Assembly: GCA_951406725.2 (NCBI GenBank) | Contig: OX597817.1 | Span: 148,862,001-148,926,000, forward strand | Source: Octopus vulgaris | Taxonomy: Eukaryota | Length of the DNA stretch: 64,000 nucleotides | Reading direction: 5' to 3' | Part shown: positions 1 through 64,000 of the stretch, in pieces | How positions within the stretch are numbered: position 1 is the first letter of the stretch | Layout of the letters: each line of letters opens with the position of its first letter | Position numbers and translations under genes: made by a program | Notes under the pieces: generated by a model | What the model was told of the DNA's origin: nothing | Databases searched by the model: none | What the model saw: only the letters and a program-made list of their open reading frames with translations

Positions 1-266
1 TCGGATGAATGTTTCAGGGATGTTTGGCCTCGTAACTGGCACGAACTGCTTAGATTTTGGGATCGATGTGATATCAAACAGGGATTCTGGATTATTTTTC
101 CGGTTTTTTATTTCATTTTTGAGAGTAGTCGGATTCATTTTTTATTATTCAGTTTATGAGAGTAGCCGAGTTTATTTCAAATATTCTCATTTCAAAAATC
201 ATCTCTGGCTAATCGATGAGAGAACGTTGGTGTGGCCTACGCGGAGGTTTGCGCTCTCTGAGTGAT
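1..266 (+). mobile_element. Right part of a putative non-autonomous Helentron/HINE-like element (runs off window start)
   Basis: Ends in GCGGAGGTTTGCGCTCTCTGAGTG, a small terminal hairpin, and carries TTAGATTTTGGGATCGAT...GGATTCTGGATTATTTTT; both recalled as motifs of such elements. Recognition only. Confidence 0.4.
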
Positions 267-509
267 CATGATTTTTATTCATTTATTTGTTTTAGTCCTG
301 TGACTGCTAGCATGAAGGTGCATCGACTAAAAGGGTTTCAGTCGAAGAAATCGGCCCCAAAAATATATTCTTTGTAAGCCTAGTACTTGTTCTATAGGTC
401 TATCAGGCTGAACTGGTCAGTTACTGAGGCGTAAACACACCAGCATTGGTTGTCAAGCGATGGCAACGAGGGTGGGGGAACAAACACACACGCACACACA
501 CACACACAC

Positions 510-560
<51 letters not shown>

Positions 561-565
<5 letters not shown>

Positions 566-1086
566 AAATCAAATTGCGATAAAATAAAAATAATTATAAT
601 CGCTGGTATTTCTAACACAAGCCATATATTTTCCATATATCAGTACATTAAGGCGAAATATGTGCTAGGAACACAGAAGCTAGATAAATTTAGTGAAATG
701 AAGTTAAAAACGTTTACTAACTCGGTTATTCTCAGACTGCAGTTTCTTTCTTTTCAGCAATAAAGATAATTTATTTGCTCAGGGAGAATTCATCAGTGAG
801 AGCCCTGTTTTTCTGAGATCCTAACTCACTAGAAGCATGTGCTTCTAATGATTTACTCTCTCTAACTAATCAGATCACTGCGCAGACTCCGAACGTCCCG
901 ACAAAACTAGGGATTTCTGGTATATCGTCTAGCGCTCAAAATTTATCGAGAAATATGTAAACAAATCAAATTGCGATAAAATAAAAATAATTATAATCGC
1001 TGGTATTTCTAACACAAGCGATATATTTTCCATATATCAGTACATTAAGGCGAAATATGTGCTAGGAACACAGAAGCTAGATAAAT
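561..1086 (-). mobile_element. Retrozyme-like / Penelope pLTR-like non-autonomous element: 397-bp unit with 129-bp terminal direct repeat
   Basis: 561-689 repeats at 958-1086 with one mismatch; flanked by (TA)n on both sides; contains a hammerhead motif. A fragment of the same end recurs at about 21737-21784. Confidence 0.8.
730..801 (-). ncRNA. Minimal type-I hammerhead ribozyme motif
   Basis: Minus strand: TCTCA-CTGATGA-[stem II with AGCAAATAAA/TTTATTGCT hairpin]-GAAAC-TGCA-GTC-TGAGA. Stem I is 5 bp, loop III is palindromic, cleavage triplet is GUC. Confidence 0.8.
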
Positions 1087-1251
1087 ATATATATATATAT
1101 ATACGACGGGTTTCTTTCAGTTTCCGTCTATGAAAACCCTACACAAGGCTCTGGTCGGCCGGATGCTGTATAGCAGAACACACTTGCCCAACGTGCCTCG
1201 TAGTGGGACTGAACCCGGAACCATGTGAAATTATTATTATATGATAAGGAA

Positions 1252-1465
1252 GGCGGTGAGCTGGCAGAATCGTTAGCACGCAGGCTGAAATGCTTAGCGG
1301 TATTTCATCTGCCGCTATGTTCTGAGTTCAAGTTCCAGCCAAGTCGACTTTGCCTTTCATCCTTTCAGGGTCGATGAAATAAGTACAGTTATGCACTGGG
1401 ATCGACGTAATCGACTAGACCCTTTCATCAAAATTTCCAAGGCCCTGTACCTAGAGTAGAAATAA
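1252..1465 (+). mobile_element. SINE family B (tRNA-like head, Meta-domain-like core)
   Basis: GGCGGTGAGCTGGCAGAATCGTTAGCAC...GAGTTCAAG...GCCTTTCATCCTTTCAGGGTCGATGAAATAAGTAC; more than 10 copies in the window. Confidence 0.85.
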
Positions 1466-2599
1466 TTATTACATGATGAAGGATGCGAAACGGCTGTAAT
1501 CCTAAAAATATCAAGTGCTTAGATAGATATATTCACCTCTCATTGTTCCTGACTTTGTATGATATATATATATACATATATAGGGGGTGCGCGTGCGTGC
1601 GTATGTGTATGTATGTATATATTATTTATGAAAAATACAAATTGAGAAAAGAACGCAAAACATCCGGACAGGTAGGTGATACAAAAATGGGACAACAAAA
1701 CATCCAGATAGACGATACAAAGAAAACAAGGATGGGTCATTCGAAGTTTTCTTTCCTCAATCAAGTAGCAGATTATATTACATGTGGGTACGCATAGGTG
1801 TTGGAAGAAGTTCGACTTAATAAATCATTATGTCATAATTTTAGCATAGACATCAAGTAACGACATTTCCATTATTTTTGTTCGGACCTGCTTTCATTTG
1901 AAATTAGATTGAACATGTGTTCGCAATACTGTTATCATTAATTGCTGAGTTTTTTACAATGGAAACAATGTCAGCATATCTTTAATTACAAGAAATGAAT
2001 AATAAAATATCAACATAAACACTAAATAAAGGACAACTTTAGACAAATTTAAATATATTCTTGATTTTCATATGCCTTTCGGGACACCCATCTCAACCCT
2101 GTTTTATATGTTTTTTGCTAAATCTATTTTGTTTACTCCAGGGTCATTTCCATACGATTAGCACACAATATATCTTTAAATCTTATCATTAACCGATTGT
2201 TATAAATGATCAGGTCTCTATGCAACGTTTTTGCATTCAATCTTATCGTATTTCTATTTTAGATATTTTTAGATACTTTTTGTAGTTTGATTCGAAGAAT
2301 ATTTTGTGAACTGGGACATATTCCTACTTTGTTGAATAAACATGGTTTTTATCGCATTCTGAAGGATCCTGTTATCTCTAATCTATCAGTCAGCATATGT
2401 CTACACGCACATCTTGACATCATCTGTGCTTGTTCAATAACGTGCGGTAGCTCCCCCTAGCGAGCTATTTCAAATGCTAATTGATCAACACTTGACTTCC
2501 ATATTGTTTAGATAAACTGTGAGCGTGTAATCAGAAGTGAATGTTGAATAGAAAAAAACCGTAATGCAATAAGGAAATTGAGAGAAAACATGACAAAAG

Positions 2600-2681
2600 A
2601 GTATATGTGTGTGTATATAAACTATATATATATATTTATATACACACATATATATATATTTATATATGTATATATACATAC

Positions 2682-2775
<94 letters not shown>

Positions 2776-2850
2776 CACACATATATATAATAGAGAAAGT
2801 ATATATATATATATATACACTCACACATGCATACACGCACACGCGTGTGC
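2600..2850. repeat. Compound (TA)n/(CA)n microsatellite; representative of dozens in the window
   Basis: Directly visible; source of the spurious YIYI ORFs. Confidence 0.95.
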
Positions 2851-3647
2851 GTTTTGACAAAGAGAAATGGGTAAAAAGATACCTGGAGAGATTGATAATG
2901 AAATAAAGAGAGAAGATAATACCAGATAATAAAGAAATACACAGAATAAATGTACTTTCTTTTAAAATACTATATAAAAAAATATAAACGTCGTGTTTTA
3001 TATGGAGGAAATATAAATGTATCTGAATAAGTATGAATATATATAAAAGTTATATCTATTGGAAGCTATTAAATAGGGAAAATTTGAACAAAATATAATT
3101 TCCTGAGAAAGGAATAAATGGACGAGTAGATATTGAATAGCGCAATTGAAATATTATAAAAGATGGTTTCAAATATTAATGTAAATATAAGATTTACTTA
3201 TTTCATTTCAAATCGTTCTACATAAGTGTTTACAGAGTTGAGAAATGACTGAAATAAAAACTTAACGATTCAATGAAATAATTAAGTAATTCAAGTTGAT
3301 GTATGTTTTTCATTTTTTAGTTTTCTATGACAGAAGGCTTGTAAAAACTATTTTAATAGCATATAATGACAATATGGCTGACGTGATGTAATAAACACTT
3401 GTATAGAAATATTTTTCTTTGGGTAATAATTTTTTTTGTTATATTGAGTTCTGTATTTGAATACATTTAAGTTGCACATATTTTTCCCAACAAAATAGAC
3501 CCAAAAGCCATCCAAGGTCCTATATGCGAAGTTGGGCCTTTAATGAAGTAAACCCTTTTTCTCTTCTCAATATGCGCTGCTGTAGTCAGAGAGCATTTAA
3601 TATGGCTGTGCGTCCTTTATGCCATCAAACAATGTAATACGGAGAAA

Positions 3648-4005
3648 TCTATATATATAAAGCTGAAGTTGTCTGTGTATGGCTGGTTTGGTAGCCTTTA
3701 ACTAACACTCTTCTCCGAGACCAAAAAGTTGACCAAAATTGAGAGTATGTTACAAGGCTTGCTCTTCCTTCCGTAGAAGAAAAAATTCAAATTATTTACA
3801 TCAAAAAGGTGCTTTTTTTCCATGAAAATCCCTACGTTTTACGATTTTTTGACTGCTGTGTCTCCATTTTTCGGTGTAATTTCAACCAGAAAAATGTTCA
3901 CTGAAAGAGATTAAACAAACTACATAATGCAAAATTTTTACTTTTCAAAAATTCCAATTCTAAAGGGTCGAAACAAACCTGAGCAACGCCGGGCGATACT
4001 GCTAG
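3648..4005 (+). mobile_element. Non-autonomous Helitron
   Basis: Starts A|TC (TCTATATATATAAAG) and ends with the GC-rich hairpin region CCTGAGCAACGCCGGG followed by CTAG|T; inserted between A and T with no TSD. Confidence 0.8.
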
Positions 4006-4021
4006 TAATTTTAAATATTGC

Positions 4022-4230
4022 TTTCAAATTTTGTCACAAGACCAGCAATTTGGGAGGACGAAGTAAGTCGATTAAATTGATCCCAGAGTATAACTGTTAC
4101 TAATTTCATCGACCACAAAAGGACGAAAGGCAATTCAACCTCGGCAGAATTTGAGTTCAGAACTCAAAATGGACGAAATACCGTTAAAGCATTTTCCCCG
4201 GCGCACTTACAATTCTACGAGGTCACCAAC
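4022..4230 (-). mobile_element. SINE family B, diverged
   Basis: Reverse complement of the family B core (CATCGACC..AAAGGACGAAAGGCAA..CCTCGGCAGAATTTGAG). Confidence 0.75.
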
Positions 4231-4483
4231 TTAATAATTTTAAATATTATTAATAATTTGATCGTTAATTAGGTAAAGGCACTGATCTCAGTTTATGAAT
4301 CATGAGTTGTATCCTGATGTTAAAACAAATCACTGTCGTCATCAATTATGTAATCCAATGGCTATGTATCATTTAATAAACGCCACTCTCGGCCTTTTTT
4401 GATTTCAGATTTTGATAAAGAATTATTTCTGATTTGAATAATAAAAATGCAGTTGATCGCAATAAACAGCATGAGCACGGTAA

Positions 4484-4900
4484 GGCAGCGAACTAGCAGA
4501 AACGTTAGCACGCCAGGCGAAACGCCTCACGGTATTTCGTCTGCCGCTACGTTCTGAGTTCAAATTCCGCCAAGGTCGACTTTGCCTTTCAGCCTTTCGG
4601 GGTCGATCAAATAAGTACCAGTTACGCACTTGGGTCGATATAATCAACTTAATCCCTTTGTCTGTCCTTGTTTGTCCTCTCTGTGTTTTGCCCCTTGTGA
4701 GTAGTAAAGAAATTGGTATTTCGTCTGTCGTTATGTTCTGAGTTCAAATTCCGCCGTGGTCGACTTTGCCTTTCATCCTTTCGAGGTCGATAAATTAAGG
4801 ACCAGTTCCGCACTGGAGTCGATATACTCGACTTGATCCGTCTGTCTGTCCTTGTTTGTACTCTCTGTGTTTACCCCCTTGTGGGTAGTAAAGAAATAGG
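4484..4900 (+). mobile_element. SINE family B with internal tandem duplication (about 1.7 units)
   Basis: Body GGTATTTCGTCTG...GTAGTAAAGAAA occurs twice (about 4531-4712 and 4715-4897). Confidence 0.85.
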
Positions 4901-5499
4901 TATGTTATTGTGAAGACTGGCATGTAAATGTTTGTGAAACGTGTAGTCCTGGCACACTTCCTACGACGATCAAGAATAGCATAGTATGCTTCATTATGAG
5001 TTCTCTGTCCTCAGATTTGCCGTATTTCTCATCTTAGAAAGGTTTACTTGTCAAACCAGTCGTAGGTGTAATGATGTACACTTCTATTGAACCATAGGAT
5101 AAATACATAAAGTTACTTAAGTTGTGAATGAATTCTGGAAAAGTTTATATATTTTCTGGCATTGTGGAGACAGGATATCGACCGCACAATTTAACTTGAC
5201 AGAGGAATTAATTGAATGCATTTTCACCCAACAAACCATGATTAAGATGCTATATATCAACATCATTACTGAAACAGAGATAACAAATAACAATTCTACA
5301 CAAGTTGTTGCCTACAGAACGTAGCTCTTTCAACGGATTACGTCGCCAGCTGAACAGAACACACTGCACGCACTAAAGGTTCAGCAGGAGAATATGGTCA
5401 TTTATAGATAATGGGCAAATTTCCTTTCTATATCCTTGTTACCATGAAAAATCAATATTTTTGTCGCTTCTGGAAGCATTAATGAGACTCTTCTGCAAT

Positions 5500-5600
5500 A
5501 GAAATAAGTCCTGATGTCCATTTGTTCGACTAAAACACTTCAAGGCAGTGCTCCAGCATGGCCGCAGTCAAGTGACTGAAACAAGTAGAAGAATAAAATA
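5500..5600 (+). mobile_element. SINE family A 3' tail fragment
   Basis: GGCAGTGCTCCAGCATGGCCGCAGTCAAGTGACTGAAACAAGTA. Confidence 0.75.
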
Positions 5601-5898
5601 ATATATAATGTGTGCGGCTGTAGGTCTGTGATTTTCTACTTAGAGTTAATCCGTCGGATCTGGTTTACGAGTAACTTCCTCCGTACGAAAACCATTCTCA
5701 AAGGCGTTTTTCTCCTCTACGTTCTGCTTTGTCTGTCCGACTAAGCGATTAAAATATCATTAACTGTGCACACACCTACCACTCAAATGTGACAATACTC
5801 TTTTAATTTTTAATGAAACCACACTTAAATGCGCGTGTAGACGATCGTACATAACTTCTAAGTGGACAATTACAGACTTATATACGTACATTATATAA

Positions 5899-5902
<4 letters not shown>

Positions 5903-5956
<54 letters not shown>

Positions 5957-5972
5957 CACACACACACACATA
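5903..5972. repeat. (CA)n microsatellite
   Basis: Directly visible. Confidence 0.95.
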
Positions 5973-6160
5973 CAAGTGAGAGGACAAACAAAAGAAAAGA
6001 GCAGTCAACACATATAGTAGCAGTTACATGTATTATTTAAAACAGTCTCTCAATTCGGTAATCTGTGCTTGAAAGAGATGGGCTTCTGTTAGAGGCCCGC
6101 GAACCACTAAGTCGCAAGGAGGCGAATCAAGCTGTTTTAAATTTATATATATATACATAT

Positions 6161-6510
6161 ATAGTTGGAATTTACAAAAAATAAAACAAAAGACGAAGAC
6201 GGGTGTGTAAACAACAAACATGAGAGAAAATATTTTACATTTCGAACCTACGCTCTTCAACAGGAAGGAACACAGAAATAAATAAAGAGAGAAAATAAAA
6301 AATAGGTTTAGTGGCTAGCAATCCGGATTGAGAGAAAACAGAGTAAGAAGAAACGAAAATAAGAAAAAGGAGAAAATACAAAAAAATATTCAGAAAAGAT
6401 CAAAAGTTTCACACGTCGTGGTGTATTGGAGCGATTTCTCATCAACGGAAGAGGCCAGTGTAATCCAGGTGAAAACCAGGTGGAAGGCCGAAGTGAAGGA
6501 GAGTAAGTAA
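6161..6510 (-). mobile_element. (TA)n-flanked short repeat with degenerate hammerhead-like motif; homologous to 13680-13875
   Basis: Minus strand CTGTTGA-A-GAGC-GTAG-GTTC-GAAA-TGTA at about 6232-6268; 6161-6325 aligns by eye to 13680-13875. Confidence 0.55.
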
Positions 6511-6523
6511 TCCACACACACAT

Positions 6524-6634
<111 letters not shown>

Positions 6635-6635
6635 C

Positions 6636-6704
<69 letters not shown>

Positions 6705-7983
6705 GTATTGTTCTCTAGAAGACCCAAAACCCTTTCGAACGTCCAACACAGATTCCACGACTCCATACAGGCTAAACATTAACTGCTAGTGGAACATACA
6801 TACCATGAACAGGAACCTTTTTTTACCACTTCTATACACCATTTTCCTCGAATAATGGAACTGCAACAACAATATGCTTATATATCTTATTTCATTCTAT
6901 AATTTCCTTCTATATTCCCTCTCTCCTCCTTTTCCATGATAATTCGAGCTCAAGCATTTCCTCAATTTAACCTTCTCACATCGTGTCTGTGATGAAGGGA
7001 CATCCATAATATCCACGGCGTTAGGTGTAACATAATATCAGATTCGAAAATAATTTTGTAATATATTCCCCAAATTTGCGATTTCTGAATTTCCTTTCAA
7101 GTAAGAACCCAAAATGATGCACACATGAATACTTACACGCACACACACAGACGTACACATATACACATACACACATATGCATATATAAGCATGCAAACAC
7201 AAATATGGAAATGGGGAAAAAAAGAAAATTTCATATGAGTAGCGCAACAAGCAATCCACGGTCTTTTGTGTTACGTATCTTTTCAGTAGTCAACAATAAT
7301 TAAAGAGTATTAGAAAAGAAAAATGTTAACAAAGGTCCAGGCTGAATAGTATCAAACATATAAAGGCCATGAGGAAAAAACCCCGCTGCAGTAAAAGTAC
7401 GAAACAACTACCTACCTACCAACACAAACACATACATATACATATATAGCATACACATATGTACATATGCACTAATGGATATGTATATATATATATATCA
7501 CGTGATAACGTGACCGACCAGACCATCATATGGTATTACACATCACTGGTCACAATGCGTTCGCATTGTTTTAGCCTTCGAATGACGCCACTCCGCTGGC
7601 TAAGCGAGCATGTCAATATATATATATATATATATAATTTCAACAATTGAGGGTAAAATTAATTAATTAATCAATTTCACCAAGTATTCAGTATGCAAAG
7701 GGACCATTTAAGGCGAATTCAAATTATTACATTATATAAAAGGGCTTAGTAAAATAAATTACTTTGCCGCATACTGAACTCATTAGAAATAGCAGCTAAA
7801 AAAACTTTTTAAAACTATTTCCAATACTTAAAGAAAATCTCTCTCATATAGTGTTTGCTCAATTCAACTCACGAAAGTATGAGGGTAGAAACATTAAAAA
7901 ATCAAATGCAAAGGTTATTTGAGAACGTACGTTTCAAGATTAGTCAAACTCGACAGTGTTTTCAAATCCAAACCAGGGAGTTC

Positions 7984-8036
7984 TGAGCTGATGATAGAAG
8001 TGTCGAGTTTGACTAATCTTGAAACGTACGTTCTCA
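7984..8036 (+). ncRNA. Minimal type-I hammerhead ribozyme motif, copy 1
   Basis: TGAG-CTGATGA-[TAGAAGTGTCGAGTTTGACTAATCTT]-GAAAC-GTAC-GTT-CTCA. Loop III is palindromic; the stem II closing pair is non-canonical (T/T). Confidence 0.7.
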
Positions 8037-8542
8037 AATAACCTTTGCATTTGATTTTTTAATGTTTCTACCCTCATACTTTCGTGAGTTGAATTGAGCA
8101 AACACTATATGAGAGAGATTTTCTTTAAGTATTGGAAATAGTTTTAAAAAAGTTTTTTTAGCTGCTATTTCTAATGAGTTCAGTATGCGGCAAAGTAATT
8201 TATTTTACTAAGCCCTTTTATATAATGTAATAATTTGAATTCGCCTTAAATGGTCCCTTTGCATACTGAATACTTGGTGAAATTGATTAATTAATTAATT
8301 TTACCCTCAATTGTTGAAATTATAATTCATCTCTCTCTATTTAATGCCTCGGATTTTACCGAAAAAAAGCATGTTGTTTGCTGATTTTAACCCACGCTGG
8401 TGGAAGGGGAAGAGCAGAAATTCTTCGCTTGCATATTTGAATTTGCTGACACTGTTAGTTTCGAGTAGATCTTCAGAGGCGATGGGAAGCCGAAAAGGTA
8501 TGCTCCTACTTTCAGTGTTTTCAAATCCAAACCAGGGAGTTC

Positions 8543-8595
8543 TGAGCTGATGATAGAAGTGTCGAGTTTGACTAATCTTGAAACGTACGTTCTCA
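8543..8595 (+). ncRNA. Minimal type-I hammerhead ribozyme motif, copy 2
   Basis: Identical to 7984-8036, 559 bp downstream. Confidence 0.7.
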
Positions 8596-8782
8596 AATAA
8601 CCTTTGCATTTGATTTTTTAATGTTTCTACCCTCATACTTTCGTGAGTTGAATTGAGCAAACACTATATGAGAGAGATTTTCTTTAAGTATTGGAAATAG
8701 TTTTAAAAAGTTTTTTTAGCTGCTATTTCTAATGAGTTCAGTATGCGGCAAAGTAATTTATTTTACTAAGCCCTTTTATATA

Positions 8783-8841
<59 letters not shown>

Positions 8842-10059
8842 CACACACATATACATATATATATATATAATGCAGTGTACATTTAAACACATAAGGAATC
8901 CGCTCGTGGGACTTAACACGCTAGAAAGAACAGCTAGGTTCTATAACCACAAAATTAGGGATAAAATTCAACAGGAACGAAATGAAAAAATAATAACAGT
9001 TTACCATCTAGTTTCCTGGACCAATTGGTTTCTGATTTTAGTTTAGCAAATAAATAATATTTATATATATATATTAATGTATCTAAACACGTGTGTATAT
9101 ATATACATAAATATAAATGTATATACATGAATATGTATAATTACAAATATATACGTATGTATATATATATTTGTTAGGTTTGTGTATATATGTTTTACTA
9201 TGTAAGTTTGTGTGTGTGTACATTATAATGAATAGGTATGCGCATTTGCCTATGTGTAAGAAAAATGATAAGCTACAGCGTGTAATAAAATCTAGTATCG
9301 AGGTCGTCTGTTGTTATATCGATATTTTCTAATTGATTTTTATTTTATTTAATACTGTTGTTGTGCTGTTGGCGCTGTTATTATTGTTGTTGCTGCTGCT
9401 GTTGTTATTTCTTTGAAATAATAGTAACCGTCCATTAACTGAATCTAAAAAAATTTGTATAGAGGGTGCTTCTTTCATAGGCATAAAATGTGGATCCTCT
9501 ATTATTCAGCCTTAGAATCCAATCCAGGAAAGGTGAAATGTTTACAGCGTTAGCCAACTAAATATGGTGAATAAAATATGAAACAACGTTGTACAAAATC
9601 AACTTAAGGAAAACATTCAAAAAATTTCACCTCACTCGGGCGATTTCTTGATTTCCTACAGCGAAATATTCTGATTCTGCCCCGATGAGCAGAAATTTGC
9701 TTTGCTAGTAAGGTCAAGCATATTTAAGGACTAAGAAAGGACATCATGTATATGTACGCAGAACTGACACACTTCTACCATGGAGGAAAATGTTAATACT
9801 AATAATCACTCATGGGTATAATTGTTGTATGCTTTGTTCTTGCACTTTTAACACCGTCCAAGCCCAACTCGATCTACATAAGGAGGCTATTCTGTGCCAG
9901 CATGTCAATATTCTTAAGTGCAATAATAGACACGAAACCAGCGGTAACATTCTGATGTGTTCAACTCTATAACTAGAATATATCTCACGACGATATGCAT
10001 AAATATCATCACGTTTTTACTCATATTGAATGTGCATGTTTTCTTTCCTTGCGGATAAC

Positions 10060-10150
<91 letters not shown>

Positions 10151-10244
10151 CAGACAGAGTTGAAAACAGTTTCATCACTGAAGGATTAATGTTCATCCTC
10201 GAAAACAACTTTTAGACTTCAACGGCAATATTTACAAATATCTG

Positions 10245-10645
10245 GGAAAGCGATGTTGACAAACGTTGCTCTGACTTACATGAAGGTCCAGATATATGAA
10301 CAAACAAAATTAAAATATCGCTTGAACTTCTACAAATATCTAGTAGAAAACTTGGAACGTTACCTAGATGTCTACCTAATCTTTCGGATGAACACATTTG
10401 AACAACCTATACATTTCAAAAACCTAATCAACAGCATAAACCATAAAATAGACTTCACCATGGAATACAGGTAAACTCAACTGCCATTCTTGGATATACT
10501 ATTCATCAAAAGACATAAAAACATTGAAACAGACATTCACTACGATCAAACAGGTTCTACACAATACTTACTGTTTTCATCATGCCATCCCAAACACATC
10601 TAGCAAGAAGAATCTGCACAATCGTCTGAAACCCTGAAACTCGCA
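10245..10645 (+). pseudogene. Decayed Penelope-like element reverse transcriptase fragment
   Basis: Reads ...LERYLDVYLIF...FKNLINSINHKIDFTMEYR*TQLPFLDILFIK...IETDIHYDQTGSTQYLLFSSCHPKH, matching the PLE RYLDD, FTME, LPFLD and YL..S.HP motifs; contains a stop. Confidence 0.85.
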
Positions 10646-11137
10646 ATAAAAGTCAATGTTTATTTGGTTTGGTTCACTTGGTGAAGTAATTTTTCTAATA
10701 AAACATGCCCATGTTTTTTTTTATAAATAAACTCTTTACTCGTTTAGTTTCGGTGAAAAGATTTTTTTAATAAAATGTATTTCTATTTTCTACCGGTATT
10801 TTAGATAACCACTTGGGCATTGACAGAATGAAAAGATTTTCAATGCGTTGTTTTCGAATATTTCTAGATGTTTCCTCAGTGGGAACTTACATAATTCAAT
10901 ATGTTAAATATGTTGTCTTTGAATTCTTGTCACAATTCAAGACGAATCCCCGAAGGAAATGAAAGCGCTCAATAAATGGTATTTATCCAAATTCAGAAAA
11001 CTTTCATTTATTAATATATAAAAATTTACACCATCACAATTTATACAACGCGTTCGCACGCACACACATGCACACACGTTCAGACATACACTCACTCACA
11101 CACACTCACAAACACACACTCATACATAAGTTTTTGT

Positions 11138-11380
11138 ATTTGTTTTATTCACTGGACTTCAGCCATGCTGGGGCACCATCTTCAGCTTACATGTCTATTC
11201 CACTACCTACTTATTTAAAGATTAGTATCCATAGTATGGGTCTCCTATGCAGAACCGCTTTCAATTTTCTCTCCAAATCCGTTCAATAGGCTTTAATTGG
11301 CCCGGGTATATAGTACAAGGTACGTGCCAAATTTGCCACGCCGTAAGACTGAATCTGGATCCATGTGGTTGGGAAGCAAA
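11138..11380 (-). mobile_element. SINE family A, highly diverged and internally deleted
   Basis: CAGCCATGCTGGGGCACC and GAATCTGGATCCATGTGGTTGGGAAGCAA. Confidence 0.55.
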
Positions 11381-11422
11381 TTTCATATATATGTGCGTGC
11401 ATACACTTTATAAATAAATAAT

Positions 11423-11479
<57 letters not shown>

Positions 11480-12152
11480 TATACATATAAACATATATAC
11501 TTCATTGAAAAGCGGCATGATTATCAAGAAGACTGTTACTCTCCAATTTTCCCGCTCCAATTCGTCAGACAATTTTGTTTATATGTACAGATATATATAT
11601 AAGGAAAATAAAACAAGATAAATATATATATATATATATATATAATTATATCAAGGGAGATCGAACGAATACGACCATTCTCCAGCATGCTTGAAGTGCC
11701 GATACCTTCAAAAACTACCTAAACCTCCAACTAAAATATACACGGAGCTGAAAGCGAGCTAGTGGGAGAAAATTTTAAAAACCTCACGTTAATAGTGAAT
11801 TGGTTTCAATTTCTGGATTAAAGTAAAAAATAGCTTTATTGTTTCGTCAACAAAATACAATACTCCAATCAGTAAGCGATGAATATCCCTTAAAGTACAC
11901 TATACTAAAAGGACACATCGTCTCCAGCTGGCTAAACGACGGTAGCTTTCATCCCAAACGAGACTGCTAAATTAGATTGGCAAATAAACTTTACTTTAAA
12001 TTACTGTTCGTTGATATAATTATATACATATGTACATTATTATTAATTTAAAATATTAGTTGCGTATAAATTTTAATAGCATGCTGACTACTTGATACAA
12101 ATCATTAACGTGATTTTTATCCTTATATTCGGTTATATTGTGTGTGTGCATA

Positions 12153-12187
<35 letters not shown>

Positions 12188-12286
12188 GTGTGTATGTGTG
12201 TAAGCGTGTGTATATAAGAATGTTTTGCGTAATGAGATAGAAAAAAACCAAGGGTGTGTAGATATTAGAGCATTTATAGAAAGAAT

Positions 12287-12338
12287 GTCTTACAGCTGTT
12301 TCCAGGATATTTATTAATAATATCCCTTCATCTTAGAC
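12287..12338 (-). ncRNA. Hammerhead ribozyme motif with mutated core (probably inactive)
   Basis: Minus strand GTCT-aaGATGA-AGGGATATT-attaata-AATATCCT-G-GAAAC-AGCT-GTA-AGAC; lies in a (TA)n-flanked insert (about 12215-12410). A truncated homolog is at about 6985-7015 (+). Confidence 0.6.
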
Positions 12339-13529
12339 GGTGTGAGAGGATGGTTAAGTCATAGTTAGATTAGTCATAGTTACTTATATACTTTAAGTCA
12401 TAGTTTTATATATATATATATCAGTATGAATACTTTCTTCCTATTGTGATATAAGGTACGTTAGAAAATTATCTCTAACTACGTGTTTCGATGGCTAGAA
12501 TTTATTAGTGATTCTTGTTATAGTACAGTGTACATTAAATAATATTCATCGAATACTGGTTGGACTACTTGTTTTGTTGATCCTCCCTTAACAGAACAGT
12601 AAACCAGGTGTGTATATGTGTGTGTGTGTGTGCGTGTGTACGTATGCAGCTGCAGTCTTTCGTTTTAAAATGATCAAAACTGAAGCTCGTTTCTTAGTAA
12701 TTTGCATGGAAAACGTATCATTTTCGTTTCGTCACTTTATTCCTTCTGGTACATGTACTGAATAAGGAATTGCTACTATAATTTGTATGATAAAAGCACA
12801 AGCAGTATGATGTATCGATAAATCTCACTGGTGTGTATGTTTGTATGTGTTTCTATATACACACATAGAGACACATACACACACACATACACATATATAC
12901 ACACACATGTATGTGAGCTATTGCTATATACATATATATATATATAAAATTTTGAGAAAAACTCTATTAAACAATTCAATAATGAAAGATATTCACACCA
13001 TATGGAAAGCATATATTATAAAAACCTTATTATGAAAAACAAAAACAATAAATAGTAAATAGTTGTAAAAAGACTATATATGTTTATACATGAATTATAT
13101 ATACATAGACAAATTTTACTACACATGTACACAAGTTTATATTTATACATATGTACTTCTGTTTCTCTGGATGTGTATTAATGTGAATTTATATTTATGT
13201 GTGAGAGTGCATAATGTTTAGGGTACAGCACTCGTTTAGTGCTTAGGGTACCGTGTTTAGGGTACTAGTGCTTACGACACTGCACTTAGAATCGTGAAAT
13301 CGTAGGATCGATTCCCGGAAGGAGCGGTGCGTTTTGTTCTTTGACAAGACTCTTCATTACCCGCTGTTTTGCGATCACTATTGCACCTATACACGTGATG
13401 GGGATTTCATTGAGAGAGTGAGTGCATGCGCAGTAGGAATACTACATGATAATAATCAAATCATCTGTGCAGCTTATTCAACAAAAAATTGCAGAACCGT
13501 CTTTTTGGGAGCCTCGAGACTAAGCTAAT

Positions 13530-13657
<128 letters not shown>

Positions 13658-13679
13658 TATATATATATATAATTCTATC

Positions 13680-13871
13680 ATTCGTCATGATAGATCGCTA
13701 GCGACTACACATTCTTTATTTTCCCTCCTTGTTTCTTTCTGTGTTCCTTTCTGTGGAAGTGTGTAGGCTCGAAATGTTAAAGACTTCTTCACTTCGCGAG
13801 CGTTAAACTAATATATGTATTTGTTGTCTACACCACCTGTCTTGGTCTTTTGTTTTTTATTGAATTCTCCC

Positions 13872-13875
<4 letters not shown>
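13680..13875 (+). mobile_element. (TA)n-flanked short repeat with degenerate hammerhead-like motif
   Basis: CTTT-CTGTGGA-A-GTGTGTAGGCTC-GAAAT-GTT-AAAG at 13747-13782; homologous to 6161-6325. Confidence 0.55.
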
Positions 13876-13909
<34 letters not shown>

Positions 13910-14429
13910 TGTTTTACAGCTTATAGCCAAAAATAAATGTGAGTACTCGGAGAATATTTATACTAAATTCCATTTTTACGACTCTAATTTATACCAAAGT
14001 GAACACCCAACGTATTGTTTATTCGATATTGGAAAGTGGCTCCGTTTCTTGTGTAGGGTTCTATCGTTTCCCGTAATCAGTTTCTAAATATTCAGTCCAA
14101 ACGATGATGTTTTGCCCCTTTTTGCTTTATTTTATTTTTCCGTACTTTGTTCTCTTTTCTACTCACAACCTCCTGTAATATATCTCGTTTCTGAAAGTTG
14201 TCATTCATTGCTACAGGTGTAATTTTTCAAAAATGTATGAATCAGTACTTTGCAGTGATGACAATTTAGCAAATACATAGCAGTTGCATGTGCAAGCCAT
14301 GGATATATCGAGAAAAGAACTGACAAGAATATTTCAGGGATATGATTTGAACAACCCTGCCGGGACCGACTTAATATTTCTTAACACATTTGTGCAGAAC
14401 ATCATTCCTGAAAACCACCACACATACAC

Positions 14430-14492
<63 letters not shown>

Positions 14493-14567
14493 ACTGTCCT
14501 GTTATTAGGGCAAGTTCAATTAAAAAAAGTTCCTTCCAATGAGAGATAAATATAATTTATTCTAATA

Positions 14568-15122
14568 GGCGCAGGAGTGGCTGTGTGGTAAGTAGCTTGT
14601 TTACCAACCACATGGTTCCGGGTTCAGTCCCACTGCGTGGCACCTTGGGCAAGTGTATTCTACTATAGCCTCGGGCCGACCAAAGCCTTGTGAGTGGATT
14701 TGGTAGATGGAAACTGAAAGAAGCCCGTCGTATATATATATATATATATATACTAGCAGTATCGCCCGGCGTTGCTCAGGTTTGTAAGGGAAATAACTAT
14801 AAAGCATTTTTAGAGAGAGAGTTATAGCCAAAAAATAGCAAAAAAATGGAAAAAAATTATGGTAAATTTTTTTTTTAGTTAAAAAAGGTGGAGTTGCGTC
14901 CCCTAGACAGTTTGCGGTTTGTGTTTCTGATTCTCGACCCCATGTCGAATTTATCGATTTTTTTCAGAACTGGGGGAACTTTTCAAAATTTCCGCTGCGT
15001 TAGTTTTGAATTATGACATTGGGCTATGTGTGTGTCAAGTTTCATCAGAATCGGTTGAAAGCCGTGGTCAGGGTGAGGGTACAAGCAAACAGACACACAG
15101 AAACACGCACAGACAAACTGCC

Positions 15123-15199
<77 letters not shown>

Positions 15200-15422
15200 C
15201 GTGTGTGTGTTTGTGTGTCTATGTTTGTCCCCCAAGCATTGTTTGACAACCGATGCTGGTGTGTTTATGTCCCCGTTACTTAGCGGTTCGGCAAAAGAGA
15301 CCGATAGAATAAGTACAAGGCTTACAAAAGAATAAGTCCCGGGGTCAAGTTGCTCGATTAAAGGTGGTGATTCAGCATGGCCGCAGTCAAATGACTGAAA
15401 GAAGTAAAAGAGTAAAAGAGTA
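14568..15422 (+). mobile_element. Full-length SINE family A with a Helitron nested in its (TA)n
   Basis: Head GGCGCAGGAGTGGCTGTGTGG (A box), GGTTCAGTCC (B box), CCTTGGGCAAGTG; tail ends (GTAAAAGA)n. Confidence 0.9.
14753..15130 (-). mobile_element. Non-autonomous Helitron
   Basis: Minus-strand 3' end ACCTGAGCAACGCCGGGCGATACTGCTAG is identical to that of 3648-4005, but the internal sequence differs; the 5' end merges into (TA)n. Confidence 0.75.
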
Positions 15423-15789
15423 CACAGTTCAAAGATAAGAGCCAGTAGTAATTTCTTGCTATAAAGACACATAGTAAGCAAATCTATATAATGTGTCTTG
15501 TCTTTCCGAGCGGTCTGCTGGCCCTGAGCACATGGTCTACTTTATTTAAAAATCAGGACGCTGGCACATGAGAAACCACGAGAAGAGGTGAAAAAACGAG
15601 AAGGTTGATGCAACAAGTGGAAGGGCGAATAAAACGGCAACAAAATAAAAGAAAAAATGGAAATTAGAGTTACGCCCTCTTTGACCTTATAAGCCATAAT
15701 GAAACTCGTTGTTTTAGGATAACGTAACGGAAAGGAGTCAAAAATCTGCCAGGCGACAGCTCCTTCCGGAGAGGATTGTGTCCTCCGGT

Positions 15790-16130
15790 TCGCTAAAAGA
15801 AATGTGTTTATATGTTTGCATTTACTGAAAATTTAAGATCCGGAATTAAATTGTGCGGTGGAATTCCTAAATCTTAAAAGAACGCACAATCATTCATCTA
15901 CGCATAAGTTGCATTTCGTAGATCCATTTACACATGGCATGAATTTTTCTACGATTCTCCACTTTATTGTACGTGGTGTGCCCCATACGTGGCTAGCTAA
16001 CTCAGTGGCTTTACTTTTGTGGATGTCCTGAAAAGAAGAATTGTGGTTTACATAACGTGTTTTGAAATCACCTTCGTATAAACCCATGTAATTTTGAATT
16101 TTAGTTACATTATCTTGAAGCGTTGCTATG
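15790..16130 (-). pseudogene. Decayed Penelope-like GIY-YIG endonuclease C-terminus
   Basis: YMGLYEGDFKTRYVNHNSSF...KATELASHVW...IKWRIVEK...CNLCVDE, then NSGS*IFSKCKH. Matches the PLE pattern YIG..E..FK.RY.NH..SF / T.LS..VW / CNLC..E / SKC.H. Confidence 0.85.
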
Positions 16131-17219
16131 GCATTACTTCAAAGACGACGAAGTTTATTCTACATGTTTGGCGAAGTGTGCAAGCTCTGGAATGCGTGGT
16201 CAATGCATAACAAAGCTACAATCTTTACATCATTGTTAGAAGGGATCAATATTGTAAGGGAACAATGTAGATTCCATTTTCATCGTCGAGTGTACTGCAG
16301 ATTTCTGATGTTTACCGTGTCATATTTCTTTGGAGAAAGCATTCTAGAAGTTATATAATCCTTTAGTTTCACCAATTTCCCTTTTTTATTATCATTCATA
16401 TCTTCTGAACGTGTTGGCAGCTATTTAAACTTTTTATCAAACGGAAATTCTATGCAGTGTTTTGCATATACAGAACACTTGTCATAGGCAATTTGCATAA
16501 CGAATTCTATGACTTTGTTGGTTTTGTCTCCCTCCATTACTTTAATATCATTATCAGCAGTTACATCAACATTCACTTAAACAATCATGACAATAGCACA
16601 CTGGAATTTCGTAACAGTTTTTCCAACTCTAAATATAAATCCTTCCAAAAGAAGAGCAACACATTACGTATTCCTCTGCAGCGTAATACACTATTATTAA
16701 TCAATATCAGAATATCTCATCCTTCCTCAAAATATATCAACGTTCACGATATGATATACTAACTTCAAACAATATGCTTGGTTATTCATTCGATGCTTTA
16801 CCTAAATTACATGACCTAAATACCTTGTGATTTCTCTCGTCAGCAGTTTCATTGCCAACAAAGCTACAAACACACGTATTTGCAATAAGAACACAAAACC
16901 ACAGATAGGAGGAAGTGAATGAGGAAACTATGGAAAAAATGAGTTCGTGCTAAACAAGATATAAGCAAAGCAGATTATATCAGAGAACTGAAATACAAAC
17001 TGTCATAAGATTGCTGTTTAAATATACATGGCATATTTTATTGTGAAAATTAAGAACAAAATTGCAAAATGCAGCAAATAAATGATTCATAAAGAAAGGA
17101 AATTACACTTTCACCCGCTTATACACACATATGTGTACACTTACACACACACACACACATATATATATGTATATATACGTATATGTATATATACATACAT
17201 ATACATACGTATATATATA

Positions 17220-17267
<48 letters not shown>

Positions 17268-17293
17268 TTCATACGTATATATATATATGTATG

Positions 17294-17326
<33 letters not shown>

Positions 17327-17610
17327 GTATGTATGCATGTATGTATGTGTGTATATATGCGTATATATGTTACGCTAACATAGCCATAGTCAGCAAATTC
17401 ACGCGAAGACACGAATATCTTGAACTGTTCGTGTTTGTTGCGATTTCATTTACTTTTACTTCTCCTATCATGCACTGCTTTCTTTCTCCATGAGGTTTGT
17501 GTATCCGCTTTCCAAGATTGAAGTATGAGTACGTGAGCAGATACACATGTACAACACATATACAATCCCCCCCACACACACACTAACACACATTTATATA
17601 CACATATGCA

Positions 17611-17695
<85 letters not shown>

Positions 17696-17825
17696 CATAC
17701 ATAGATATAGATATACTTATATGCAAGATCAGATTGATAAGGAGGTGTGTGTGAGCGGAAACGTAATAAAATACATCTACTCCGATATAGATACGTGTGT
17801 GTGCAATAAATATAGTTAATGGCTA

Positions 17826-18020
17826 AGGCGGTGAACTGGCAGAAATACTTAGCTGTATTTCACCTTTCTTTACGATTCAACCTCAAATTCCGTCGAGGTC
17901 GACGTTGCCTTTCATTATTTCGAGGTCGATAAATTAAGTACTAGTTGCGTACTGGCGTCGGTCTAATCGAGTGGCCTCTCCTCCAAAAATTATGGGCCTT
18001 GTGGCTAGAACAGAAAAGAA
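17826..18020 (+). mobile_element. SINE family B
   Basis: GGCGGTGAACTGGCAGAA...GAGGTCGAC.TTGCCTTTCAT...GGTCGATAAATTAAGTAC. Confidence 0.8.
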
Positions 18021-20419
18021 TATAGATAATGATTATGCATATGTACATACATGCATTCATGCAAACATATACTTAGATAAGTACGCACATTCATACACAT
18101 ACGCTCTCATGCGCGAACGGATATACACAATAATGACGCACAGTTTTAAATACGTATTGTTTCTATCTATCCATTCGTACTGAGACCCCTTAGGAAATTT
18201 CATCTCAAATCAGAGGTTTCTACCACTCATTATATGTGTATGTATTTTTGTCTACTTTTCCGATTATGCGTGTGTGTATATGCGCTAGTGCGAACACTAG
18301 CACACCGACGTCCACATCTTTACTGCGGTGATGTACTTCCAAACACTTGCGGTTTATCACTGTTCTTTATCAGCTTGAAGCTGAAATACAGAAAATTGCT
18401 CTTCTCAATGAAATTAGTTTGTAATTTATTTCGAACGGTTTTTTTCTGTTCCTGTTTACTTTTAAATGTTTTTTTTTTATCCTAGCTACATCTGAGCTAT
18501 TTTCATTTTGTTTTATTTCAAACTTACTAAGGTTTCGAATTTGACTACTCTTGTATCTTCTGTCTGAGAGAAAAAAAAATAGAAAAGTATCTGAGAAAAA
18601 AACATAAATTGTATATAAATAAAACAAAACCTTCTCATTACAAGATTTCAAATTTACTGCATAAATCCATTGTAATATAATCAGTATACAGATTATAACC
18701 ATTGTCTGGAGAACTAATTACCGATTTCCTTGGTTAAAATAGATTGATGTTCAAATTCAAGGGATCGATATTTGAACAAATATTCTAGTAGAAACGATGA
18801 GATAATAAAATTTCAAATATAAAGGAAAAAAGTAAATTACTATACGGAAGAATGGAAGAGACAGAATTAAATTATTAAATCTTGAACGCTAACTTATAAA
18901 CATGCCTTTGCGAATTGAACAGATGGCGACCAACGTATTGTGCGGTGTCTGAATTATATGATTTAACGGTGGTCTGGAATGTGTTCTCTGGCTGATATAT
19001 TGTCGCCATTTATGGGGAGGCAGTTACACATCGGCACACAAATGAACAACTTGTTTCCTACAAAAAAGAAAAAACAGAAAAATATCTAATGGATGATGTT
19101 TTTTTGTATTTAGTTTTGTCAAATATTTCCTGTTAAGGCAAAAAATTTGATGTTTGCAATAATGAATCTGGATAATAATTTGCTGTGTTTCGTTTAATGT
19201 CTAATTGTTCTTAAGGTTCCTCGACGTAAATAAACAAATGCGTTAATCTTTTTGTGGAAGGAGAGTTTACGAAGACATAATATTCTTCTAGTGTAACAGC
19301 AATCTTCATATAAACATATAAAAGCACACACACACACACACGTATATATGTATATGTGTGTGTACGTACATGCATGTAGATAGATAAACATAAACACATA
19401 AATTCGATTACAATTGGCAATTGGTTTGGACAACGAACCAATGTACTATATATCCCGTTCCATCACCAGTATCCTATGTTCTCCAGTGATCAGACCGCCA
19501 CTAACTTTTAACTGGGATTTTATCATGCTTTCAAAGAACGCCTACTATAACATATTTATTTCATAAAAGAATAGTTATCAGAAATATGGATGGAGGATTT
19601 GATGTTATTTCACAAATATAAACTTGAGACCTTATCAATACATGTAATACACAAAGAAATTCTTACGGAACTATAATTACATTCATGTCGCATAGAGCAG
19701 AACTTTCTATAAAATCCAACAAAGCTTTGTATGTTTGATTCATCAGTTAATATAATTCCAGCTGTTTCTGCTGTTCAAATGTATGTGTATCGCAGATATT
19801 TCACTCATTTTCTTGCAGTGGGACAATCAAAAAGATATCTACGGCCTTGCATTTCTTGTATATTTTTCTTATATCTGCATACATACTGTAAATGAAAACA
19901 TACGAGTTGTCTCTCTGGGTTTTATTATATACTATTCGAATTATTTATCAATTCGATTTTGATTCAACTTTATGCAAAACGAGAGATTATATAAACGAAT
20001 AAATGTTAATCTAGATTCTATGAAGCGGTTTCGTCATCCATATTTAGTTGTAACGGCATACGTATGTGTATTTCTGGCCAGAAAGTATTTTAAGATTAGT
20101 AATTTTGCACTCGTACATGTCTTGTCTCTTGTTGCCACTGATGTTTACCCAGAGGATAAGATAGATACAGCTTAACACCAGTCTCGGTGCAAGAGTTGCT
20201 ACTAGAATGCAAAATAGTGGAGCATGTTTCAGAAAAGAGAAAAAAGAATTCAAGCGACTCGCTGGCTATTCCACCAAGTTTGTTTTGGAATGCTCTATCG
20301 ACCACGAAACGATGAAAGGCAGAGATAATCTTAGTAAGATTTGAACGCAGAGCGTAGAGGGGCGAAATAAATGACAGTGTGGCTAACACAATACTCTGCT
20401 AATTCACTGCCCTTAGATA

Positions 20420-20651
20420 GGGCGACGAGCTGGCAGAATTGTTAGCACGCCAGGCGAAATGCTTAGTGGTATTTCGTCTGCCGCTACGTTCTGAGTTCAA
20501 ATTCCGCCGTGGTCGACTTTGCCTTTCATCCTTTCGGAGTCGATTAAATAAGTACCAATTAGGCACTGGGGTCGATGTAATCGACTTAGTCCCTTTGTCT
20601 GTCATTGCTTATCCCCTCTATGTTTAGCCCCTTGTGTGCAATAAAGAATTA
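20420..20651 (+). mobile_element. SINE family B with 18-bp target-site duplication
   Basis: AATTCACTGCCCTTAGAT at 20401-20418 and 20652-20669; inserted at the end of an older minus-strand copy (about 20230-20415). Confidence 0.9.
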
Positions 20652-21384
20652 AATTCACTGCCCTTAGATTTCTGATAACAAGCAATTGTTGTTCCTGTTT
20701 AGGAACTTAGTAAAATAAAATAATTTTTTTATTAGTCTCTGGTCAAATCTAGACATGCATATCCATGAACGATCGAAGACATTACTGTTGAGAACTTAAT
20801 TGTTATTTCTGACATTCAGCACCCACAATTATATCTGTCAATGCGTCATTTATTTAAGATAGTAGTCAGAGTTCGGCTGAATACTTCGCTGCTGTTTTAT
20901 TTCACAAAAGTGGTGCAACCGTAAATAGATTCTGTTATTTCAGTTGTATTGAAACCTAAGCAAGAGGAAGTATTTCGGTATAAGCTACGTTGTATCTATG
21001 CATATTAAGAAATTACAGCGGATTGTGGGTGATTAGTATATATATATATTTATGTATGAGGATTCCCCATAAAGCTTTCTGCAAGGATAGTATTTTGCTA
21101 GTTGTCAGGTTCAGTGTTACATGGATGTAGTTTAATATTGAATTTACTGTAAATAAATCAACAAAACCCTCACTTAAAATTGCATGAAATACAAACCCAC
21201 GCACCACAGATACAACACACACACACACACACACATACACACACACACACATTCGCGCGCACACACATAAATATCTATAAATACATACATATATACAAAC
21301 ACACACACATATATACATAGACACATATATATGTATACACACTCACACAAACACATACATACATTTATATATACGAGTTGCATT

Positions 21385-21505
21385 CGAAAAGCACACTACG
21401 CCGCCTTTTCGCGCCGGTTGTTGCGGCCAGAATAAAAACATGTAGTCCGCCCACGTTGGATTTTCGTTTGCAGCAAGATGACCGAACGCACCGAGCAGAG
21501 ACCTT
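21385..21505. promoter_or_regulatory. CpG-rich unique patch with E2F-like site and GC box (possible promoter)
   Basis: TTTTCGCGCC at 21406-21415 and CCGCCC at 21447-21452 within a CpG cluster; no downstream exon identified. Confidence 0.25.
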
Positions 21506-21626
21506 AAACTCATGCTTCATCACCAGTGATGATGTTCTTCATGAAATCTGGGCCTTTGCACTGTCATGCTATAATCGTCAAAATTTGCCTAAAATGTATC
21601 AATGTATTGTGGACGTAGAAAGACAG

Positions 21627-21680
<54 letters not shown>

Positions 21681-21692
21681 CATAAATATATA

Positions 21693-21741
<49 letters not shown>

Positions 21742-22060
21742 AAGTCAAATTGCGATAAAATAAAATTAATTATTGTCGCTGGTATGTATGTATATATGCA
21801 TACATACATACATGCGTACGTATATATATATATATATATATATTAATGTTTAGAAAGAAGGTATTAAACGCAATATCCAAACTGTGTTCCAGGGTAAGTC
21901 CTAGGTAGTGTATCTGTGGAGCACGTTCTCCACCTAAGGCTACCAGGCGCCATCAGTAATACTATGCATTGATCGTTGGATCAACGATGAACGCATAGTA
22001 GGGTGTATTATAAAGATGAAACGAGAAGACGGAGAGTAACAAAAGCAAGTATTACCACAA

Positions 22061-22255
22061 CAATATTTTCGGCTTCATGTTGCACATATGCATAAGTATA
22101 TAATAAATAGGAAATAATATATAATACTGTTGTATTTAGGAATGGTCATATTGCCAGTTTAGCAATAAAAACACACGCACTATATATTCAATATTTTCGG
22201 CTTCATGTTGCACATATACATAAGTATATAATAAATAGGAAATAATATATAATAC
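22061..22255 (+). repeat. 67-bp direct repeat pair (period 128)
   Basis: CAATATTTTCGGCTTCATGTTGCAC...ATATAATAC at 22061-22127 and 22189-22255. Confidence 0.85.
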
Positions 22256-22758
22256 ATAATATATAATACATTATATATATAAATATGCATATATGGGTAC
22301 AGGACATTATCAACTATGCAAATTTCATGAAATCTATAAACAACGAGAAAAGAAATGCAAAACAGCAAAGTAAACATAGAGAAAGGTCCTTTCATCAGTT
22401 GTCGGATGTCTATCTACTATCCATTTCGAGCATTCAACGACAATGTCAGTCTTCAAAGACAGATGCACCCAGAAGTTCTAAAATAAAATTTAGGTTTTAT
22501 GGAGGGTCAAACTAAGGAACAAAAACATGACAGTGGAGACATACAAGGAAACCGAACGAAAAGCAATATGGAGGGTCGTTAGACCAGAATGTGAGGAAAA
22601 TAGTGAACGCTGTGATAAATATTTTTTTCTTTTTTGAAAGAGAAAAGATAGAAGAGACTGGTTACTAAATCAAGTTATATACATAAGTGTATATATTACT
22701 TGTTTTAGTTACCAGTCTTTTACATTTCTATTTTCCTTTCATTATTTTTCCCGAGTGT

Positions 22759-23153
22759 GGAGGCGCAATGGCCCAGTGGTTAGGGCAGCGGACTCGCGGT
22801 CATAGGATCGCGGTTTCGATTCCCAGACCGGGCGTTGTGAGTGTCTATTGAGCGAAAACACCTAAAAGCTCCACGAGGCTCCGGCAGGGGATGGTGGTGA
22901 TCCCTGCTGTACTCTTTCACCACAACTTTCTCTCACTCTTACTTCCTGTTTCTGTTGTACCTGTATTTCAAAGGGCCGGCCTTGTCACTCTCTGTGTCAC
23001 GCTGAATATCCCCGAGAACTGCGATAAGGGTACACGTGTCTGTGGAGTGCTCAGCCACTTACACGTTAATTTCACGAGCAGGCTGTTCCGTTCATTCGGA
23101 TCAACCGGAACCCTCATCGTCGTAACCGACCGAGTGCTTCCATTTCCATTTCC
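22759..23153 (+). mobile_element. SINE family C (tRNA-derived head), full length with TSD
   Basis: A box TGGCCCAGTGG, B box GGTTTCGATTCC, tail (TTTCCA)n; TSD ATTTTTCCCGAG at 22744-22755 and 23154-23165. Confidence 0.9.
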
Positions 23154-23894
23154 ATTTTTCCCGAGAGCGTTTCTGGAACCTGACAACCGAAATGTGCAGC
23201 AGGCACCACAGGAGTTAATAACAGTAAAGTAGATACCAAAACTGCAGTGATTTCCAAAGGAAAACTGATATAGAGCGGAACGCGTAGTTTACCTTGTCGT
23301 CCTTTGACAAATTTCCCAGTATTATTTATGAGGCAACGCACTTTTTTATCTCTCTGCTTTCGTTCTTACCTCCTTCTCTGTTCTCTTTCTCTCTCTCAAT
23401 TTCCCTATCCCTTTTCGATCATCTATGTAGCTAGCGATGTGGCTGGTTGTCTATCTTACCATTTATTCTGTTACTGTTTTGTCTCGTTGTCTTGCAGAAA
23501 ATTGTTATTCACCATCTCCTATCTTATCCTGTCATCCTCACTCCATTTTGCTCTTCATTGTGAAGATTTCGATACATTCAATAGTGAACAAAGGATATTT
23601 CCGTACTTTCTGACCTCCTGTCACTGTTAATTCCAAAATATAGTATAAACACTTAATGAGTATATACAAAATTAAAAACAAAACCCTGATATTTTCCTCA
23701 ATAAAATGAATATTGATCGTATAATTCGTTTTTACCCATGACATTGAGATACAAATTTTATTGATGAGAAACATAATATCTCTCTATAAAGATGATTAAT
23801 TATATCAGTAATTCTTTTATCTACAGGGTTGGACATACTAGCTGGCATCAAACGGTGTGATGATGGCTGGCAAGCCAAAGCTTCGAAGATTGTA

Positions 23895-24057
23895 AAACTT
23901 AGTTGTGGCTATGTGTTAATTAGTTTGGTTTTTAACCAAATGGCTCTAGGTTCAATCTCACTGCATGTTACCTTGGTCTAGAGACGTCTACTATAGCCGC
24001 AAGTTGACCAAAATTTTGCGAGTGTATTTGATTGGCGTAAACTAAAATAAGCCCGTC

Positions 24058-24097
<40 letters not shown>

Positions 24098-24265
24098 CAT
24101 ATGTATATGTATATATCTATATGCGTTACTGTGTTTGTGTTTGCCCAGAACACACCGCGTGACAACCGGTGTTAGCTTGTTAAGGGTGTTAGTTTGTTAC
24201 TACCCCCGAAACCTAGCATTTCGACAAAAGGAAACTGACAGACTGAAAAGAGTAAGTACTAGCAC
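23895..24265 (+). mobile_element. SINE family A, old diverged copy
   Basis: GTGGCTATGTG...GGTTCAATCTCACTGCATG...AAGCCCGTC, microsatellite, then a tail remnant. Confidence 0.65.
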
Positions 24266-24289
24266 ACTAAACATTGAGATATGTAAAAG

Positions 24290-24341
<52 letters not shown>

Positions 24342-24446
24342 CGTGCACACATATATATGTATATGTATATGTTCATATATGTACCTGATGATGTATGCAT
24401 ATGTGGGCATAAATGTACGTATGTATATATATACATATATATAAAT

Positions 24447-24521
<75 letters not shown>

Positions 24522-25631
24522 GAGAGAGAGAGAAGGGGAGAGAGTAAGGGTGACAGAACAGAATAGAGACAAAGAGATCTAAACACTTAGAGGGAAAAAC
24601 TATTAAATTAGGAATTCGAACATTATATAAAAGTGCGATCGATATTAAGAATTGATATGACACATATGTGTACGTTTACAGTGTCAAAAACACTTACATA
24701 AAAATACAACCACACACACACACACACACACACACACGCATAGACGCACACTCATACATTCACAACCATTAAACGCACACACCCCTACATACTCGCGCGC
24801 GTGCACATATTCACCACAAAGACATATACATTATGGCTATTAGTAATATCATAAACCTGAGATATCTGATTAAACACAGCCATCGAATGAAGTAAGCGAA
24901 ACGTAATTATTTGTGAAGTTTTACATACTGTGACCACGTATGGTAATGGTATACCGAGAAAATAGTACGGAACAAGAATCAGAAATGCAGAACCAATGTA
25001 AAATGGCGAAGCTTAGCAAATTAGAACCAACGATCTTGAATTTATAGATAGGGTCACGACAAACAGTAACTTGTGAATCATTCATATTGGCAGAGAGGAA
25101 TAGTAAAACGATGCTTTATGAATTAAATTACTTAAGTGTTCGTGAATTATAAGACTAAATATTAACAGACACATACCCAGAACGCTATCAATTTCGACAA
25201 CAATTACGAATAATTGACGAACGTGCGTGCAAATATTCGGGAGATGATAGACTCACGCACGTGCTCCCTCACTCATACACACACACATAGAGAGACAAGC
25301 ACACATAGACATACATAGACTCACGCGCACATTTCTGTATATGTGTGCGATTTCTAAGGAAAGACATACTCGCATGCAAATATGCAGATCATAGACGTGT
25401 ACATATGCGTGTGTGTTTCTGTGAGAGTTTGAGTTTATTTTGTATGTGTGCGTGTGTGTGTGCGTAAACAAACACGTATACTGATACCGACACACATACA
25501 CATATGCACACACGTGTTTCCAGCCATCGTTCACTACACCGGTTCGGCTAAGAGAAACATATCCATGCCTGTGCGCTCTGTTCCGTCTCCTAATATATTT
25601 ACGTATGATGTATGTCTGTGTCTCTGTCTGA

Positions 25632-25711
<80 letters not shown>

Positions 25712-25811
25712 GTATCTATGTATGTATGTAGATATGTATATATATGTATATATGTATATATACATATGTGTGTATATATATATAATAGTATATATATATA
25801 TGTATATATAT

Positions 25812-25855
<44 letters not shown>

Positions 25856-26334
25856 TATATATACATATATATATTATATATATACATGTGTGCAGAATGT
25901 ACATATACACTTGAGTATCTATGTATGTACGTAAATGTGCATATTTTAGCTTCAATTTGACTTGTGCTCGAGAGCAATCAAATATTTCCACTTTATTTCA
26001 TGCTTTTTGTTTTAATCTAACATCCCTCTGGTAACAATGTAAATATTATCGTAATATTTACTTTGCTTCTTCTGTGCATAATTGTTGCACAGTGTTATAT
26101 CCAATTGAATTTATCTGGTAATTATGTCATCGAGTGTATAGAGCAAGACAGAAAAATCAACCCCAGTGGGATTAGAACTTAGAATGTGAAGTTTATTGGC
26201 GGCTAAGTTAGGGTGTCAGTATTTGTTCGAACCCTTTGTGCAGCCAGATCAAATTGTCTTTCATCCATTTTGGTTCAAGGAAAAAAGTTAGCAGAATAGT
26301 TCAGTGGATTTTTATAATTCTAATAATGCCAACC

Positions 26335-26475
26335 GTGGTGGGGCAATAGCCCAGTGGTTAGGGCAGCGGAATCGTGGTCGGAGGATCGCGGTTTCGATTC
26401 CCAGACCGGGTCACAGAAACCGGGAAACCGGGCCCATGAGCCTGGCTAGGCTTGAAAAGAGCGATGTTTATTTTT
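26335..26475 (+). mobile_element. 141-bp mini-SINE: family C head joined to a different tail, with TSD
   Basis: TSD TAATAATGCCAACC at 26321-26334 and 26476-26489; the head matches 22759-22832, then the sequence diverges. Confidence 0.85.
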
Positions 26476-27799
26476 TAATAATGCCAACCCAGAATTTTTT
26501 CACAAGCTCTTCGGTTCTTTGTGTCCGGAGTTCAGACCCACATCCCAGGGTCTATTTAGTAAGTTAATCCACCTGCCCCCTTTAGCACAACCACTTGACG
26601 CTTTACATGTCTTTATTAGAGTACGACCTGTAACAAGTATTCGAGCGAAGTTTCCCCTTTAAAGATACTCTCCTTTCTTCCCCCTCTGTTGTCCTACACG
26701 CCCTGTAAGTAACCATGAATACTCACTTCCCCTCACTGAATGCTTTTAAAAATGGGAAAATATTTTTTACATTGTCTTACGGTGTAGTGAGGGACAGTGT
26801 AGAAAAAAAAATAACTTGCAATGGAGAGACGGCAAGTAGCAGAGGAGGAGGAGATAGGTGACACTGGCGGGAATTGAAAGAGGAGAAAAGCTCGTCAGTG
26901 GTCTACGAACATGCTGAATTAGAACATAGATGTTCGGTTAATAACATATTGGTTAAGGTATTATCAATACATAGAACAGACACGACAGGCGGATAGATTA
27001 CAGATGTCACGCACACAGCAATAAACAGACAAAGCTTCAACAGAAAACACGAATAGAATAATAACACACCCAATACCACACTATGCAACATGTCGGCTAA
27101 ACACAGAATGGAAGTAAAAGAGATACAGATACTAAGAGTGCAGTAAGCAAACCCATATATTCACATGCAAAGCACACATGGAAAACACACAGGCACGCGC
27201 ACACGCACACGCATCCACACACACACTCACAGATACTGACAAGAGCATGCGCAGATAAGGATACACCATAGAAAGACAGAATTGATTAAGCGGAACAGGA
27301 GGAGACACGTGGCATGGCGATTCGGTGAAGAGATCTCCAGACGAACGACGATGGATTTCCAGACAAAGGACATAAAATAAGAACAATGATAAATCCAAAG
27401 TGAAGAACGAATGCATAGTGCGTGTAGTTATTTAGCAAGAAAATATTTTTCATTACTCTTCGATAATGTGCACATGAGGGCATGTATGTTTATATGCCTG
27501 CATACATGTGTGTATGGATGTATGTAAGTATGCATATATGTACATACGTACACTTATATATGCGTATATGAATGGGTTTAATATTATCCCGACATTTTCA
27601 TATACGCATATAAATTAACTCCATAAATTAATAAGGAAATATAAAGTATATAATCATAGGACACTAAGGAAATTCTTCGAACACAACAACAGGTCCATCA
27701 GAGAGTTTACAGAACTCCGCAAGCTCAGTTATTTTGAAGATGAAGAATCCAATGATTCGGGCAGTTCCTTTCATCAGAGTGTAGCAAAAAGAAAAAAAG

Positions 27800-28790
27800 A
27801 GAATATGGTAGCACCCCTTGGATATGGGGAAGTAAAATGTAAAAGAAGAACGTTATTTGGAGTGTTATGAGAAACGCTGAGAGATCAGTAGTATGAGAGA
27901 GTCAGAAGCCTATAGTGGAGGACCAGCAAGTTAGAAAGACACCAGTATTGAAACAAAATGCATGCGGAATGAGCTTTAAGCTAGTAGGGGAGACGGTAGG
28001 TGCTCATTTACAGAGGGTAGTGGTGAAAACGATAAGGAGAGAAGGAGAGATAAACGGAATAGATGCCCGAAAAAAACAATTTATATTTAAGCACCCATTC
28101 AGCAAAATTCTGGTTTAGAATATAAAACCTATTTGACCTGTAGAAGTAATCACACATGCCAAATTCCTCCATTTTCAGGTACAAAACCATACAGATATAT
28201 AACCAGACATACGTTAGCGCATACACGCTCATACGCACAATTTTATAAATACATTGGTGTTCATATATGCAAGATAGTAATTACACATTGTTAATGAAAA
28301 AACAGGTGGTTGAGTTTGGGCTCGGTTACAAGGAGAATCATTGGAAAATGAGGTAAATATTTATACGTTAATGAGTGCAATTTTCTCGGTTGACAGTGGG
28401 ACATTTTCTTTACATTAGCGTACGTCAGTTGATCAGAGGATTAAAAGAACACCACAAGCTAGGTGACGATGAATAAAATGGCCAGGCAAGCCGACGTGAC
28501 AAGTCGAAGACTTAAAGACACTTTCTAAAGTTGTTTTCAAGGCTGTGCAAGTTCCGTAAACCATGTAGATGACACCAGACATGCCTGTGTTTACAGCAGT
28601 ATATATTTTGCATAATGTTTGTATACTAAATTAGAAAAATCATATAGAAAATGGTCAGTTGTATTAAGTGTAGAAATAGTACCTAGAAGTTTGATTTGGT
28701 AGAGTTGAGGGAGAAGATTCTTAGGGAAAGATCACGTTCCAGGTTGCGCATGAGTAGGTCAATATATCTTTTTAACCAGGGGCTTATTGA
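27800..28790 (+). pseudogene. Highly decayed RTE-type LINE remnant
   Basis: Purine-rich, with faint matches to RTE ORF segments (e.g. FKLVGETVGAHLQRVVVKTIRREGEI; GESLE; HACVYSS; VEG..S.G). Many stops and frameshifts. Confidence 0.35.
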
Positions 28791-28928
28791 GAAAATTATC
28801 ATTTGAGATATTTCACTCAGTTATTAGTCCTGATTATACCCACACACACTCATACACGTATATATATATATGTATGTGTGTATGTGTGGGAGGGGGGTGA
28901 ATACTGTGTATATATATATATATACATT

Positions 28929-28972
<44 letters not shown>

Positions 28973-29001
28973 CCATATATATATACATATATATATACAT
29001 A

Positions 29002-29246
29002 CTCTCTCTCTTTAACTTGTTTCAGTCATTTGACTATGGCCATGCTGAAGCACCGCCTCTAGTGGAGCAAATCGACCTCAGGACTTATTCTTTGTAAGCC
29101 TAGTACTTATTCTATCGTCCTGTTTTGCCGAACCGCTAAGTTACGGGGACGAAAATACACCAGCATCGGTTGTCAAGCGATGTTGGGGAGGGGGACAAAC
29201 ACAGACGCACAAAGACACACACACACACACACACACATACATATAT

Positions 29247-29320
<74 letters not shown>

Positions 29321-29482
29321 GTATATATGACGGGTTTCTTTCAGTTTCCGTCTACGAAATCTACTCACAAGGCTTTGGTCGGCCCGAGGCTATAGTAGAA
29401 GAGATTTTCACAAGGTGACAGGCAGTGGGAAGGAACTCGGAAACATTAGGTTCATAAGCAAGCTTCTTACCACTTTTGCGCC
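29002..29482 (-). mobile_element. SINE family A, near full length
   Basis: Reverse complement of tail, microsatellite and head. Confidence 0.9.
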
Positions 29483-29588
29483 TATATATACATATATATA
29501 CATAAACATACATATATATATATATATACATATATATACATACATACGTATACGCGCACACACATACACATACACACACACACACAAA

Positions 29589-29682
<94 letters not shown>

Positions 29683-29913
29683 TATGCATTAATACATTTA
29701 CTTGCGTATATGAATAAGTCCAGCAAATCATGAGGGAAAATGCTCCTTGTAGGAAAGCTGGCTAGCGAGGAAATGCTGATATATGAAACATTATTGGAAA
29801 ATTCAGTACGGCTAAGTCAGAAGGAAAATACGGGAAGTAGATACACTTAATATCAATTAATTCAGCGTGAAAATTACTTTCTATAACGCACTAACGCGTA
29901 TAATATACATATA

Positions 29914-29994
<81 letters not shown>

Positions 29995-30021
29995 ATATAT
30001 TCATAAATATGTATTTATATG

Positions 30022-30114
<93 letters not shown>

Positions 30115-30992
30115 TTATATGCATATATATGTTTATATGTGTGTGTATTGGTATCTGGAAAGCTTGCATATTAATCAGTGTTTAATGGAAACAAGTGTGA
30201 TATTCATTATCGAGGGAATAGAAGAATTTATCAGCATGAACTGTTCCCCAGTATTAGGAAAACAGCTAGAATTATCAACGTTTGTTTCATAGAGTGTGAT
30301 ATGAAATGTATACCGAACTCGTTATATCTAATAATTTCAACTGATATCTAGTGAATCGTCGAGGAAACAGTAAAATTAATCAATGTTTATTGAAAATATG
30401 ATGATATGCAATATGTAGACAACTATTGTATCCATCGACATTTACTTCATGTTTACCCAAAGTTAGATTTTTTGCTGATTGATAAGTACCAGAGCCATAT
30501 TTATACTATAATTCATCATGCCATTGAGTGATCTGGATTTAGTTACATTGTGTAGTGTCAGAAACGATATTGCTTCCATCAGAAGGTACTACGATTCATA
30601 GTTCTGTTCATTTTGTGATCTGTGTTCAAAATGTGCAATTAATAAACACGCGTTTTTTTATCTTCACTTCTCGACAGAGCAAAATCCCAGTAAAATCCTG
30701 AAATGGGAAATAGCTAGTGATACTAATGTTTCCCAGTTTTTTTTACATTCAAATACTACGGCTGAGAACCACAAATCCTCATTATGTTTATGTGAAGCAG
30801 CAAATCTAGAGTATTATTAGCTTTCAAAGACATTCATAGAACAATGTCGTACGAATGCAGCCATGTACAAGACATAGAATGCATAAGACAGTGTGTACGA
30901 TGTAGGTCAGAAGAAATGAACAAGAAGTGTGTATATGTATATATATACATGTGTGTGTGTGTGTGTGTGTACATACACACACACACACACAT

Positions 30993-31050
<58 letters not shown>

Positions 31051-31693
31051 TCATTTTTCACTCTGATTTTCGTGCAAAACGAAGAGATCAATTCACGAAG
31101 AACTATATGCACAAAGACAGAAATTTTAAAAACCATTTTCTTGTTCTCTTACTTTTTCATCTCTCTCTCTCTCTCTCTCTCTCTCCCTCTGTCTCTCTCT
31201 CTCTATCTCTCTTGTCCACATATGCTATAAAGACTCAATAATGTACATTTGTTATAATGTTCGCCGAGGATTTACTTTGATATTATCTATCCCTGCGAAT
31301 ATGCCATTCATAAAAAAAGTAATGTTGACACTAGTTTGATATGTATCAAAATAAATATATTTAAAACAACTATCGATGCCCTGTAACACTGATATAAGGA
31401 TTAAATATCTTGGACAGGAACACAAAGCGAGGACAGTGCAGTTATTATTCTTGCCTTCATGAAAGGAAAAAGGGCATCAATTCTTGCATTCATGGATCTA
31501 ATCTGCCGAATGTTTTTAAGCAGAGTAAGAAACTACGCCACGATACCTTGGTAGTTGAAATATGAAGCATCGAGCTAAATACAGCGCAGATCACAAATGA
31601 CCACGTTTTTCTTACCTGTCAGTATGAAAGAAAGAAATGGTGAAAGTTACCGAGCTCTGTCTTCCTTTATTTTTCTGTAAATTTCAACTATAC

Positions 31694-31764
<71 letters not shown>

Positions 31765-32974
31765 GGGTGAGAGTTGGTATGTGAAAGCATAAAACACAAA
31801 ATAGAATAGAAAAGACTACAGAAGATTTGTAGTAAATGGTTCAAAAATATATCAAAATCGTCATGTTAGAAAAATGATATAAAATTTTGTGTGTAGGGAC
31901 ATTGTTTTTGGAGAAATAACTGGTTTCGCATTTGCTTTTCAGATTTCTTTACCGATGATGTATAATCTATTCGTTATGGTGTGATGTAGAAAAGTTCGAA
32001 ACTGGGGGAGGCAATCAGGGAATTTTTCGGTATAAGGAAGATAATAAAAATATTAGAAATGATTAGGTTTGCTTTAATGTAACATGATTTGATTTTGATA
32101 GAATAAAATGTTAGAAATAGTTAAGCTTTGGTCTATATTTTTCAATGAAGTTGGTTTCTTTGTTTAATCTAACTTGTGTTGGTATTCCAAAAGCACAGTG
32201 ATAAAATGGAAAGAATATAAATTGTGATAGCAGTTGTTTTGCGCATCTGTTATTTCGTTCACTAAAGGGCATAATTCTGTATTCTCAATCCGGAATCTGC
32301 TGTCGGTGCAGAGTTCATCTGCGTCACAGCGATAATCCCGTGGAGCTTATGTACCTTTGGTGGCAAAAGAAATTTGAGAAAGTTCAAAAGAAAATTCGAA
32401 ACCGGTTATTTCTCCAAAAACAATGTTACTATACACAAAATTTTATATCATGTTCCAAACATGATTTTAATATATTTTTTTAACCATAAAATGCAAAACT
32501 TCTGTAGTTTTTCATTCTATTTTGTCATTTATATATGTATATATATACACACACATTCATATATATGTTTGTGCGTATATGCATGCTTGTATGTGTATAT
32601 GTAAATATTTGTTGAGATAGATTGCACTGAAAACATATTCTAGTTTTATTATATCTTAATCCTTAGCTTTAACGATTTCGTATAAGTCTTTTACAGTTTG
32701 TTGGAAGTATTCTTTCTCCTGGTACTTCATAATCGTCAATTTTATAGTCTTCGCAGTCTCATCATCAAGGATGAAACCTTTTATTGTTGTGTGCAACTAA
32801 TTCTTTCCAAACAGACATATAATCTTCAGCTGAATTTAGTATCCAATTGTGTTTATACGATTAGATTACATGTTCCGGCTGGATTTTCGATATGAAATCG
32901 GAGAGAAACGTTGGCAAATAACATATAGAAATTTCACTGTTTCTAAGGCATATAACAAGCATGAGAAAATATAT

Positions 32975-34142
32975 TTTACTTGTCTTATTCGTTATACTGC
33001 GGCCATGCTGGGCAACCGTCTTGAGGGATTTTAGTTAAAAGAACTAAAAAGAATTGTTTTTTACTTTAAACCCTTGTACATAATTTATCTTTTGTTGAAC
33101 GACTGTTCTATGGTAAAAGGAGAGAAAAGCAAAAACCGCCCCATATTTATGCGTGTGTGTATGTCTGTGTGTGTGCGTGCGTGTGCAAGTTGCCAAAAGA
33201 CATTCTATAACGGCTACCTCTGATGAGCGCAGGATTACATGATCGGTTAATACTTAATAACATTCCGTTGTATATTGTTTTACTTGTTTAAGCCATTTGA
33301 CTGTGGCGATGCTGGAGCACCGCCTTTAGTAGAGCAAATCGAACCTAGAACTGATTTTTTGTAAGCCTAGTACTTATTCCATCGGTCCCTTTTGCCGAAC
33401 CGCTAAGTTACGGGGATGTAAACACACCAGTATCGGTTGTCAAGTAATGTTGCGGGGACAAACACAGACACACAAACACACATATATATATATGTACATT
33501 TACATATATACGACGGGCTTCTTTCAGTTTCCGTCTACTAAATCCACTCACAAAGTTTTGGTCGGCCCGCGGCTATAGTAGAAGACACTTGCCCAAGGTG
33601 CCACGTAGTGGGAATGATCCCGGAACCACGTGGTTGGTAAGCAAGCTACTTACCACAGAGCCACTCCTGCGCCTTTGTATATACATACATATCTTATCTT
33701 TTATTTGTTGCGGTTCGTATACCGAGGCCATACTGAAGCACCACTTTGAAGAACTTTTAGTTGAATGAATCGACGTTAGTTCATCGTTTTCTTAAGCCTG
33801 ATACTTATTCTATTGGCCTATATTCATAATATAGATCTCATTTGCCAAACCGCTAAGTTACAGGGATATAAACAAGCCAAAACTGGTTTCCAAGCATTGG
33901 TGGGGACACATGGTAGGGACACAGACACAAAGACACCTCACACACACACACATACACACAAACACGCACACATATATGAGAGGCTTATTTTCTGTCGACC
34001 ATACTCCGTCCACGACACTCATTCCCACTGCTTCTGTTGGTCCACGCCATAGTAGAAAACACTCAACCAAGTTGTCATGCAGTGGGATTGAACTCGTAAC
34101 TACGTGGATAGAATGCATACTTGTTAGCACAGGGCCACGCCT
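32975..34142 (-). mobile_element. Cluster of three same-orientation SINE family A copies (32975-33125 partial, 33277-33673 full, 33695-34142 diverged)
   Basis: Repeated GCCATGCTGG/GCACC tail motif; head end CCACTCCTGCGCC at 33661-33673. Confidence 0.85.
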
Positions 34143-34172
34143 GAGTATCATATGAGAAACAAAACAAACTAA

Positions 34173-34338
34173 TAAACCTAATCTCGGAAAGCACTTATCT
34201 GTAGTTTGAAATGTATCCAACACCCAATTAATATACATGGTATCGGCTTCTACTAAACCTAATCTCGGAAAGCACTTATCTGTAGTTTGAAATGTATCCA
34301 ACACCCAATTAATATACATGGTATCGGCTTCTACTAAA
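34173..34338 (+). repeat. Perfect 81-bp tandem duplication
   Basis: TAAACCTAATCTCGGAAAGC...CTTCTAC starts at 34173 and at 34254. Confidence 0.95.
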
Positions 34339-34406
34339 TATATTACAGGACATTATTTACATTATTTACATTAGATGGATATTTGTCCTAATCTTGTTTG
34401 TGGTAA

Positions 34407-34450
34407 ACAAAACGTTTCGGCTGATATACCCTCCAGCCTTCTTCAGGTGT
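34407..34450 (-). ncRNA. Minimal hammerhead ribozyme motif (stem III reduced to AACGTT palindrome)
   Basis: Minus strand ACAC-CTGAAGA-A-GGCTG-gagggtatat-CAGCC-GAAAC-GTT-TTGT; one mismatch in stem I. Confidence 0.7.
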
Positions 34451-34537
34451 CTTGGGAAAATTTTGAACCTGGGTTCTCATTCCTATGCTATTTTTCTACG
34501 TTGTTATTATTATCATTACTACTACTACTACTAATAC

Positions 34538-34586
<49 letters not shown>

Positions 34587-34589
34587 TTT

Positions 34590-34866
34590 ATTTTTTCGTT
34601 TTGGGATTTGGTTTCAAGATACATTATATGAGTTCGTGTCTTGAAGCATATGCTATTGTGTCTGGGGAGAGTCATTTTCTTTTTGTGCCTTATAATGTGA
34701 CACACTCACTGGTAAAATTTCCATTTATTTCATATTATTATTTTCCTAAAATTTTCGTTGCCTCTTGCAACCTTTTCAATAGTCTTGAAATAAGTGGAAA
34801 TTTTACCGGTGAGTGTGTTACATTATAAGGCACAAAAAGAAAATGACTCTCCCCAGACACAACAGA
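34590..34866 (-). mobile_element. Nested hairpin element with 77-bp inverted arms and a U3-A8 hammerhead-like motif in the spacer
   Basis: Arms 34656-34732 and 34786-34862; minus-strand spacer CTA-TTGAAAA-G-GTTGC-aagag-GCAAC-GAAAA-TTT-TAG (34746-34782); (ATT)n on both sides. Confidence 0.65.
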
Positions 34867-35330
34867 ATTATTATTATTGTTATTATTATTATTTTTCGGG
34901 TCACTGCTTGGAATCGAACTCGGAATCTTGGGGCTTGTAGTCAGCGCTTTTAACCACTACGCCATATATCCGTCGAATGTAAATAAAGTAAATAATCTAC
35001 ATAATTCCTCATCTCTTAAATATAGAACTGTATATTACAGGAATTGGAAGTTTCGAAAATTGACTTACAAAATTATTTTCTACATGAGGAAATTTTAACC
35101 AACTTGTGATGGACAAATCCTTTCTATAGTAATTATTACAAAATATAATTCATATAAATTTGTTTATGAATACGATAATTATTGTACAATATTATATTAA
35201 ACAAACCTGTTTCATTATTCTCTGAAGTATCTACATGAAAATATCACTTGTATGTCAGATATATAACCAGATATATACATACGCACACACATATATAGAA
35301 GGAAAGATAGAGATAGAGAAAGAGAGACGT

Positions 35331-35463
<133 letters not shown>

Positions 35464-35551
35464 ACAGACAGACATAGATATAGACATATATACACATAAA
35501 TGCACAAACATATTTAATACATGCGTGATATTCAACGATAGATATATATAT

Positions 35552-35595
<44 letters not shown>

Positions 35596-36204
35596 ATATA
35601 TATATCATTGTGTGATATTCAAAGATATATATATATATATATCCAAATCTTATCCATTGCTCAAAGTAAAATGTAATTACATTCAATGAAAGAAAATATA
35701 TTCACTTCAATTAAGAATGAAGCCTATAAAGAACAATTTCACAATAATTACATAACTTATTGAAATTTTATTGCCGTTGTCAACACGTCTTTCTGAATTC
35801 TAGATACAATAGAACAGAAGAACTGGTTTGTTCCAGCTTTTCTTGTGGAAAATGATGGACACTTTTGGTACATATAATAATTCTAATTTAATACACAAAT
35901 TGTACAAATTTCTGTCTTAATATGTAAAATATAAATATTCGCCATTGATAGATAATTGTTTCATTTATGTCTTAGGATATATTAGATTATGTCGGATGTA
36001 GACAGGTTCTCAGACAACATTCTAAAGCTTCATATTATGTTGTTATTCACGGTTGTTGTAGATTCATTTATGTACAACAACATTCCGTTTGACGATATTG
36101 ACTTGTGTGTTGTAGTTTTATATGTATTATTAAAGCGCCAAGCATTACACCTCGTAGATGTTAATTCCACATATACATCAACATAGACGCGCACACACTT
36201 ACAA

Positions 36205-36295
<91 letters not shown>

Positions 36296-36929
36296 TCTGA
36301 TTTGTTTTTACAAAGAACACTTTTAAAATTTATAAATGTCAAGAAAATATTTCCATAAATATTTTGACTCTATTAAGTATTACTGCCAAAGCTTTTAAAT
36401 ATTTAAAGTTTACAAGGATACTGAGAAGATCAAAACCATCTGTGAATATAAACTTATGTTTAAGAATTTTTAGGAATTTTTCGAAAAAAAAAATTGATGA
36501 ATCTCACATAGAAATATGACTCAGATAACCATTTCGAGAAATGGTAAAAAACAATCCGTAGTTCCAGATGTAAAGTAGGAATTTGTTGGCATTAAAAAAC
36601 GCTACAAACATTAGGGAAACTTCGAATATGACCAGTGTGATAGCAATAACAACGGAACATTCAAATATAAAGGATATATTTAAGGAATGAAATTCATTTG
36701 CAGAATGAAGCGGATTAGAAGAATCTGGGAAAAAGTAAAGTTCTTTCCCAACCCATATGGACCCATTGTGTCGTTTTCCGGTTTCCATGGCGTGTATATT
36801 TGTATAGACCCCACCGGGATGGGTCGTCGATCCGTCGCAGGATTACTCATTTATTCCACCTAAGTGAACTGGATCAATATGAAATGAAGTGTTTAGCAAA
36901 AAAAAAAAAAGGCTTTTTAAAAAAAATCT

Positions 36930-37440
36930 AGAAAGCCATGGAGATAGATAAACAATGAGTAAATTGGTAAAATATCGGACACATTAAGAAACGACTTAAT
37001 GAAAAAAGAATTTGAATTACTTCTCTAATTTTGGAGTAAGAACAAGTAAATTTTATGAAGTTCCAAAATTCCATAAATCTAAAGAAATTGATAACAGTTT
37101 CAAGGACCTTCACACACCAATTTGAAAACTCAAGGGGCCACTGATCTAAAATTTGCCCAATTGTTGCAGAGCCAACATCTAGCACGCAGTAATTAGACAA
37201 TTTGCTTGACATAATTTTGCAAGCATTGCAAAATGGATTCCTTCATCATAGATGACATGAACATTTTAAACCGTGTTCCAGAAAGAGTAAATAAAGAGAC
37301 AACCCTGGCTTGTTTTAGCGTCAACCCCACGGATTATGATTAGAACGATATATTTTTGTATAGACAAATCCACGCAAAGAATTGAGGAGAGATTCGCACT
37401 TGAAGGATTATGATTTGTACTAGAAAGCACCTGCATTTTT
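36930..37440 (+). pseudogene. Decayed Penelope-like RT, N-terminal half
   Basis: Frameshifted segments NFYEVPKFHKSKEI (cf. FYGLPKIHK), PIVAEPTSSTQ*LDNLLDIIL (cf. RPIVA..LS..LD.IL), SFIIDDMNILNRVPERVNKETTLACFSV (cf. L.SFDV). Confidence 0.8.
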
Positions 37441-37606
37441 TTTTGATAACCATTATTACCTACAAGTAGAAAGCACGGTAATGGTAACGAAAGTTGCATG
37501 GTCGTTCGTGACACTAGTGAATTACGAATATAATTCCTCGCCTGCCTCTATTAATGTAGTATTCATTTCGCTGGACCACCTGTTTGTCCTAATGAGTCTG
37601 TTTTCT

Positions 37607-37865
37607 TTAACAAATGAATTCAAGTTCTTCAAAGTGATATGCAAGTACTTGAGTACGCCTTCTTCCTTCTAACGTCTTATCCAGTCTGTTGACCGCTCTC
37701 GCCAGTTCCTCCTCCGAAGTCGACAGGTCCGAATTACTAAGGTCAGAATACGTGTTCTTCCTTGCCATTTCTCAAAAAACACCACCGCTGCGAACAGCAA
37801 ACTCCAAAACAAACACAACCCTGAACCATTCAACACACACAGACGGAAAAACGCGAAGCATCACT
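37607..37865 (-). pseudogene. Possible 5' UTR and ORF1 start of an L1/Tx1-type LINE (53-aa ORF 37768-37607)
   Basis: GT-rich leader, then MARKNTYSDLSNSDLSTSEEELARAVNRLDKTLEGRRR...; the assignment is recalled resemblance only. Confidence 0.35.
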
Positions 37866-38131
37866 CACGGCGTGCTGACGATTCTGCCAGCTCGCTGCCT
37901 TGGTATGCATAGATATTCTTTTCTACCCCAGGCACAAGGTCCGAAAGTTTTTGCGGAGAGGACCAGTCGATTAGATCGACACCAGTACGCAACTGGTATT
38001 TAATTTATCGACCCCGAAAGGATGAAATGACAAGTCGACCTCGGAGGAATTTGAACTCAGAACCTAAAGACGGACGAAATACTGCTAAGTATTTCCTTCG
38101 GCTTGCTAACGAATCGCCCAGGTCGTCACCC
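37866..38131 (-). mobile_element. SINE family B (full copy plus a head fragment)
   Basis: ATCGACCCCGAAAGGATGAAA..CAAGTCGACCTCGG.GGAATTTGAACTCAGAAC. Confidence 0.85.
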
Positions 38132-38442
38132 TGAGCTGTACTTACCTCGGTTGCCTTTATTAATGCTGTATTCATTTCGGTAGACTACCTGTCTGTCCTA
38201 ATGAATCCATTTTCTATCAAATGAATTCAGGCTCTTCAAAGTGACATGCAAGTACATGAGCACTCCACAGAAATTTGAATCTTCAAGGTATCTTGCAGGA
38301 AGAATAAAATGAGAACCAGTATGACAAGTTTGAATCTCTTGAACAAAAGATCTTATCTTACAAAAAATTAAGGAATCAACACAGTACAGTACTAATATGT
38401 TATCAACTCGCAAACAGCTGAAAAGTGAACCTGTCTCAGATA

Positions 38443-38675
38443 AGGTGGCGAGCTGGCAGCATCGTTAACACGCCGGGCGAAATGCTTAGCGGTATTTCGT
38501 CTGCCGTTACGCTCTGTGTTCAAATTCCGCCGAGGTCGACTTTGCCTTTTTTCCTTTTGGGGTCGATTAAATAAGCATCAGTTACGCACTGGGGTCGATA
38601 TAATCGACTTAATCCGTTTGTCTGTCCTAGTTTGTCCCCTCTGTGTTTAGACCCTTGTGGGTAGTAAAGAAATAG
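38443..38675 (+). mobile_element. SINE family B with diverged TSD
   Basis: Flanked by GTGAACCTGTCTCAGA and GTAAACCTATCTCAGA. Confidence 0.9.
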
Positions 38676-38791
38676 GTAAACCTATCTCAGACTGCAGAAA
38701 GAACAGAAACAATTATTGCTGATCATGTTATCCAATGCTCAAACCATTCTATCAACTCGCCGACTTGTTTTCTATTTTCTTTTATTTAATA

Positions 38792-39335
38792 TTTCATACA
38801 GATCATAAAGTTCTCTGTTTGATTCTAGATAGATTTCGGTTTACTGACATTTAATCTAATCGTTGGTGCACAAGGGAAGTTCTATGTATGTCCTGCAGAA
38901 CCAGCCAAGCATTCGCCAAAGGTCTTGGTGCGGTTTCATGAGGAAAGTCATAAATACTTAAATGATAGAAAATGGGGCGATCCCAGAGTACCATAACAAT
39001 AGTAAAGAATCACTGAATAGTCGACGTGATCTGTCTCATGTCAATGATAAACTGGGTAAGAAATCGCAACAAGGCCATTGGCGACTGTTTGGGTGGTTCT
39101 GCAGGACACACATAGTACTTAACTGGGCTACATATGCACTACCGGTTAGACTAAATGTCACTAAACCGAAATCTATCTGGAACCGAATAGAGAACTTTAT
39201 GATTTGTATGAAAGCGAGTAGCATTATACATTTAAGATTATTATTATGCTAGTTGCTTGTGGAATATGCATTGTCGACCATTCAGTGATTCTTTACTATT
39301 GTTAACATACTCCGGGATCGCCCCCTTTTCCATCA
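38792..39335. repeat. Interleaved inverted repeats (A-B-A'-B')
   Basis: 38792-38937 is inverted at 39060-39213; 38963-39024 is inverted at 39273-39335; copies are diverged. Confidence 0.8.
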
Positions 39336-40417
39336 CCTTTATTTAATATATTTTCCTTTTAATTCATAGAAAATGGCGTTAGATTTAGTGTCTGTTCATC
39401 GATGTTCTCTTTGAATACTAAACTTCTATAGGATATTTGCATTGGCATTTTCTATGACAAATGAAGACTGCTATGAATACCAGAGTTCCTTTTTATTTCT
39501 ATATTCTCCTCACTGAGATGCTGGTTTGTCTTACCAAGAAAATGTACAGCATCTTGAATGCTTTGTTGTGCTTCGAAGTTTATATTCAAGGAACAAATGC
39601 TAGAATTCTGGTGTATTGTTTCGAAAAATAGACTACATTGCTAACATCTCATTTCTATGTTACAAGAACTATAGTAATTTTCTAAATTTGACTTGTTACC
39701 TAGCAGTGACAGGATATACCAGCATAGCAAAATAATTTTTCTTCCACCTCTCTATTCAGGGTCAGTTATTTACATATGTTGGGCGCTTAGTTCCAACAAA
39801 TATTGATGATGTAGGATTAAATCATTATGATTGTTCCCTGTGGTTGTCACATATAATATTGAGATACCCACGTTTACTAATACCTCAGCTTCAGAGAGTA
39901 TATTCTCAAAATCTGTGCTAACTTTTTTGAGAAATGTTGTTACTGTAATGGTAATATATTTAGCGTTGTATCTCGGGGATGGCGAATGTGCCAATAATGA
40001 ATACACGCATTTGTTATAAGTTACACCTTTACACCAATTGACAAATAAAATTGAAAATGTGAAATGGAACCAAATTGTCTTTATTATTGCCATATCTACC
40101 CTCCCGAGATGCAACAAAATCTGTCTCAACACACCAGTTCTTATCAAGTATCTTGGCAAATCCAATACGATTCCGAGTCGGTTTACTACACATTTTCACC
40201 ACGCTCATTGAAAGTACAAATAGGGAACTCTATTATTCTTTGAGGGCTAAAAAAGTAATTAAATTTCTTACAGATCACAATTTACCATTTTATAAGATAC
40301 CCATTAAAGAATTTATCCCAGGGTAGACTATACTCATCAAGACTAGAATGATTTACATAGTTAGTTTACTCAATAGCGACTCGCCAGAAACTGAACAGCG
40401 AGGGCACCAAAAATAAT

Positions 40418-42300
40418 CCTTTATTCTAGAGGAACAAGGCCTGGAATTTTCTAGGGGTGAGACGTAATTAATTACATCGACTCCAGTGTCAACTGATACT
40501 TATTTCATCGATCCAAAAAGGATGAGATGCAAAGTCAACCTCGGTGGAATTTGAACTAAGAGACGAACGAAATGTTCTTAATTATTTTGTCCGGTGGGTT
40601 AATGACCCTATACCCAACCGATTACAGGAAGACAACATGAACAACTCCCTAGACAGAATGCTTTGTGACATTAAATTCTGTTGATTTGAAGAAGATATTG
40701 AATAAGTTAAAGCACAAGAAAACTCAGCAGGTGGTCCATGTGATGAATTTATGCCTAGGCGAATTAAACAAAAAGACATAAACGAACCATAATACTACTT
40801 AAAAATGAATGTTTAATATTTACTTCAAATGTCTTCTCGTTGCCCAGTTAACTGTTCATCTTATCCGTTACTTTTAGACTAAAGACAGGTACCAATTTAT
40901 CTAAATAATATAGTGTAGAAGTTGATGTTATGAATAGTTGGCCATAGGGAGATAAGAACAGAGGAACAACGTTGCCATTAAATATATCGTCGAGAAATAA
41001 TAAAATTATTACAACTGTAGTAATATAATCCTTTCTACTGGAGGCACAAGGCCTCAAATTTGGGGGTAAGGGATTAAGTTGATTACATCGACCCCAGTGC
41101 ATAACTGATACTAATTTAACGACTGGGCAGAAATTGAGCTCAGAACGTAACGGCAGACGAAATACCTATTTCTTTAATACCCACAAGGGGCTAAACACAG
41201 AGGGGATAAACAAGGACAGACAAACGGATTAAGTCGATTACATCGACCTCAGTGCGTAACTGGTACTTATTTAATCGACCCCGAAAGGGTGAAAGGCAAA
41301 GTTGACTTCGGCGGAATGTGAACTCGGAACATAGCGGCAGAGGATTGCTAACGTACTGCTAAGGATTTCGCCCAGCTTGTTAACGATTGTGCCAGTTCAC
41401 CGCTTTGGTATGAATATATATTCTTTTCTACCCCAGGTACAAGGCCCGAAATTTTGGGGAAGGGAGCCAGTCGATTAGATCGACCCCAGTACACAACTGT
41501 TACTTAATTTATCGACCCCGAATGGAGGAAAGGCAAATTTGACCTCGGCGAAATTTGAACTCAGAACATAAAGACAGACGAAATACCGCTAAGCATTTCC
41601 CTCGGATTGCTAACGATTCTGCCAGCTTGACGCCCTGAACTGTAATAAAACAATATTAATATTAAGGTAGAGGATTGGCAGGACCTTTTGAACATCGGAT
41701 AAAATGCCAGTCTTTTCACCAACTGAACTGATATTCCTTCAAGTTCAACTTTGGCTTTCATTCGTTTCGTGTCCATTACCTAGTGTACCAGTAAAGTACT
41801 GGAGTCGATATAAACGACTCAGCTCACTCCCACTGAAAATTTCTGTTTTTGTGCTTAAATTACAATCAGTTGTTTTTTTGCTATAATAAGTCGGCAAGCT
41901 GGCAGAATCGTTAGCACGTCGGGCGAAATGCTTAACGTTATCTCGTCTGCCGTTACGTTCAGAGTTCAAATTCCGCCGAGGTCGACCTTTTATCCTTTAA
42001 GGGTCGATGAAATAAATACCAGTTGTGTACTGAGGTCGATATAATTGACCCATCTGCTCCCCAAAAATTGCTGCCTTTGTGGCAAAGTTTGAACCCATTA
42101 TTTATGTTATACTATAAAGACAAGCTGGTCGATTCGTTGGCGATTCAGACAAAGTTCTATGCGGTAATTGCTTCAACTACCTTGCATTCAGAGTTCAAAT
42201 CCCGTCGTGTCTAACCTTGCCTTGCATTCTTTCGCTCTCATTGAATTAAAATACCAGTCTATTACTGGAGCTGGTATCACATACCCTCACCTTCATCTAA
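40418..42300. mobile_element. Cluster of SINE family B copies (minus: 40418-40600 and tandem array 41025-41635; plus: 41665-42300)
   Basis: Repeated ATCGACCCCAGT / AAAGGCAAAGT.GACCTCGGCG motifs and their reverse complements. Confidence 0.8.
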
Positions 42301-44320
42301 GATTGCTACTCTTCAAGTCAACTTAGACACAATTATTATTTCATGTGTAAAACATCAATAGAATGGAATAGAAATTGTTCCTGATATAGGCACAAGACCA
42401 GAAACGGAGTCGATACCATTCACGCTGATCTTTAATGGCACTTTTTTCATCCACTCCAGAGGAATAAATGGTAATATTGACTTCTGATTTGATGACAGAA
42501 CCTACAGAGAGGGGGAAAATACTGCAAGGCATTTTTTACTATGCTCTATGAATTACTGTTAACTTACTGCCTTATTATAATGTAAATAGTGCGTTCAATT
42601 ATCTTCGAAAACACTGCATAGGACCCACACAAAAAATATATGACATTCTTCACTCCGTGCTGTATGTTTCGATATAGGAAATGCGAACATTCTCTTAAGT
42701 AGATCTCACAAATTTAAGTCGTAAAACTGAGGCAACCCTTGCTGTAGCCGATATATTGAGGCATTGCTCGGTAGAGGATTAATTTCTTGCCTTACATCAG
42801 AAATCCACAACCAGGTTTATGATGTGGTAGGAACCAATAGATGTTGGAATGTTTTGATAGGTTCTTCCTGCAAATCAATGTTATATAAAAATTTTCGAAA
42901 AAAATCTAAAACTTTGTTTAATATACAGAATTACGTTGTTTCTAAGTGAACGTCTATGTACTTACATTATCTGCATCTCAATCGGAGAACAAATAAATTA
43001 TCACATTTTAGAAGATAACTTCAGCAAGAGATTAGAAACCTGGATTTACTTGCTGTCAGAGGAAAATTACGGCGACACCCTTTCATGAAAATGAATTCAA
43101 AGAACGAAAACAAATATTAGACGAGAAAATTTTAAATAAATCTAAATTGAATAAATTACCGTTGTTAGTGTTCCTTATCAGACGTAGATGTCTTCAAACA
43201 GGTTTCGCTTTTGTTGTGTGTGTTTTATTAGATGTTTTCTTTTAGACTGATTTAATAGAGGAATATTCATCAAGATAAAGGCATAGACATGATGTAGTCA
43301 GTTGTTCATTATGTCCCACCACGAAATCTAACGTTTAACTTCACTGACATCTAAAACAGATAAATCCATTTAATTCAATGTTGTAGACTTAGAAAATTTG
43401 TCAGTGTCAGTGAACAGAGGATATGCATTAAGTAGCATATGTCATGTATCGCCATTGCAATCACCTCTGCCACCGCAAAAACATCATCACAACCACCACA
43501 AACGCCACAAACATTCCCTCCTCCCCTCTCTCTTCGCCAACAATCCACCACTACTACTACCACCACCACCACCACCACCACCACTACCCAGCTGGCTTAG
43601 TTTATGAAACCGTCCATTTAATCGATACCGAAATATCCAGACGTCGTGACGTGACGAAACTGTGAGGAAATGACGCGCAAACATTCCAGTTCCTTGCCGC
43701 CTGACTGGCACCTACTATTTTCGCAAGCATTCTCTCATTTCTAGCTTGTTCGTTCGACATTCATATCTCTTCGGTTTAATAATTCATCCTTTCTTTCTTA
43801 CTTTTTTATTCTTTCCTCTCTTTCTCTGCTCCTCCAATCTAATGATATATTAAATTTCTTTGTTAATATTTTTCATTTTTATCTTTCCTTTGTTATAATA
43901 TTTGGCGTATATTCTCCTTTGTTTTTATCCAGCTTTTCTTCCTACAATTTATTATATTTATTCTAATATTTTCCTTCTCATTCTACCAGCTGCCATATTA
44001 TCGCCGCGTCTGCTTAATAATGAGTTGTGTTCTCTGTGGATTTTATGTATTTATTATTTTGGTTCATATTTATTCCGTTTTTGTTTCACAGCCTCTGTCC
44101 CTCTACTGCGACCAGTTATTGTTGTTTTAGACACACAATCTCTTATTGTTATAATATTCATATCGGCTGCTATTTTGTTTTAATATCAACCTCACTTTCT
44201 AAACGTCTATTTAGTTATTTATCTAATATAGACATGGTTATTGTGTGCGTTTATACATATACATATATATGTGTCTGTGTGTGTGTGTATGCATATATGT
44301 ATGTGTGTATATATGTATGC

Positions 44321-44356
<36 letters not shown>

Positions 44357-44497
44357 ATGTAATATGTATACATATATATATGTGTGTGTATGTATATATA
44401 AATATACACACATATATAATTATATATTTACACATATATATATAATTATATATATGCTTACATACATACATAAATTACACACACATACACCCACACA

Positions 44498-44539
<42 letters not shown>

Positions 44540-46465
44540 TTACATATATTGTAAAATATAACATCGTAATTAATGTGTTGTGGAATGTGTTAGTCAAAAC
44601 CTACTTCTAGTTTGGGTGTGATATTAATATTTTCGTTATTTGCACATGGCCTAAATGTGGAGAGAACGGATATAGACAATTAACAATTGCAGGTATATTA
44701 TTTGTTAATTTATCGGCCATTAAACTGGGCAGAAGAGACAACAGAACTTCCTTTAGATTTGAACTTTGTGTATTGAGAAATGATAACAAATAACCTCAGA
44801 GAATTAGTATGAACCTAGCATACTTTTTATCTTTCATGAAAATAATGATTGCACGCAACTACGATAGTCAAAATCCCACATATTTAGAGAGTAAACATTT
44901 GAATAGCGGAAGGAACCGACCCTAGAAATCTTCTGAACCGCCCTAAATTTTTTTGTCGTCCTTTTAACGCCTCGGTTGCAGGGAGCCCTCAGATGGGTCT
45001 TGCGACTATAAGCATAAAATATTAGGGCCTCTACTTTTAATCGTTACTATCAGTGTTCGATTCTTGCGCCGACGAATGCGCACGCTTCGGGAAATTTTTT
45101 TAAAAACTTTTTTGGGCGGTTTTTGTAGCTTTTGTGGCTTTTGTGGCTTTGCATGATCATTCAGTTTCTCCAGTCCACTCTGGCAACTACCGCATATCGG
45201 GCCTCGTCACTACTTTTTTCGCAATCAATTAATATTGTGCCAAAACTACGATAATAACCAAGAGTTTATTACCTCGGCAGCGCCTTTAAATTTCGTCCTG
45301 GTGTTACGTTAAAAAATATACTGAACCGTAAATGTATGGGTGGTTTTGGTTCTTATCACTGCATTTTGTCACATTACTTTGTCTGATTGCGGCCGTTGTC
45401 TGAGTCAAGCCTCATTACGGCCTTTGTTTGATTACGGCTTCAATGCCGAAACACAGGCAGAGTAACACATGTTTCACATGTTGCCTGGATGATTACTGTC
45501 TCATACTTTGGCTAGAACTTATTTCAACATATTTTTAGAGGGTACATAGAAGGCCACTCCTATTTCAGTGACGAACATGTGTACCAACGTTTTTCTTTAC
45601 CACTTTTTGGAAAAAATAAATTCTTGAATAAAAGAGAGAGTTTTGGTAATAAAGTTCTGCCGAACTTCGGTTTCCAAGAGGAAAATACCAAACTCAATTT
45701 GTTTCCTGTTTGATGCGACGTTTGCAAACGTGGATAAAACCATGTTGCCGCTATAGTACTTTTGTTTTTTGCAAGAATTTTTATATAAACTGGTATTTAT
45801 AAGAGACAGCTGATACATCATCTTGCTTTTTATATGTTCCTATTTTCATTTATGATATTTTCCAGTTTTATGTTTGTTACCAATGTAAAACCTTTTACGT
45901 ATTTATTTTATTTGTTGCATTTATTTCTTCCGCTGGAGAAGGTTTCTGCTTGACATTTTGTTTAGATTGTCGGCTCCAAGAAGGTTATTTTTAGAAACCA
46001 TTTTTTTCCATAAATATTACAAGAAGCAAACGAAAATTCTCACACCTTTGACTAAAAAGATATACTCGGTGCACGAAGACATTAATACTAATCTAATTTT
46101 TGAAAAACGCGAAAAATTGTATCCATTGACCGAAACAAAAAATGTCTTACGAAGGTAAGAAACATGAAAATCAGAAAGAAAACATCATCATCAGCAACAA
46201 TAGCATTAATAATACTCTTTTTTTCCCACAGGGATTCCAAGAACAGAGGAGCAGCAAAAAACACAAGGTATATCCGAGTGGTATTCACATAAAGCGTTTA
46301 AATCTGATATGAAAATGCTAGATTCTCAGAGAAATGATTCGTTAACAGTGGTAATTGCTTGAAGGCAGTCAAAGAAATTCCATAAAATCAAAATCGTTCT
46401 GACATTCAAGTGTTAGGGTTTTCTGCACACACATATCCCCCAGACATATGTTCGAAAAGCCCCGT

Positions 46466-47560
46466 TTACATTTCGCCTTTCATGAAATTTAGTGGAGACA
46501 GTACCTTTGTTTCCATTCTCATACGCCTTGCTGAGTGAATCAGGGAAAAGTTAATGTGAGTGTAACCAAACAGGTCTATGTCTCTCTTCAAGTTTTTCAG
46601 TCTTATCCTTCGCACAGCTCCCTTCACAGCTACCACTAAAAAGAAACTTGCCTGTCCTTTCATGCCAAAGAAATGCAACGAGTTAGTCTTTATAACAGAC
46701 ACATTTGATAGATGACACTGACAGCGTTCCATCCAGAAGAAGCCGAAGATTAGTTGCTTCAATCTGATCCGATGGACACTAAGACAAATCACGATGGTCA
46801 CGTGATAATATATAACAGCGTTTATATATGCCTTCAACACCTCTTCTCGATATTTCATGGATGGCATATGGGTTTTTCAGCCCATGTTTTGGGGAGTCTG
46901 ACCATGCTGCTAGCAACCCCGTTCCATTTTCTGAGACTGAAACACACCCCAAACCAATCAGCTTCACTCTGACCAGTGCTCCACGACTCCGTCAGACAAA
47001 ATGGACCTGCTTCTCCAGGCACCAAGCTGCAAACCCACCTGTATATCTGACTTAATTTGTGCCTCTATTAAGGCCTCATATTCCTTAGAATGGTGCCGAC
47101 CACCTCTACATCTGCGCCGTCCGACAAATTGTGGTGAATCGTCTGCATATACGGAATTATCTCACCTACATCATACGTTAAACGGGTGCACCTCAAACAC
47201 TTCAGTGGCAGAAAGATGGCTAAAGAACCAATCAATGCAGAATGGGGGTCATATACAGAGTGAGCGCTCATTGTCTCAAATGGTGTGGTAAAACACCATT
47301 TACTTTGACTAGTGAGACGACACCGCTGTGCATTACAGTCTGTTAACTGGGCGGAAACCGATCGCCTTCAGAAAAGCTGGCAAATAGCAATGATTGATGC
47401 TAGCGAAAGGTTTCAATTGATCTATTGTGATCTGAGGTTCATCAAAGTTAGGTTATCATATGCGTTCATAGTCACTGTGGATAGATCTGGACTGGACTGC
47501 GAATATCTGCGTTTCCTGACCACACCTAGTAGCCGTCTCTTTTTCTATTAATCCTATCTA
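46466..47560 (-). pseudogene. Decayed L1/Tx1-type LINE ORF2 reverse transcriptase
   Basis: Minus-strand segments in the expected order: QETQIFAVQSRSIH, IDQLKPFASINHCYLPAFLKAIGF (cf. LDQSKAFDRV.H), MHSGVVSLVKVNG, SVYADD (47138-47155), KEYEALIEAQIK..VGLQLGAWR, VKLIG, REEVLKAYINAVIYY..LIFGFFW. Confidence 0.85.
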
Positions 47561-48950
47561 ATTTAACCATACAAGTCGCGAATTTATGGTCTGTTGAGCC
47601 ACACTTCGAGATTAAAGATATTTTAAGCTGTCACTGTCCGATAACCTTACAAATATACTATCTAGATACATGATGTGGTTGCTTCATGACAGAAGCGCAC
47701 TTGAGTAATTCGGTCGATAGCTCTCACACATTTAGAACAGTTTGAGCAAGTTTGTCGGGCTTTCACATCTACTCTTATACCAGATACACCCACGCAGTAC
47801 TAGATGGCATCTACATAACACCGGACTTTCACTGGCACTAAAGAGCGGAACTTCCCCCAAGTATTTCCAGATGTCTGATGAAATCTGCCACACTGGTCAT
47901 ATCGGGTCACATAGTCCCTTATCCAAATGTACTATCTTCGCTTCTGCTCATGTCCAGAACTTCTGACATAGTATACGGGCCCGGGAACAATCTCCATAAC
48001 TCTTGATCTAAGCTTTCCGAAACAAATGTTACTGCGCCTTCTAATTCAGACTGACAAAAAATTATACGTACTTTGCATCGTTGGAGGCTCATGCCAGTGT
48101 GTGCGTCTACGAAATTCTTGTTCCTATTACATCTATATTTATTGACCTGAGATTGTTAACCAAATAGTATTGTTTCCAATGCGACTCCAGTTCATATATA
48201 TCTTACTCCCGTTTTGTGTAGGTTAATTGGATGAAAGTGGGATAAGACCTGGGATAAAAACAGTCACTTACCTCAAACTGGCGGTAAAGTGAGTAACCCA
48301 GTTTTTCCGGTAGCCTGAGGCTAATTAAAAACTCTCTCATATCCTTGAAGAAATACTAATCCATTAAACACTTCAGCTTTCGAGTTATCCATACATACCG
48401 AATATGTTGACTCTGATGAAGAGGAGATGAGAGATAAAATGTCGCATCAGAATGAGATAATGTTTGTATTTTGTTGTCGATGGGGTATACTATCGAAATA
48501 TTCTATGACCCATTCTGTTGTAGTTGCTGTTGCCATAGAGGTTCCAGCTATTGCTTTTACCTCTTTTGTTGATTATAATGCTTCAATTCTGAATGATACT
48601 GTTATTACTGATGAAGACGAATTTGCTATTATTCGTTGGGATCCTGATGTTGCTGGTTGAGATTTGTTTTTGATACTGCAACTGTTGCAGTCCTTGATTT
48701 TGTTGTGGTTACACATTGCTGTCGGTGTTGTAGCTTGTACTTGTGATCTGAGCTGTAGGGATTTGTTTTCACACACCGTTTGCTGTGGGATCCAGTGCGA
48801 CGTATGTCGCATCACATATTCCTACCTTCCGCTGCCATGCTGACCTCTACTGCAATATTGGTCAATACATCCGTCACTGATCAATAGATGCTTCTATCTG
48901 GCAGCACATCTTACCATCTTCTCGCTCGCCACGTGTCGACCGAGATTTTA
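47561..48950 (-). pseudogene. Probable upstream part (linker, endonuclease and ORF1 remnant) of the same LINE
   Basis: Contiguous with the RT; degenerate knuckle-like EGRNM*CDIRRTGSHSKRC near 48775-48835 followed by a low-complexity linker. Confidence 0.4.
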
Positions 48951-49859
48951 TAAAACTCTGCTTCCTCAAACTTCTCCAGGTCACGAAAGCGCAAGGAAGA
49001 AGGACAGAAAATAATAATCTGCAAATTCAAAAGATGAAGAAGTGGAATGAAAAAGCCAAACATAAAGGACTGAATATTATGCAGAAGAGGAAAAAGATAC
49101 GATGAAAATGAATAACAGTAACCAGCAGTTCGAGGAGAGAAGTTATGAGAATAAAATGACTTATGACTGACACAAATATCAAGGGGACGATGCTCCTGGG
49201 AAGAGAAGCAAGTGACTTTTTAAATGTCTTCTCCAAGGAAAATTGTCTAGAAAATTCATCTGGGCAATGGCCATGCAAAGATATAAGGAAAGTACATTTC
49301 GACGAGGAACCAAAGACTCTAATCTAGTAGAAAGAAGATATATAATAGTATAATGATTCCACAGCTTCTCCTAAAAGTTACTTGAGAGAAGTTGTAGAAT
49401 GGACTTTTATCTCGATCTTCGAGAGATTTCTGACGTCACCTGTTCAAGTGGATCTGCCTCGAATAATGATTGAACTCATAACACGTTTCGAGCATCTTTG
49501 TACATGGACATCCAACAGTCTACTTTTTAGTTCTATGTGTTGAGAGCTTATTGTAAACTTTATGTTTGTTCTATAATGTTTTTGGCTCGGCCCGATTTAC
49601 TTCCACCCTTCCTTCTTTCGTCAGTTTAATATTTTTCTTCAGTATCTCAGCAATTTCTGATAGCCTTGCTGCATTGCTAAATAAGTCAATCGTTGTAGAA
49701 GCTTGGATGCAGCACTTGCAGTTAATGCTAACATTGTTGCTAATGCCTTTGCTGTTTAGGAGGCCAGGGCCGCAGATCTTGTTGTGATTTTTGGCATTGC
49801 GAGAGATGGCGTGTCTCTGGCAGCGGTGAGATCTTATAACATTTCTCACTGCGGGAGAG

Positions 49860-50000
49860 GTGAAGTGGTGGTGGTGGTGGCGGCGGTGGCCCTGGTAGTG
49901 GTGATGGTATTATTGTTGGTGATGTCGATGGTGGTAGCGCTGGTCGTGGTGGCGGTGGTGGTGGCGGTAGTGGTGGTGCGATCTTTGATGATGGTGGTTA
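49860..50000. repeat. Degenerate (GGT)n trinucleotide repeat
   Basis: Directly visible; a similar (CAC)n tract is at 43545-43586. Confidence 0.85.
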
Positions 50001-50782
50001 TCCATGCCATGAGAGATTCCTTGTTTTCAACCGCGGCTGTGGGAACACTCCTAGTATTAATGAATGTGCACATGACATTTTTTATATTTGTTTGTTTGTT
50101 TCTTTGTTGTTGTTGTTGTTGTTGGATGTAATGTTTGCATTCGGCACACTTTTACAGAAGCTCTGAAATTCAGGAACTCGAGTGTTCGAAACGAGCTAAA
50201 AAAAATCTACGTGTGATGAACCATGCACTGGTACACGTGTCAATTTGATGCAGGACGTAAGGTAATGTGCAACACGAACATTTGATCCCAAATGTGCATG
50301 TTGTTGAGCAGAACTGTCTTTCGCGGATTCTGAACACTGCCATTACACTATAATTTTTCAAGATCTTCATTATAGGCAAAATATATATAATTGTTACGGT
50401 AAAAACTGTATATATAATTGTTACGGTAAAACTGTTTTCAACAGATTGCAGCACAGGGTCCAATGTTTAGATCTAAATGGTTCGCTAATTAAATTCTGCC
50501 ACGATTTGATGATATCGATTTAATATCAATATATAAACGCGCGCGCGCGCGCACGCATACATCGACATAGACACACACTCACAAGCACATACAATTTGCA
50601 TATATAACTATGCTTCTATATATATATATATAAGCAACGACCTCGAACTCACAAGAGTAAACAAGAGAGACAGAGAAAGGCAGAATCAAGGAAAATGCCA
50701 CTTATATTTGAACACTATACAAATATTCTTTTAAAAAAAAACTTTTCTTTTAATTTTTCTAAATTTAATTATTTAATTGTTA

Positions 50783-50818
50783 CAGTTGAAAAGGTCTCAA
50801 TGACTGAAACCGGTACTG
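50783..50818 (+). ncRNA. Minimal hammerhead motif, U3-A8 core variant
   Basis: CAG-TTGAAAA-GGTC-tcaat-GACT-GAAAC-CG-GTA-CTG with an ACCGGT palindrome; inside a (TA)n-flanked insert (about 50632-50905). Confidence 0.65.
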
Positions 50819-50900
50819 AAATGTTCTTTATAAAATTATTTTAGCATTTCTATTCTGACTTGTTTTTTCATATATATCAACTTGTGTGTTCCTTTTCATC

Positions 50901-50950
<50 letters not shown>

Positions 50951-50953
<3 letters not shown>

Positions 50954-51339
50954 TCTTTTACACTTGTTTCAGTCATTTGACTGTGGCCATGCTGGAGCAC
51001 CGCCTTTAATCGAGCAAATTGACCCCAGGACTTATTCTTTGGAAGCCTAGCACTTATTCTATCGGCCTCTTTTGCCTAACCGCTAAGTTACGGGGACGTA
51101 AACACACCAGGAACTGTTTTCAAGCACAGAGACACAAATAGATACGCACACATCCATATATATATATGCATATATACGACGGACTTCTTTCAGTTTCCGT
51201 CTACCAAATCCTCTCACAAGGCTTTGGTCGGCCCGAGGCTACAGTATAAGACTCTTGCCCAAGTTGCCATGAAGTAGGACTGAACCCGGAACCATGTGGT
51301 TCGTAAGCATGCTACTTACCACACATCCACTCCTACGCC
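50951..51339 (-). mobile_element. SINE family A, full length
   Basis: Tail CTCTTTTACACTTGTTTCAGTC through head CCACTCCTACGCC. Confidence 0.9.
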
Positions 51340-51433
51340 TATAAATACAAGCATATGTTTGTATTCATATATGTATAAATATATGTGTGTATATATATGT
51401 GTGTGTGTGTATGTGTATTCATAATTATTGTAT

Positions 51434-51475
<42 letters not shown>

Positions 51476-52103
51476 TATGCGGAATTGTGCTTTATGTCAC
51501 TGCAAATACCACGGGTCACTTCTCTCATTAGGAGATTAATCCCACGTTGGGAAAAGATCGTTGACGCTTGTTAGTTCTCAGTATGTAGTCAATATTTGCT
51601 CAATTTCGACATCAGGGGACTAACCTTCCGTTGCTGGCGTATGCATTACAATAATATTTTCAGTACTAACATTAGCAATATTGTTGACATTTACAAAAAA
51701 TGGCACATTAACGCGTCTGGCAAAGTTTCTTTTCTTAAAGCTGTTGATCCTGAATCGAACTTACGGCATCGCTGGTGATTTGATTCGAGGATAATTGAAA
51801 TATTAATACATGACATTAAACTAGGTGCAATGTATTTCATGCTTGAGTGATCACCTTAAACTGGAAAGAAGATACTTTAGCAAACCAGTAGGTTATTCTA
51901 TTGTGAGAAGATTACATTTCATTTATTACACTCGTTAAGGCTTCAACATCACAACTACTAGTCCCCTCTATAAAACTGAAAGTTTGTATAATAGAATGAT
52001 GCCTGAATTAATCGGTAAATTCCTAGACTCATAGGACCATAGTTATTCAGTTTCTGTGGTCGAGGTAGCAACTGTTTCCGTGAATGTGACGCTCGTCTGT
52101 CGC

Positions 52104-52492
52104 GGAGGCGCAATGGCCCAGTAGTTAGGGCAGTGGACTCGCGGTCATAGGATCGCAGTTTCGATTCCCAGACCGGGCGTTGTGAGTGTTTATTGAGCGA
52201 AAACACCTAAAGCTCCACGAGGCTCCTGCAGGGGATGGTGGTGATCCCTGCTGTACTCTTTCACCACAACCTTCTCTCACTCTTACTTCCTGTTTCTGTT
52301 GTACCTGTATTTCAAAGGACCGGCCTTGTCACTCTCTGTGTCACGCTGAATATCCCCGAGAACTACGTTAAGGGTACACGTGTCTGTGGAGTGCTCAGCC
52401 ACTTACACGTTTATTTCACGAGCAGGCTGTTCCGTTGATTCGGATCAACCGGAACCCTCGTCGTCGTAACCGATGGAGTGCTTCCATATCCA
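52104..52492 (+). mobile_element. SINE family C, full length with 9-bp TSD
   Basis: Near-identical to 22759-23140; GTCTGTCGC at 52095-52103 and 52493-52501. An older relative follows at about 52565-52820. Confidence 0.9.
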
Positions 52493-53154
52493 GTCTGTCG
52501 CACAATTCCTGATTTATATGTAAATGAACTGGGACGGCGTGAAACGAAGTGCTTTACTTAAGGGTGAAGGCGTGTGGCTTAACGGTAATCGTATTCGGTT
52601 TACGATCGTTTGGTCCGTTTCAGTATGACACTTTACTTTCCAAACTGAGGAGTACTCGTATTTCAAAGGATTAGCCTTGTCACATGCCGTGTTACGCTGA
52701 ATCATCCTAAGAACTGCGTTAAAAGTACCCGTGTCTGCGGAGTGCTCAGCCACTTGCACGTTAATTCCACGAACAAGCTGGGCTGCTGATCAAATCAACT
52801 GGAACGCTCGTCGTCGTAACACAAAACAATCGACCGGTCCGTGAATCGAAACCCTGAGGTTGCGATAGTTAGTGCAATCCCCTAACCACTAGGCCACACG
52901 CAGCAGCCACGACTTAATTAGTGCTGGCAAGTAATTCATGACAGGATATTAAATTTGAAGAGCAAAGTCTAAAAGTAGAAAAATAGAAATTCTTGAATCA
53001 TTTAAGAAAAGAGATACGGAGAACCTGATTATTCTATTGTTATGCAAATGTTGGTTCGAATGTGATAACGAGAAGAATCAATCTATTATAGTTCAAATAC
53101 GAAAATTTCCAATGAAGGAAATGATTGTGTAATCAAATAGTTTTCTCGAAATTA

Positions 53155-53386
53155 AGGGTGCAAGCTGACAGAACCGTTAGCACGCCGGGCGAAATGCGTT
53201 GCCATATTTCGTCTGTCGTTACGTTCTGATTTCAAATTCCGCCGAGGTCGACTTTGCTTTTCATCCTTTCGAGGTCGATAAATCAAGTAGCAATTACGTT
53301 CTGGGGTCGATGTAATCGACTTAATCCGTTTGTCTGTCCTTGTTTGTCCCTTCTATGTTTAGCTCCTTGTGGGCAATAAAGAAACA
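53155..53386 (+). mobile_element. SINE family B with TSD
   Basis: Flanked by ATAGTTTT(T)CTCGAAA on both sides. Confidence 0.9.
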
Positions 53387-54967
53387 CATAGTTTTTCTCG
53401 AAACATAGTCGTTGCTAATATATTAAATAAAACTCATTTACATTTTCATGATTATCCGATTATCTCTCAACTGGCATTTCTTTTTTACGTACATAAATAA
53501 CCCAGCTCAAAATAGCATGGATGTCATTCACTCACAACTCGTATTTTTGTACAGTAGACATATTTTTTGTCGTTATAATAACAAAAAAATACTTAAATTA
53601 TAGGTTTGCGTCTTCTAAAACTCATCATTAGTATCGGTAGAATATTTCCATCTCTATAGCAATAACAAACAAACAGTTAAATATTTATATTCGTAACTTC
53701 TTTGAAATTCAAGATTATAGCAGTGTTTTACAAAGAGGATTCTTACGGTCTCGTATCTTTGAGTTGTAACTCAACCGCTTATCGGTCAAGCAAAGCAACA
53801 TCCTTTATCGAAAGTGGTTAGTGGCTGGTAATAATGGCAGCAGTAGAATACGAAATTAAAAACGCTAAAAGAACAGATATTACAAAAATGTTGTCAATGC
53901 GGTATTGAAACATTATAATGTTTGGTGGCAGCGGTTTTAATGGTAACAAAGATCGATGTTTCCGGATAACGAAACGGATTGTAGAAGGGAGCGAAGATGG
54001 AAGACAAATATGTTAATGAAACAGAGAAAACACGAAGAAAATCAAGAAAAATAATACCAACAAAACAAAAAACTAATTAAACAAAATATAAATAACTGGG
54101 GAAAAAATCAGACAAAAACTCAAATGAGAGAATGATGAGAAAATCGAGAGATAAAGCAACACAAACTGAATAAATACGAAATGCAATTTGAAATTTGAGA
54201 TCATTTCCCAGGATATTGTGAAATAGCCGTTGTGTTTGACTTAATCGACTTGTTTTCTCAGCTGTGTTATTTACCAGTGTGGAACGAGTTCTTCATGGCG
54301 GCCATGACAGATAGGAGGCCAGGGATTATGTTCCGTTAATTTCAAGATATTGAAGTGTGTGTAGTAGGTTTGGCATTATTAAATTAGGAAGGTAGAAGAG
54401 GGAAGGTGACGGGAGTTTGTGGAAAATGAGTTAAGAAAGAGAATTGACAAGGCGAAACAGTGTAGACATTTTAAGAATGGCAAAGGGCAAAAGGGTGATT
54501 TATTGAAAAGCAACACGAGGCTCGATTGAATAGTGGAGAAAGACAAGCAGAGAATGTAAAAGTGAGGGATGGAATGTGAGAAATGAATAAATGTGGAAAT
54601 TGAAGGAGATAGAGAGAGAGTGGGAGAGAGAGGACGAAAGATAATGTAAGAAATAATTTGAAATAAAGACGGTAAAGGAAAAAGAGAACCACATATACAG
54701 ATGCAGCTACAGAAAGAAAGAGAGATCGGATTAGATGTAGTGATAGTGACGTAATGTTTCGAGAGAATCTGGAATTAAACGGACAGACACTTGAATAAGA
54801 AACTCAATATGGAAACACACGGGTGAAGTAGAATAAGGCGCTCACTTATGCAACGGACTCATGCAATCATAGGCATACATACAAACATCATATTCATTCC
54901 AATAGACATATACATACATACATGCATACATACATACATACACACATACATACACACACATATATAT

Positions 54968-55035
<68 letters not shown>

Positions 55036-55226
55036 AGACACACAGCGGCACAAAAGTGTGTAACATAACGCTTACAAATATTCATTCATGACTTTATATA
55101 AATTATTCTTATAAGAATACATGAAAAAATAACGTGTATGTGCGTGTGTATGTATATGATTATATCTGGGGTTTTTTATATATGCATATACATATACATA
55201 AGAAACACACACAAATATATATGCAT

Positions 55227-55279
<53 letters not shown>

Positions 55280-56800
55280 ACATACTTAATAGATAGATAG
55301 GTGTTAATATAGACATATATACAGTGTCAGATATAGAGGCATATATACATATATGTGTGTCTGTGTGTCTCTGTGTGTCTGTGTCTGTGTACATATCTAC
55401 GCGTGTGTGGTGTGTAAAGGGATAAGGCGGAAAAAAGGGGAGAAGAGAAATGTGAGAGAGAAATATATATAAGTATAATATATATATATATTATTGCACA
55501 TAATCATAAGTAGATTCCAATATGACTACGTTCTTACACATATATTTATGCTTATTTAGGTAACATAACCTTACCATTTGACACACGAGACACATACACA
55601 GGCAACGCGTTCACACTCACAGAGAGAAAGAGAGAAAGAGAGAATGAGAGATGTGCGATGCGTACGTAGAGAGGCACACAAATAGGTTTGTATGCGTGTG
55701 TAGATGTAGATATATATTTAGAAAGGTGCATATGAAACTACAATCTTACGCGCTTATACAGAGAATGAAAATCTGTGAGATACAAACACAGAAAAGGTAA
55801 ATTATCGAACCGAGAATGAGAAAAGTGTCCTTTAAATAATTTCAACACTATAAACAGGAGAAAGGGCAAAAGTTAAAAATAAAATTGTAAAGGTCTAAAT
55901 GTATTTAAAAGGGTGAAATACTCGAAGCAATAACGCCGAGAAAAGAGAGAAAAATAGGAAAGAGTGAATAAGGAGGAGGAGGAGAGAAGAAGAAAGAGGA
56001 AATATGAAGTATAATGGAAACAGAAAGTGGGCGATCTAGTTTGAAGTGAGTAAAAGAGTGTTTGGGAGAAGAATGTGAATGAGAGGAACGAGGGGGATGG
56101 CAGACAATCAGAAGGGGATGATAGAGAAGTGGAGTTAAACTATTTTTGTAAAGGGACATTATAGGGAAATAAAGAAGTACTGAAGGGATTGAGGGATATA
56201 TAGGGAAGGTTGTGGAATGAGAGAGTGTGGAGTGCATGGGAGAATAATATACTTACATGGTTTACAAATGAACAGCGAAGCAATATGTGTGTGTATGCAA
56301 ATATCCGCACCATCTCGTCCATCATAACACACACATGCGTACACACACACATACACACACAGATACGCACACATGTATGTGATGGTGAGGGAAAAGACTT
56401 CAATGCAAGCGTTTCATTGTGGACTACAATGAAACACTCACACACACACACATACATATATATATATACATATATATACATATATGTATGTATGTATATA
56501 TATATACATATATATATGTATATAAATACATATATATATGTATGCATATATATATATGTATATAAATATATATATAAACATATATGTATATATATATACA
56601 TACATATATACAAATATATACTTACACATACACTTACACATATACTTCGATAAGAATTTTTCATAGCACGAGAAAAAACTTGGAAACGATTCTCTGTTTT
56701 AAGCACATACACACTCTCTCTTTCGTTGTCTGTCAGTCTCTCTCTCCCTCTCTCTGATCCTGTCTTTCTCTTTCTCTCTCACTAGTGGACAGAACAATTG

Positions 56801-56841
<41 letters not shown>

Positions 56842-57494
56842 GAATAAGTAAAGTATGTGTGAAGACACAAACGGAAACAAGGACACACTCACACGTACAT
56901 TGGCGCACACAGAGAGGGGCAAATAATAAAGTGAAATTGTCGAGAATAGGAAGAAAATATGATGGCAGGAAACTAAAGGAGAAGAAAGCAAAAATATCTC
57001 AAAAAAATCTAACAAATAATCCATGAAAAATAGATATAAATTCGTAGTAAATGAAGCAGATATTAAGAGTTATAAAGGAGAAAATGAGTATAATATAGTA
57101 ATAAAATAAAATCAATATTTTGTGGGTGAAGTAAAATAAATCAATTATCGATAAACTGAAAATAATCAATTGTTATTTCGTTTTACAATGTTACTATGGT
57201 ACTTTTTACAGCTATTGGTAACGGCCTAACTGTAGCACGTTTGGTGAGTGATTATAGTTTTGTAACAATATTTTACACGGGTATACACAAAACACAGACA
57301 CGGATTCGCGCACATACACACGGACCCATACACAGATTCACATACACACGCACATGTACACACGCACACTCTCACAGTCAGACTCACCTTCTTTCCCACA
57401 GAAATGTATATATAGTGTTCCTCACTTATCGTTACGATAAAAAAGAATTTCAAATAGAAGCGCACATAAACACGCACACATATATATGTATCCG

Positions 57495-57530
<36 letters not shown>

Positions 57531-57534
57531 TATA

Positions 57535-57644
<110 letters not shown>

Positions 57645-57718
57645 AGAAATACATCTAAATCATTAATCAACTAAGATATACAATATATTATTATACATAA
57701 GTATTAAACATATCTATG

Positions 57719-57768
<50 letters not shown>

Positions 57769-58046
57769 ATGTATAAGTATAGTATATGATATATATATAT
57801 ATATATATATATTTTGTAAATGTCTCAATAAGAAAATGGAGAAATACATCTAAATCATTAATCAACTACCAGGTAATACCCAATCACATACTTTATTAAA
57901 CCACTACATAAGAACATTAAGGTTAAACATAAAAATATATAACAAAACAGCGTACATGAATGAGTAATACAATACAATAAGTACAATCATTATAAGAGGA
58001 TATAAATAAATAAATATAAATAGATATAAATATAAATATACACTAT

Positions 58047-58173
58047 ATCTTACAGCTGTTTCGGCCATGCAGATAAGTATGTCTCATTTTACCTATATTA
58101 GCCATGTATAGTATGTCAATATGAAGTTATAAATGAGACATTTACAAAAATATCCTGAGGCCTCTTCGGAGAT
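58047..58173 (-). ncRNA. Hammerhead motif with long extended stem II
   Basis: Minus strand ATCT-CCGAAGA-GGCC-[about 92 nt including an ATGTCTCATTT/AAATGAGACAT hairpin]-GGCC-GAAAC-AGCT-GTA-AGAT; U4 to C change in the core. Confidence 0.7.
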
Positions 58174-58759
58174 TCTAAGGTATAAACCAACTTACATATA
58201 TACTCATATAAGTGTGGGTACATACCCATAATAAATCATTTACATATATATATGAGTGCATATACTCACACTCTTATACATACACATATACATATACATA
58301 ATAATACAAATAATATGAATCAATAAATAATGTTCCATATTCAATGTTTTTCAACTTAATATTAAGATATTACAACGTAGAGAACATAGACTGTCTATGA
58401 ATATTCATAGAGAGCACTATGAATATCTGTGTTTATGTGTCACAGAGAGCGGACATGTGTTTGTGTTGACACACCATGACTTTTGTTATATGTGTGTGCA
58501 TTATGTATGTGTGTATATGTGCTGACGTCAGGAAAGCCATGCATTTTTTTCGTCGAGAACTAACAAATAAAAATTGTGTTCAATCGTTTATGTAGAGGTC
58601 TAAATATCACAAAAAATGTACTGCAATGCCGAAGTCAAGTATGAAAATGGATATGAAAAAACATACTACGATAAAATATACTATACTGAGATATCTCGGG
58701 TACACACAAAGATCCCTAGAGTTTTACAATTATTGAAATACATGCATACACACATATAA

Positions 58760-58822
<63 letters not shown>

Positions 58823-59469
58823 TAGACTCATATATATATATATACATATTTACATATATATATATACACGCACATGCACGCACGCACACGGAACAGACAC
58901 ACACACACACTCGCGGGCAGACACATGTCTGACTACTGCTCCGTTTGAAACTGTAAATTCCGCTCATGAATTGTTGATGAAGCTGGGGCAAAAAGAGGAA
59001 TCTTACCTAAGATTATCTGCATTGTGCTTTAACTAACAAACACTGGTCCAAAACGAATTTATAAAACACACAACCATATTTGAACCGGGAGTGATCTTGA
59101 TTGAGCAAATCTAGGCATTTCGTCCGGCGTGCTAACGTTTCTGCCAGCTTGGATAGTGGCAATACTGTCAGATACATTACTGCGTTTGAAAGCAAATTAA
59201 CAAAAGCCTCTTTCCTTTTTATTAAGGCAGTTAATATAAATTTAGGATCTTCTTCTAACAATTGAAATAATCATGTGGCACGTCTCCTATAGCTTCGCTG
59301 TTATTTTTTTATGTACATTTCAATTGCATCCTGTATAGAATGTAACAGGCTGGTTCCAAATTGCGCTCGACCGGAAATCTTGTATAACAAGCTCTTCACG
59401 CCAACAGATGCATTAATCATTCGTGAGAATACGAGCTTATATTTGTAGAGAGAATAGGAATGGAAGATA

Positions 59470-59868
59470 GCGGTTTCAAATTTTGGCTCATTACCCGCAA
59501 TTCCGCGGGAGGGGGTAAATCGATTATATCGACCCCAGTACTCAGGCTGGTACTTATTTTATCGACCCCGAAAAGATGAAAAGCAAAGTCGACCTCGGCG
59601 GAATTTGAATTCAGAATGTAACGATGAACGAAATACCTATTTCTTTACTACCCACAAGGAGCTAAACCCAGAGAGGACAAACAAGGACAGACAAACGGAT
59701 TAAGTTGATTATATCCACCCCAGTGCGTAACTGGTACTTAATTTATCGACCCCGAAAGGATGAAAGGCAAAGTCGACCTCGGCGGAATTTGAACTCAGAA
59801 CGTAACGGCAGACGAGATACCGATAAGCATTTTGCCCAGTGCGCTAACGATTCTTCGAGCTCGCCGAC
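59470..59868 (-). mobile_element. SINE family B with tandem internal duplication
   Basis: Two copies of ATCGACCCCGAAA.GATGAAA.GCAAAGTCGACCTCGGCGG. Confidence 0.9.
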
Positions 59869-61264
59869 TTAAAGGAATGCAACATATTAACTACTAACAT
59901 AAGTGAAATGAATACAAATAATAATCGTAACTTATTCTGAGATGTAACACAACTTGAGCCTAGCTTTTCTCTAGCACGTTCGATAGCAATAAGCAAAGCA
60001 GGAATTCTATTATGAACGAAACCTTTTATTTTCAACGGAACCTAAATATGGTGGTGTGAACTCCGTTGTTTTTCGAAATGCATTAGCACTGTTAACAGAA
60101 TGAAACATCATGCCATCGATTAACCAATAACAATAAAAGTGAATAAATAACTGTCCTGTATATTTCCACTCACCAGAAAAGGTCGGTAAAGTTTAATCAG
60201 CAATCTTTCTTAATTTCCCTTCTGTCGTAAGCAATACCCCAACCGATGATGACCTTATAAGGAATTTAATATATGGGCGATGATTATGTTGTGCTGTTCG
60301 ATATAAGTTCGATTAGAATATGTGGAGACAATAGTCTTTTCTTTAAGATATAGTAAAACCTGGCCGACTTTCCAAAACAGGATAATAGATAACTATATTG
60401 TTTGGCCTTGCCAACAAATTATATATATTATCTTTAGATTGAGGTTTGTATTCGGACTTTGTCTTTAATATGTCTTCATAGATTTTTGCTTCTTTACTTT
60501 TCATTATAAATTACCATTGTTTCGAAATTGGCTTCAACAAATCAAATTATCTTCTAATACGCATACCCCAACCCATATTCAGATATAAAAGTTCTCTAAA
60601 AGAAAAAAAAGTAGCATTATCATTTCCTAGCAACATGCATTAACAGATGGCCTGATACAAAGTCCAGCACGCACGCATACACACATATATATATATACTG
60701 TCGCTCTACTCCCTTGAGGTTTCCGTATTAAACTTCTTATTTCTGACTTGCTGATGGTCATCAATGAGTAACATCTATGATTCACTTATCCGTATGAAAT
60801 CTCACGTTATTAGACAGTAAGGCACTAGCTTTCCCTTTACAATTCCCTCTTTCTCTGCATAGGAACCTGACTCTAAATTAATCACTTTAATTCCTATGCC
60901 TTCGTAATTACAAGTTACCATTCGGTCCGAGTGACCTTTTAGATGTAATATTCATGTACACTCAATAAATTAGTGTTTAGTTGTCCAACAAAGAATTCAG
61001 GAGACATAACTAACCACCAAACAACACGCCAATTCTAACACCCAATATTCATATTCAACCAAATGCAGACACGTAATTGAAGTGTGACGTGTACAAACAA
61101 GATAGTACAACATTAGTTTCTGCAAAAGGAACCCAAGCCACGCCACACAGAGAAGGTCCTTGCAGGTCGCTTAAAATCACATATAACAATGTCAAATATT
61201 CACGAAGTTAACTTAAATCCAATAATACCTTGGTTCTGTGTCACCATCTTGTGAGCAACCAGTT

Positions 61265-61692
61265 ACTTTTTTACTCACTCTTTTACTCTTTTACTTGTTT
61301 CCGTCATTTGACTACGGCCATGCTAGAGCACCGCCTTCAGTCGAGCAAATTGACCCGCGGATTTATTCTTTATAACCCTAGTACTTATTCTATCGGTCTC
61401 TTTTGCCGAACCGCTAAGTTACGGGGACGTAAACACACCAGCATCTATTATCAAGCGATGTTGGGGGGACAAACGAAGACACGCAAACATATACATACAC
61501 AGATACATATATATATATATACATAAATACGACGGGTTTTTTTTAGTTTCCGTCTACCAAATCCACTCGCAAGGCTTTGGTCGGCCCGAGGCTATAGAGG
61601 AAGACACTCGCCCAAGGTGCCACGCAATGGGAATGAACCCGGAACCATGTGATTCGTAAGCAAGATACTTACCACACAGCCACTCCTACGCC
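61265..61692 (-). mobile_element. SINE family A, full length
   Basis: (CTCTTTTA)n tail through head CCACTCCTACGCC. Confidence 0.9.
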
Positions 61693-62095
61693 TATAATAC
61701 ACAAGAAGAGAGTAATAGACTTGATGGTACAGTAAAGTAACTGGTTGTATTTCGTTTTGCTCTTTGTTTTCACTTGAAATCCCTTGCTACAAGAACGTGA
61801 TTTTCATGTATCCGAGGTAGATACAACGTGCACCAGTGATGAATCCAACGAACTAAATCCATCTGCAACTAATGAATGGTCCTTGTGTATATTCCACATA
61901 ATTCATTTTAGTAGTTACACGATTGTTTCCAATGCGAAACTGTGATACGCCGTCTCTGGCCATATTTGGCGTAGAAATACTTTTTACGTTCTATGGAGAT
62001 ATTAACATAGACGAATGTTTATGTAACTGCATGCCAGAACAAGTGTGTAAGTGTGTGCGTATATATAAAAATGTACATGCACACACAGACACACA

Positions 62096-62154
<59 letters not shown>

Positions 62155-62167
62155 TTTTCTTCTGTCG

Positions 62168-62400
62168 TTAGTTGTTTCGGTCATTTGACTGCGGCCATAC
62201 AAGAGAAAGGTTTTTAGTCGAACGAATCGACCACAGGACTTACTCTTTATAAGCCTAGTACTTATTTCATTGGTCTCTTTGGCCGAAACGCTAAGTTACG
62301 GTAACGTAAACACACCAACAACAGTTGTTAAACGATGATGTGGGGACAAACACAGACACAAACAGACACACATACATATACGCACACACACACGTATATA
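62168..62400 (-). mobile_element. SINE family A 3' half
   Basis: GTTTCGGTCATTTGACTGCGGCCAT...GGGGACAAACACAGACAC. Confidence 0.8.
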
Positions 62401-62457
62401 TAGGCTGAAAAAAGATTGGAGAAATATGCAAATCAAACTTTAATATATCAAGGACAG

Positions 62458-62841
62458 AAGTAAGTCTAAGACATTTCAATTTAAGAATGAATTTAATAAA
62501 AACGATTTTAACGAATTATTTAAAAATTTACATAAAGGAGATATTACTTGATTCGATGAATCTCATCTTGTTAAATATTAGTAAACAATTATAACAATTT
62601 GCAGTGAAAACAATTGATCTTCTATCTGGGAGTCAAGAACATGTCTGCCTTGGGATCAGGACATGTTTTTGAACCCCAGACAGAAAATAAACGGTCTTTC
62701 CTTCAAAGTTTTATGAATTTTTACTGATAAGGTAAGAATCATCGAAACCGTAATAACATTTTTATGTAATCTTTTAAATAATTCTTTAGAAATAATTTTT
62801 ATCTGATTTCCATCTTAAATTGAAATGTCTTAGACTTACTT
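62458..62841. mobile_element. Foldback/MITE-like palindromic element
   Basis: Perfect 29-bp terminal inverted repeats AAGTAAGTCTAAGACATTTCAATTTAAGA; the interior is an imperfect palindrome centred near 62651; no clear TSD. Confidence 0.8.
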
Positions 62842-62909
62842 ATGTGTTGTTTCTACCTCTTTGGTAGACGGAAATTAAAAGAAACCTGTTGTTTATATAT
62901 ATATACAAC

Positions 62910-63580
62910 TCCAGCCAGTGGCACAACCCCTACCGACGATGTTCAGGGACATTCCGATACTATGTCACCGACTGCCGGCAATGTCTCGTTTCTCTTCCTC
63001 TTGCTCTTTTTTCTTTTCACCTGAGGGAGGGCGCGTCTCCTCCGTGACCGGGAGATTCGCCTCCTCACTCTTATTCCTAGGAATCTTCGGTGAGCACCCA
63101 TTGTTGATCACTTTCTCCCTCTTGCGGCCCTTCTTTGACGGGTCCTCCGCCTCCTCAGCCGCCTTTGTTTCCTCTTCTACAGAGGTCTCAACCAACTGCT
63201 CCAGGACCTTACTTTGTTCCTGGGGACAGTTTTTCTTTATACGGCCAGGCTCCAGACACCTGGGGTGGAGGCGACCCTGAAGAATCCCCGGGTACATGCA
63301 CCCGGTAATTTTCAAAAATTCTAGAAAAACCAGATTGGCTGATTGGGTCCACATGGTCAAAACAGCTTTTGACCCAACCCAATCAGCCGCAGGAAAAACT
63401 TTCACCATCAGGAGCTTGGCTCTGCTGCCACCCAGACCCCGGCGGATAGTCTCCTCTATCTACTCGGGCTTAATTCCGGGTGGCAACCCGCAGACCCAAG
63501 CTCTTGTCAACCTCTTCCCACAATACGTGGGAAGAAACAAAATTTCTCTGCCCTCTAAGGGCTAGCCACGCAGGGAGACT
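62910..63580 (-). pseudogene. LINE (L1/Tx1-type) ORF1 remnant
   Basis: EGREILFLPTYCGKRLTRAWVCGLPPGIKPE*IEETIRR...GRLHPRCLEPGRIKKNCP (decayed CCHC knuckle), then a K/E-rich tail; in-frame stop; GC-richer than the flanks. Confidence 0.6.
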
Positions 63581-63584
63581 GACC

Positions 63585-63623
63585 TGGTAAGCAAACTACT
63601 TACTACACAGCCACTCCTGCGCC
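63585..63623 (-). mobile_element. SINE family A head fragment
   Basis: TGGTAAGCAAACTACTTACTACACAGCCACTCCTGCGCC. Confidence 0.7.
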
Positions 63624-64000
63624 GAAAATCAGTTTTTTGTTGTTCTTTTTGTGGTGGTGTTTCGAATTAAAGACGTACAAGTTGAGACTTGAGAAGAAAT
63701 TTGATGAAACTGACTAATGACGTTTATCGTATTCAGCCCCGTAACTAAGATAATATTTTTCAATGATTAATGCTTTCTTCGCGCTGGTTATTATTTATGA
63801 ATAATTGTTATTTATGTGAATGAAGGCGCGATGCTTAGATTAGTGATCACTATCGATAGCCCTGGATTCGTTTCTGGACCGATAGTGCGTCTTTTCCTTG
63901 GTCAAGACACTTCATTATATATATGTTGCTCCATTACAATCAGCTGAAAGTAATTACCAATGTCACGAGGATAATACTTTTGTCCCATTCATAGGCGCGC

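Follow-up and report, generated by a model that had tools for sequence, protein, structure and literature searches.

A very recent Penelope-type insertion with two hammerhead-ribozyme motifs in the Octopus vulgaris genome

What kind of event leaves a near-perfect palindrome, a tandem repeat and two identical hammerhead motifs side by side within little more than one kilobase of octopus DNA? The locus that raises this question occupies positions 7633-8787 of a 64,000-nt stretch of contig OX597817.1 of Octopus vulgaris, hereafter the window, and a preliminary description made from the letters alone had read it as a young element that could release a monomeric RNA by dimeric hammerhead cleavage. 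Our analysis identifies it as a small non-coding element of Penelope type, inserted very recently and bearing two hammerhead-ribozyme motifs.

Global alignment and end-mapping bear out the geometry given in the preliminary description, namely arms of 323 bp, a spacer of 45 bp and a second hammerhead supplied by a direct repeat at a distance of 559 nt: Read in reverse complement, positions 7633-7955 (323 bp) reproduce 8001-8324 (324 bp), with the spacer at 7956-8000, and the segment 7954-8229 recurs at 8513-8787 with a period of 559, to which Tandem Repeats Finder is blind as its longest period is 500. The locus measures 1.15 kb in total and contains 1.49 tandem units with a complete hammerhead in each. 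The inverted arm includes the 3′ half of hammerhead 1 (8001-8036), which had been overlooked. Two features of Penelope-like elements (PLEs) are thereby present, pseudo-LTRs in the form of the partial tandem 7954-8229/8513-8787 and an adjacent inverted, 5′-truncated copy at 7633-7955. The features are, in order of position:

7617-7636, no strand: left (TA)n target remnant, overlapping the end of the inverted arm by 4 nt (TATA)
7633-7955, minus strand: inverted, 5′-truncated copy; begins within helix II, without the first core box and therefore without a complete hammerhead
7954-7955, no strand: head-to-head inversion junction with 2-nt microhomology
7954-8229, plus strand: upstream direct repeat (pseudo-LTR), 276 bp, 5′-truncated 34 nt ahead of the hammerhead core
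7984-8036, plus strand: hammerhead 1, type I, with helix I at 7984-7987/8033-8036, core at 7988-7994 and U17 at 8032
8033-8591, plus strand: unit from predicted cut to predicted cut, 559 nt (558 in the 5-A allele), 34% G+C, no protein homolog found
8111-8337, plus strand: predicted four-hairpin domain with a 9-bp closing stem, holding both 3′ end points, 8229 and 8324
8230-8324, plus strand: extension of 95 nt, present in the inverted arm and absent from the right-hand copy, tail-like
8325-8512, plus strand: single-copy body, 188 bp, without excess folding (z −0.3) or coding match
8513-8787, plus strand: downstream direct repeat (pseudo-LTR), 275 bp, placed by alignment and end-mapping
8543-8595, plus strand: hammerhead 2, identical to hammerhead 1, with U17 at 8591
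8786-8836, no strand: right (TA)n target remnant, overlapping the element end by 2 nt (TA)

The age of the insertion can be read from the comparison of its copies. As had been reported, they differ by a single homopolymer indel: The A run at 8146-8151 counts six A, whereas the inverted arm and the right-hand copy both have five. Not one substitution separates the copies in 323 and in 275 compared bases (95% upper bound about 1%), and the claim of youth is upheld by this divergence of less than about 1%; the interspersed repeats of the window, in comparison, mostly show mutual identities of 70-91%, with one pair at 96%. A blastn search found no further copy of the element in the 64-kb window, where the hammerhead pattern matches only the two known sites, and exact matches in a prokaryotic genome collection numbered zero, as expected.

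The second-youngest repeat of the window is the pair just mentioned, 390 bp long (22759-23148 and 52104-52492, 96% identity), which starts like a tRNA-derived SINE and has partial copies at 26335-26410 and 52652-52820; the tile at 22611, just upstream of it, folds strongly (z −8.4). A SINE-like family of about 240 bp (75-90% identity), which we take to resemble octopus SINEs, occurs at 4481-4903 and in more than ten other places, for instance at 20412-20651, 38435-38678, 53153-53384 and 59517-59871. Three older, self-complementary MITE-like elements with long terminal inverted repeats (62454-62845, 38792-39213 and 34650-34868; arms 72-80%) contain no hammerhead according to our descriptor. Near the right end of the window (63309-63620 and, on the minus strand, 62965-63459), a G+C-rich stretch that folds strongly (z −12.6; minus strand z −6.2) is found at a minus-strand frame of 164 codons without Pfam match and upstream of it. 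Rfam returned only a weak miRNA match there, and the stretch looks like the 5′ region of another retroelement.

How did the element enter its site? Both of its 3′ ends are fused into one (TA)n tract, and no target duplication is readable. By chance, a 2-nt TA overlap would be expected at 17% of positions and a 4-nt overlap at 1.3%. The outer flanks of the element have no counterpart in the window, which is evidence against a read fold-back. The proposal of a Penelope-type layout is well founded, since the arrangement matches the published scheme for PLEs, which comprises a partial tandem, an adjacent inverted 5′-truncated copy, a tail of 30-40 bp and a microsatellite target (PMC8557442); the extension at one end is 95 nt long, compared with the published 30-40 bp.

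Several observations concern the flanks and potential signals of the element. On its left it is adjoined by a G+C-richer segment of 118 bp (7499-7616) that lies between two (TA)n tracts, is single-copy in the window and may be an older insertion in the same microsatellite. A TATA-box-like motif opposite the hammerhead strand occurs at 8214-8228 (minus), 8772-8786 (minus) and 7729-7743 (plus), some 140 nt ahead of the minus-strand ATG. Its activity would lead to antisense transcripts and, in the case of the left arm, to transcription through into the hairpin. At 8498-8515, just 5′ of hammerhead 2, a donor-like splice signal is followed within only 18 nt by an acceptor-like one, and the truncated upstream copy begins at the acceptor CAG (7954). 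In Penelope of D. virilis an intron ends at helix I (PMC4209133), and the signals are possibly an intron remnant or due to chance; the 18-nt GT...AG stretch itself was rejected as an intron because it is too short.

Both hammerhead motifs are real and not chance occurrences. Our type I descriptor, which specifies the core, GAAA and a helix I of at least four Watson-Crick pairs and leaves helix II free, matched only at 7988 and 8547 on both strands of the 64-kb window, whereas in 100 local Markov shuffles such loci averaged 0.01 per window and none of the 100 had one with a palindromic helix III; the two motifs named in the preliminary description are thereby confirmed. Rfam yielded no match in the whole window at the gathering score and, at E values up to 10 over 7600-8800, 13 weak matches with no hammerhead among them, the best being a plant miRNA model on the hairpin. 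Hammerhead 1 has a U7995·U8020 closure, a helix II of 3 bp, a 3×3 loop and another 3 bp, and a palindromic helix III at 8024-8031. Standard hammerhead numbering places the predicted cuts after 8032 and 8591. The motif is of type I and sits in the pseudo-LTR on the sense strand, as judged from the layout and the folding bias.

The U·U (T/T) pair and the GUU triplet had been suspected of inactivating the ribozyme. Neither is a sign of decay, as both are common in PLE hammerheads. In the Hydra-clade hammerhead table in the supplement of Craig et al. (PMC8557442; 26 rows and 25 families, counted by eye), the U·U closure is found in 14 of 25 families, U17 in 10 and both in eight, with 11 of the 14 U·U families coming from Hydra magnipapillata and hence not independent. 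The general PLE alignment in the supplement of Cervera and de la Peña (PMC4209133; 44 rows, counted by eye and taken by position because the GAAA column is displaced) has U17 in 20 of 44 rows, including all three molluscs, and the U·U closure in one, from Drosophila willistoni. We therefore regard the two traits as an inherited style that leans to Hydra. The real weak point of the hammerhead is its broken helix II with the 3×3 loop; the helices in the Hydra table are unbroken. Three short motifs of the element are absent from the available supplement of Craig et al. (PMC8557442), in which line breaks may hide matches, and listings from open-licence PubMed Central and bioRxiv contained no paper on GUU rates in hammerheads.

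Would the two motifs cut? We modelled cleavage with nearest-neighbour energies, which ignore tertiary contacts and proteins. A single motif attains −2.4 kcal/mol in the active fold. In a 7960-8620 transcript, the model agrees with the suggested dimerisation via the helix III palindrome, pairing the palindromes at probabilities of 0.89-1.0. The helix III duplex is predicted to zip on into the core (A14·U17 at 0.89 and 0.70, four more pairs at 0.59-0.79), and helix I pairs at about 0.10 for the cut at 8591 and at 0.003 for the cut at 8032. Relative to the minimum, the active dimer is less favourable by 6.5 kcal/mol in this transcript, by 9.3 kcal/mol in 7954-8787 and by 170.6 kcal/mol in the read-through RNA 7633-8787, in which hammerhead 2 alone would cost 5.4 kcal/mol. 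With such costs and such poor pairing of helix I, the modelling does not support the suggested release of a 559-nt monomer and predicts that, even without the arm, the dimer is mostly blocked and one-sided. This weak predicted cutting agrees with published behaviour: Metazoan PLE hammerheads are described as cutting poorly even as dimers (PMC4209133), that of an anole PLE cuts only with its protein, and the uncut RNA is the template for insertion (PMC11167929), and one of nine Xenopus hammerhead dimers cut in vitro (10.64898/2026.07.22.740005).

The preliminary description had further expected a dsRNA hairpin of more than 300 bp on read-through. The hairpin itself stands, with all 323 arm bases predicted to pair with copy 1, and if transcribed it would form on either strand at −535 kcal/mol; its combination with dimeric cleavage does not. 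Read-through buries hammerhead 1 in the hairpin, and consequently hairpin and 559-nt monomer are alternatives and not joint products, between which, in the model, the transcription start decides. Editing of the hairpin by ADAR is plausible by analogy but ordinary: Penelope copies are reported to be heavily edited in lizard, and octopus to be rich in such dsRNA (PMC5625713).

More conspicuous than the body of the unit is the folded domain at 8111-8337, of which the preliminary description was unaware. It is predicted to contain 70 pairs, nine of them G·U, and reaches a z of −8.0 on the sense strand versus −4.8 on the antisense strand, with none of 200 shuffles being equally stable; among control tiles of 238 nt with 20 shuffles each (133 of 197 eligible tiles), two of 133 scored below it. 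This control repeated a noisy one with 41 of 75 eligible tiles and eight shuffles each, in which four of the 41 fell below the −5.6 of the monomer, two of the four without a palindrome. The circular-fold z of −7.2 stems from the domain (8110-8340) and not from the whole unit, the remainder of which is not unusually folded. Both end points, 8229 and 8324, fall at partly open positions of the predicted fold. In the anole element, reverse transcription begins internally in a stem-loop 3′ of the hammerhead, and its two start sites determine the tail (PMC11167929); by analogy with this internal initiation the domain is a likely candidate for an RT docking site.

The coding content of the element is slight, its longest frames having 108 aa and 74 aa. 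The 108-codon frame on the minus strand (8337-8663) is mildly unusual, its length being reached by 34 of 1000 shuffles, while frames of 74 codons as on the plus strand appear in 352 of 1000 and are at chance level. For the minus-strand frame, a short query that makes for a weak negative, we found no credible relative in Pfam, among the longer proteins of the 90% set, in the Atlas or among the 50% representatives; two matches (E 5e-4 and 8e-4, four stretches each) were to internally repetitive proteins and were rejected. The plus-strand frame, likewise a short query and a weak negative, gave nothing credible in the protein searches. No RT or GIY-YIG endonuclease remnant and no Pfam match was found, which with queries of 74-108 aa is weak evidence, and a likeness of both frames to the ends of Hydra proteins, seen by eye, was dropped because the resemblances are too short. 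Having no RT-EN frame, the element stands outside the autonomous EN+ Penelope-like elements. As to the surroundings, no host gene was found in the window: 117 filtered frames of at least 55 aa together with the element frame gave sub-threshold Pfam matches for four of 118, none of them near the element. A sigma-70 scan was disregarded as irrelevant to an animal genome.

The explanation that we consider probable is that a short non-autonomous element, known from this one locus, retrotransposed in a single event very recently, copied by a PLE RT-endonuclease that is most likely of the Hydra type. The PLE protein would bind the folded domain 3′ of the hammerhead and nick both (TA)n strands. Two cDNAs of 834 nt and 323 nt would then be primed via short TA overlaps at internal sites (the equivalents of 8229 and 8324), and their far ends would join through the 2-nt microhomology; an identical product would arise if a single cDNA snapped back, a route for which the 47-nt spacing of the truncation points speaks mildly and against which the indel pattern speaks mildly. 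Three unscarred passes through the cut site imply that the template would be an uncut multimer or a re-ligated circle; a linear monomer that had been cut would fit only if the enzyme switches templates. The hammerhead has probably been inherited as part of the pseudo-LTR; as naked RNA it would, judging from the modelling, be slow or blocked, and it would depend on protein and on a partner copy; in read-through RNA from the locus, the 323-bp hairpin would silence hammerhead 1. The assignment to a clade is soft, since the octopus Hydra hammerhead differs and a look-alike closure occurs in a D. willistoni element typed as Penelope. Listings from open-licence PubMed Central and bioRxiv contained no paper on twin priming in PLEs.

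In a bolder reading, which we regard as unlikely, the element would parasitise a Hydra-type PLE of a cephalopod, form circles and be active to this day, with a protein-gated ribozyme. Rolling reverse transcription over 1.5 laps of a 558-nt circle, together with a second priming on the other target strand, would produce the insertion; an A14·U17 zipper, prolonging the helix III palindrome, would keep the hammerhead off until the PLE protein opens it, and the four-hairpin domain of 230 nt would be the RT docking site. If true, this would provide direct structural evidence for PLE enzymes integrating retrozyme-like RNAs, a mobilisation so far argued from co-occurrence and phylogeny (PMC7229834; 10.64898/2026.07.22.740005), and would furnish a minimal RNA with which to assay (TA)n-targeted insertion.

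Is the 559-nt unit an element in its own right? It might instead be the one-off product of an internal deletion of an autonomous PLE, in which a template jump during this insertion took the RT out of the 3′ UTR into the 5′ UTR and the unit never formed a family. The same termini and target would be expected from such an accident, a second copy is absent from the 64 kb, the body 8325-8512 has no excess structure (z −0.3) and could hide the jump, and a 68-codon frame runs from an ATG at 8344 to a stop within the hammerhead core. We nevertheless doubt this origin: No RT or endonuclease remnant was found, frames of 74 codons turn up in 352 of 1000 shuffles, the closing stem of the folded domain (8329-8337) extends past the repeated part, and short non-autonomous PLE derivatives have already been published (PMC8557442, PMC4209133, 10.1101/596502, 10.64898/2026.07.22.740005). 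Quite improbable, in our judgement, is a hammerhead satellite or retrozyme dimer whose mirror arm was added without twin priming by fold-back at the DNA level (replication slip, break repair). It would account for the 2-nt microhomology at the junction and for the 5′ truncation points lying only 47 nt apart on the unit, which would happen about one time in six by chance if they were independent; but the arm has its 5-A allele in common with the distant copy and not with the neighbouring one, its end falls in the same (TA)n tract and overlaps it by TATA, and adjacent inverted copies are a stated PLE trait (PMC8557442), whereas the available text of the retrozyme papers hardly speaks of inversions (no occurrence in PMC7229834, one in a reference title in 10.64898/2026.07.22.740005).

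That the palindrome is an artefact of assembly or of a read folding back on itself is very improbable, even though it is near-perfect, its arms disagree only in a homopolymer indel, the kind of error usual in long reads, and PLE structures are known to disturb assemblies (PMC8557442). The mirroring ends exactly at the (TA)n tract with unrelated outer flanks, the spacer belongs to the second, direct repeat, and the pattern fits a biological scheme in four independent respects. To a host-selected locus we assign only the slightest probability, be it for the hairpin and small RNAs or for a minus-strand gene of a small protein (108 codons, 8337-8663, TATA-like box upstream): Zero divergence makes the locus too young for visible selection, the frame has no homolog and its two weak matches are repetitive proteins, folding bias and hammerheads favour the plus strand, and no gene was found in the window, points that stand against the −535 kcal/mol of the hairpin on either strand and a frame length found in only 34 of 1000 shuffles.

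What does the locus add? Tandem and inverted PLE layouts, PLE hammerheads that need dimers, short derivatives and the editing of Penelope dsRNA have all been published already. New is an undamaged 1.15-kb example that combines a retrozyme-sized non-coding unit with the complete signature of PLE integration, and the freshness of this signature implies a recently active PLE enzyme in the genome; cephalopod Naiads are reported as long dead (PMC8557442). In open-licence PubMed Central and bioRxiv we came across no account of such an element from a cephalopod, and Repbase or Dfam may well hold one. As a clean test case for the copying of small elements, one short amplicon suits three open questions, namely the role of the PLE hammerhead, the formation of tandem and inverted insertions and the RNA structure recognised by the enzyme, the last of which is named as open in section 15 of PMC8557442.

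Among known systems, PLEs of the Hydra clade (Craig et al. 2021, PMC8557442) share with the element the (TA)n target, the U·U closure, the GUU triplet, a long palindromic helix III, a hammerhead on the sense strand within a few hundred nt of the 3′ end and the inverted 5′-truncated copy, which is noted for Penelope-13_HM. In contrast to them, the element has no RT-EN frame, a unit of 559 nt versus about 2-3 kb, an interrupted helix II and an extension of 95 nt. The clade, which belongs to the C-terminal EN+ PLEs, has a member in Octopus bimaculoides, Hydra-1_Obim (PMC8557442). Its hammerhead, the one octopus Hydra hammerhead listed there, has another sequence and a G·U closure, and because of this different sequence the element is not Hydra-1_Obim. 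Insertion into (TA)n also occurs in Naiad and Neptune and is thus not diagnostic of Hydra, a clade defined by RWK, DKT, a CxCX5C linker, the lack of CCHH and RT phylogeny (PMC8557442).

Animal non-LTR retrozymes, for which mobilisation by PLEs has been proposed (Cervera and de la Peña 2020, PMC7229834; Li et al. 2026, 10.64898/2026.07.22.740005), resemble the element in being short, non-coding and low in G+C, with a self-paired tandem unit and a type I hammerhead per repeat. Accordingly, the element has a complete type I hammerhead per unit, is non-coding and has a G+C content of 34%, below 50%; its monomer of 559 nt lies outside the range of 170-400 nt given in PMC7229834 and inside that of 51-972 bp given in 10.64898/2026.07.22.740005. 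It differs from retrozymes by its PLE-variant hammerhead, by having only 1.49 units and by its inverted arm. A canonical hammerhead has a 6-bp helix I, a 4-bp helix II and G10.1-C11.1 (PMC4209133), whereas the element has a 4-bp helix I, a broken helix II and the U·U closure. Moreover, retrozymes are known as linear and circular RNA with self-cleavage, and the element from sequence and a folding model.

The D. willistoni PLE motif (PMC4209133) has in common with the element the U·U closure, the AGA/UCU first stem and a palindromic helix III, and differs in having A17 instead of U17, an unbroken helix II and arrays of up to 85 units. In this species one hammerhead family, which may differ from the listed motif, is found both in PLEs and in short 450-bp tandem repeats, and the element with the closest look-alike closure was typed as Penelope (PMC4209133). 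For the green anole's Poseidon element PAc (Frangieh et al. 2024, PMC11167929), nicking and extension of both strands were demonstrated, as we infer them for the octopus element; internal initiation at two stem-loop sites 3′ of the hammerhead on an uncut RNA template serves as our model, and the PAc hammerhead is active only with protein. PAc differs in being autonomous and of another clade, with start sites that lie 30-40 nt apart and share no homology with the target. Short non-autonomous PLE derivatives are described from Chlamydomonas (PMC8557442), butterflies (10.1101/596502), D. willistoni (PMC4209133) and Xenopus (10.64898/2026.07.22.740005), and it is like such a derivative that the octopus element behaves: It stands outside the autonomous PLEs, as it has no RT-EN, and outside the canonical retrozymes, as its hammerhead is a variant.

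Follow-up and report, generated by a model that had tools for sequence, protein, structure and literature searches.

The composite repeat at positions 34339 to 35042 of the window (the whole 64-kb stretch of Octopus vulgaris DNA analysed here) is very probably a 5'-truncated, two-armed insertion: a decayed solo pseudo-LTR belonging to a family of Penelope/Poseidon type (family A in what follows), whose tRNA-like head is native to it and which later received an insert of a second family (family B). A sequence-only reading of the same DNA had connected it to Penelope-like elements (PLEs), and this connection was borne out, the succession of head, (AAT)n run, hammerhead and tail being the native pseudo-LTR of an element with a reverse transcriptase (RT) and a putative GIY-YIG endonuclease. 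What is unusual is the tRNA-Arg-like module, with A and B boxes, inside the pseudo-LTR of an autonomous element; it is not a new hybrid element.

Architecture of the locus

The insertion is flanked by identical 12-mers on the forward strand (34339..34350 and 35031..35042), which confirms the perfect 12-bp direct repeat first noticed around 34351-35030. Elsewhere in the window this 12-mer has no plus-strand occurrence and a single minus-strand copy, at 14171; the edges of the target site duplication (TSD) are blurred by 1–3 nt of microhomology with the tail. Read on the minus strand, the first component is the tRNA-like head of the family A pseudo-LTR (34896..34967, positions +5 onward), with an A box at 34964-34954 and a B box at 34919-34910, both present where they had been placed before. 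Then come an (AAT)n run in an upstream (34869..34895) and a downstream portion (34501..34594), the predicted start codon of the family ORF (34478..34480), a minimal type I hammerhead (34406..34451, predicted cut after 34411) of the architecture described in PMC4209133, and the tail with its proximal, or short, end (34351..34405), which the family majority alignment and its frame place within the 5' coding region of the ORF. The locus carries only the first ~55 codons of that ORF. On the plus strand, an inverted arm with the distal, or long, end (34966..35030) joins the head with 2–4 nt of microhomology. This is the inverted longer copy of the tail already recognised in the sequence-only reading: it pairs with 34352-34385 over 34 nt and outruns the direct arm by 33–34 nt. 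The excess (34997..35030, plus strand) corresponds to the Penelope 'tail' extension of 33–34 nt found on one arm only, and an inverted longer tail is a standard signature of Penelope insertion (PMC8557442, PMC11167929).

The order of head, (AAT)n, hammerhead and tail proposed earlier holds for the parts it named, but a 274-bp nested element with 83-bp inverted arms also separates head from hammerhead, interrupting the AAT run at ~34595-34868. This insert is a 3' fragment of family B, a second repeat family with its own inverted arm, tail and hammerhead. Its direct arm, with a tail of ~50 nt, occupies 34595..34788 on the minus strand and its inverted arm, of 83 nt and without tail, 34786..34868 on the plus strand; a minimal hammerhead at 34746..34782 (minus strand) matches our descriptor as a U3-A8 core variant with a 3-bp stem I, a variant already described (PMC4209133). 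The family B repeat lies downstream of an RT plus GIY-YIG ORF in 20 of 25 loci, and because this ORF carries a CX4CxxC finger, of the type assigned to Neptune and Nematis (PMC8557442), we regard family B as a Neptune/Nematis-type Penelope. In a similarity-ranked sample of 24 copies, 16 start within a 10-nt zone that has a mini-palindrome just before the hammerhead and no tRNA head. These starts lie ~600–700 nt after the ORF stop (window 34595-34868; L121-L145, L246-L270), and one of these loci, L247, holds a 636-codon open stretch. The family A copy at the locus has acquired T4 runs as well as the nested insert, and because of these gains it is unlikely to serve as a template.

Two other repeats of the window may be recorded here. 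An 81-bp tandem duplication (98% match) at 34169-34338 ends directly at the left TSD, and at 4531-4903 another dispersed repeat, presumably SINE-like from its appearance, is present as two tandem 184-bp copies.

Linkage of head and hammerhead in the genome

The genome searched comprises 2.80 Gb, in which a 29-nt stretch of the hammerhead had 2,811 exact matches and a 24-nt stretch of the head 2,492, with none for the reversed controls. Together with a divergence of ~7% within family A, these exact matches suggest that such fragments number roughly 10,000 or more. The first 92 exact hammerhead matches on one contig gave 90 loci, or 83 insertions without 7 duplicates and second arms, a sample that leans young because its loci were selected for an exact core. 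The association of head and hammerhead, first seen at this one locus, extends to the family: the head lies upstream on the same strand in 56 of the 83 insertions, and on either strand in 68. From the head side (20 loci, corresponding to 21 of the first 27 matches; the remaining 6 had already been sampled with the hammerhead) hammerhead and tail follow within 750 nt in 13/20, and the AAT run is present in all 20. Among these 20 loci no SINE combining this head with another body was found, and in the 7 loci without a tail within 750 nt no common replacement body could be discerned by eye over 130 nt. Parts of the stretch were matched in six organisms, with no RNA record listed among the matches, and contigs of two of them cover the ORF end, head and hammerhead, none covering the whole.

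Later insertions and repeat expansion concentrate in the (AAT)n run (L003, L013, L014, L030, L066, L073, L302, L310, L312) and set head and hammerhead apart in many copies. Other loci (L107, L108, L109/L110; L148, L164, L169, L174, L190) form groups with more than 1 kb of flank in common at 95–99% identity, so that some copies have spread within larger duplications or other elements.

The pseudo-LTR of an ORF-bearing element

In one of the head loci an endonuclease-like frame was present directly upstream, and this frame served as the next search query. Of the 30 endonuclease-seeded loci, 29 have the head downstream of the endonuclease stop, with a 29-nt spacer in between (28/29 excluding the seed locus). 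RT frames lie upstream of the endonuclease frame, and a genomic piece matched the RT profile PF00078 at 38.6 bits (cut-off 29.6). From the other end, the tail abuts the ORF start in 23/30 loci seeded by the ORF 5' end; seven of the 30 show the succession head-hammerhead-tail-ORF, and three a partial tandem of endonuclease, head, hammerhead, tail and ORF. Partial tandems of pseudo-LTRs have been described for PLEs (PMC8557442, PMC3846280). The unit runs from the ORF and its stop across the 29-nt spacer into the tRNA-like head and (AAT)n, then through start codon, hammerhead and tail back into the ORF.

The family majority sequence, a reconstruction from 5–39 decayed pieces per segment, has a single ORF of 838 aa whose start precedes the hammerhead core by 34 nt, and hammerhead and tail lie inside its 5' end in the majority frame. 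Among the sampled genomic loci there was no full-length intact copy with both pseudo-LTRs. The 838-aa ORF shows 37% identity to an 836-aa Anolis carolinensis protein, which we infer to be Poseidon, and 57% to a relative (P0008) with a homologous hammerhead-encoded N-terminus. We take its C-terminal endonuclease to be GIY-YIG by the motifs we recognise in it; a Pfam search of the endonuclease pieces gave no match, and the ORF aligns through its C-terminus with PLE-like relatives, 3/120 of which carry PF01541. Family A has no CX2-5CxxC finger before the endonuclease, and family B has one. Family A is probably a Penelope/Poseidon-like element with RT and a putative GIY-YIG endonuclease. The tail does not come from the 3' end of a LINE, as its 3' ends fall within the 5' coding region of the Penelope ORF; the AAT run is internal in family A, and its copies carry no LINE-derived or simple-repeat 3' tail. 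A 9-nt unit of the tail, present in 1–3 copies, varies in number without disturbing the frame and falls at the short 3' end. Some loci have the tail and ~190–290 nt of the ORF start joined, at differing junctions, to a truncated pseudo-LTR (L216, L217, L219, L220, L221, L224, L226, L232, L237, L238, L242, L243), which template jumping or a third zone of RT entry could explain.

This position of the head, within an ORF-bearing element, speaks against the proposal of the sequence-only reading, namely a separate Pol III SINE/retrozyme hybrid that had borrowed a Penelope hammerhead and tail and was mobilised in trans. That proposal was not upheld, and we consider it highly improbable. It would account for the 70/83 sampled insertions that have no ORF sequence (ORF 3' sequence is carried by 13/83, and none of the 83 continues past the tail), for 5' ends that pile up at a head with intact A and B boxes, and for a position-7 A allele seen in 16/50 scored short copies against 3/24 scored ORF-linked ones. 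Variant alleles occur on ORF-linked copies too, many sites being unscored, and the allele comparison, with most sites unscored, demonstrated no subfamily confined to short copies. Solo copies, moreover, are without the downstream ORF part that the Anolis enzyme requires (PMC11167929). A non-autonomous master spreading through a common internal-deletion junction was rejected as well, the single such junction tested having 2 copies genome-wide, 1 Mb apart.

The hammerhead

The hammerhead noted earlier on the minus strand is indeed there: its core starts at 34446 and has a bulged A, stem II spans 5–6 bp, and stem III is a palindrome without a loop. A minimal-hammerhead descriptor, based on PMC4209133 and composed after the motifs had been seen, matched twice in the 64-kb window, both times within this locus, compared with 0.05 matches per shuffled window. 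Family copies match it with a 5-bp stem I. At the locus itself stem I is broken at its first pair, at the cleavage site, position 1.1 (34410) being T; the stem I hexamer has the consensus form in 64/90 sampled copies and the locus form in just one, and the locus copy is predicted not to cleave. An Rfam scan gave no hammerhead or tRNA match, only miRNA matches driven by repeats, and in single-strand folding the z-score was not significant for either the head or the family A hammerhead.

Spread as a non-LTR retrozyme, by self-cleaved circular RNA, is hardly credible for these copies. A preprint derives retrozymes from pseudo-LTRs (10.64898/2026.07.22.740005), and at L034, a single locus among the 30 seeded by the hammerhead, six tandem hammerhead units of 188–197 nt come after a head. 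The locus studied here, however, is not tandem, and almost every sampled locus is likewise single or inverted; their ends are neither permuted nor at the cut site, and minimal hammerheads cleave poorly (PMC4209133). The array at L034 (G000:C30:17290189-17293309), whose hammerhead-plus-tail units are slightly diverged, is retrozyme-like or SM-alpha-like in its own right, and its units could cleave as dimers.

Insertion pattern and a model of integration

An inverted arm is present in 54/88 loci. These 54 two-armed insertions combine one long and one short 3' end in 51 cases and two short ends in 3, never two long ones (p about 1e-12 against independence), and copies end at two fixed tail sites ~34 nt apart, each arm of an insertion having one. 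TSDs, too, are a family-wide feature: repeats of 10–19 nt with at most one mismatch flank 37/54 two-armed insertions (two of the 37 in microsatellite), compared with 9/162 mismatched flank pairs. The two arms agree at hammerhead position 7 in 36/38 insertions, with no discordance between T and another base, and non-majority bases common to both arms amount to 0.0066 per site against 0.0025 in permutations. For PLEs in general, 5' truncation, inverted copies, one-sided tails of 30–40 bp, TSDs and 5' palindromes are on record (PMC8557442, PMC3846280). In the Poseidon element of Anolis the tail is delimited by two internal RT start sites, the hammerhead overlaps the ORF start with its cleavage being dispensable, and the enzyme requires the first 172 nt of the ORF (PMC11167929).

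If integration proceeds as in Anolis Poseidon, the RNA made by tandem masters would be bound in the 5' part of the ORF, the endonuclease would make a cut staggered by ~12 nt, and reverse transcription would be primed by both DNA ends, at the two internal sites; copying would proceed back to the RNA 5' end at the head, where the arms would be joined head to head through microhomology. The template would be uncleaved RNA, because copies span the predicted cut site, and solo copies like the one in the window would give rise to no further copies, as they lack the part of the ORF that lies past the tail. In the window neither arm, in its present form, could template the other, since the long arm has 65 nt and the head is on the short-ended arm. 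Twin priming and fold-back with later deletion both fit these arms, and the arm data do not tell the two apart.

The tRNA-like head and the start of the element RNA

The family head is identical to a host tRNA-Arg(TCG) gene at 44/72 positions without gaps, this gene having the top score and tRNA-Arg(TCT) the second in a comparison set of 25 distinct sequences from 30 loci that represent part of the isotypes. ARAGORN at default settings found no tRNA in the window or in 30 loci of the repeat, and at relaxed thresholds an unnamed tRNA on the majority head only. The probable source of the head is a captured tRNA-Arg-derived sequence bearing an AAT tail.

The 5' ends of the copies fall mostly at the head. 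Of 93 arms with the 3' part of the head, 29 end inside it, 51 at -17..+8, 5 further upstream, and 8 run into the ORF; in other words, 51 of the 64 arms that reach -17..+8 stop there. The ends cluster at -7..+5 of the tRNA-like +1, ~20-fold over the upstream rate. This pile-up fits an RNA 5' end where Pol III would start, and it is likely that the head marks the 5' end of the element RNA, whose start it may also drive. A short palindrome, though, overlaps the same +1 site and explains the copy ends equally well.

Two accounts of the head have to be weighed against these data. The first, for which we see an even chance, makes it a passenger, the remnant of an old tRNA or SINE insertion in the 3' UTR, with the palindrome or a Pol II start clustering the 5' ends. 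Palindromes at the 5' ends of pseudo-LTRs, and self-priming, are known (PMC3846280), the promoter of D. virilis Penelope is internal, TATA-less and LINE-like (PMC2377424), and the 5' ends of family B pile up without any tRNA. Fold-back joints at the palindrome centre were also seen in 259 and 175 RNA reads. Yet the palindrome coincides with the tRNA-like +1, as expected if RNA 5' ends fold back there, and the A and B boxes are intact, at tRNA spacing, in the family majority sequence.

The second account, which is possible but which we hold more tentatively, is that the head works as a Pol III promoter, of type 2 and active in the tandem masters, whose short, sub-genomic and SINE-like RNAs would give rise to the many solo copies. 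Judging from the boxes and the clustered 5' ends, such use by Pol III is plausible. T4 runs are absent from the sense strand of the 2,643-nt unit, with P = 0.028 in a synonymous codon shuffle, 0.07 in a dinucleotide model and 0.006 in a base shuffle. This absence is weak as an argument because a Neptune control ORF is also without T4 in 1,257 nt (1.6 expected), G4 runs are absent too, and T4 was among several types of run tested; given the control, it was not accepted as proving that Pol III reads through. In a related organism, RNA reads (9,754 and 7,438, from libraries of unknown strandedness and of a kind that can lose short Pol III RNAs) showed no defined starts or ends, covered both strands equally and mirrored the DNA copy depth.

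A bolder version of the Pol III account, which we consider unlikely, is that the element swapped a Pol II promoter for a tRNA-Arg-derived Pol III promoter. Pol III would then transcribe the entire terminator-free 2.6-kb unit into an uncapped RNA serving as mRNA and template, and the same promoter would flood the genome with SINE-like solo pseudo-LTRs. Uncapped RNA acts as both mRNA and template in R2, where it is obtained via Pol I and a ribozyme.

Relation to known elements

The octopus SINEs OK, OR1 and OR2 likewise have a tRNA-derived head, which in OR1 and OR2 we take to be of Arg tRNA origin. OR1 and OR2 are cited as CORE-SINEs (PMC4824008, PMC4758252, PMC3531059). It is possible that the family A pseudo-LTR was catalogued before, as one of these three or under another name. 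In the literature compared, no tRNA-derived module is reported in a Penelope pseudo-LTR, and ribozymes are not mentioned in the PMC13282606 text consulted.

Family A shares with described Penelope/Poseidon elements (Poseidon, PMC11167929; Adineta Pen2a, PMC3846280) an ORF of ~840 aa with RT and C-terminal endonuclease, a pseudo-LTR, a hammerhead over the ORF start, two internal ends 30–40 nt apart, the inverted 5' arm, the TSD and the 5' palindrome. It differs from them in carrying, between stop and start codons, an (AAT)n run preceded by a tRNA-like module that contains both boxes, and the Penelope promoters described so far in PMC2377424 and PMC3846280 are Pol II-like. The combination of Pol III and hammerhead is not unprecedented, as the SINE-like elements SM-alpha and Sj-alpha of Schistosoma (PMC6765202) are short dispersed repeats in which a Pol III-type promoter is followed by a hammerhead. 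Those elements, however, are non-coding tandem repeats released by cleavage, whereas in family A the module belongs to an ORF-bearing element with a minimal hammerhead and with copies that span the cut site. Pieces of tRNA or 5S RNA are also known in the terminal repeats of non-autonomous LTR elements, the TRIMp3 elements Helenus, Ajax and Cassandra, whose small-RNA-derived Pol III promoter was possibly acquired by SINE insertion (PMC10886601). These have PBS and PPT and are expected to have autonomous partners relying on Pol II, while here the module is carried by an ORF-containing Penelope element. Non-LTR retrozymes, lastly, have type I hammerheads related to those of pseudo-LTRs (PMC7229834; 10.64898/2026.07.22.740005) and, as at L034, are tandem, unlike the locus, which is a single inverted-arm insertion without tandem units.

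Implications

The end of a Penelope element can look like a SINE, and fragments of this family could be mislabelled in repeat annotations. The strict pairing of long and short ends, together with the alleles common to both arms, places a genome-wide constraint on the unsolved mechanism of Penelope integration. If the head were indeed a working Pol III promoter, family A would be a protein-coding retrotransposon under a tRNA-type promoter, and it would suggest a route to elements that combine Pol III transcription with a hammerhead, such as those of Schistosoma.
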